Positions 1-11,520 of a DNA stretch of 11,520 bases are shown piece after piece. How positions within the stretch are numbered: the stretch's first letter is position 1; every line of letters starts with the position of its first letter. Origin of the DNA: a virus (lineage: Duplodnaviria; Heunggongvirae; Uroviricota; Caudoviricetes); IMG/VR virus record IMGVR_UViG_2579778535_000015; one strand, given 5' to 3'. The position numbers and the translations under genes were made by a program. The notes under the pieces are model-generated. The model saw only the letters and a list, made by a program, of their open reading frames with translations. It ran no database searches and was not told the DNA's origin.

Positions 1-600
1 ATGCTTATTGGCTATGTCCGCGTATCAACAAATGACCAGAATACAGAATTGCAGCGTAACGCGCTGGAGTGCGCAGGATGTGAACTGATTTTTGAAGATA
101 AAATCAGCGGAACGAAATCAGCCAGACCGGGATTGAAAAAACTGCTCAGAACGCTATCAGAAGGAGATACGCTGGTTGTCTGGAAGCTGGACAGACTGGG
201 CAGAAGTATGAAACACCTGATCACGCTTATTGAGGAATTGCGGGAAAAAGGTGTTAATTTCCGTAGTCTGACGGACAGCATTGACACATCAACACCCATG
301 GGGCGTTTCTTTTTTCACGTCATGGGAGCTTTAGCCGAAATGGAACGTGAATTAATTGTAGAGCGTACACTGGCCGGGCTGGCAGCAGCACGCGCACAAG
401 GACGCATTGGCGGACGTCGCCCGAAGTTGACAAAAGAACAACACGAGCAAATAGCGAGGCTGATTAAAAACGGTCATGACAGGAAACAACTGGCGATCAT
501 TTACGACATCGGCATATCGACGATTTATCGTTATCACCCTGTAGGCGATATACAGGCTGAAGAAACAATCAGGCAGATTCAGGAAAATGAAAACCGCTAA
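1..600 (+). CDS. Serine-recombinase DNA invertase (Pin/Gin/Hin/Cin family)
   Basis: 199-aa ORF starting at window position 1 (upstream region not visible). Translation carries the family-typical blocks GYVRVSTNDQ (catalytic serine), VVWKLDRLGRS, SLTDSIDTS and GRFFFHVMGALAEMERELIVERT, plus a short C-terminal HTH-like tail. It closely resembles e14 Pin and Salmonella Hin as I recall them. Confidence 0.9.
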   Translation: MLIGYVRVSTNDQNTELQRNALECAGCELIFEDKISGTKSARPGLKKLLRTLSEGDTLVVWKLDRLGRSMKHLITLIEELREKGVNFRSLTDSIDTSTPMGRFFFHVMGALAEMERELIVERTLAGLAAARAQGRIGGRRPKLTKEQHEQIARLIKNGHDRKQLAIIYDIGISTIYRYHPVGDIQAEETIRQIQENENR

Positions 601-626
601 TCTGACCATTAGCGGTTTTGCGTTAA

Positions 627-1115
627 TCAAAACAGCCCTTTAACGGAGCTGGCCGCGCTGTTAAGGGATGATGTGACCTTATCTTTGAAGCCGGACAGCA
701 TATCACTGAACGATGAGGATTGCAGGCGCTCCCGCAAATCCTCATCACAGCGTTCAAGAGTCAGTGAAAATTCTATCTTTTTCGCCTTACCGTAGCGATC
801 AAACTCGGAGCGGGTCGTATTCGTTTCAGTCAGTACATACATGCCGTAAATCTGTCCGACGCCATCAATCAGAGGCCAGGGGCGTCCTGTATACGCCTGC
901 GTGGTCAGCAGCGACAGCGACACTTCGCCACCTGTGATTTCAGGATAAAGCACACCAGAAAGCACGATGCGATCATCGCCTGCCCCGATATACTGCCAGC
1001 TTGCTGAACGGTTAACGCGTTCATTTTTCACATGCCGCCAGCTTTTATTTTGCTGTAACTGCTGATGCGGCAATGTGCGCAGCTCAAAAACAAACATGCC
1101 GTAGATCATCATCAT
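627..1115 (-). CDS. U: P2 gpU-like tail protein
   Basis: Minus-strand ORF (six-frame track 627..1121). The N-terminus MMMIYGMFVFELRTLPHQ is typical of GpU-family proteins. Lies immediately downstream of the tape measure gene, matching P2 T-U order. I place the start at the ATG at 1115 (minus) because a GAGGAG Shine-Dalgarno lies about 8 nt upstream; the start could be 1121 or 1112. Confidence 0.8.
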   Translation of the reverse strand: MMMIYGMFVFELRTLPHQQLQQNKSWRHVKNERVNRSASWQYIGAGDDRIVLSGVLYPEITGGEVSLSLLTTQAYTGRPWPLIDGVGQIYGMYVLTETNTTRSEFDRYGKAKKIEFSLTLERCDEDLRERLQSSSFSDMLSGFKDKVTSSLNSAASSVKGLF

Positions 1116-1127
1116 GGCCATGACTCC

Positions 1128-3971
1128 TCAATCTTTATCGTAAAAACTGCCACGTCCGGCACGGTCGCGTCGTTCCAATTCTGCCCTGACCATTTCACCG
1201 ACCAGTTTCGCCAGTTCGCGGGGATTCTGCGTAACAACGTTATGCAGATGAACATGAATTTCACCGCCAAATCCGGAGACAACAGGCTCCCGGTTACGGG
1301 AAGTTGCAGGAACTGATGCCACTGGCGATCGTATGGCCTCCACCACCGGGCGGGAGCTGGCCGCAACAACAGGGACCAGCGCCGGAGGCAGAGGAGTCGG
1401 GACCACGGGTGTGATGTTGATTGCGGAAGCAGGCTTACTGACCTGCGCAATCTTCCGCTCCTGCCACTCCCCACGAACAGCAAGTGCGCGGGGCAGGTTC
1501 TTAAAGACAATATCGCCGGGGCCAATGCGTTTTTTCGTCTCATCAACCAGCTTACCTGTGTTATCAGCAATTTTGCTGAGTCTGCGTAGCGTACCGGTAT
1601 TGCTGTCTGTGAGCGGTTTGTTGTCTTTGGGTTTATCACCTCCGGTGCCATTGCCATTTTCCACAGGCTTCGGCGGATTGATTTTCGCCAGGTCCCCCTG
1701 AAGCAAGGCAACCTTGTCCTGAAGAATGGCCGCACGCTGTGCGTCTTCGATTTTCTTGCGCGCCCTTTCCGCTTCATCCGGAAGGACGCCAAGTTTTTCA
1801 AGTATCCACGCCAGCGTATCCAGTAGCATTTTTGCAGGCGTCAGAACAAGTTGTAACGCACCGCCAAGAACGTTACCGAATATCTCGCCAGCACTGGTAC
1901 ATTTATCCAGCGTTTCCTTGCTGGACTCCATCGGTGACAGCAGCGATTTAAACCAGTTAAACACCTGGCTGATCCCGCTTCCGATTGCGTCAAAAACAGG
2001 ACCAAACCGTTCAAAGGTTTCGCGCAACGGGGCCAGCCTTTCCATAATCCCGCTGAACACCCCGGCAAAAAATGCCCTGATGGGATCCCAGTATTTCCAG
2101 ATAAGAACGGCAGCTCCGGCAAGCGCAGCCACGATAAGACCAACCGGACTGAACAGCGCCCCGATAGCACCTCCCAGCAAAGAAACGGAACCCGTCACCA
2201 TTCCCCATAGTGCTGGCAGGACCCTGACAGCATTCATTGATCCGGTCAGGAGAGAAAAACCGAGACGTAACGTAGCCAGCTTCCCGTGAAGCACCCCAAT
2301 AACCAGAGACAACGAACCAACCGTTGCTGCTGTCGCCAGCAGTGCACCTCCCGCTATCAGTAACTGGCGCGTCAGTGCCGGATGGGCCTGCGCCAGTGCC
2401 GTCACTTTTGAGACCACCCGCGTGAGCCACTGCGTGACAGAACGCAGCGGACCGTCAATCAGATCTGCAATGCGGATGCGCAACCCTTCCCATGCACTGC
2501 CGAGTGATTTCAGATCGCCGTCAAGGTTGTTGGCCATAACCTTTGCTGTGCGTTCAGCCTCACCGCGCGCGCCTTCAAGTTCTTTTCTCAGTTTGGGTAA
2601 GGAACCGTCACCCGCTGCATCAACGAGCGCCATAAACGATGTGAAAGCCTCTTCTCCGGCAATGTCCTTAAAGAACGATACCCGGTCAACTTCCCCGTAT
2701 TTGCGGGTGGCTTTATAAAGGTCGGCCAGCACATCCTCCATCGGGCGCATTTTGCCCCCGGCATCCGAGACGGACACGCCCAGCTCTTTCAGAGCTTCTG
2801 CCGCCGCCTTTGGCGGTGATGCCAGACGAGCCAGGCTGGCACGCATTGCCGTCCCGGCATCACTCCCTCTGATGCCCATATTCGCCAGCACGCCAGCCAT
2901 CGCTGCGGCCTGCTCCAGCGATATTCCCAGCTTACCCGCCACCGGACCTGCATATTTCATGGTTTCACCCAGTGCGCGAAGGTCAGTGTTGGTACGGGTA
3001 AACGCTGCGGTAAGTGTGTCACCGACCCGGTCCATCTGGTCAGCAGAAAGGCCGAACTGCGTCAGGATATTTGAGCCAATATCCGCCGTCTCGCCGAGAT
3101 CGATACCGCCAGCCGTTGCCATGCTTAGCACGCCGGGAAGCGCAGCCTGAATGGCCTGCGGAGTAAAACCAGCCATTGCAAGAAATGCCTGTCCACTGGC
3201 GGCATCGCCTGCGGTGAACTGCGTTTCAGAGCCAAGTTTTAACGCCTGCTCACGCAGCGCCTTAAACTGCGGGCTGTTCTGGTCAATTCGCGTCAGCGCC
3301 TGAACGCGGGACATCTCTTTCCCGAACCCGATCGCGGGCTGCAAAAAACGCCCGGCAGCATAGCCGCCCGCAGCTGCTGCACCAATTGCCAGCGCACCAC
3401 CTGTTTTCAGTTTTCCCGCTGTTTCCTGCGCGCGCGAATACCGCTCACGCGCCCGCGTTACACGCGCAAGCGCCTGCCGTTCGCGTTCAAGCTGGTTGTT
3501 GTACTGTTCGGTGCGTCTGATGGCCTGCTGGATGGTGTTATCGCTGCCTGTCAGGGAAATGCCGTGGCGTTTCAGCTCTCCGCCAAGTTCCCGCATTTTC
3601 TGAATTTCCCGTGTGCGCGATTCATTCAGGCGTTCAAGCCGGGTGCTTAACTGCTGCATCAGCTTTTGTTGTTTTTCGCTGAGCACTGTACCCGTGCGTT
3701 GTAACTGATTAAGGGCGTTAAGCTGGCGTCGTGCTTTCAATATGCCAGCATCCGCTTTACTGACAGCGTCACGGGCGCGCTCAAATGAACGCGCCTGACG
3801 CTCGAGATTTTTGATCGCCCCCTGAGTTCGCTGGATGGAGTCACCAAACTGCCCCATCAGGCGGCGGGCGTTTTCGGCAGGCCGGGTCAGCCTGTCAACG
3901 GCGCTGAAAGCGACCCGGATATCAAGAGTCTTCATTGTCTGCATTCCCGCTGCGAAGTGCCGCCCGCTCAC
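1128..3971 (-). CDS. T: Phage tail tape measure protein (P2 gpT-like)
   Basis: 947-aa minus-strand ORF between the E/E' chaperone gene and U. Long helical N-terminal half rich in Q/R/E/L/A, hydrophobic Gly/Ala-rich central segments, C-terminal region. The 5' end overlaps the E' frameshift ORF as in P2. Exact start uncertain: GTG at 3971, or in-frame ATG at 3944 or 3935. Confidence 0.85.
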   Translation of the reverse strand: MSGRHFAAGMQTMKTLDIRVAFSAVDRLTRPAENARRLMGQFGDSIQRTQGAIKNLERQARSFERARDAVSKADAGILKARRQLNALNQLQRTGTVLSEKQQKLMQQLSTRLERLNESRTREIQKMRELGGELKRHGISLTGSDNTIQQAIRRTEQYNNQLERERQALARVTRARERYSRAQETAGKLKTGGALAIGAAAAGGYAAGRFLQPAIGFGKEMSRVQALTRIDQNSPQFKALREQALKLGSETQFTAGDAASGQAFLAMAGFTPQAIQAALPGVLSMATAGGIDLGETADIGSNILTQFGLSADQMDRVGDTLTAAFTRTNTDLRALGETMKYAGPVAGKLGISLEQAAAMAGVLANMGIRGSDAGTAMRASLARLASPPKAAAEALKELGVSVSDAGGKMRPMEDVLADLYKATRKYGEVDRVSFFKDIAGEEAFTSFMALVDAAGDGSLPKLRKELEGARGEAERTAKVMANNLDGDLKSLGSAWEGLRIRIADLIDGPLRSVTQWLTRVVSKVTALAQAHPALTRQLLIAGGALLATAATVGSLSLVIGVLHGKLATLRLGFSLLTGSMNAVRVLPALWGMVTGSVSLLGGAIGALFSPVGLIVAALAGAAVLIWKYWDPIRAFFAGVFSGIMERLAPLRETFERFGPVFDAIGSGISQVFNWFKSLLSPMESSKETLDKCTSAGEIFGNVLGGALQLVLTPAKMLLDTLAWILEKLGVLPDEAERARKKIEDAQRAAILQDKVALLQGDLAKINPPKPVENGNGTGGDKPKDNKPLTDSNTGTLRRLSKIADNTGKLVDETKKRIGPGDIVFKNLPRALAVRGEWQERKIAQVSKPASAINITPVVPTPLPPALVPVVAASSRPVVEAIRSPVASVPATSRNREPVVSGFGGEIHVHLHNVVTQNPRELAKLVGEMVRAELERRDRAGRGSFYDKD

Positions 3972-4140
3972 GCCAGCTAACCACTTCGCCGGGCGTCATC
4001 ATGAAGATTTCGGCGGGCGACCAGTTAAAAATGGCGGCAATATCCGCCACAAAGTCTTCTATGTGCTCAAAGCACACAACCGTGATCAGGCTTCCGTCGC
4101 CTGTTCGTTCTTCCCGCCAGAGTCCGCACCGCTCAAAAAA
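3922..4140 (-). CDS. E': gpE' extension, expressed as E+E' fusion by -1 programmed frameshift
   Basis: The -1 frame ORF (track 3922..4158, minus) is entered exactly at the slippery heptamer inside gpE. After the slip the reading continues ...VNFF-ERCGLWREERTGDG... to a stop at 3922, overlapping the start of T. This is the conserved P2-family E/E' arrangement. Confidence 0.6.
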   Translation of the reverse strand, partial: FFERCGLWREERTGDGSLITVVCFEHIEDFVADIAAIFNWSPAEIFMMTPGEVVSWRERAALRSGNADNEDS

Positions 4141-4451
4141 TTTACGGCAACCACACATAACTGAATAAAGTCACGGGATGCCATTTTTTTGATCGTCACT
4201 TCATCCAGTCGCGGTGATGTCACGCGTGACAGCAGCGTAAACATGGATTCCGCTTTCAGATTCAGCACATCAGACAGCGACAAATCTCGCAGAGATCCAG
4301 CCTGCTCAATAGCCCCGGTGATCTCCACATACGTGATTTTTTCGCTGCCTCGCTCAATGGGTTGGGTAAGTTTTACGCCACGCTCACTGGTTTCTTTCAC
4401 AGTGTCAGCAACTACCGTGTTTTCGGTATCGATGTTTTTCGTCTCTTTCAT
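4086..4451 (-). CDS. E: Tail assembly chaperone (P2 gpE-like)
   Basis: 121-aa minus-strand ORF between FII and T. AAGGAG Shine-Dalgarno 7 nt upstream of the ATG at 4451. Contains the internal slippery site that feeds E'. Position and size fit the P2 gpE family. Confidence 0.8.
   Translation of the reverse strand: MKETKNIDTENTVVADTVKETSERGVKLTQPIERGSEKITYVEITGAIEQAGSLRDLSLSDVLNLKAESMFTLLSRVTSPRLDEVTIKKMASRDFIQLCVVAVNFLSGADSGGKNEQATEA
4134..4140 (-). other. -1 programmed ribosomal frameshift slippery heptamer T_TTT_TTG (gpE/gpE')
   Basis: Plus strand 4134-4140 is CAAAAAA, so the minus strand reads TTTTTTG. In the gpE zero frame the codons are AAT TTT TTG (N-F-L), giving the X_XXY_YYZ phasing. 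The -1 frame from this point is open for 71 codons. Confidence 0.65.
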
Positions 4452-4505
4452 CAGGAAACTCCTTTCAGTCAGAGGCGACGCACTGCGCCGCCTGCATATT
4501 ACTTA

Positions 4506-5018
4506 TCAGCCAAGCCCGAGCGCGGAACGGATGCGATCGGGCACAATGTCCTTGCCGTCCTTCCGGTAAATGAAGTTCAGCAGGTCAATCTCCCACAACG
4601 GGCGATCGTTAACACTCAGCTTGTAGTAGGTGTTTTTAATGGCGTAAGTGTGTGATGTGGCTTCGCCCTGTTTGGCTTCCCCCATATCAATTTCCGTCAC
4701 ACGTCCGCGCATTTCGACTTCATACAGGTCGCTTTCTGCATCGGTGTAGTATTCACCCGCAAAACGCAGCAGCGTGCCGTCAATCGTGCCGCCATACTTA
4801 AGGAACAGCTCACGAACTGCGCCCCCCATGACAAAGCTCGCATCAAGCGCGGAGTCATCCAGGCCGAGATCAATACTTACCGCTCCCATCATGCCACCAC
4901 CCCGGTAGCTGTCGGTTTTGCGCGTCAGCTTAGGCAAAGTGACGGACGTCACCTTACCCACTTCGTTTTCACCATCCACAAACAGCGTAAAAAAGCGAAG
5001 ATGTTTTGGCACAGCCAT
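4506..5018 (-). CDS. FII: Tail tube protein (P2 gpFII-like)
   Basis: 170-aa minus-strand ORF. Its start codon overlaps the FI stop (minus strand reads TGATG) and is preceded by GGGAGGTG. Size and position directly downstream of the sheath gene match P2 FII. Confidence 0.88.
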   Translation of the reverse strand: MAVPKHLRFFTLFVDGENEVGKVTSVTLPKLTRKTDSYRGGGMMGAVSIDLGLDDSALDASFVMGGAVRELFLKYGGTIDGTLLRFAGEYYTDAESDLYEVEMRGRVTEIDMGEAKQGEATSHTYAIKNTYYKLSVNDRPLWEIDLLNFIYRKDGKDIVPDRIRSALGLG

Positions 5019-6202
5019 CAGGCACCTCCCAGCACCGCAAATGCGGGTTCAAAGTATTCATCAGTAAACGTCTGGTAAAGCTCCATGTCTTCCAGTGGCG
5101 GAACGGGCGTATATTTGTAGCGAATACGCACACGCCCCTGACGTAAATCCGTGGTGCTGTTATCCACCACGTCATACCAGCACGACGCGCCAATCAGTTT
5201 CCCGGCAGTAACCAGTGAATCCAGTTTTGCCCTGATGGCACTGATAACATCCTTCACGTTCGCAGGCGTCAGTGGACTGTCGATGGTTTCAAACTGCGCT
5301 TCCGCAATTGAATCAGCCAGCACCTGTGCGGTTCGGGTATACACCTCAAAAATGTAGGCGTTCGTTTCCGGTGTGCGGTTGCCCCAGAAGCGGAACCCGT
5401 TGCGACGAATAATGGTCGTGATTTCTTTGTTGTTGAGGCTGTTGGCATCACTGTCTTCGGCCTGCAACGACCAGAACACATGCCTCGACATCCCCAGCAC
5501 ATTTTTAACCGGAACGTTGGACAGCGATTTGTGCCAGCCCTGCTCATGGTCAATGTACGCACGAAGGCCGCACGCATAAGCAGGCGCGGGGAACGTTTCG
5601 TTTTCGCCACTTTTCGGGTTGTAGGCGATGAAGTCCGGCCATAAGAGCATTACTTCACGTTCGTTGAATTTCTGGCGGTAGGTAATCGCTTCAGCCATCG
5701 TGTTACAGCCGTGACATGAGGCATACACAAACGCGCGAAGTTTACCCGCAATCACGCACAGGGATTTTGTCACCGCCTCCGTGTCCAGCTCCGGCGCGGC
5801 CAGAATACGCGGACGGTATCCGATGCTTTCATCCTGCTCTGCAACAAGCAGCGCATACATCCCCGTATAGCTGCCGTCATCCTCAGAACCACCGATAACC
5901 AGTTGATCCTGCGTCTTTTCGTCTTCTTCTTTGTGTTCAGCCACGCGAACGACGATCACCTTTGTGCTCACCTGGTCTGCGATGGCCTTAAGCGCACGAT
6001 AAAGCGTCCCCGTTGTTCCGCATTTTCCCAGCACGTCATTGACGCGGGTCAGCAGTGTGGGCTTGTTCAGCGGGAACAGCTTCGCGTCCGCATCATCCGC
6101 CGTTGCCACGATACCGATAACGCTGGAATCAACATCGTTAATCGCTGTTACCAGGTCGGTATTTTCCGTAACACGGGCACCATGAAAACGAGTTTCACTC
6201 AT
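5018..6202 (-). CDS. FI: Contractile tail sheath protein (P2 gpFI-like)
   Basis: 394-aa minus-strand ORF. Recalled similarity to P2 FI throughout, for example LNKPTLLTRV, WPDF, HEQGWHKSLSNV, IRRNGFRFWGNRT, YTPVPPLE. AAGGGG Shine-Dalgarno about 9 nt upstream of the ATG at 6202. Confidence 0.9.
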   Translation of the reverse strand: MSETRFHGARVTENTDLVTAINDVDSSVIGIVATADDADAKLFPLNKPTLLTRVNDVLGKCGTTGTLYRALKAIADQVSTKVIVVRVAEHKEEDEKTQDQLVIGGSEDDGSYTGMYALLVAEQDESIGYRPRILAAPELDTEAVTKSLCVIAGKLRAFVYASCHGCNTMAEAITYRQKFNEREVMLLWPDFIAYNPKSGENETFPAPAYACGLRAYIDHEQGWHKSLSNVPVKNVLGMSRHVFWSLQAEDSDANSLNNKEITTIIRRNGFRFWGNRTPETNAYIFEVYTRTAQVLADSIAEAQFETIDSPLTPANVKDVISAIRAKLDSLVTAGKLIGASCWYDVVDNSTTDLRQGRVRIRYKYTPVPPLEDMELYQTFTDEYFEPAFAVLGGA

Positions 6203-6359
6203 AGCTTCAGCCCCTTGTATCCGTTAAATGATTCGGCAACAATCATCACCCACCACGCGCGTAATCTCACCCCTGCGCCGTTCTCCCGCCACGGCGACAA
6301 CAAAAAGCAGTAACCCCCTCCGCACGCACATGCGACCATGCCACACAGGGAGGGAGCAG

Positions 6360-7469
6360 ATGACCGACACCACCATGCAATTGCTCAGTCAGAGCACAGA
6401 CCCCGTGAAAATGCCGGATTTTGATATTCTTGCGGAGGGTAAAACGCTGTCCGGCGTGGCAGAGCGCCTGATGAGCCTGTCACTGACCGACAACCGGGGA
6501 TTTGAAGCAGACCAGCTCACCATCACGCTGGATGATGCTGATGGTCAGTTGCAGTTGCCGCCACGGGGCGCTCGCCTGACGGTTCTCATTGGCTGGAAAG
6601 GCGAACCGCTGACAGAAAAAGGCACTTACATTGTTGATGAAATTGCTCATGAAGGACCGCCCGACAGACTGACCATTTCAGCCAGAAGCGCAGATTTTCG
6701 GGATGAATTTAACGTCAAGCGCGAAGTGTCCTGGCATGATGTGACCGTTGAGCGAGTGGTATCCGCCATCGCTCATCGGTACGGTCTGAAACCGCAAATC
6801 AGCGAAATGCTGATGGATATCGAAATCGACCACGCCGACCAGACCGAAGAAAGTGACATGTCCTTCCTTACGCGCATGGCGGAAATGCTGGGCGCAATCA
6901 CCACGGTAAAAAGCGGTAATCTGTTATTCATCATGCCCGGCGGTGGCGTGAACGCACAGGGCCAGCCGTTGCCATCGTTCGCCATCACACGCAGCAGCGG
7001 CGATCGCCATCAGTTCCGCATTGCGGACCGCGAAGCGTATACGGGGGTACGCGCCTACTGGCTTGATCTTAATTACGGGAAAAAGAAAAAAGTCAGCGTG
7101 AAACGCCGCAAACCGCCAAAACCCAAAAAGGAGAAAAGCAGCAGCCGTGAAGGTGATTATATGGAAGGCGCGGAAGGCAATGTGTTTGTGTTACGCAAGA
7201 CCTATCAGAACGAACAGGCAGCAAGACGCGCAGCGGCGGCAAAGTGGCAGCAACTACAACGCGGAGCCGCATCATTCTCCATCACGCTGGCGCGTGGACG
7301 TGCAGAACTCTACCCCGAAATGCATGGTACGGTAACAGGATTTAAAAGCGAGATTGATAATCAGGACTGGATCATTGCAAAAGCCGAGCACACCATTGAT
7401 AACAGTGGCTTTACCACGCAGCTTGAGCTTGAGGCAAAAATCCCGGAATGGATAGCGGAAACAGAGTGA
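6360..7469 (+). CDS. D: P2 gpD-like tail protein (late control gene D family)
   Basis: Plus-strand ORF (track 6228..7469). I place the start at the ATG at 6360 (MTDTTMQLLSQS...), which follows a GGGAGGGAG Shine-Dalgarno. About 370 aa, immediately upstream of ogr as in P2. The family assignment rests on position, size and recalled sequence character, not on a search. Confidence 0.78.
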   Translation: MTDTTMQLLSQSTDPVKMPDFDILAEGKTLSGVAERLMSLSLTDNRGFEADQLTITLDDADGQLQLPPRGARLTVLIGWKGEPLTEKGTYIVDEIAHEGPPDRLTISARSADFRDEFNVKREVSWHDVTVERVVSAIAHRYGLKPQISEMLMDIEIDHADQTEESDMSFLTRMAEMLGAITTVKSGNLLFIMPGGGVNAQGQPLPSFAITRSSGDRHQFRIADREAYTGVRAYWLDLNYGKKKKVSVKRRKPPKPKKEKSSSREGDYMEGAEGNVFVLRKTYQNEQAARRAAAAKWQQLQRGAASFSITLARGRAELYPEMHGTVTGFKSEIDNQDWIIAKAEHTIDNSGFTTQLELEAKIPEWIAETE

Positions 7470-7511
7470 GGAACTTAGAATAGCGACAGCACCACGTTAA
7501 GGGAGGTCGCT

Positions 7512-7772
7512 ATGTTCCGTTGTCCGCTTTGTGGCGCATCTGCCCGTATCCGCACCAGTCGTCCGGAAAATGATTCAAACACCGTGCGGCAAAAGTATTA
7601 CCAGTGTAACAACCTGGAATGCGGCGTATGCTTCTCAACACTGGAAGCTTTCCATAAATTCACATCGAAACACGCCTCCGGCGTTCACTCATCAGAAGGT
7701 ATCCCGTGGCATGAGCTGCCAGCTTCACACAGGGGAAACAATCAGATGAGTTTGCCTTTATCTCAGAATTAA
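7512..7772 (+). CDS. ogr: Ogr/Delta-family zinc-finger late transcription activator
   Basis: 86-aa ORF starting MFRCPLCGASARIRTSR, with a second Cys pair CNNLEC (C-x2-C ... C-x4-C), matching recalled P2 Ogr (MFHCPLC...CQNVNC). GGGAGG Shine-Dalgarno 5 nt upstream. Directly downstream of D. Confidence 0.85.
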   Translation: MFRCPLCGASARIRTSRPENDSNTVRQKYYQCNNLECGVCFSTLEAFHKFTSKHASGVHSSEGIPWHELPASHRGNNQMSLPLSQN

Positions 7773-8170
7773 CAGGCAGAATTGCCGGAGTAACAAAAAA
7801 AGCGATACACCCATTTACCCGGCAGTACCACTCCCCCGCCCCATAGCTGGCAGTGAGGCGGGATGTTTTGCCTACCCGCCAGCAGGCACCATCGTGGAAA
7901 TATCCAACATTGAAGGACGCCCGGATAAGCCTGTTATCAGGCAAATCTTACCCATCGGTCATAACCTGCCTGATGTAAAGCCCGGCGAACAATTGCAACA
8001 ACAGCGTGCAGAAGTGTTTCAGCATGTCACGACTGACGGAAGCTGGCGCAGAAAAACCGACCAGCAAATCCAAGAAGAAAAGCGCGTAAAACGATCACTG
8101 CTGATGTGGCGTTTCTTTATACAAGCTGCTATTTGCGATATGCTGAACACATCAACCTGTGGAGTGCATT

Positions 8171-8797
8171 ATGAAACAAAAATCAAAGTCTGCTGCCATT
8201 GCTGCTATTGCTACAGCTCTGACAGCATCACTGGCTCCGGTGCCAGCTAAAAGCACGATACTACCAACAACAGTTATTGAATCCGTGACACACGCCAGAG
8301 TGGTTTCAATGCTTACATTTGAGCATCATGATGGTCAGGTGTTTCTGCCTCTTGAAGAAGCTATTGAATATATCAACGGGCTGAATGACAACATGCGTGC
8401 CGCGCTCAATGCAGTCATTGAAGAACGACAGAACAGAGGCAAGGGAGCTCTGTTTGCTGACAAAACCGCAAAAATCATAAAAATATGCGAAGAGTCACTT
8501 AAGCAGCACAGCCGTGTTAAAGAGGCTGTCAAAATTGTAATGGATCCGGATAACCTGGCAAAAATGTATCCGGATAGCATGGAGCAAAGAATCGCCTATC
8601 GCAATAAACTGGTTCGTTTTGGTCGGGCAATTGCGCAGGGAGAGTTTATCGCTCGTGATGCCATCAACGCCATCAAACGAAGCACCGCACCAGACAAAAC
8701 GACCAGCCTAGGCAATACGCTGTCTGACGGAAATGTGAAAGCAATGATTATTGCCGAGCATAAAAACATGGGACTCCCGGCACCGGAGTTTTCCTGA
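8171..8797 (+). CDS. Hypothetical protein, upstream partner of the YafO-like gene; possible N-terminal signal peptide
   Basis: ORF in track as 8159..8797. I prefer the ATG at 8171 (MKQKSKSAAIAAIATALTASLAPVPAKS...), which has GGAG 6 nt upstream. About 208 aa, predicted mostly helical, no family recognised by eye. Its stop overlaps the next gene's ATG (TGATG at 8795-8799). Confidence 0.55.
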   Translation: MKQKSKSAAIAAIATALTASLAPVPAKSTILPTTVIESVTHARVVSMLTFEHHDGQVFLPLEEAIEYINGLNDNMRAALNAVIEERQNRGKGALFADKTAKIIKICEESLKQHSRVKEAVKIVMDPDNLAKMYPDSMEQRIAYRNKLVRFGRAIAQGEFIARDAINAIKRSTAPDKTTSLGNTLSDGNVKAMIIAEHKNMGLPAPEFS

Positions 8798-9177
8798 TGG
8801 CAAGCAAAGTAAGCATTCATAAAGATGTTGAATACCAGGACATTGCAAAAGTTTACGGAAAGGCTCTGGAAAACTGGTTAAATACCGGTGTTCTCCCTGA
8901 CAGATTCGGCAATGAAGGGCAGTGGGAAGATAACGCAAGATTATGTGGTTCGTTTGTATATAAATTACACATAAGACTACCGTCAGAACCACCATGGAAG
9001 AAAAGCAAAGCCCAAATAGACAGAACTTCAAATATCTATCTGGTTTATACAAGGCACTGGATGGATTATGACAATATACAAATCATCAGCATCATGGCCC
9101 CAGATGCTCACGAAAAAGCCAAAACTTCTTTCATGGCTGAGCTGGAAAGACGGGCAGAAGAATTCCAGAACTCATAA
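8797..9177 (+). CDS. YafO-like toxin-domain protein (type II TA toxin family, ribosome-dependent mRNA interferase)
   Basis: 126-aa ORF. Recalled E. coli YafO shares GVLPDxFG, the HIxL block, the stretch RTSNIYLVYTRHWMDYDNIQIISIMAPDAHEKA (YafO: RTNDEAHLVYCQGAFDEQAWLLIAILKPEPHKLA) and a C-terminal MAE..R..F. Start is translationally coupled to the upstream ORF. Followed by a strong intrinsic terminator. Confidence 0.62.
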   Translation: MASKVSIHKDVEYQDIAKVYGKALENWLNTGVLPDRFGNEGQWEDNARLCGSFVYKLHIRLPSEPPWKKSKAQIDRTSNIYLVYTRHWMDYDNIQIISIMAPDAHEKAKTSFMAELERRAEEFQNS

Positions 9178-9200
9178 ATTGCCTGATTTTCTCCCAGAAA

Positions 9201-9232
9201 CCCGCAGCGTAAAAACTGCGGGTTTTCTTTTT
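9201..9232 (+). terminator. Rho-independent terminator after the YafO-like gene
   Basis: CCCGCAG (9201-9207), loop CGTAAAAA, CTGCGGG (9216-9222), followed by TTTTCTTTTT (9223-9232). Confidence 0.75.
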
Positions 9233-9256
9233 GGTGCCCTCACAAATGAGGGCACC
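9233..9256. repeat. Perfect 10-bp inverted repeat GGTGCCCTCA-CAAA-TGAGGGCACC
   Basis: Directly abuts the terminator T-tract. No U-tract follows on the plus strand, so it is probably not a second terminator. Possibly a protein-binding palindrome or RNA structure. Confidence 0.4.
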
Positions 9257-9279
9257 ATACATAAGCAATAGGCATAACA

Positions 9280-9317
9280 GATCGATGCAATAAATCCGAT
9301 CGATAAAAACGATCGAT
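9280..9317. promoter_or_regulatory. Cluster of three GATCGAT direct repeats (three Dam GATC sites) upstream of the com-like gene
   Basis: GATCGAT at 9280-9286, 9298-9304 and 9311-9317, in a 38-bp AT-rich stretch about 45-80 bp upstream of the com start. Resembles the three-GATC regulatory region upstream of the Mu mom promoter. Confidence 0.45.
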
Positions 9318-9361
9318 TTGTTATCATATCGGCAGCAGTAACCACACAAGAGGTGCCGCAA

Positions 9362-9559
9362 ATGACGCAAAATGTACGATGCAAAAATTGCAACAAACTA
9401 CTTGCCCGCGCCTCATTTCACTACATTGAAATAAAATGTCCGCGCTGCAAAACACTTAACCAGATAACGAGAGCCATCGAGCACCCCACACACATGAGGA
9501 GTTATGACCGTGGGGATCGCAATCCAGCACCAACCAGCACATACACCGGAACACACTAA
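9362..9559 (+). CDS. com: Com-like zinc-finger translational activator (phage Mu Com family)
   Basis: Track ORF 9353..9559 begins at GTG. I prefer the ATG at 9362 (MTQNVRCKNCNKLLARASFHYIEIKCPRCKTLNQI...), with AAGAGGTG Shine-Dalgarno 6 nt upstream. Two CxxC pairs (CKNC, CPRC) and a recalled Mu Com-like N-terminal region. The 3' end overlaps the start of the methyltransferase gene by 56 nt. Confidence 0.75.
   Translation: MTQNVRCKNCNKLLARASFHYIEIKCPRCKTLNQITRAIEHPTHMRSYDRGDRNPAPTSTYTGTH
9484..9515 (+). promoter_or_regulatory. Candidate mRNA stem-loop enclosing the methyltransferase Shine-Dalgarno and start codon
   Basis: CCCCAC (9484-9489) can pair with GTGGGG (9510-9515). The 20-nt loop contains GAGGAG (9496-9501) and the ATG at 9504. 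By analogy with Mu, Com binding could open this structure. Stability not computed. Confidence 0.35.
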
Positions 9560-10295
9560 GGTTTATCAGACTGACAATGCCACGCTCTGTCGTGGGAATG
9601 CGCTGGAAATATTGCCGCTGATTGAGCCAGAAAGCATTGATGCCTTAATCACTGACCCACCTTACAGTTCGGGTGCGACACACAAGGCCGGACGCACCAA
9701 CCAGGGCAGCCATGCAAAATATCTGAACGGCGAGAACCTTCACCGCTTTGATGGGTTCGCGGGTGAAAACATGGACGCCCGTTCGTGGGCTTACTGGACA
9801 CAATTATGGATGGCACAGGCACACCGCGCAGTCAGGCCGGGCGGTTATGCCCTGGTATTTACTGACTGGCGACAACTACCAGCTTTAACCGATGCGTTTC
9901 AGGCCAGTGGCTTTACATGGCGCGGCATCATTGCGTGGAACAAAGGGAGGGGGTCACGAACACCACATACCGGGTATTTCCGGCATCAGTGCGAATACAT
10001 CGTCTGGGGCAGCAAAGGCCATTTAGATAAATCGCCTTCGGGACCGTTCGACGGCTGCATGACGTTCCCGGTTATCCCGTCAAAGAAAATGCACCCAACC
10101 GGAAAACCAGAAGAACTAATGGCGGAACTGGTCAGGACTGTGAATAGTGGCGGAACAGTCCTTGATCCTTTTATGGGGTCAGGGACAACGGGTGTGGCTG
10201 CACTGAAAGCAGGACGCAAATTTATTGGTATAGAAACCAGTGATCATTATTTTGATGTAGCAACACAACGGCTCAAAACGGCGATCGAACCATAA
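9504..10295 (+). CDS. Beta-class amino DNA methyltransferase (N6-adenine or N4-cytosine), probable orphan phage methyltransferase
   Basis: 263-aa ORF with motif IV (ITDPPYSSG) near the N-terminus and motif I (FMGSGTTGVAALKAGRKFIGIE) near the C-terminus, the order that defines beta-class amino-MTases. No adjacent endonuclease gene. Start could be the ATG at 9504 or the GTG at 9510. Confidence 0.85.
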   Translation: MTVGIAIQHQPAHTPEHTKVYQTDNATLCRGNALEILPLIEPESIDALITDPPYSSGATHKAGRTNQGSHAKYLNGENLHRFDGFAGENMDARSWAYWTQLWMAQAHRAVRPGGYALVFTDWRQLPALTDAFQASGFTWRGIIAWNKGRGSRTPHTGYFRHQCEYIVWGSKGHLDKSPSGPFDGCMTFPVIPSKKMHPTGKPEELMAELVRTVNSGGTVLDPFMGSGTTGVAALKAGRKFIGIETSDHYFDVATQRLKTAIEP

Positions 10296-10299
10296 GACA

Positions 10300-10321
10300 A
10301 AGCCCGCAATGTTGCGGGCTT
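10300..10321. terminator. Palindromic hairpin after the methyltransferase gene (weak or bidirectional terminator candidate)
   Basis: AAGCCCGCAA-TG-TTGCGGGCTT is a perfect 10-bp inverted repeat, 5 bp after the MTase stop. The downstream T-tract on the plus strand is poor (TT then ACTCTACC). Confidence 0.45.
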
Positions 10322-10524
10322 ACTCTACCTCTCGAAAATGTGGTCACTGCGTGGACATACGCTGATACAAATCCTTTTATATCAATAAATTAAATCTTTG
10401 TTTTTTTCATCAACAAGGATTTTCACGTTTGTGTTACCTGTATGAGACGAGAGTTAACCGGACAAGTGTGCCATAATCTCGCGGCCAGGCATACTTGCGA
10501 AGATTTCAGGTATAAGGATACGTA

Positions 10525-11520
10525 ATGATACAACCTATTTCCGGCCCTCCTCCTGGGCAACCACCAGGTCAGGGAGATAATCTGCCGTCTGGCACGGGCA
10601 ATCAGCCTTTATCCAGTCAGCAACGTACTTCGCTGGAAAGCTTAATGACGAAAGTGACCTCACTGACGCAACAGCAAAGAGCAGAACTGTGGGCGGGTAT
10701 CAGGCACGATATTGGTCTGTCGGGAGATTCACCGCTGCTTTCGCGTCACTTCCCTGCCGCTGAGCATAATCTGGCGCAACGTCTGCTGGCCGCGCAAAAA
10801 AGCCATTCTGCCCGCCAGCTTTTAGCGCAATTAGGGGAGTATTTACGTCTGGGGAATAATCGTCAGGCGGTCACGGATTATATCCGTCATAACTTTGGTC
10901 AGACGCCGCTGAATCAGCTCTCACCGGAGCAATTAAAAACCATTCTCACCCTGTTGCAGGAAGGGAAGATGGTTATTCCGCAACCACAGCAGCGCGAGGC
11001 GACCGACCGTCCTTTATTACCGGCGGAGCACAATGCGCTAAAACAGCTGGTGACCAAACTTGCGGCGGCAACGGGGGAACCCAGCAAACAGATCTGGCAA
11101 TCGATGCTGGAACTTTCCGGGGTGAAAGATGGCGAGTTAATTCCAGCGAAACTGTTTAACCATCTGGTGACCTGGCTACAGGCGCGTCAGACGCTAAGCC
11201 AGCAAAATACGCCGACGCTGGAATCACTACAGATGACGCTAAAACAACCTTTAGATGCCAGTGAACTGGCGGCGTTATCGGCATATATCCAGCAAAAATA
11301 TGGTCTTTCTGCGCAATCATCGCTTTCTTCTGCCCAGGCCGAGGATATTCTTAATCAGCTTTATCAACGGCGGGTTAAAGGGATTGATCCGCGTGTTATG
11401 CAACCGCTGCTTAATCCTTTTCCACCGATGATGGACACGTTGCAAAATATGGCAACGCGTCCCGCGCTGTGGATACTGTTAGTCGCGATTATCCTGATGC
11501 TGGTCTGGCTGGTTCGTTAA
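10525..11520 (+). CDS. flk: Flagellar regulator Flk (tail-anchored inner-membrane protein)
   Basis: 331-aa ORF with Pro/Gly/Gln-rich N-terminus (MIQPISGPPPGQPPGQG) and a C-terminal hydrophobic anchor (ALWILLVAIILMLVWLVR). Length and sequence match my recollection of enterobacterial Flk. AAGGAT Shine-Dalgarno upstream of the ATG. Confidence 0.8.
   Translation: MIQPISGPPPGQPPGQGDNLPSGTGNQPLSSQQRTSLESLMTKVTSLTQQQRAELWAGIRHDIGLSGDSPLLSRHFPAAEHNLAQRLLAAQKSHSARQLLAQLGEYLRLGNNRQAVTDYIRHNFGQTPLNQLSPEQLKTILTLLQEGKMVIPQPQQREATDRPLLPAEHNALKQLVTKLAAATGEPSKQIWQSMLELSGVKDGELIPAKLFNHLVTWLQARQTLSQQNTPTLESLQMTLKQPLDASELAALSAYIQQKYGLSAQSSLSSAQAEDILNQLYQRRVKGIDPRVMQPLLNPFPPMMDTLQNMATRPALWILLVAIILMLVWLVR

Follow-up and report, generated by a model that had tools for sequence, protein, structure and literature searches.

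Inverted order of the tail genes is the normal, fixed arrangement in a large group of P2-family prophages

The window, by which we mean the whole 11,520-nt stretch of DNA analyzed here, carries a contractile-tail late gene cluster of the P2-like (Peduoviridae) type, in which homologs of FI, FII, E/E', T, U, D, and the Ogr family are all present. It opens on the plus strand with a serine DNA invertase of the Pin/Gin/Hin family (1-600; Pfam Resolvase, 6e-52, and HTH_7, 1e-12), which is a neighbor of the inverted tail block described below and lies outside the block itself. The minus strand then encodes the tail protein gpU (627-1121; Phage_P2_GpU, 5.5e-39; 99% identity to P88 gp44), the tape measure protein gpT (1128-3971; PhageMin_Tail, 6e-58), the E' reading frame (3922-4158; Phage_P2_GpE, 2.6e-12), the tail chaperone gpE (4086-4451; 97% identity to P88 gp47), the tail tube protein gpFII (4506-5018; Phage_tube, 7.5e-47), and the tail sheath protein gpFI (5018-6202; Phage_sheath_1, Gp18_domIII_N, and Phage_sheath_1C). 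The plus strand resumes with gpD, the baseplate hub or late control D protein (6360-7469; Phage_GPD, 3.5e-17), and an Ogr-family zinc-finger late activator (7512-7772; Ogr_Delta, 5e-14), after which the remainder (7773-11520) contains a YafO-type toxin, a methylase, and other genes. A Pfam search with gpE returned no match, and E was assigned via P88 gp47 and the GpE domain of E', the other cluster genes being assigned via Pfam. Near its 3' end, E carries the P2-type slippery heptamer T_TTT_TTG (4134-4140, minus strand), where a -1 frameshift leads into the E' frame. The start of gpT is uncertain, lying either at the GTG at 3971 or near 3935, at the equivalent of the start annotated in P88. 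An Rfam scan of the whole window found no RNA family.

The D protein of the window is 98.6% identical to that of P88 across 369/369 residues. Its reading frame is open from 6228, and the preferred start, 6360, is most likely the D start, judging by a Shine-Dalgarno sequence (GGGAGGGAG) at 6348-6356 and by agreement with the P88 annotation. About 30 nt before this start is a conserved ATG, which shares the D frame in the window and in Kp4848-1. It was considered as an alternative start and rejected, since in Kp4871-3 it is not in the D frame, and its TG is better explained as part of a predicted extended -10 element. In the spacer between FI and D, annotation pipelines frequently put the D start in the wrong place or predict a spurious ORF.

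As the initial annotation had it, with accurate coordinates, U, T, E/E', FII, and FI lie on the minus strand (627-6202) and D and ogr on the plus strand (6360-7772), whereas in P2 all of these genes are on one strand; the canonical order FI-FII-E-T-U-D-ogr on a single strand is thus not what the window displays. An invertase does stand at the left junction, its gene ending 26 bp from U. Between these two convergent genes, a terminator-like match and RNA folding identify a hairpin with a 12-bp stem (590-619; folding energy -16.9 kcal/mol for the plus-strand RNA and -15.6 kcal/mol for the minus-strand RNA), which is probably a two-way intrinsic terminator and marks the left junction. At the other end, the claim that flipping exactly 627-6202 would restore the P2 state needs correction, since the predicted FI promoter and its Ogr box (6282-6299) fall outside this interval. 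To judge from the sequence, promoter and box clearly moved along with the block.

The window is, on sequence evidence, part of a P88-like (Xuanwuvirus, Peduoviridae) P2-family prophage of Escherichia coli, the genus being assigned by identity and synteny with P88 and P884B11 only, as the ICTV genus criterion is whole-genome identity and the window covers 11.5 kb. P88-like phages match positions 2-7807 with 94-96% nucleotide identity, several records (PhiSM, P884B11) in a single colinear match. Among 5426 complete E. coli genomes, 1107 are colinear with at least 80% of positions 1-7800, and of the 1390 that match the native FI/D junction, 1355 have it intact. A synthetic chimeric query representing the canonical junction from U to D was found in none of 1423 matching E. 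coli genomes. P88 and PhiSM are inducible or active phages (PMC5285337, PMC6456863), and the inverted arrangement is therefore functional.

This layout extends well beyond the P88-like phages. It is also found in SEN4, Kp4871-3, and Kp4848-1, which represent three further genera, and phages of Senquatrovirus, Reginaelenavirus, and Reipivirus have it without the invertase. In a survey of genome loci, which sampled a single genome per species and kept the 80 best loci, the block is inverted in 61/61 loci with a D identity of at least 61%, which come from many Enterobacterales genera, and all 14 complete loci with a D identity of 54% or less have the canonical P2 order. The canonical order also holds in outgroups from Burkholderia, Mannheimia, Ralstonia, and Pseudomonas. 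Neighbor-joining trees of D, FI, U, and FII, which were quick and unrooted, each contain one branch dividing inverted from canonical loci. The inverted order is, consequently, the normal and fixed arrangement of a large group of P2-family prophages, comprising the P88-like phages and their relatives. The initial annotation had offered a fixed rearrangement, possibly invertase-mediated, or an assembly artifact, unless close relatives should prove to share the orientation stably; since the layout is common to P88, to four Peduoviridae genera, and to 61/61 loci, the orientation is stable across the family, and neither an invertase-mediated or recent rearrangement nor an assembly artifact is supported.

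How did the orientation arise? The nearby Pin/Gin-type invertase might have flipped the 5.6-kb block at secondary crossover sites, recently or reversibly, in favor of which its gene ends 26 bp from the left junction and serine invertases occasionally act at quasi-sites. However, the alternative orientation is seen in 0/1423 E. coli genomes, and the invertase adjoins U in only 7 of the 61 inverted loci, being absent from this place in the other 54 and in SEN4. Moreover, three canonical loci (L007, L070, and L087) have the same invertase directly upstream of FI, on the same strand and in the same post-fiber position. Crossover sites are likewise missing from both junctions. Across 1-8000, inverted repeats amount to short pairs at chance level, none of them linking 601-626 with 6203-6359, and a search for a gix/hix-like crossover site, as the initial annotation had proposed, gave four matches to an AAACC-NN-GGTTT-like core in the window, compared with 5.3 matches expected by chance, and none at either junction. 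We regard a flip by the invertase as very improbable and, for practical purposes, refuted. The usual substrate of the enzyme is the invertible tail-fiber segment upstream, which is located outside the window. In P88, inverted repeats of 65 nt flank this segment (23822-23886 and 26862-26926).

A mis-joined or mis-oriented contig, the other explanation offered initially, has nothing in its favor beyond the departure from P2 gene order, and it is hardly conceivable when identical junctions recur in more than 1300 complete genomes, each assembled independently, as well as in phage genomes sequenced separately and in 61 loci of other genera. A further alternative is a replacement of modules. Rather than being inverted in situ, an FI-U cassette from a different phage could have been inserted the opposite way by recombination, which would suit the mosaic nature of P2-like genomes and breakpoints that match module borders, with the fiber/invertase module on the left and D on the right. 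Against this, the block and D have diverged from P2 to a similar extent (47% identity for FI, 42% for FII, and 46.5% for U vs. 49% for D), the FI, FII, U, and D trees agree on the split between inverted and canonical loci, and the geometry of the PF promoter and its box is the same as in canonical relatives. We therefore find such a replacement improbable, and prefer a single inversion of the block in place.

Since the block has the opposite orientation to that in P2, FI-U and D have to be expressed divergently from 6203-6359, as the initial annotation recognized, and our comparative analysis finds conserved promoter elements pointing both ways. The spacer contains an Ogr/B/Delta-type activator dyad at 6282-6299 (TCT-N12-ACA on the plus strand, TGT-N12-AGA in the FI sense), which has one mismatch to TGT-N12-ACA. 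Among nine inverted and canonical phages inspected, eight have a TGT-N12-ACA box with zero or one mismatch 73-97 nt upstream of the FI ATG, the exception being Burkholderia AP3, in which only a TGT-N13-ACA variant is found upstream of FI. The columns of the box are 95-100% conserved in 41 nonredundant spacers of the inverted clade. On the FI side, the predicted PF -10 hexamer of the window is GATGAT (6242-6247, minus strand; predicted start at about 6235), and an nAnnAT hexamer lies 35-40 nt from the box in 40/41 spacers; within a small canonical comparison set of 18 loci, each of the three defining -10 positions of PF is kept in 15-16. On the D side, a predicted extended -10, TGcGACCAT (6331-6339, plus strand), would specify a start at about 6346. 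Here, nAnnAT is found 35-40 nt from the box in 31/41 spacers and shifted by 1 nt in 4 more, every other offset occurring in at most 4/41, and the TGn element has its G at position 33 in 35/41 and a complete TG at positions 32-33 in 22/41. No element of this type was detected on the mirror side of the 18 canonical PF regions. In the window, the center of the dyad is 55.5 nt from each of the two predicted starts.

Transcription from P2-type Ogr-dependent late promoters, to which PF and the proposed D promoter would belong, depends on Ogr and the α subunit of RNA polymerase. Such promoters are recognized by a -10 at a conserved distance and a poor -35, and this is what is seen on both predicted sides. 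Since the 41 spacers are related by descent, part of their conservation could be inherited, but most columns neighboring the conserved elements are unconserved, which counts against mere inheritance. From this geometry, we infer that one activator site drives both the PF and the D promoter, as at the P/O spacer of P2-like phages. D might instead have a promoter of its own, either Ogr-independent or served by a separate activator site, in which case the D-side motif would have another role, for example, as a 5' leader element or as the site of another regulator. The D-side hexamers of the window are indeed weak (the -10, GACCAT, matches TATAAT at 3/6 positions, and the -35-like TAACCC is poor), and a conserved GC-rich CGCGCG tract lies ahead of the D-side -10. 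Yet, the exact mirror spacing of 35-40 nt persists in 31-35 of the 41 spacers, diverse as these are, even though the distances to the start codons vary, the D side has the TGn of an extended -10, and the P/O spacers are of the same design. Moreover, no second Ogr box was found in the FI/D spacer, and a sigma-70 promoter scan returned no constitutive promoter in 6203-6359, an absence that agrees with activator-dependent promoters and is no positive evidence for them. An independent D promoter is, in our view, unlikely, and a dyad shared by PF and D is the reading that we retain.

We consider it very likely that a single ancestral inversion was fixed, that the FI/D spacer acts as a late control region with a shared dyad, and that the invertase was not involved. 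In the ancestor of a large enterobacterial P2-like sublineage, the segment running from the PF promoter through FI, FII, E/E', and T to U would have been inverted once, with one breakpoint just downstream of the tail-fiber (or invertase) module and the other at the tight U/D boundary. Once fixed, the inversion would have divided the FETUD operon of P2 in two, with FI-U remaining under PF and D-ogr set apart, leaving the 157-bp FI/D spacer as a putative back-to-back late control region. Its dyad would lie about 55 nt upstream of the leftward PF and about 55 nt upstream of a rightward, mirror-image D promoter, so placed that one bound activator could turn on both arms late in infection. The adjacent invertase would serve the upstream tail-fiber cassette. 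That a single ancient inversion defines a large sublineage, and that the U/D operon break was accommodated by a second one-dyad promoter pair, for PF and D, seems to us rather likely. Part of this reading is that the inverted sublineage of Peduoviridae, with Xuanwuvirus, Senquatrovirus, Reginaelenavirus, Reipivirus, and prophages across many Enterobacterales genera as its members, would have gone unremarked. The gene order of the window is itself annotated in P88. In papers on P88, PhiSM, SEN4, and the Serratia PP4 prophage, none of the terms looked for that would denote an inversion or rearrangement of the tail block occurs, and papers on a Burkholderia P2-like phage and a Xenorhabdus tailocin are silent on tail-block inversion.

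The inverted order is standard for a very common type of prophage, which about a quarter of complete E. coli genomes carry. The orientation of the tail block is uninformative on assembly quality or on what the invertase does. As a synteny marker, the direction of FI-U relative to D is simple, and it separates the large enterobacterial P2-like lineage from P2-, 186-, and Fels-2-type phages, with no exception in our sample. As a candidate for a second bidirectional Ogr-dependent promoter region, the FI/D spacer helps in understanding how an operon may be split with coregulation kept. If a single inversion and a shared dyad are indeed the explanation, this would be a clean natural case of an operon split rescued by reuse of a symmetric activator site.

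The closest known systems are P88 and the other Xuanwuvirus phages (PhiSM, P884B11, 500465-2, and Chuche), which have the identical order of invertase on the plus strand, U-T-E'-E-FII-FI on the minus strand, and D-ogr on the plus strand. P88 differs after ogr, where it has hok/gef instead of the genes found at 7773-11520 of the window, and its invertase shares only 86% protein identity with that of the window. The FETUD operon of P2 encodes the same seven proteins, with 32-49% identity, and has the same T_TTT_TTG frameshift site in E/E'. Its PF has a TGT-N12-ACA box some 80-97 nt upstream of FI, with a -10 hexamer 35-40 nt beyond the box. In P2, however, the genes share a single strand and D directly follows U within one operon, whereas in the window everything from PF and FI through U is inverted, and D, set apart from U, needs its own start region and promoter.

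With its back-to-back region of about 150-170 bp, the PP/PO late pair of P2-like phages resembles the FI/D spacer. The P/O spacers of P88 (L001, 14216-14233) and P2 (L089, 2949-2966) each contain a single TGT-N12-ACA-like dyad, with putative -10-like hexamers 35-41 nt from it on both sides, and one 18-bp box was assigned by the authors of the Smp131 study to both PP' and PO' (PMC3931495). The PP/PO pair governs the genes for packaging and the head and occurs throughout the family, whereas the proposed FI/D pair is found only in the inverted clade; by analogy, the latter would be a second, derived copy of the PP/PO design. The invertible segments served by Gin, Cin, Pin, and Hin (Mu G, P1 C, and e14 P) involve serine invertases of the family encoded at 1-600, and relatives have, as in those systems, an invertible tail-fiber cassette with flanking inverted repeats immediately upstream. 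The 5.6-kb tail block differs from such segments in that crossover sites are lacking at its ends, it never occurs the other way round, and it is inverted also in phages without an invertase.

As in the initial annotation, whose genes, strands and coordinates proved right, the window opens with a serine DNA invertase gene (1-600, +), followed on the minus strand by the genes for gpU (627-1121), the tape measure gpT (1128-3971), gpE (4086-4451) with the E' frame (3922-4158), the tail tube FII (4506-5018) and the tail sheath FI (5018-6202), and then on the plus strand by those for gpD (6360-7469) and an Ogr-family zinc-finger activator (7512-7772). With a P2-type slippery heptamer, T_TTT_TTG, leading into the E' frame at 4134-4140 (-), the FI-U block looks functionally intact. 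The gpT start is ambiguous, since the longest ORF begins at GTG 3971 and the equivalent of the P88 annotation at ~3935, overlapping the end of E'. A hairpin with a 12-bp stem (590-619) fills the 26-bp left junction between the convergent invertase and U genes and looks like a terminator serving both.

Megablast against phage genomes returned matches of 94-96% identity over 2-7807, colinear and for several records in a single piece, including Escherichia phage P88, Citrobacter phage PhiSM and Xuanwuvirus P884B11. The P88 record has an identical layout, with the invertase (+), gp44-gp49 (U, T, E', E, FII and FI) (-) and D (+). Since P88, like P2, carries head, baseplate and fibre genes on the plus strand, the FI-U block is the part that is flipped against the remainder of the genome. 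P88 is inducible and plaque-forming and PhiSM shows spontaneous activity (PMC5285337, PMC6456863), so the inverted arrangement is consistent with a functional phage. Annotated public records of phages and bacteria already contain it, and it is ordinary for this lineage; the searched papers on phages of this arrangement make no mention of a tail-block inversion or rearrangement.

The FI-U block is fixed in this orientation, being neither invertible nor mis-assembled. At least 80% of 1-7800 was found in one colinear place in 1107 of 5426 complete E. coli genomes, and many of these matches begin at 617-625, which means that the invertase is absent while U...FI (-)/D (+) is kept. Of the 1390 E. 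coli genomes that match the native FI/D junction (5800-6800), 1355 have it intact; most of the others break off within D, mainly in O157:H7 strains. When a synthetic canonical junction (the 3' half of U joined to the 5' part of D, as in the one-strand P2 order FI-FII-E-T-U-D-ogr) was used as query, its two halves were found together in 0 of 1423 matching E. coli genomes. These counts refute the assembly artefact that the initial annotation had offered as one explanation. Its other proposal, a rearrangement by the invertase at secondary sites, would call for inverted gix/hix-like crossover sites at both junctions; no inverted repeats link 601-626 with 6203-6359, and neither junction has an AAACC-NN-GGTTT-type core, which matches 4 times across the window where 5.3 matches are expected. 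Both proposals fall with the stable family-wide gene orientation, which had been named from the outset as telling against them.

This stability extends well beyond E. coli. Among the next-closest phages, obtained by tblastn with D and oriented by mapping the window proteins onto the fetched loci, the arrangement is inverted in Salmonella phage SEN4 (Senquatrovirus; D identity 64%) and in Klebsiella phages Kp4871-3 (Reginaelenavirus; 74%) and Kp4848-1 (Reipivirus; 73%), and canonical in P2 (49%), Gegevirus ST437-OXA245phi4.1 (53%), Klebsiella phage Kp4845-2 (53%) and Burkholderia phage AP3 (48%). A genome scan with the D alignment as query, taking one genome per bacterial species, gave the same partition: among the best 80 loci, the 61 with D identity of 61% or more are all inverted and the 14 complete ones at 54% or less all canonical, five further loci being truncated. 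Inverted loci occur in many Enterobacterales genera, among them Salmonella, Citrobacter, Enterobacter, Klebsiella, Raoultella, Kosakonia, Serratia, Erwinia, Pantoea, Pectobacterium, Brenneria, Edwardsiella, Hafnia, Yersinia, Providencia, Morganella, Xenorhabdus and Photorhabdus; phages further removed, from Mannheimia, Ralstonia and Pseudomonas, have the canonical order. In unrooted neighbour-joining trees, one branch parts inverted from canonical loci, both for D, which lies outside the block, and for each of FI, FII and U within it. The simplest reading of these sequences is one old in-situ inversion, passed down through a whole sub-lineage. That the block was instead imported as a foreign cassette is very unlikely, since its proteins and D are about equally distant from their P2 counterparts (42-49% identity).

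Two groups of records deserve separate mention. In the O157:H7 copies (H48-H51, H114-H120) only 621-6705 is covered, with an IS30 transposase under the two-piece match, and in the junction search the match stops at ~6627, inside D; D appears disrupted or truncated there, and with D apparently broken the prophage is presumably defective. A contig labelled as Gram-positive (NZ_JBQPOM010000071.1, 'Vagococcus sp. WN89Y'), whose D and FI share 97-98% protein identity with this prophage region, is probably contamination or a mislabelled assembly.

As for the invertase, it adjoins U in just 7 of the 61 inverted loci among the best 80 and was detected next to U in none of the three inverted phages SEN4, Kp4871-3 and Kp4848-1; in SEN4 the annotated neighbours of U are tail-fibre genes. 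Three canonical loci (L007, L070 and L087) carry an invertase at the corresponding place after the fibre genes, where it immediately precedes FI. In P88, a 3-kb tail-fibre cassette lies between 65-nt inverted repeats just upstream of the invertase gene, the usual host-range switch of the Mu G/P1 C type. The invertase is near the junction because it ends the fibre module, and the old breakpoint was at this same end.

The breakpoints differ from those first proposed. Of nine inverted and canonical phages inspected, eight carry TGT-N12-ACA, the recognised late-promoter element of P2 (PMC3931495), with 0-1 mismatch at 73-97 nt upstream of the FI start codon; the ninth, Burkholderia AP3, has only a TGT-N13-ACA variant at the corresponding position. 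The inverted segment therefore took the late promoter of FI (PF) along. In the window this box lies at 6282-6299, outside 627-6202, and flipping exactly that interval, as the initial annotation suggested, does not give the P2 state. Since U and D abut or overlap in canonical phages, the right breakpoint must have been at the tight U/D boundary, consistent with the first 12-18 residues of D being unalignable between sub-groups. Two Providencia loci (L046, L057) have a variant perfect dyad, TCTC-N10-GAGA, in place of TGT-N12-ACA, which may co-vary with the local Ogr homologue.

The annotated D start is inconsistent across genomes: PGAP often calls a shortened 'contractile injection system protein, VgrG/Pvc8 family' (e.g. 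E. coli KOr024, L094 11817-12661) and often places a small hypothetical ORF within or close to the FI/D spacer. The short D-ogr gap (7470-7511) is a cargo insertion spot in relatives, with an hxsABCD (His-Xaa-Ser radical-SAM) cluster in E. coli 96_1414P (L090 8459-11856) and ParA, PIN-domain, YecA or DUF2971 genes listed under two-piece matches in other genomes. The sole sigma-70-like promoter match within 500-8000, GTAACA-18-GATAAT (7332-7361, +), falls within the 3' end of D some 150 nt ahead of ogr and is a possible early promoter of ogr itself. The region past ogr (7773-11520) is unlike P88 and KOr024; in it a 212-aa ORF of no known function (8159-8797) and, immediately after it, a YafO-family toxin gene (8797-9177) lie in a stretch of 43-46% GC, with an N6/N4 DNA methylase gene (9504-10295) next and then an ORF that runs off the window and shows a weak GemA-like match (10525-11520).

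With no gene upstream of D on its strand, a promoter is needed within the 157-bp FI/D spacer (6203-6359). We stacked 66 inverted-clade spacers ungapped with the box as anchor; 41 remained after reduction to <90% identity. Most columns are unconserved and the box itself is conserved, as are A, A and T at positions 36, 39 and 40 from it, on the FI side (98% each) and on the D side (93%, 78% and 88%). Scanning for nAnnAT placed the hexamer at offset 35 in 40/41 spacers on the FI side (one base further in 1; best other offset, 6/41) and in 31/41 on the D side (one base further in 4; best other offset, 3/41). Ahead of the D-side hexamer stands G at position 33 in 35/41 spacers and TG in 22/41, amounting to a predicted extended -10, and T-T occupies positions 12-13, the place expected for a -35. 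In 18 canonical PF regions taken as a control, the FI-side hexamer is present (15-16/18 at each defining position), with no mirror-side element. In the window, whose own D-side hexamers are weak, the predicted PF -10 is GATGAT (6242-6247, -; predicted start ~6235) and the predicted D promoter TGcGACCAT (6331-6339, +; predicted start ~6346), ahead of a Shine-Dalgarno sequence (6348-6356, +) and the D ATG (6360, +).

These conserved predicted elements on both sides of the box support the initial suggestion that FI-U and D are expressed divergently from 6203-6359. The box centre is 55.5 nt from each of the two predicted starts, which is P2 late-promoter geometry. A single Ogr-bound dyad would then activate both arms, PF and D, and we consider it fairly probable that one dyad drives both; this candidate bidirectional Ogr promoter is a minor by-product of the analysis that lends itself to testing. 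The P/O (terminase/scaffold) spacer, home of the divergent late promoters PP and PO, provides a precedent within the same genomes for such a shared box: in P88 (L001 14152-14305) and P2 (L089 2880-3052) it has one TGT-N12-ACA-like box, flanked on either side by a -10-like hexamer at a distance of 35-41 nt, like the FI/D spacer. Likewise, in Smp131 a single 18-bp box has been assigned to both PP' and PO' (PMC3931495).

Follow-up and report, generated by a model that had tools for sequence, protein, structure and literature searches.

Where does the P2-like prophage at this locus end, and do the genes in the 2.7 kb between its ogr and the host gene flk belong to it? In phage P2, attP lies directly after ogr, and a sequence-only reading of the window (the whole stretch of 11,520 nucleotides analysed here, IMG/VR record IMGVR_UViG_2579778535_000015) had expected this prophage to stop just past that gene as well. 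Having found neither an att core nor an identifiable boundary, it left the cargo as either a variable region inside the prophage or an independent islet next to it. Its gene list was borne out: ogr, a hypothetical protein, a YafO-like gene, com, a methyltransferase (MTase) and flk follow one another in that order (Table 1). The P2-type late and tail genes U, T, E, FII, FI, D and ogr are syntenic in the window, with DNA 94 to 99% identical to that of Chuche and of the UMNK88 and ETEC1732 prophages, and ogr, annotated as such in sibling prophages, is the final conserved phage gene ahead of the cargo.

Table 1. Features of the window between ogr and flk, with their coordinates and the evidence for each
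Feature	Position	Strand	Evidence or remark
ogr, ogr/Delta-type late-gene activator	7512-7772	+	Pfam Ogr_Delta, 5e-14
Left flank of swap slot	7773-7807	.	BLAST to E. coli L9 and Chuche ends at 7807
Baseplate-gene pseudogene scrap	7797-8070	+	93.4% identical to L005 5985-6257
Hypothetical ORF (partner protein, 208 aa, presumed antitoxin)	8159/8171-8797	+	Homologues of ~200-210 aa start at the ATG at 8171; no family match in Pfam
YafO-like gene, 126 aa	8797-9177	+	PF13957, 1.1e-27
Intrinsic terminator and second hairpin; right slot flank, right-hand crossover zone	9197-9257	+	Terminator scan
com-MTase regulatory region	9280-9327	+	Three GATC sites within 35 bp, promoter-like site
com, predicted Mu Com-like zinc-ribbon translational regulator	9353/9362-9559	+	Pfam Zn_ribbon_Com, 1.1e-11; PHROG 13819 'gpCom control of modification', 2e-17; start 9362 is the PGAP start from L001
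Predicted RNA hairpin CCCCAC...GUGGGG	9485-9515	+	Encloses MTase Shine-Dalgarno (GAGGAG) and AUG at 9504
Methyltransferase (MTase), 263 aa	9504-10295	+	Pfam N6_N4_Mtase, 3.4e-33
Phage arm of attR (MTase-proximal part of attP)	10296-10403	.	Chuche aligns, K-12 does not
attR core TTTTCATCAACAAGGATTTT, right prophage boundary	10404-10423	-	20-bp overlap of phage and K-12 homology
Orphaned 5' stub of pdxB	10404-10426	-	GTG AAA ATC CTT GTT GAT GAA AA...
flk, host chromosomal gene outside prophage	10525-11520	+	100% identity to K-12 from 10404 onward

The boundary can in fact be placed to within 20 bp, at the point where homology to the free phage Chuche, which runs up to 10423, gives way to homology to prophage-free K-12, which begins at 10404. 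This attR core is unique in the window and contains the 17-bp attP/attB core ATCCTTGTTGATGAAAA published for phage phiSM (PMC6456863), which the window matches exactly only once, on the minus strand (10404-10420), with 0 expected in shuffled sequences. The core corresponds to codons 2-7 of pdxB, and the prophage therefore ends inside the start of that gene, about 100 bp before flk and 2.6 kb further on than a P2-like end just past ogr. Indeed, the reverse complement of the orphaned stub reads VKILVDE and then continues into phage DNA, and the K-12 pdxB start lies at the matching position. The native pdxB promoter region is found between the stub and flk, the native pdxB-flk intergenic sequence being only 10424-10524, and K-12 carries no insert between the two genes. 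On the phage side, a hairpin occupies 10295-10326 in the phage arm. The left end of the prophage is beyond the window; attL and the integrase are known from the sibling prophage of E. coli L9, in which an attL with the same core adjoins the integrase and is accompanied by AAGGAG and a TTG in frame with pdxB, just as phages of the phiSM type bring the Shine-Dalgarno sequence and the TTG from which pdxB restarts (PMC6456863). The earlier reading had also seen no tRNA; a search of the window agrees and found no tmRNA either.

Since phage homology ends and K-12 homology starts at the core, all of the cargo from 7773 to 10403 lies inside the prophage, and because the end falls within pdxB and not behind ogr, com, the MTase and the YafO cassette count as phage genes. 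The segment is no part of a conserved core chromosome, for prophage-free K-12 lacks it. By homology, the prophage is P2-like (Peduoviridae, P88/phiSM/Chuche-type) and integrated in the first codons of pdxB. It shares with Citrobacter rodentium phage phiSM and Escherichia phages Chuche and P88 the tail order, D, ogr, 95 to 98% DNA identity and an identical attachment core at the pdxB 5' end, and with Chuche also the com-MTase module ahead of attP. It differs from all three in what follows ogr: hok/mokW in those phages, a baseplate-gene scrap, a partner gene and the YafO-like gene here. The cargo had looked more AT-rich than the tail genes by eye. Computed GC content upholds this for the unique block 7808-9197 (46.1%, against 54.7% in the tail genes; 46.4% in the partner gene and 40.7% in the YafO-like gene) and for the com promoter region (37.9%), but not for the MTase gene (52.4%), which equals flk (52.0%).

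The block after ogr bears the marks of a cassette swap. Alignment of the window with E. coli L9 gives 100% identity over 7001-7750, 99.1% over 7701-7807 and 100% over 9198-11520, and between these stretches a 1,390-bp block (7808-9197), made up of the scrap, the partner gene and the YafO-like gene, stands in place of 383 bp in the hok-carrying sibling. Over 8001-9000, by comparison, the window is 100% identical to the serS-integrated prophage of ETEC1732. The left flank is common to the window and the hok-carrying sibling prophages, and the right flank, a terminator with a stem of 11 bp and a T run behind it, accompanied by an inverted repeat (I3), is common to the serS-type prophage, whose homology extends to 9257, and the hok type, whose homology resumes at 9198. 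We propose that the slot was recently overwritten by homologous recombination in the ogr-side flank and the terminator, which would make 7808-9197 one exchangeable module and the com-methyltransferase operon (9258-10295) a second. The scrap corresponds to 274 bp from the interior of a baseplate gene that encodes 565 aa in a lineage of raiA-integrated prophages (PHROG 2258 'baseplate protein', positions 301-391, 2.8e-44); a 1,025-bp deletion follows it, relative to strain A2, and in UMNK88 and ETEC1732 PGAP calls it a partial pseudogene. Judged from these alignments, it was dragged in along with the cassette.

The cargo positions vary among relatives. In most of them hok fills the slot after ogr. 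The slot between D and ogr is occupied by DUF2971/PDC-S31, by a PIN_12 or a HEPN-like protein, or by a partner-YafO allele 52% identical to the cassette of the window, and the last slot contains com-MTase, a zinc ribbon with VasI, or nothing. The combination of scrap, partner and YafO next to flk occurs in none of 5,426 complete E. coli genomes, and no hok remnant was found in the window. In the siblings, the hok/mok/sok type I toxin-antitoxin (TA) system is found at this very position, bounded by the ogr flank and the terminator, and is presumed to serve in host killing or stabilisation, a role analogous to that of the new cassette. The components are unlike, a membrane peptide and an antisense RNA in the one and an RNase with a protein partner in the other.

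The toxin half of the cassette is the clearer one. The YafO-like protein scores 96.5 bits against PF13957 YafO_toxin (cutoff 25) but 42.7 against the NCBIfam YafO equivalog (cutoff 153), which makes it a member of the YafO family and not an ortholog; it is 31% identical to K-12 YafO. Structure modelling gives it a RelE/HigB fold, that of the RelE-superfamily RNases, and it is thus a predicted RelE-fold ribosome-dependent mRNA endonuclease. As in YafN-YafO, a YafO_toxin domain is encoded second in a two-gene operon behind a non-toxin gene. In contrast, the upstream protein has 208 aa rather than the 97 of YafN and has no detectable YafN similarity (no BLASTP alignment) and no Phd/YefM domain of the YafN antitoxin type, and the cassette sits in a prophage slot rather than in the dinB operon.

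The partner protein has no match in Pfam, NCBIfam, PADLOC, PHROG or PDB, and the RefSeq name 'SufA' that it carries is probably spurious. Its family comprises 32 representatives in 1.84e9 proteins, and their contexts are all of the Enterobacterales type. Wherever an intact locus was examined, in E. coli, Morganella, Photorhabdus, Pantoea, Salmonella and Yersinia and in unrelated contexts, a YafO_toxin gene follows the partner gene directly; in the window the partner stop and the toxin start overlap as ATGA. Remnants with the partner only, the toxin lost, exist, and in one assembly the partner gene is frameshifted and the toxin gene intact. The best-conserved part of the partner is its C-terminal ~70 aa, as in many antitoxins. 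We infer from this arrangement that partner and YafO constitute a TA module in which the partner, made from the upstream gene with translational coupling, would counteract the ribosome-dependent mRNA endonuclease. The pair would stabilise the prophage, abort infection by other phages, or both, an ecological role that would be the same as that of the replaced hok module. Read in this way from its genes, the YafO cassette appears as a new variant of a TA pair.

The second module resembles a well-studied operon of phage Mu. In Mu, the gene of the Com zinc-ribbon protein overlaps the start of the downstream modification gene mom, three clustered GATC (Dam) sites precede the promoter, a hairpin sits over the mom start codon, and the operon is controlled through Dam/OxyR at the GATC sites and through Com. 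In the window, likewise, a Com zinc-ribbon gene directly precedes the regulated gene and overlaps its first 56 nt, with a triple GATC cluster upstream and a candidate hairpin over the start. The GATC sites, at 9280, 9298 and 9311 (within 9280-9314), compare with about one per 310 bp across the window, and the promoter scan places a promoter-like site (-35 TCGATA, -10 TATCAT) over the cluster; the three sites and the -10 element are invariant in five com-MTase modules, the diverged raiA-type included. The RNA fold of 9440-9530 has a minimum free energy of -20.7 kcal/mol with a z-score of -1.65, a statistic that is weak on its own for a hairpin at the MTase start, and we regard 9485-9515 as a candidate translation-inhibition structure. 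Unlike in Mu, the downstream gene encodes an N6/N4 amino-methyltransferase and not Mom. Motif IV (DPPY, near residue 51) precedes motif I (DPFMGSGTT, near residue 213) in its translation, an order that defines a beta-class amino-DNA methyltransferase, and the protein matches PADLOC MTase_II (3.8e-64) and has DpnA as its best PDB relative (5hek, 8.8e-21), with homology to CcrM too. The module occurs in 171 of 5,426 complete E. coli genomes. By analogy with Mu com/mom, the methylation state of the three GATC sites would gate transcription of com-MTase, and Com protein would open the mRNA hairpin that hides the MTase start. On this proposal the MTase would therefore be made only in lytic growth, and as an orphan enzyme it would pre-methylate progeny DNA against restriction.

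These assignments have to be weighed against other readings of the same genes. The cargo might be an independent genomic islet beside a prophage whose true end lies just after ogr, where P2 has its attP; GC content falls past ogr, and in the chromosomes of Morganella and Yersinia partner and YafO form an islet of two genes on their own. Yet Chuche, a sequenced free phage, has the gene order ogr-hok-com-MTase-(attP)-integrase, with com-MTase between ogr and attP/int, which in effect already places the com-MTase part in virion DNA. Moreover, phage homology runs on to the known att core, nothing separates pdxB from flk in K-12, and 7773-10403 contains no second att-like repeat, integrase or transposase. 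We therefore give the islet almost no credence. Of the two alternatives that the sequence-only reading had left standing, the variable region inside the prophage holds and the adjoining islet falls away. Nor is the MTase likely to be the modification half of a restriction-modification system that protects the host rather than the phage from restriction. Its best PADLOC matches are 'Type II methyltransferase' profiles, as such a role would have it, but the list of open reading frames has no restriction enzyme gene adjoining it on either strand, com precedes it in a Mu-mom-like layout, and the com-MTase module moves by itself among prophages with different att sites, which together make the host-protective role very improbable. 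The reading that we favour throughout, and hold very probable, is that 7773-10403 is the accessory ('moron') end of the pdxB prophage, composed of exchangeable modules, a putative TA pair and a putatively gated com-MTase operon.

For the YafO cassette, two further readings deserve more attention. The partner-YafO pair could be an anti-phage abortive-infection or defence system with the partner as infection sensor, an idea that we hold possible but tentative. The slots of the cassette are taken in sibling prophages by candidate defence genes (PDC-S31/DUF2971, PIN, HEPN-like), and the cassette itself adjoins a HEC-04 ATPase candidate in strain A2 and Phd-Fic in Salmonella and lies within a TA island in Photorhabdus. 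P2-like phages are, moreover, described as reservoirs of defence hotspots in the published passages on them (PMC9122126; bioRxiv 10.64898/2026.02.27.708500), which name the cos-proximal gpA-gpQ locus (Rousset et al. 2022) and, in the 2026 preprint, further hotspots. Like those, the window has variable cargo between conserved phage genes that is exchanged among related prophages; unlike those, it has this cargo at the D-ogr-att end, the ogr-att interval not being among the hotspots named in these passages, and the cargo consists of TA and MTase modules rather than recognised defence systems. Guilt by association is weak here because hok and other plain TA modules share the same slot, and we found no paper tying YafO cassettes to defence. 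The defence predictors proposed in the sequence-only reading, run as PADLOC-DB v2 HMMs, recognised the methyltransferase, through MTase_II and orphan-MTase profiles only, but detected no complete defence system, and partner, YafO, Com and the scrap ORF had no match. With an MTase that fits anti-restriction and a cassette that is TA-like, defence or anti-defence cargo is plausible.

The other reading holds that the partner is exported or membrane-anchored and the pair no classical type II TA, toxin control being tied to secretion or envelope status, or the genes being two unrelated co-transcribed morons. The partner begins with a signal-peptide-like segment that includes a conserved 'LAPVPA'; a K-rich n-region and an Ala/Leu h-region lead up to V-x-A at -3/-1, and a conserved Ser comes next. 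A Sec-like N-terminus of this kind is seen in E. coli, Salmonella and Yersinia members only 25 to 27% identical, and no antitoxin-type DNA-binding domain was detected in the partner. Such an N-terminus speaks against the TA reading, as an exported protein is unfit as a cytoplasmic antitoxin. However, distant members keep the (L/M)AP(V/A/I) core of the LAPVP motif while having acidic or neutral n-regions and charged residues within the 'h-region', which favours a structural motif over a signal peptide; the strict association with a cytoplasmic RelE-fold toxin and the ATGA coupling of the two genes argue for direct interaction. Export or anchoring thus seems unlikely to us. Improbable, too, is the fuller proposal that the partner represents a new, very narrow partner family for RelE-fold YafO toxins that is exported or membrane-inserted and couples toxin control to the envelope or secretion; if true, it would mean a new TA or abortive-infection logic in a plug-in cassette that prophages swap against hok.

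Taken as the accessory end of a pdxB prophage, the locus is an accessory region of an already known kind. Its annotation is settled, and apart from the partner-YafO pair it is expected temperate-phage biology. That pair is the practical lead, with a toxin of clear fold and a partner unlike any known antitoxin, and its recurrence in prophage cargo slots beside candidate defence genes makes it a cheap, well-defined candidate for TA or phage-defence work. For the P2-like prophages, the locus offers a base-pair-resolved example of the exchange of small cargo cassettes via short conserved flanks, in which a protein toxin pair has taken the place of the type I toxin hok and the donor and recipient alleles are still 100% identical elsewhere.

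An ORF listing with family searches identifies the window as the right-hand part of a P2-like prophage. The cargo described between ogr and flk in the sequence-only reading (an unknown ORF, a YafO-like gene, com and a methyltransferase gene) was re-found in full. The GC content of the tail genes is 54.7%, and that of the block at 7808-9197 is 46.1%, falling to 40.7% in the YafO gene within it. The com promoter region stands at 37.9%, and the methyltransferase (MTase) gene, at 52.4%, is like flk (52.0%). The impression that the cargo is AT-rich thus holds for 7808-9197 and the com promoter region, but not for the MTase gene.

Features of the window and their coordinates
Feature	Coordinates	Details
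Hin/Gin-type invertase	1-600	ORF listing and family searches
Tail genes U, T, E, FII, FI	627-6202	minus strand
D	~6360-7469	
ogr	7512-7772	
ORF without family match (partner)	8159/8171-8797	
YafO_toxin gene	8797-9177	PF13957, 1.1e-27
com	9353/9362-9559	Zn_ribbon_Com, 1.1e-11
N6_N4 methyltransferase	9504-10295	3.4e-33
flk	from 10525	

Two of the flanking genes deserve comment. The serine invertase (Resolvase plus HTH_7) adjoins the tail genes; in the related prophage of ETEC1732 it flanks opposed copies of the tail-fibre and assembly genes (L022, the ETEC1732 context, 29410-31865), a layout that suggests an invertible host-range segment just outside the window. For D, the reading frame extends back to an ATG at 6228 (6228-7469, 413 aa), but homologues point to a start at 6360 (369 aa). 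In several sibling prophages the PGAP annotation gives D as a "VgrG/Pvc8 family" protein cut to 266 aa, with a partial ORF on the opposite strand, which looks like an annotation inconsistency.

The prophage boundary emerges from comparison with a free phage and a prophage-free chromosome. In Escherichia phage Chuche the gene order is ogr, hok/mokW, com, MTase, about 300 bp and integrase, and its homology to the window extends to 10423. In prophage-free K-12, pdxB directly adjoins flk, and identity to the window is 100% from 10404 onward. The two homologies overlap at 10404-10423 (TTTTCATCAACAAGGATTTT), and the overlap includes the 17-bp attP/attB core ATCCTTGTTGATGAAAA, established by experiment in E. 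coli K-12 for phiSM, a Citrobacter phage (PMC6456863). The window has a single exact copy of this core, where zero copies are expected, and on the minus strand it corresponds to pdxB codons 2-7. Because Chuche homology runs to 10423, K-12 homology begins at 10404 and the phiSM core lies in the overlap, 7773-10403 is placed inside the prophage. Almost certainly, this is the prophage's accessory end and 10404-10423 is attR; our confidence in the best explanation as a whole is high, a single judgement weighted toward this structural claim. The sequence-only reading had considered the boundary not identifiable, a view now overturned. It had offered two accounts of the cargo, as a variable region inside the prophage or as an independent islet inserted beside it, and the same comparisons support the former and not the latter. 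The absence of a tRNA was borne out, a scan of the window for tRNA and tmRNA as an att landmark returning zero. A repeat search for att-like direct repeats within 7400-10600 gave only short chance pairs, attL lying outside the window.

The attR site keeps the orphaned GTG start of pdxB and its native upstream region (10404-10426, minus strand). In a hok-carrying sibling prophage of about 34.8 kb in E. coli L9, the core adjoins the integrase gene and is preceded by AAGGAG and a TTG in frame with pdxB, in agreement with the phiSM paper, where both the att site and the pdxB restart have already been published (PMC6456863). Integration removes the pdxB start codon and leaves a 7-codon pdxB stub at attR. 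At the L9-type attL (L034, the attL region of that prophage, 8280-8400), the phage-supplied AAGGAG and TTG add MSETEKGL to PdxB; PGAP starts pdxB in that lysogen at Met9, giving 370 aa versus 378.

When E. coli genomes and phage records were compared, the D-ogr-att end resolved into three variable slots. The window has nothing between D and ogr, a slot that in other records contains a DUF2971 protein (PADLOC candidate PDC-S31), a PIN_12 protein, a weakly HEPN-like protein or an allele, 52% identical, of the partner and YafO cassette. That allele (partner 52%, toxin 67% identical; 6001-7007 in the related prophages L018-L021) is found in prophages integrated at tamB/ytfP, prpB and flk, with hok still present after ogr. 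The slot after ogr carries hok/mokW in most relatives, and the last slot carries com-MTase, a pair made up of a zinc-ribbon gene and a VasI/TagO-like gene or, in serS-integrated P88-type prophages, nothing. P2-like phages are known for hotspots of variable cargo, of which the main one lies between gpA and gpQ and minor ones at other places (PMC9122126; bioRxiv 10.64898/2026.02.27.708500). Annotations of these prophages routinely include hok, com and MTase genes.

In the window, 7808-9197 (1390 bp) stands in place of 383 bp of the hok-carrying sibling. Sliding identity is 100% to L9 over 7001-7750 and 9198-11520 and to the ETEC1732 prophage over 8001-9000; over 7701-7807 the left flank is 99.1% identical to L9. 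The right crossover zone, 9197-9257, is a conserved terminator plus hairpin common to all versions. The junction of a chromosomal inversion between a serS-type and a pdxB-type prophage was considered and rejected, since the sequence on each side of the insert matches the pdxB-type sibling. Read from these alignments, the slot after ogr is the site of a recent double-crossover cassette replacement. Of 5426 complete E. coli genomes, 23 contain the block. In sixteen it is full-length, with identities of at least 99.6%, and in the two of these inspected, UMNK88 and ETEC1732, it occupies the end of a P88-like prophage integrated at serS; in the other seven it lies in a raiA-integrated prophage, adjoining the HEC-04 ATPase candidate. 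The combination seen in the window occurs in 0 of the 5426. At the start of the block, 7797-8070 (274 bp) derives from the interior of a 565-aa baseplate gene that belongs to the raiA-type prophage; a 1025-bp deletion follows, and this scar marks an earlier home of the cassette. The fragment corresponds to positions 301-391 of PHROG 2258 and gives a spurious 118-aa ORF at 7894-8250. In the raiA prophage of E. coli A2 (L005, 8864-10333), a 489-aa AAA_15/AAA_21 ATPase matching PADLOC candidate HEC-04 (6e-204) lies directly downstream of the cassette, with an MTase remnant after it, so that this prophage ends in yet another set of cargo genes.

The com-MTase module is found in 171 of the 5426 genomes at several att sites, including that of a different prophage lineage, at raiA, in which hok also precedes it. 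The com gene overlaps the MTase start by 56 nt, and a predicted hairpin at 9485-9515 (z only -1.65) encloses the MTase Shine-Dalgarno sequence and AUG. Three GATC sites within 35 bp (9280-9314) overlap a com promoter-like site (region 9280-9327); these sites and the -10 are invariant in five modules from different prophage lineages, the diverged raiA type included. The mom promoter of phage Mu is controlled by Dam and OxyR, and the triple GATC recalls it. By analogy with Mu com/mom, transcription of com-MTase would be gated by Dam state and translation of the MTase would depend on Com, the outcome being late expression of an orphan anti-restriction methylase. We consider such Mu-like control somewhat more probable than its absence. 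The enzyme is beta-class (DPPY before FMGSG), with DpnA as its closest solved relative, and the ORF listing has no endonuclease beside it. An M.EcoGII-type non-specific adenine MTase was considered and set aside; M.EcoGII has 349 aa, and com goes unmentioned in the paper on it. The cargo had been regarded as a typical location for defence or anti-defence genes; PADLOC recognised no defence system in it.

The toxin (126 aa) is 31% identical to K-12 YafO, and its invariant residues include K56, H58, R76, H87, H105 and R119. The stop codon of the 208-aa partner overlaps the toxin start as ATGA. The partner has no relative in Pfam, NCBIfam, PADLOC, PHROG or PDB and no similarity to YafN, so its RefSeq name "SufA" is probably a spurious mislabel. 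Its family comprises 38 clusters at 90% identity, with 32 representatives among 1.84e9 proteins; a profile search of those 1.84e9 representatives recovered only this narrow family and fragments of it, and no fusion to a known domain. Wherever an intact locus was examined, the family member is immediately followed by a YafO gene: in E. coli prophages, a Morganella rne-sbcB islet, a Photorhabdus TA island, a Pantoea plasmid, the end of a Salmonella prophage next to Phd-Fic and a Yersinia islet. A search for the cassette on plasmids gave only the Pantoea megaplasmid homologue. Some remnants retain the partner and have lost the toxin; in one assembly the toxin is intact and the partner carries a frameshift. 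Salmonella partner genes that seemed truncated (68 aa) in fact continue an intact ORF in frame.

Structure prediction gives the partner as bundled long helices (pLDDT 72) with only generic coiled-coil matches. In E. coli, Salmonella and Yersinia, the N terminus of the family members resembles a Sec signal peptide; distant homologues, whose n-regions are acidic, lack this signal-peptide character but retain the LAPVP motif in its core, (L/M)AP(V/A/I). In the window (8171-8260) this segment is a highly conserved MKxK...ASLAPVPAKS that includes what looks like a V-x-A cleavage site, a feature unexpected in a presumed antitoxin. Literature searches gave nothing specific on YafO cassettes in which the antitoxin has a signal peptide or which act in defence. 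What is new here is modest: the exact swap event, the three-slot layout and a YafO-family toxin with an unprecedented partner. We consider it somewhat more probable than not that the two genes form a toxin-antitoxin pair, in which the partner would be a new antitoxin type and the pair would replace hok in a functionally analogous role.

Follow-up and report, generated by a model that had tools for sequence, protein, structure and literature searches.

A mobile prophage cassette joins a diverged YafO-family gene to a distinct partner family: a candidate toxin-antidote module

The segment at positions 8113-9177 of the window (the whole stretch of DNA that was analysed, 11,520 nucleotides) is probably an autonomous, horizontally mobile two-gene toxin-antidote cassette whose antidote represents a new family. 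A gene for a 208-aa partner protein is followed directly by one for a 126-aa member of the YafO toxin family (Table 1). In the mechanism that we favour, a constitutive sigma-70-type promoter would yield a single mRNA, from which the partner would be translated first; re-initiation coupled to its stop codon, at TGATG, would then yield the toxin. If the 126-aa protein acts as E. coli YafO does, it would bind ribosomes, cleave mRNA and arrest translation, with the partner acting as its cognate neutraliser, probably by direct binding. Were the supply of partner stopped or the partner removed, whether by loss of the element, by transcription or translation shut-off or possibly by phage infection, the toxin would be freed and growth would stop, and the result would be abortive infection or a more stably maintained prophage or cassette. 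We infer the toxicity of the 126-aa protein and its neutralisation by the partner; what triggers the system, and whether it serves defence or stabilisation, we read from context only.

Table 1. Features of the window. Positions count from its first letter; empty cells indicate that nothing was recorded.
Feature	Position	Strand	Remarks
DNA invertase	1-600
gpU, tape measure, gpE, tube and sheath genes	627-6202	minus
gpD	6228-7469
ogr	7512-7772
Cargo island (ogr-com slot, P88/Chuche-like prophage)	7808-9197		Bounded by break and resumption of homology to phage Chuche
Tail-spike-like gene relic	7894-8076	+	61 codons; similar to longer intact genes
Predicted sigma-70-like promoter	8113-8144	+	Conserved block upstream of the partner gene
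Partner gene (208 aa, candidate antidote)	8171-8797	+	ATG 8171, TGA 8795-8797
Leader-like N-terminus of the partner, codons 1-26	8171-8248	+	MKQKSKS / AAIAAIATALTASLA / PVPA
TGATG stop/start overlap	8795-8799	+	TGA and ATG share base 8797; read from the sequence
YafO-family toxin gene (126 aa)	8797-9177	+	ATG 8797, TAA 9175-9177
Intrinsic terminator	9197-9236	+	From scan; 11-bp stem with 6 GC pairs and T-run at 9197-9226
com	9353-9559		Overlaps the DNA methyltransferase gene
DNA methyltransferase	9504-10295
flk (chromosomal gene)	10525 to window end

The first-pass annotation had called the second protein YafO-like, and profile searches agree. The 126-aa protein matches the Pfam family YafO_toxin (PF13957) at 96.5 bits (cut-off 25, E=1.1e-27) over profile positions 2-101 of 101, it also matches PHROG 1651, and it already has a name from PGAP. 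Its score against the NCBIfam YafO equivalog NF007377 is 42.7 bits, below the cut-off of 153, so YafO function cannot be transferred to it by orthology. It is 31% identical to E. coli K-12 YafO over 104 residues. By these comparisons it is a diverged member of the YafO family and not a YafO orthologue. Thirteen columns are invariant in a family alignment to which K-12 YafO belongs (G38, S52, H58, I59, R76, L82, V83, I99, P102, H105, A120, E121 and F123), and we regard H58, R76 and H105, common to both, as candidate functional residues. Within its own clade 25 columns are invariant, the His and Arg residues common to YafO among them. The AlphaFold2 (AF2) model is confident (pLDDT 92.8) and shows a RelE/HigB-type fold, the RNase fold of the RelE/ParE superfamily, with HigB2 as its best structural relative. 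A sequence search of the PDB with the 126-aa protein returned nothing meaningful, including no YafO relative with a solved structure. To our knowledge, YafO is among the least understood of the RelE-superfamily toxins, with YafN as the only partner studied, and we are not aware that an active site has been mapped in any member. Ribosome-dependent mRNA cleavage would be an activity of the 126-aa protein by analogy with published work on YafO.

The two genes form a discrete, translationally coupled unit, as had been proposed. The shared base at the stop/start overlap was confirmed in the sequence, and a T(G/A)ATG or ATGA junction occurs in most homologous loci of other genera, with short gaps in a few. 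Ribosome-binding sites (GGAG) precede both starts, at 8161-8164 (6 nt before the first ATG) and at 8785-8788 (8 nt before the second). A predicted promoter precedes the first of the two genes, with a -35 element TTTATA (8116-8121), a 17-nt spacer and a -10 element TATGCT (8139-8144); it falls below the threshold of a generic promoter scan. The corresponding block, TTCTTTATAC...TAT.CT, is found upstream of the partner gene in Buttiauxella, Kalamiella, Enterobacter and Morganella and in the gpD-ogr slot, and across unrelated contexts it sits 25-60 bp before the gene. This conservation suggests that it is the cassette's own promoter. Because the block is kept in unrelated contexts, the mobile unit would comprise promoter, partner and toxin, an autonomous unit with coupled start and stop. 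Both genes show non-synonymous change well below synonymous change relative to diverged homologues, and are therefore real genes under purifying selection.

The partner is about twice the usual antitoxin size, and the earlier statement that it is neither of the YafN/Phd type nor a recognisable antitoxin withstood every search that we applied. It gave no credible match in Pfam, NCBIfam, PADLOC or PHROGs, its profile retrieved nothing meaningful from a sequence search of the PDB, and BLASTP against K-12 YafN produced no alignment at E <=100. No Pfam match to a Phd/YefM (YafN) antitoxin, as expected upstream of the toxin in a yafNO-type module, was found. A Pfam scan of 20 diverse partner homologues at E-values up to 5 revealed no recurring family, and none of these 20 members matched HTH, RHH or AbrB families. 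The AF2 model of the partner is of moderate quality (pLDDT 66), with residues 1-58 at low confidence and long helices across residues 60-200, and a Foldseek search with it against the PDB returned generic helical bundles only, with nothing at E <=0.001. Neither protein matches the defence models of PADLOC-DB 2.0. Several of these results count against a toxin-antidote reading: the size of the partner, its lack of a recognisable DNA-binding or known antitoxin domain and the missing PADLOC match, to which is added the lack of an operator-like palindrome at the promoter.

The partner family is small. In a set of 5.8 billion proteins it makes up just 38 clusters when grouped at 90% identity, and an exhaustive profile search of 1.84 billion proteins gave 32 representatives; almost all named members come from Enterobacterales, with one from Vibrio. 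Conserved blocks include the N-terminal A-L-A-P-V-P-A-x-S, FGRA at 150-153, P174 and a C-terminal block with invariant E196, H197 and L202. Many RefSeq entries for the partner carry the name "iron-sulfur cluster assembly scaffold protein SufA". An alignment to K-12 SufA with hhalign had a probability of 1.9% and covered only a 23-residue local resemblance, and no Fe-S family was matched in Pfam; we therefore rejected SufA as its identity, and the RefSeq name is a systematic misannotation. Four short entries with the C-terminal part only (P0044, P0045, P0050 and P0057) may be gene-calling artefacts or contig-end truncations. A Salmonella locus (L039), considered as a natural N-terminal truncation on account of a 68-aa gene call, retains an intact 200-aa ORF; since its truncation is a gene-calling artefact, the locus is uninformative on which part of the partner neutralises the toxin.

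Linkage between the two genes is strict. A scan of one genome per species gave 18 partner loci, 17 of them with a YafO-type gene directly downstream, so that the partner adjoins the toxin in all 17 species loci that retain one; at every intact locus examined, the partner lies directly upstream of a gene from a single YafO clade. The coupled pair occupies at least seven unrelated genomic contexts, among them three slots in P2/P88-like prophages, the ends of other prophages and a bare chromosomal site in Morganella. In the gpD-ogr slot of another P88-like lineage, where the genes are likewise adjacent (partner 52% identical), an 18-bp stretch from the end of gpD occurs as a direct repeat on either side of the cassette; this variant is absent from complete E. 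coli genomes. The pair is also present in the P2 gpA-gpQ hotspot (partner 24% identical, toxin 56%) and, in a different type of prophage, at the ends of the element in Salmonella, where it adjoins Phd-Fic, in Yersinia and in two additional E. coli contexts, where it adjoins Hok or a HEC-04 nuclease (PADLOC match, E=6e-204). In Morganella the cassette stands alone between rne and sbcB with no phage nearby, accompanied by only ~165 bp upstream and ~50 bp downstream. Among 5,426 complete E. coli genomes it was found in 24, each time as a single copy on the chromosome, and it is also carried by one Pantoea megaplasmid; the partner was not detected in the sequenced phages of the phage collection searched, which counts against the toxin-antidote reading. 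The pair thus has the general make-up of a type II toxin-antitoxin module, namely two adjacent, co-directional, coupled genes that move together. Its neighbours are other cargo of a similar kind (hok/mok, Phd-Fic and the HEC-04 nuclease), and its recurrence as cargo of prophages, P2/P88-like and otherwise, makes the cassette a reasonable candidate for abortive-infection defence or prophage stabilisation. An anti-phage role is accordingly put forward as a candidate function.

Patterns of gene decay were assessed across 39 loci, of which 33 retain both genes intact. The toxin is broken beside an intact partner in two (L006 and L012), and is absent, with only a remnant of the partner left, in two lineages (L018 and the P4-like satellite loci L033-35). 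A P4-type orphan that keeps the C-terminal half of the partner is entry P0055. Both genes have decayed in L020, the only locus with a destroyed partner, and the toxin there has also lost its invariant histidines H58 and H105. No locus of the 39 combines a broken partner with an intact toxin, in a census that is small and in which one case comes from a MAG and one from a draft genome, so that frameshifts may be assembly errors. Such one-sided decay is the pattern predicted for an antidote, and together with the strict co-occurrence of the two genes it gives indirect support to a neutralising role of the partner. The toxin is also more conserved than the partner in every comparison (56% against 24% in the hotspot pair above, for example), which likewise suits a toxin and its antidote.

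The N-terminus of the partner had been described as signal-peptide-like, and the resemblance extends to the family. In the window's protein, a positive n-region is followed by 20 uncharged residues, PVPA and then K27. We scored partner-family representatives with a heuristic that asked for a start of net positive charge, 14 or more uncharged residues, mean hydropathy >=1.5 in a 12-residue window and a (P/V)(V/I)PA motif, and the n/h/c leader pattern appeared in 33 of 37. Under the same heuristic the partner shows the Sec-type features of a positive n-region, an uncharged, hydrophobic h-region and small residues at -3 and -1; the Ala at -1 and the Val or Ile at -3 are kept while +1 varies, in the manner of a signal-peptidase I site. 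Between loci, the leader block shows 683 synonymous versus 392 non-synonymous codon differences. This synonymous turnover indicates that selection acts on the block as translated protein sequence, and hence that the ATG at 8171 is the real start. The APVPA motif is retained among partner homologues of 23-25% overall identity, which exceeds what signal peptides usually show and is suggestive of a specific contact with a protein. The conserved N-terminus may be an export or membrane signal or, alternatively, a toxin-binding segment.

The first of these options carries the most serious alternative to the toxin-antidote reading, namely that the partner is truly exported or membrane-inserted through its leader, in which case it would not be a cytoplasmic antitoxin of the classical kind. 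Export would leave it unable to hold a toxin in the cytoplasm, and a real export signal would thus argue against the reading we prefer. One version of this alternative would place the partner in the envelope, where it would serve a separate purpose (superinfection exclusion or sensing, for instance) and would only be co-expressed with the YafO-like protein; another would have it neutralise the toxin as a cytosolic precursor and then be removed by export rather than by proteolysis. The tripartite leader in most representatives, the signal-peptidase I-like pattern and the lack of a detectable DNA-binding domain all fit export, and a signal peptide was recorded by Phobius for a partner homologue, protein 1 of system 123 (Rousset et al., 2022, Table S5B, PMC9122126). 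Against it stand the persistence of APVPA at such low identity and despite synonymous turnover, the lack of room in the cassette for another neutraliser and the one-sided decay, which fits a direct antidote. A further point against export comes from HigB2, to which the toxin is structurally closest: a disordered segment at the N-terminus of the HigB2 antitoxin is what neutralises it. Our literature search for exported or periplasmic antitoxins found no relevant paper and no precedent. On balance we consider export of the partner unlikely, while giving it appreciable weight.

The version with a cytosolic precursor would reconcile a working Sec leader with a neutralising function: the partner would hold the toxin only before export and would be cleared by export instead of Lon/Clp proteolysis. 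We hold this specific combination to be decidedly unlikely. If true, an export-cleared antidote would act as a timer that fires when synthesis stops, through phage-induced shut-off or loss of the element, and export would be a new way to make an antitoxin labile, wiring a toxin-antitoxin module to the secretion pathway.

A further alternative concerns the toxin itself. The YafO-like protein might be inactive or a regulator rather than a growth-arresting toxin, with the pair serving some other joint prophage function. Its shortfall against the NCBIfam equivalog and the scarcity of structural knowledge on YafO, with no structure solved and no active site known to us, leave room for this idea. 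Strong purifying selection with invariant His and Arg residues in the clade, the confident RelE/HigB-type fold, the joint loss of partner and toxin histidines in L020 and the occurrence of the cassette away from any phage in Morganella all speak against it, and we judge it distinctly improbable. That the true antitoxin is a hidden third component (antisense RNA, repeat RNA or a tiny ORF), with the 208-aa protein in an accessory role, is scarcely credible, as nothing positive favours it beyond a weak minus-strand promoter-like site from the scan (8561-8534, inside the partner gene), and it is opposed by the short flanks of the Morganella cassette, by a lack of Rfam matches in the window and of type III-kind repeats in 7780-8180, upstream of the partner gene, and by promoter-like sites in the region that are no more frequent than in shuffled sequence.

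Like E. coli yafN-yafO, the cassette has a PF13957 toxin, about a third identical to that of K-12, encoded as the downstream gene of a tightly spaced pair. Unlike yafN-yafO, its partner has 208 residues, a leader-like N-terminus and no similarity to the 97-aa YafN, and the pair sits in a prophage, flanked by ogr and com, instead of in the dinB-yafN-yafO-yafP SOS operon. It shares with HigB2-HigA2 and other type II modules of the RelE/HigB superfamily the organisation of two-gene operons on mobile elements, but there is no sequence relationship beyond the fold, and the antitoxins of those modules carry HTH or RHH domains of a kind that is not detectable in the 208-aa partner.

A close known relative is system 123, "YafO_toxin", of the P2 gpA-gpQ hotspot, which is listed with 24 occurrences and with a signal peptide predicted for its first protein (Rousset et al., 2022, Table S5B, PMC9122126). 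It has the same two-protein architecture with a YafO-family toxin as protein 2, and its protein 1, essentially our family member P0049, belongs to the same partner family (E=3.6e-18 against the family profile). Its partner is only ~25% identical to that of the window, and it occupies the gpA-gpQ slot instead of ogr-com. System 123 was catalogued but is absent from the table of defence-tested systems (Rousset et al., 2022, PMC9122126). A survey of E. coli counted 13 partner clusters for YafO_toxin, only 8% of them known antitoxins (PMC10790755). A Photorhabdus toxin-antitoxin validation paper was also considered and set aside, as YafO is named there only as a search category (PMC13617665).

Given these records, the suggestion of a novel module stands in part. 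A homologous pair was already present in a hotspot catalogue, the toxin had a PGAP name, and YafO_toxin genes with unrecognised partners had been counted in E. coli; the partner family, by comparison, has no match in the databases. What is new here is that this family has been delineated and tied strictly to one YafO clade, together with the promoter and mobility of the cassette, the one-sided decay and the conserved leader motif. The cassette thus represents a coherent YafO-type clade locked to a different partner family absent from databases, whose leader-like N-terminus is conserved to an unusual degree. Should the partner prove to be an antidote, it would found a new antitoxin family and offer a tractable case of a leader-bearing protein that controls a cytoplasmic RNase.

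The placement of the pair in phage accessory DNA was upheld and can be made more precise. In the window, a P2/P88-like (Xuanwuvirus-type) prophage comes to its end and gives way to chromosomal flk, and the pair lies in a cargo island between ogr and com. By sequence comparison, backbone homology to phage Chuche stops at 7807 and is back at ~9198, and the 1390-bp island stands in place of 383 bp with a hok/mok-like gene in Chuche. This slot holds a hok/mok-like peptide gene in both P88 and Chuche. The cassette and that type I module have the ogr-com slot and the downstream terminator in common, but the hok/mok-like module encodes an unrelated membrane peptide toxin under RNA control. The pair had also been said to end in a strong terminator. 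A terminator is indeed predicted just beyond the toxin gene, but an identical hairpin follows the hok/mok-like gene of Chuche, and homology to that phage resumes at about the same point; the terminator is thus a feature of the prophage backbone that serves any cargo in the ogr-com slot, and lies outside the cassette.

The island also preserves traces of its origin. Upstream of the promoter is a relic of a tail-spike-like gene, annotated as a pseudogene by PGAP, whose 61 amino acids share 66-67% identity with a stretch inside a 559-aa protein in two Enterobacter loci (L014 and L015), where the gene for that protein lies upstream of the cassette pair. In E. coli A2, an intact tail-spike-like gene of ~565 aa is followed by a cassette 98.5% identical to that of the window. 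The match between the relic and the gene preceding this near-identical cassette points to an A2-type prophage as the donor, from which the relic would have been carried in together with the cassette.

The island, a cargo insert carrying the cassette of promoter, partner gene and YafO-family toxin gene, was probably brought into the window's prophage from a different, tail-spike-bearing prophage type. Directly upstream of the cassette lies a relic of a tail-spike-like gene (see table), covered by a PGAP pseudogene at about 7801-8079. Its source gene, of about 560 aa, belongs to that other prophage type, and the import is suggested because an intact tail-spike-like gene precedes the same cassette there, as seen at the Enterobacter loci L014 and L015 and at L041 of E. 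coli A2. Just inside the island's left edge, the copies of an 11-nt motif stand 28-29 nt apart and are accompanied by overlapping imperfect inverted repeats.

Features of the island, its relatives and the prophage end
Feature	Location	Remarks
11-nt motif TACCCGGCAGT, three copies	window 7816-7883	just inside the island's left edge
Tail-spike-like gene relic, 61 codons	window 7894-8076	directly upstream of the cassette
Terminator after the toxin gene	window 9197-9236	counterpart in L002 around 4691-4720
Com-like (phage Mu) zinc-finger ORF (68 aa) and N6/N4 DNA methyltransferase (263 aa)	window 9353-10295	
Direct repeat AGAAACAGAGTGAGCAATT (about 18 bp)	L021 7897-7917 and 9006-9024	flanks the cassette; derived from the gpD 3' end
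489-aa "ATP-dependent nuclease"	L041 6553-8022 (E. coli A2)	after the cassette
Partner homologues named SufA in RefSeq (examples)	L041 5072-5698; L042 4916-5695	

At the other end of the island, the related phage Chuche shares the terminator that lies 3' of the window's toxin gene; in Chuche the gene ahead of it is hok/mok-like. The slot between ogr and com looks like a fixed "socket" that has a terminator of its own, in which one toxin module seems to have been swapped for another. Prophage ends bearing the cassette gather toxin and defence cargo: a Phd-Fic pair adjoins it in Salmonella (L037), a Hok/Gef gene lies at its side in E. coli (L042), and the nuclease that follows it in E. coli A2 has a match to HEC-04, a candidate defence family in PADLOC (E=6e-204).

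Another P88-like prophage lineage (L021) carries a version of the cassette that is 52% identical and is placed between gpD and ogr. The direct repeat around it looks like an insertion footprint, and window 7440-7515 shows the matching empty site.

Many RefSeq members of the partner family, the homologues of the 208-aa candidate antidote, are labelled "iron-sulfur cluster assembly scaffold protein SufA" by PGAP. Alignment with K-12 SufA by hhalign gave a probability of 1.9%, and the likeness is confined to a short stretch (LTFEHHDGQVFLPL versus LLFEHDGAKLFVPL); the name thus looks like a propagated misannotation. In three P4-like satellite contexts (L033-L035), with a Toprim primase, a P2-capsid-type gene and a derepression protein as neighbours, the family is represented by its C-terminal ~100 residues alone, in a 159-aa protein (P0055) with neither a leader nor a nearby toxin gene. 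This protein could be a decayed remnant of the partner, or it could be an orphan antidote guarding the satellite against a helper-encoded toxin.

Beyond the island, the Com-like ORF overlaps the methyltransferase start by 56 nt, a layout conserved in Chuche and similar to that of Mu com-mom, but the enzyme here is a methyltransferase of the ordinary kind and not Mom. Right after the methyltransferase gene the prophage stops (at 10324-10525) and is followed by chromosomal flk (10525-11520); no integrase lies on the flk side, the position of the one in the linear Chuche record. Because the related prophage L023 likewise adjoins flk, this may be a recurrent integration site. At the opposite end of the window, a Hin/Cin-type DNA invertase (1-600) adjoins gpU. 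Within 627-7469, the strand of gpD is opposite to that of the sheath-tube-tape-measure block, as in P88 and Chuche but unlike in classical P2.

Follow-up and report, generated by a model that had tools for sequence, protein, structure and literature searches.

A Mu-type com control module joined to a beta-class DNA methyltransferase gene at the right end of a P2-like Escherichia coli prophage

Results and discussion

The right end of a P2-like prophage of Escherichia coli is likely to carry a DNA-modification operon in which a control module of the phage Mu com-mom type is joined to a beta-class, probably N6-adenine, methyltransferase (MTase) and acts through the mechanism proposed below. The individual elements of the operon are homologous to known counterparts, the catalytic motifs of the enzyme are intact, the arrangement is conserved among related loci and the module is reused with other enzymes.

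The com-MTase operon lies at the prophage right end

The window, that is the whole stretch of 11,520 nucleotides that was analysed, corresponds to the right arm of an E. coli prophage of the P2-like type (Peduoviridae), and the com-MTase operon is positioned at its right end. The genes and signals surrounding the operon are the following.

1-600: Hin/Gin-type recombinase
Minus strand: P2 tail genes U, T, E/E', FII and FI
6228-7469: gpD
7512-7772: Ogr/Delta zinc-finger gene (PF04606)
8159-8797: cargo gene for a 212-aa protein without Pfam or NCBIfam match
8797-9177: cargo gene for a YafO-family toxin
9197-9226, plus strand: intrinsic-terminator-like hairpin with a T run, at the 3' end of the YafO-like cargo genes
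10300-10321, no strand assigned: GC-rich hairpin AAGCCCGCAA-TGTT-GCGGGCTT, directly 3' of the MTase stop codon
From 10525: host gene flk (NCBIfam PRK10715, E = 1e-151)

The terminator-like hairpin at 9197-9226 sets com and the MTase gene apart from the upstream genes as a transcription unit of their own, while the GC-rich hairpin at 10300-10321 marks both the end of the operon and the right end of the prophage. The immediate neighbours of the MTase are the YafO-like toxin, the 212-aa protein and host flk, and no gene for a cognate restriction endonuclease is adjacent to it. Between the two hairpins the operon displays the following elements.

9268-9317, no strand assigned: candidate OxyR/Dam-type regulatory site, comprising ATAG (9268-9271) and three GATC sites, which aligns with the regions upstream of Mu mom and of K-12 agn43/flu
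9300-9327, plus strand: putative sigma-70 promoter from a consensus scan, with -35 TCGATA (9300-9305), a 16-nt spacer and extended -10 TGtTATCAT (9319-9327)
9350-9353, plus strand: Shine-Dalgarno (SD) sequence GAGG of com, 8 nt 5' of its ATG
9362-9559, plus strand: com (ATG start), encoding a 65-aa CCCC zinc-ribbon protein of the Com family, a predicted RNA-binding translational activator
9473-9482, plus strand: predicted Com recognition motif GCC-AUC-GAGC, core GCCAUCGAGC, which fits CC(N)2-3GAG with a C-G closing pair
9484-9515, plus strand: putative translation-inhibition hairpin (predicted fold), with arms CCCCAC (9484-9489) and GUGGGG (9510-9515)
9504-10295, plus strand: beta-class amino-methyltransferase of 263 aa (PF01555), with an alternative start at GTG 9510

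A sequence-only reading of this DNA had described a Com-like zinc-finger ORF with two CxxC pairs, a beta-class DPPY/FxGxG MTase overlapping it by 56 nt and three GATCGAT repeats just upstream, and had proposed profile searches of the two proteins. Both proteins score above the Pfam gathering thresholds of their families, and all three elements were found where that reading had placed them, the overlap being reduced to 50 nt if the GTG start is used.

Com and the methyltransferase

The product of com matches the Pfam family Zn_ribbon_Com (PF10122) with 44.5 bits (E = 1.1e-11; gathering cut-off 22.9), a family that was present in 28 of 28 database homologues of the protein, while the NCBIfam search matched no Com model. 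Residues Cys7, Cys10, Cys26 and Cys29 form the two CxxC pairs (CxxC-N15-CxxC) near the N-terminus, and in an 18-sequence alignment these four cysteines are invariant together with R6, L13, L14, P27 and R28. The zinc-ribbon region shares 60% identity with Mu Com over 42 aa. The C-terminal tail is variable, with the A-x-EHPT patch as its sole conserved part. An alternative com start is available at GTG 9353. Mu Com is known to bind RNA and to activate translation (PMC6483171; PMC3299994), and the product name given in RefSeq, 'Com family DNA-binding transcriptional regulator', conflicts with that role.

The downstream protein matches PF01555 (N6_N4_Mtase) with 115.9 bits (E = 3.4e-33; gathering score 26.7), and the Pfam search returned no match to Mom (PF25680) in it. 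Matches to NCBIfam models were confined to sub-threshold subfamilies, namely PRK13699 with 101.6 bits (cut-off 244) and CcrM with 88 (cut-off 830). The motifs DPPY (aa 51-54, nt 9654-9665), HPTGKP (aa 197-202) and FMGSG (aa 223-227, nt 10170-10184) are present in the beta-class order, with the catalytic DPPY N-terminal and the SAM-binding FMGSG C-terminal. Both the com and the MTase ORFs are intact and every catalytic motif of the enzyme is retained. The closest solved structures are those of adenine MTases, the DpnA-type 5hek (E = 9e-21) and CcrM 6pbd (E = 1e-19), and the DPPY and FMGSG motifs align with the same motifs in 5hek. Going only by the DPPY motif and these nearest relatives, the base specificity is probably N6-adenine rather than N4-cytosine.

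As annotated, com and the MTase gene overlap at 9504-9559. The SD sequence GAGGAG (9496-9501) is placed 2 nt from ATG 9504 and 8 nt from the in-frame GTG 9510, and all related cassettes that lack ATG 9504 begin the downstream protein with VGN..., at the GUG of GUGGGG. The SD spacing and the GTG start of the relatives thus suggest that the annotated MTase start may be two codons early, and the real overlap may be 50 nt.

Two identifications of the MTase were rejected. M.EcoGII and M.EcoGI are enzymes of 349 aa whose paper does not mention Com, and M.EcoGIX is plasmid-borne and single-strand-specific. The ST131 methylome paper contains nothing on the MTase of the window.

The GATC cluster and the putative promoter

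The GATCGAT repeats at 9280, 9298 and 9311 place the three GATC sites at 9280-9283, 9298-9301 and 9311-9314, with spacings of 18 and 13 bp. Among 2000 dinucleotide-shuffled versions of the window, 286 reach three bare GATC sites within 31 bp, so that such a cluster is not rare; none of the 2000 contains three GATCGAT heptamers within 31 bp. Of the 35 window-type loci taken from viral contigs, 31 retain the three sites at -82, -64 and -51 relative to the com ATG, and their positions persist despite differing flanking bases, for example in loci L025 and L038. Site 2 is lost in one of the 35 loci and the whole cluster is deleted in three (L035-L037), and the cluster is thus dispensable for persistence of the operon.

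The GATC sites upstream of Mu com (positions 660, 678 and 691 of locus L003) display the same 18/13 bp spacing, the DNA around them aligns with that of the window and both have an ATAG that precedes the first GATC by 9-10 bp. The agn43 (flu) switch, ATAG ... GATC-N15-GATC-N9-GATC, has a spacing of 19/13 as compared with 18/13 in the window, and CGATCG-N7-CGATCGAT is common to the two. Both sites are close to a promoter, a predicted one in the case of the window. In contrast to the operon described here, agn43 drives an autotransporter, with neither Com nor a translational layer. In 1989, Bolker and Kahmann reportedly found binding of OxyR to the Mu site to be confined to unmethylated DNA. If the site of the window behaves like those of Mu mom and agn43, it would be bound by OxyR and repressed only while its GATCs are unmethylated, and a single com-MTase mRNA would originate from a promoter located within or just downstream of the three-GATC OxyR-type site. 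For Mu, OxyR/Dam control is the subject of a sentence in PMC10742451 that cites Bolker and Kahmann 1989 as reference 42.

The sole sigma-70-like candidate for such a promoter, at 9300-9327, overlaps GATC sites 2 and 3, and the predicted transcription start is at about 9334. The candidate is a weak match to the consensus (9/12), and a single hit of this kind in the region does not exceed chance; the distance of its -10 from GATC site 3 is constant in locus L038 and in loci of the L068 type. This -10 candidate lies 8 nt past GATC site 3, an arrangement unlike that of Mu. The weak mom promoter of Mu is located in a segment with a T6 run, which also holds the binding site of the Mu protein C by which the promoter is activated. 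Approximately 27 bp of the Mu promoter region, including the T6 run (segment CCCCAATAACCACACTCAACCCATGATGTTTTTTAAGATAG), is without counterpart in the window, where only AACCACAC is left, 14 nt before the com ATG and therefore too near to it to serve as a -35. Likewise, no P2 Ogr-type TGT-N12-ACA late promoter was found near or upstream of com, and the only two matches to this motif in the window, at 7974 and 9437 (the latter inside com), are within chance. The phage of the window is P2-like and carries ogr, whereas Mu is transposable and has a Mu-type late activator. With neither the C-dependent segment nor an adjacent Ogr site, late timing of the operon is unproven; of the Mu-type late switch described by the sequence-only reading, the control module stands and the word 'late' is conjectural.

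The position of the GATC site raises a different reading of the operon, because the site overlaps the putative promoter as it does in agn43, whereas the site of Mu precedes a promoter that depends on an activator. On this reading the operon would act as a phase-variable epigenetic switch in lysogens, with a heritable OFF state (OxyR bound, GATCs unmethylated) and a heritable ON state (GATCs methylated), and a subpopulation of lysogens would express the MTase, altering the host methylome or pre-methylating DNA. The near-identity of GATC spacing and sequence with the agn43 switch speaks for it, as do the overlap of the putative -35 and spacer with GATC sites 2 and 3 and the missing Mu C-dependent segment and Ogr-type motif. 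However, the promoter position on which this depends is itself only a prediction, several prophage MTases of other families are without detectable activity or transcription in lysogens (PMC5778455, PMC4659465), and translation would still be limited by Com gating. Such a switch is considered unlikely, and it is correspondingly doubtful that relocation of the Mu-type OxyR/Dam site to an agn43-like, activator-independent extended -10 promoter has made the operon of this P2-like lineage phase-variable in lysogens instead of strictly late. If it were so, E. coli carriers would contain a subpopulation expressing an orphan MTase, with a different methylome and restriction phenotype.

A predicted Com site and start-site hairpin shared with Mu

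The second layer of the preferred reading, Com-gated translation of the MTase, would be encoded within the distal part of com. Com recognises CC(N)2-3GAG presented in a hairpin loop (PMC6483171). In the window the corresponding CC-N3-GAG is located at 9474-9481 within the sequence GAGC-CAUCGA-GCAC (9471-9484), whose small stem carries a mismatch (G-C, A.A, G-C, C-G). The arms of the putative start-site hairpin define a 20-nt loop that encloses the SD GAGGAG and AUG 9504, the latter being paired in an inner stem of the predicted fold, while GUG 9510 is contained within the 3' arm. Similarly, in Mu RNA the element AUGC-CUGCGA-GCAU is followed by CCCAC-GGAGAAACAUU-GUGGG, and the in-frame GUG of Mom is the GUG of the 3' arm. 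The Mu motif GCC-UGC-GAGC is the positional homologue of GCC-AUC-GAGC in the window. The loop of the Mu hairpin measures 11 nt, whereas that of the window has 20 nt and an extra AUG. In both phages com overlaps the downstream gene and the pair occupies the extreme right end of the genome. The two differ in the enzyme encoded behind com, a SAM-dependent methyltransferase of PF01555 in the window and Mom (PF25680) in Mu. Judged by the alignment of the GATC cluster, com, the Com motif and the hairpin, the control module is homologous to that of Mu com-mom, beyond mere resemblance, which upholds the proposal of the sequence-only reading that a Mu com-mom-type module drives an MTase instead of Mom.

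In the proposed mechanism com would be translated freely, while the CCCCAC/GUGGGG hairpin would enclose the MTase start region with its SD (9496-9501) and AUG 9504 or GUG 9510. Binding of Com to the adjacent GCC-AUC-GAGC would open the hairpin, so that the MTase would be made only once Com had accumulated.

The predicted fold has an energy of -16.5 kcal/mol (z = -1.7), which is a marginal gain as 13 of 200 shuffled sequences fold equally well. This modest stability, together with the product name in RefSeq, would suit a reading in which the com product acts on DNA as a transcription factor, the MTase is translated independently through ordinary coupling and the overlap reflects gene packing. 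We regard that reading as very improbable. Mu Com acts on RNA as a translational activator (PMC6483171, PMC3299994), and the GCC-N3-GAGC motif and the start-site hairpin are kept across exchanges of the enzyme, the pattern GCC-N3-GAGCAyCCCAC ... GUGGG(G) being present in every enterobacterial relative and in Mu. The arms CCCCAC and GUGGGG are invariant among the enterobacterial relatives, so that arm covariation is uninformative there, and they are also constrained by coding, for HPT in Com and for VG in the enzyme. In Com loci of Acinetobacter, however, a longer stem in the leader of the D12 MTase gene covers the SD, and within this stem are two small hairpins with CCNNGA loops. Compensatory changes are found in both: hairpin 2 shows 6 and 4 double changes, and hairpin 1 shows 2. 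These covarying hairpins provide independent support for Com-type translational control of MTases. Furthermore, the zinc finger alone binds RNA (PMC6483171), and the conservation of A-x-EHPT in the otherwise variable Com tail thus fits a constraint acting at the RNA level.

Com modules and their enzymes

The best 80 Com loci, the closest ones in viral contigs, were examined for the downstream enzyme, and four unrelated families were found behind com: PF01555, Mom (PF25680), C5-cytosine MTases (PF00145) and D12 adenine MTases (PF02086). The Mom locus L039 and the C5 MTase locus L050 share 90-100% identity over the stretch that begins in the GATC region and takes in com and the hairpin, and this drops to approximately 25% directly past GTGGGGAAC. 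The break identifies the start codon as the point of enzyme exchange. The module is portable; in a more general view, the unit of com and hairpin would serve as an 'expression driver' that has received at least four families of DNA-modification enzymes exactly at the GUG start.

The sequence-only reading had also proposed a neighbourhood survey of Com homologues. The sample consisted of 65 Com loci on one-genome-per-species contigs and excluded twelve Methylophaga copies as redundant; at three additional loci no downstream ORF could be called, and the Mom counts were taken from Pfam. The downstream genes were distributed as follows.

D12 MTase: 36 loci
Hia5/Hin1523-like: 9 loci (two representatives checked, with weak PF02086 matches)
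C5 MTase: 5 loci
PF01555 MTase: 5 loci
Mom: 4 loci
Something else: 6 loci

With an MTase at 55 of the 65 loci and Mom at 4, MTases are the rule and Mom the exception, and it is MTases that constitute the normal cargo of Com modules. The rewiring of a Mu-type switch onto an MTase is therefore real as a pairing, as that reading had it, but it is not unusual. Hia5, from which one of the listed groups takes its name, is also in use as a chromatin-footprinting tool.

The sequence-only reading had left it open whether the pairing was catalogued, and it is on record in RefSeq/PGAP, in phage Chuche and in the literature (PMC3299994, PMC3091744). The partnership of Com with an MTase is already annotated and published and is the usual one of Com proteins. 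In FluMu (Hin1523), Pnm1 (Nma1821) and Hia5 the gene behind a Com homologue encodes a DNA adenine MTase in place of Mom (Drozdz et al. 2012, PMC3299994), and the same paper notes Com plus MTase in phage B3 (ORF47/48). The FluMu, Pnm1 and Hia5 enzymes methylate adenine at N6 non-specifically, thereby block many restriction enzymes and are silent in lysogens, and an anti-restriction role has been proposed for them and demonstrated both in vitro and in E. coli (PMC3299994). These enzymes are of the D12/alpha type, with weak PF02086 matches and approximately 280 aa, and belong to Mu-like prophages, whereas that of the window is beta-class and belongs to a P2-like prophage. In addition, com and the MTase gene are separated by a gap of approximately 56 nt in the Haemophilus loci, whereas those of the window overlap.

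A closer precedent in phage type is Burkholderia phage KS5, in which a 60-aa 'Com translational regulator' overlaps a pfam01555 N-4/N-6 methylase (genes 21/20; Lynch et al. 2010, PMC3091744). KS5 and Stenotrophomonas phage Smp131 (gp05/gp04) are of the same phage type (Peduoviridae) as the window and encode the same two protein families. Their genes overlap by 23 nt in KS5 and by 83 nt, as annotated, in Smp131, and identity to the MTase of the window is 46% for Smp131 and approximately 41% for the Burkholderia phages. Com is more distant in these phages, at approximately 37% identity, and their pairs adjoin tail or portal genes, whereas the pair of the window is beside attR. The Smp131 arrangement of com and MTase is annotated by RefSeq, and the Smp131 paper does not discuss Com.

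The exact com-MTase pair is annotated by RefSeq/PGAP in at least 171 complete E. coli genomes. Many complete E. coli chromosomes contain an identical stretch of 1141 bp and share the layout of tail genes, ogr, com, MTase and flk, and the isolated phage Chuche carries a 97% identical locus in which the pair is beside the integrase gene and labelled "gpCom control of modification". That the locus is decaying cargo, a silent and non-functional prophage remnant whose regulatory logic is no longer used, is extremely improbable, for although some relatives have truncated MTase ORFs (L006, L022, L031) or a deleted GATC cluster (L035-L037), both ORFs of the window are intact with all catalytic motifs, 113 E. 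coli records reach at least 99% identity and the full-length locus is found in 173, a phage isolated as such carries it, and the GATCs are preserved where the flanks diverge (L025, L038).

As the last step of the proposed mechanism, the MTase would methylate phage DNA before packaging and so protect it from restriction in the next host; its relative Hia5, likewise from a Com context, is a non-specific adenine methylase (PMC3299994). As a discovery the operon carries little weight, the pair being routinely annotated and Com gating of an MTase in place of Mom having been published in 2002-2012. It is nevertheless a clean E. coli example in which each cis element of the Mu mom switch is placed on another enzyme, and it draws attention to an uncharacterised prophage MTase that is present in approximately 3% of complete E. 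coli genomes.

Enzyme exchange behind a common com driver

A single com driver is common to four enzyme families, the PF01555 methyltransferases (MTases), Mom, the C5-cytosine MTases and the D12 MTases. The exchange of one enzyme for another is seen most directly in two pairs of related Com loci from viral contigs, L039 and L050, and L068 and L072, in which the com modules are nearly identical and are followed by Mom in one phage and by a C5-cytosine MTase in the other. In both pairs the identity drops away directly 3' of GTGGGGAAC (locus positions ~3150–3165), thus placing the cassette exchange point at the start codon. In the window (9496–9515), just 2 nt separate the Shine-Dalgarno (SD) sequence GAGGAG from ATG 9504, where the MTase start is annotated, in contrast to a spacing of 8 nt from the in-frame GTG 9510, which is the counterpart of the start in all sister cassettes. 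Judged by this spacing and by the sister starts, the MTase database annotations may therefore be two codons too long.

The MTase is not intact in every copy. In L006, L022 and L031, loci that are otherwise identical, the MTase ORF is broken, leaving 174, 173 and 161 aa, respectively, which points to occasional inactivation of the MTase in lysogens.

DNA upstream of com and leader structures

One feature lies directly 3' of the terminator at 9197–9226, between it and the GATC cluster:

9234–9257, perfect 10-bp inverted repeat, GGTGCCCTCA-caaa-TGAGGGCACC

The repeat is found in some related loci (L035, L036) and is replaced in others. In the window-type loci L035–L037, whose Com proteins are 83–85% identical, the entire three-GATC cluster is missing upstream of com. 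Their sequence looks like the product of a 31-bp deletion between GATCGAT repeats 1 and 3, with the leftover site mutated to AATCAAT. The three loci are natural 'switch-less' variants.

In Acinetobacter spp. (L100, L119, L125–L144), where Com homologues are followed by D12 MTase genes, the leaders of these genes carry a pair of small CCNNGA-loop hairpins ~100–180 nt past the com start, and the stem in which the pair is nested covers the SD. The hairpins are backed by several compensatory base changes, and a core GCC-N2-3-GAGC is common to the Acinetobacter leaders, Mu and the window.

In Methylophaga thiooxydans DMS010 (L096, L103, L109–L118) the com-D12 MTase locus is repeated on thirteen separate contigs of one assembly, many copies being at contig ends. 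This pattern suggests one of two origins, a transposable Mu-like phage present in multiple copies or a repeat in the assembly. L086, a Firmicute-assigned contig with the record title Vagococcus sp. WN89Y, carries a com-MTase locus encoding a Com protein 92% identical to that of E. coli; it probably reflects contamination or mis-binning and not transfer.

Cargo genes and recombinase

Two genes are located between ogr and com in the window:

8159–8797, gene for a 212-aa protein
8797–9177, YafO-family toxin gene (PF13957, E = 1e-27)

The 212-aa protein is without a match in Pfam or NCBIfam, and the stop of its gene shares 1 nt (8797) with the toxin start. The two genes look like a toxin-antitoxin pair with an antitoxin of unrecognised kind. 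In the E. coli carrier strain Q5 and the isolated phage Chuche a hok/gef-type gene replaces this pair, thus marking the ogr-com slot as a moron hot spot.

At the start of the window, a recombinase gene adjoins the tail genes:

1–600, Hin/Gin/Cin-type serine recombinase gene

The corresponding gene of strain Q5 is flanked on both sides by tail-fibre gene sets in opposite orientation, an arrangement that suggests, by analogy with the Mu G segment, an invertible host-range segment.

Follow-up and report, generated by a model that had tools for sequence, protein, structure and literature searches.

The junction between com and a downstream DNA methyltransferase (MTase) gene in the stretch of viral DNA analyzed here (IMG/VR record IMGVR_UViG_2579778535_000015, 11,520 nucleotides; hereafter the window) carries a stem-loop that, judged by its sequence, is a direct relative of the com–mom switch of phage Mu and so a new example of a known mechanism. 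The analysis shows the anatomy of the element and its homology to the Mu element, and the comparison of related cassettes reveals selective constraint on the element at the RNA level. By homology with Mu (PMC6483171), it is likely that Com-dependent opening of the stem controls translation of the MTase. Mu-like translational gating had been put forward in a preliminary description of this DNA, and the proposal now draws support from the homology of the RNA element itself and not from analogy alone.

A com–methyltransferase cassette in a P2-like prophage

The window captures the right end of a P2-like prophage of E. coli together with the adjoining chromosomal gene flk (10525-11520). ORFs on its minus strand match the P2-type tail module in size and order, and the plus strand carries, in this order, a gpD homologue (6228-7469), an ogr-like regulator (7512-7772), a 212-aa ORF, a YafO toxin gene, a terminator, com and the MTase gene. 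The intrinsic-terminator-like hairpin with its T-run (9197..9226, plus strand; 11-bp stem in a terminator scan), which is also found in phage P88, insulates the last two genes from the upstream prophage genes, and a G + C-rich hairpin located right after the MTase stop codon (10300..10321, scored on the minus strand in the terminator scan) closes the unit. Positions 9280-10321 are a self-contained “moron” cassette, that is, added cargo with its own expression signals, in the P2-like prophage. This cassette carries the whole regulatory front of the Mu mom operon, from a promoter region rich in GATC through com to the Com binding site and the stem-loop that inhibits translation, with the payload swapped from Mom to a beta-class DNA MTase. 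Of 5426 complete E. coli genomes, 762 contain matches to the 1.2-kb com–MTase cassette and 171 have at least 80% of it. The cassette is 95% identical in Chuche, a close, P2-like phage with integrase and Cox, where the two genes are annotated as “gpCom control of modification” and “DNA methyltransferase”.

The intact com gene (9362..9559, plus strand) runs from an ATG at 9362 to a stop codon at 9557-9559, is preceded by an SD sequence (GAGG, 9350-9353) with 8-nt spacing, and encodes a 65-aa, four-cysteine zinc ribbon protein homologous to the Mu Com translational activator. Com matches Pfam Zn_ribbon_Com (PF10122) at 9.5e-12, above the cutoff of that family, and PHROG 13819, “gpCom control of modification”, at 2e-17; NCBIfam contains no model for Com. 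The protein is 48% identical to Mu Com, with C7, C10, C26 and C29 aligning with the Mu Com cysteines. The E. coli RefSeq label for Com (hits H1-H15) is “Com family DNA-binding transcriptional regulator”, unlike the RNA-binding translational activator described in the experimental literature on Mu Com.

The gene behind com (9504..10295, plus strand) encodes a beta-class N6-adenine/N4-cytosine DNA MTase of 263 aa when read from ATG 9504 and 261 aa from GTG 9510. It matches Pfam N6_N4_Mtase (PF01555) at 3.4e-33 and PHROG 67 at 1e-81, and its closest solved structures in the PDB are of the DpnA/M.HpyAVI type (9e-21). The DPPY motif (LITDPPYSSG) lies N-terminal to the FxGxG AdoMet motif (DPFMGSGTTG), which is the beta-class order, and blastp places the payload with the MTase reference, not with Mom. 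Identity with M.EcoGII, a non-specific, unexpressed MTase of a prophage, was considered and rejected, as M.EcoGII has 349 aa; the M.EcoGII paper makes no mention of com or mom (PMC5778455).

Upstream of com, three GATC(GA) sites at 9280, 9298 and 9311 overlap a promoter-like site (9280..9327, plus strand) with a -35 element, TCGATA, at 9300 and a TG-extended -10 element, TATCAT, that ends at 9327. Two of the three GATC sites form a palindrome, CGATCGATAAAAACGATCG (9297-9315), which overlaps the -35. Clusters of two to three GATC sites precede com in Mu and in every enterobacterial com cassette examined, whereas non-enteric cassettes have none or one. In Mu, Dam/OxyR control of the mom promoter acts through its three GATC sites. 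The presence of a cluster of three in both the window and Mu suggests that the Dam-sensing part of the operon has been retained too. The promoter itself differs from that of Mu, with an extended -10 instead of the Mu C-type -35/T6/-10 arrangement, and since the Mu C protein is absent from the P2-like host phage, the transcriptional logic may differ as well.

Several observations concern the surrounding prophage. The YafO-family toxin gene (8797-9177; Pfam 1e-27) and the 212-aa ORF in front of it together span 8159-9177, with the end of the ORF overlapping the toxin ATG at base 8797. The 212-aa ORF is far longer than a YafN-type antitoxin and has no match in Pfam, PHROGs or NCBIfam. In Chuche, a hok/mok-like gene occupies the position of this pair, which is therefore a variable cargo slot. 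The final stretch similar to P2-like phages (500465-2, P884B11 and PhiR44_2) is 10331-10396, about 130 nt before flk, and this is probably the attachment-site end of the prophage.

Anatomy of the stem-loop and the methyltransferase start codon

The translation-inhibition stem-loop (9484..9515, plus strand) has a 6-bp stem composed of a 5' arm, CCCCAC (9484-9489), and a 3' arm, GTGGGG (9510-9515). The loop contains the MTase SD sequence GAGGAG (9496..9501, plus strand) and an ATG (9504-9506), while a GTG (9510-9512) lies within the 3' arm. The preliminary description had drawn this stem around the SD and the ATG, with coordinates that were all exact, and had proposed a folding calculation. RNAfold returned the outer 6-bp stem as well as an inner helix, with an energy of -13.2 kcal/mol for 9484-9515, 87% of the ensemble and z = -2.5 (3 of 200 shuffles were as stable). 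As the SD sits mostly in the loop, the start codon is the masked part. The inner helix, CAUGA/UUAUG (9493..9506, plus strand; 9493-9497 with 9502-9506, 5 bp), pairs ATG 9504. It was ruled out as a conserved feature, being limited to the E. coli clade and neither conserved nor compensated: in loci L173-L175 it is weakened without compensation and in L036 it is missing.

A 6-bp stem is unremarkable alone. If loops of 3-24 nt are allowed, perfect 6-bp stems number 139 on the plus strand of the window, of which 26 have at least five G-C pairs, and 26 places in the window fold at least as stably within 32 nt. We therefore discarded the stem alone as evidence; its significance comes from comparison.

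In Mu, a translation-inhibition structure (TIS) that adjoins the Com site holds the mom GUG start in its stem (PMC6483171). The Mu com–mom junction (NC_000929) reads GCCUGCGAGCAUCCCAC-GGAGAAACAUU-GUGGGA and the window junction GCCAUCGAGCACCCCAC-ACACAUGAGGAGUUAUGACC-GUGGGG. The TIS stem CCCAC/GUGGG of Mu aligns base for base with the window stem; in both, the GUG start belongs to the 3' arm, the SD falls within the loop, and the Com site reads GCC-NNN-GAG-CAY-CC. The overlap between com and the regulated gene, taken from the GTG onwards, is 50 nt in Mu and window alike. The two elements differ in that the window loop is 20 nt long rather than 11 nt and contains the clade-specific inner helix and the extra ATG. 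Moreover, the window stem is the more stable of the two (-13.2 versus -8.7 kcal/mol) and its sixth pair is C-G where that of Mu is U-A.

The only plausible MTase starts are ATG 9504 and GTG 9510, both within com, as the preliminary description had stated. The MTase frame is closed upstream by a TGA at 9495-9497, and after GTG 9510 the next ATG, GTG or TTG is a TTG inside the conserved core. Counted from ATG 9504 the MTase gene overlaps com, in another frame, by 56 nt. GTG 9510 follows the SD at a distance of 8 nt and ATG 9504 at one of 2 nt, and a purine-rich SD is found at the equivalent place in all aligned variants. The usual spacing between SD and start in E. coli is 5-9 nt, so that ATG 9504 is too close to GAGGAG for good initiation. 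GTG 9510 (9510..9512, plus strand) is invariant in 28/28 aligned variants and is the homologue of the Mu mom GUG. In L036, where the MTase is 74% identical, no ATG stands at the position of 9504 and translation can start at the GTG only. Given this invariance, the Mu homology and the 8-nt spacing, we take GTG 9510 as the conserved start; the MTase thus most likely begins there and not at the annotated ATG 9504. The earlier claim that a stem-loop encloses the MTase start is upheld, with the GTG in the 3' arm as the likelier start in place of the ATG.

A reading in which ATG 9504 is the functional start, masked by the inner helix and the outer stem together, is possible but doubtful. RefSeq and the annotation of phage Chuche both begin the gene at this ATG, the predicted inner helix pairs it, and all E. 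coli and Salmonella copies of 95-100% identity keep it. These points are set against its 2-nt distance from GAGGAG, its absence from L036, the uncompensated weakening or loss of the helix that would mask it, and the invariance of a GTG that is the documented Mu mom start (PMC6483171). ATG 9504 may be used additionally or may be a longest-ORF artefact. The RefSeq annotation of Mu mom itself (NC_000929; locus L002, 878 versus 908) starts at ATG 35877, inside the Com-binding hairpin and 30 nt upstream of GUG 35907, which the literature places in the TIS stem; Mu mom and the window MTase are both annotated from an upstream ATG, and both look like longest-ORF calls.

The N-terminal extension of the MTase noted earlier was borne out, as 22-24 residues precede the (G)NATL motif in the window compared to 6-8 in relatives without com. 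It is the 50-56 nt shared with the com tail that code for the additional residues. The codons that follow the GTG specify VGNK... in Mom and C5 cassettes and in L036, and VGIA... in the window. First codons common to different payloads fit a model in which recombination immediately 3' of the stem exchanges the payload. The most suitable interpretation of the extension is that it represents the portable 5' portion of the regulatory cassette, where this overlaps the com tail.

Comparative evidence for the RNA element and the Com site

To the comparison we brought 164 loci with Com homologues (130 non-redundant), drawn from one genome per species and from IMG/VR. Mu and 30 distinct enterobacterial variants share an element of the form GCC-NNN-GAG-CAY-CCCAC, a loop with the SD, and GTGGG(R). 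In these enterobacterial variants the element is fused to three unrelated enzyme families, Mom, beta-class MTase and C5-cytosine MTases; its loop is either 11 or 20 nt long, and the arms stay complementary across both lengths. The stem is 100% paired in the 28 aligned variants, compared to 33-58% when the partner is slid by 1-3 columns. At 9484:9515, 19 variants have C-G and 9 have U-A, and where C has changed to U once, in the column of 9489, pairing is preserved as G-U. As this covariation amounts to about one evolutionary event that separates two clades, it is supportive, weak statistically and not decisive.

Codon usage in com argues more directly. In the 30 variants, synonymous third positions vary in all 14 conserved-residue codons of the zinc ribbon. 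By contrast, the third positions of the Ala (9473-9475), Glu (9479-9481) and Pro (9485-9487) codons are invariant in 30/30, those at 9475 and 9481 being inside the Com motif, and the next codon, Thr, which supplies the first loop base, varies again synonymously. This synonymous freeze inside the element, compared with drift in the zinc ribbon, indicates that selection acts on the RNA and not only on the Com tail.

A covariance model, R1, was built from Mom- and C5-MTase-linked elements only, with every beta-class-MTase-linked sequence (the type of the window) excluded. Its only significant match in the window is 9461-9527, with 35.9 bits and an E of about 6e-9 (rough calibration); the runner-up scored 10.4 bits. 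An Rfam scan of 9150-9750 returned no relevant family, only sub-threshold noise, and no family for this com/TIS element was found in Rfam.

Across the wider family, folding energies for -50 to +15 of com junctions against dinucleotide shuffles gave a mean z of -1.64, with 36% below -2, compared to -0.69 for com start regions and -0.24 for gene interiors (p = 2e-5 and 2e-9, values that overstate independence, as the junction sequences are related to one another). The mean unpaired probability of SD plus start did not differ significantly family-wide between junctions (0.42) and the start of com itself (0.47; p = 0.14); this measure is crude, with start codons chosen heuristically, and the z-score test was used instead. 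Distant clades follow the same logic with different sequences, in that a Com hairpin lies in or next to a helix predicted to sequester the SD or the start. In Acinetobacter an 8-bp helix, the 3' arm of which lies 4 nt before the AUG, encloses a Com hairpin that shows clear covariation (UA 6, CG 5). In Methylophaga there are three nested helices, one that includes the AUG, an anti-SD/SD helix and the Com hairpin. The Com hairpin is thus nested in the masking helix in these two clades and sits beside it in Mu.

Viral contigs searched with a pattern of the Mu-type element gave 124 matches on 120 stretches, 39 of them with a Com ribbon upstream. These 39 precede the same three enzyme classes and no other payload; the remaining 85, which are without Com, were treated as chance.

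Mu Com recognizes CC(N)2-3GAG in a hairpin loop, with a SELEX consensus of NGAGNNCC(N)2-3GAGNNCCNN, and binds a 19-mer, GAAUGCCUGCGAGCAUCCC, in Mu (PMC6483171). The predicted recognition motif of the window, GAGAGCCAUCGAGCACC (9469..9485, plus strand), aligns with the Mu 19-mer site and matches the SELEX bipartite consensus exactly; GAGNNCC(N)2-3GAGNNCC occurs once in the 11.5-kb window, with 0.02 occurrences expected by chance. Among 70 non-redundant com junctions, 57 have CC(N)2-3GAG within 80 nt upstream of the downstream start (median position -32) compared to 6.3% of background windows, and 43 have the bipartite motif compared to 0.33%.

With its two final bases the motif reaches into the inhibitory stem, where they open the 5' arm. 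Pair counts in the 28 variants point, tentatively, to a candidate Com-binding hairpin (9471..9484, plus strand) that is homologous to AUGC-CUGCGA-GCAU of Mu, with pairs G9471-C9484, G9473-C9482 and C9474-G9481 and a loop of 9475-9480. It differs from the Mu hairpin by an A9472/A9483 mismatch; thus three of the four pairs can form in the window, for which RNAfold does not predict this hairpin and favours a different small one. The pair 9471:9484 covaries (GC 19, AU 8, GU 1 in the 28 variants), so that column 9484 covaries both with 9471 in the Com hairpin and with 9515 in the inhibitory stem. One nucleotide, C9484, can therefore belong to either helix, which suggests a helix-swap switch whereby Com would capture a base of the inhibitory stem.

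Proposed translational gating and relation to known systems

Taken together, the likely course of events by homology with Mu is as follows. In the com–MTase mRNA, the hairpin 9484-9489/9510-9515 would hold the MTase start closed. Com, translated from the same mRNA, would bind 9469-9485 and compete with the pairing of C9484 and C9485; because the Com site overlaps the 5' arm of the stem and C9484 fits either helix, Com binding would open the stem and expose the start for initiation at GTG 9510. As Com is encoded on the same mRNA, the MTase would be made only once Com accumulates, which would provide a delay, and transcripts without com would stay silent. The stability of a hairpin over a start codon has an established relation to translation, and one of -13 kcal/mol is expected to depress initiation strongly.

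Ribosomes that translate com must unwind the stem, and part of any activation could thus be cis coupling. That such ribosomes are the main means of opening the stem, leaving the Com protein dispensable or secondary, appears improbable. The com ORF, which has a good SD (GAGG, 8-nt spacing), crosses the entire hairpin and ends 44 nt past it, and this overlap geometry is kept in most family members. However, the Com motif is frozen at synonymous sites and enriched family-wide about 30 nt upstream of the start, neither of which is needed for coupling, and Mu Com binds this RNA directly (PMC6483171). In addition, com ends before the downstream start in the Haemophilus types, L112 and L137, yet the motif is still present. 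It is very unlikely that the inverted repeat has no RNA function and is due to chance or to overlapping coding (Com tail ...EHPT...RG..., MTase VG...), despite the abundance of 6-bp stems on this strand (139), the location of both arms in doubly coding sequence and a covariation that is a single event, given that the codons of a Com tail reported as disordered and dispensable for RNA binding (PMC6483171) are frozen synonymously while those of the zinc ribbon drift, that the arms are complementary across three downstream proteins and two loop lengths, that the covariance-model match is significant, and that distant clades swap the sequence but keep a helix that sequesters start or SD.

The window does not contain a Mu mom operon in the strict sense, in which a transposable Mu-like phage carries Mom at its right end and the C protein controls it; its host is a P2-like prophage (P2-type tail, gpD and ogr), while Mu is a transposable phage, and its payload is a beta-class amino-MTase rather than Mom. 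Among the closest known systems are the enterobacterial Mom and C5 cassettes (IMG/VR and Citrobacter; L176, L076, L183, L191-L193). Their arms, CCCCAC/GTGGGG, are identical to those of the window, and they share with it a 20-nt loop that begins A(C/T)ACA, an AAGGA/GAGGAG SD, the GTG-GGG start and the GATC cluster, but their downstream enzymes differ, as do the first residues (VGNK... versus VGIA...).

Com homologues upstream of MTases have already been described in Mu-like prophages. Hin1523 (FluMu), Nma1821 (Pnm1), Hia5 and B3 ORF47/48 each have a com homologue directly upstream of a DNA adenine MTase, for which mom-like control was proposed, with possible Com sites at the 5' end of the MTase gene, at hin1523 (PMC3299994). 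The window shares with these systems a com homologue directly upstream of a DNA MTase at the mom position. However, the Hia5/Hin1523 MTases belong to another family, with the motif KQAPLPFIGQKR and N-terminal motifs unlike those of the window MTase, and Hia5-type proteins from the Haemophilus loci gave no blastp match to the window MTase at E <= 1e-3. Haemophilus com encodes 39 aa and ends before the MTase start, whereas the window com overlaps the MTase; and while the Hia5/Hin1523 systems sit in Mu-like prophages, the P2-like window keeps the Mu-type TIS sequence itself.

In enterobacterial phages the element is common down to the first two to four codons, whether it stands before Mom, a beta-class amino-MTase or a C5-MTase. 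Whether com, the Com site and the TIS constitute a portable gate on translation, with recombination taking place immediately 3' of the start codon, is, in our estimation, evenly balanced. Our literature search on com–MTase in P2-like phages found no paper specific to this cassette and no systematic comparative RNA description of the com/TIS module. The new elements here are a member in a P2-like prophage, whose MTase is of a different family, direct evidence for retention of the RNA element of Mu itself, a likely start-codon correction and the view of the module as a portable gate. If it is Com-gated, the MTase would probably be silent in ordinary cultures and be missed by methylome surveys, being on only at full cassette expression. 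More broadly, the comparison presents an RNA regulator described for a single phage gene, Mu mom, as a reusable control unit for potentially toxic DNA-modification enzymes.

The wider collection of loci yielded some further observations. Com homologues across Proteobacteria (loci L074-L233, for example L085, L081, L112 and L076) precede at least five enzyme families: Mom, beta-class amino-MTase, Dam-type, Hia5/Hin1523-type and C5-MTase. Methylophaga thiooxydans DMS010 has at least 12 scaffolds (L081, L088, L093-L102) with one and the same com plus Dam-type MTase cassette, several of them at an equal distance, 446 nt, from the scaffold end; a Mu-like element present in many copies may account for this, or else a repeat at which the assembly broke. 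A contig assigned to the Firmicute Vagococcus sp. WN89Y (L075) contains com and an MTase ~90% identical to the E. coli cassette and likely reflects contamination or a misassigned contig, not transfer. Finally, two IMG/VR prophage contigs (L156 and L171) carry cassettes that are near-identical but for MTase ORFs shortened to 66 and 97 codons, with com and the stem-loop intact, and these look like decaying payloads.
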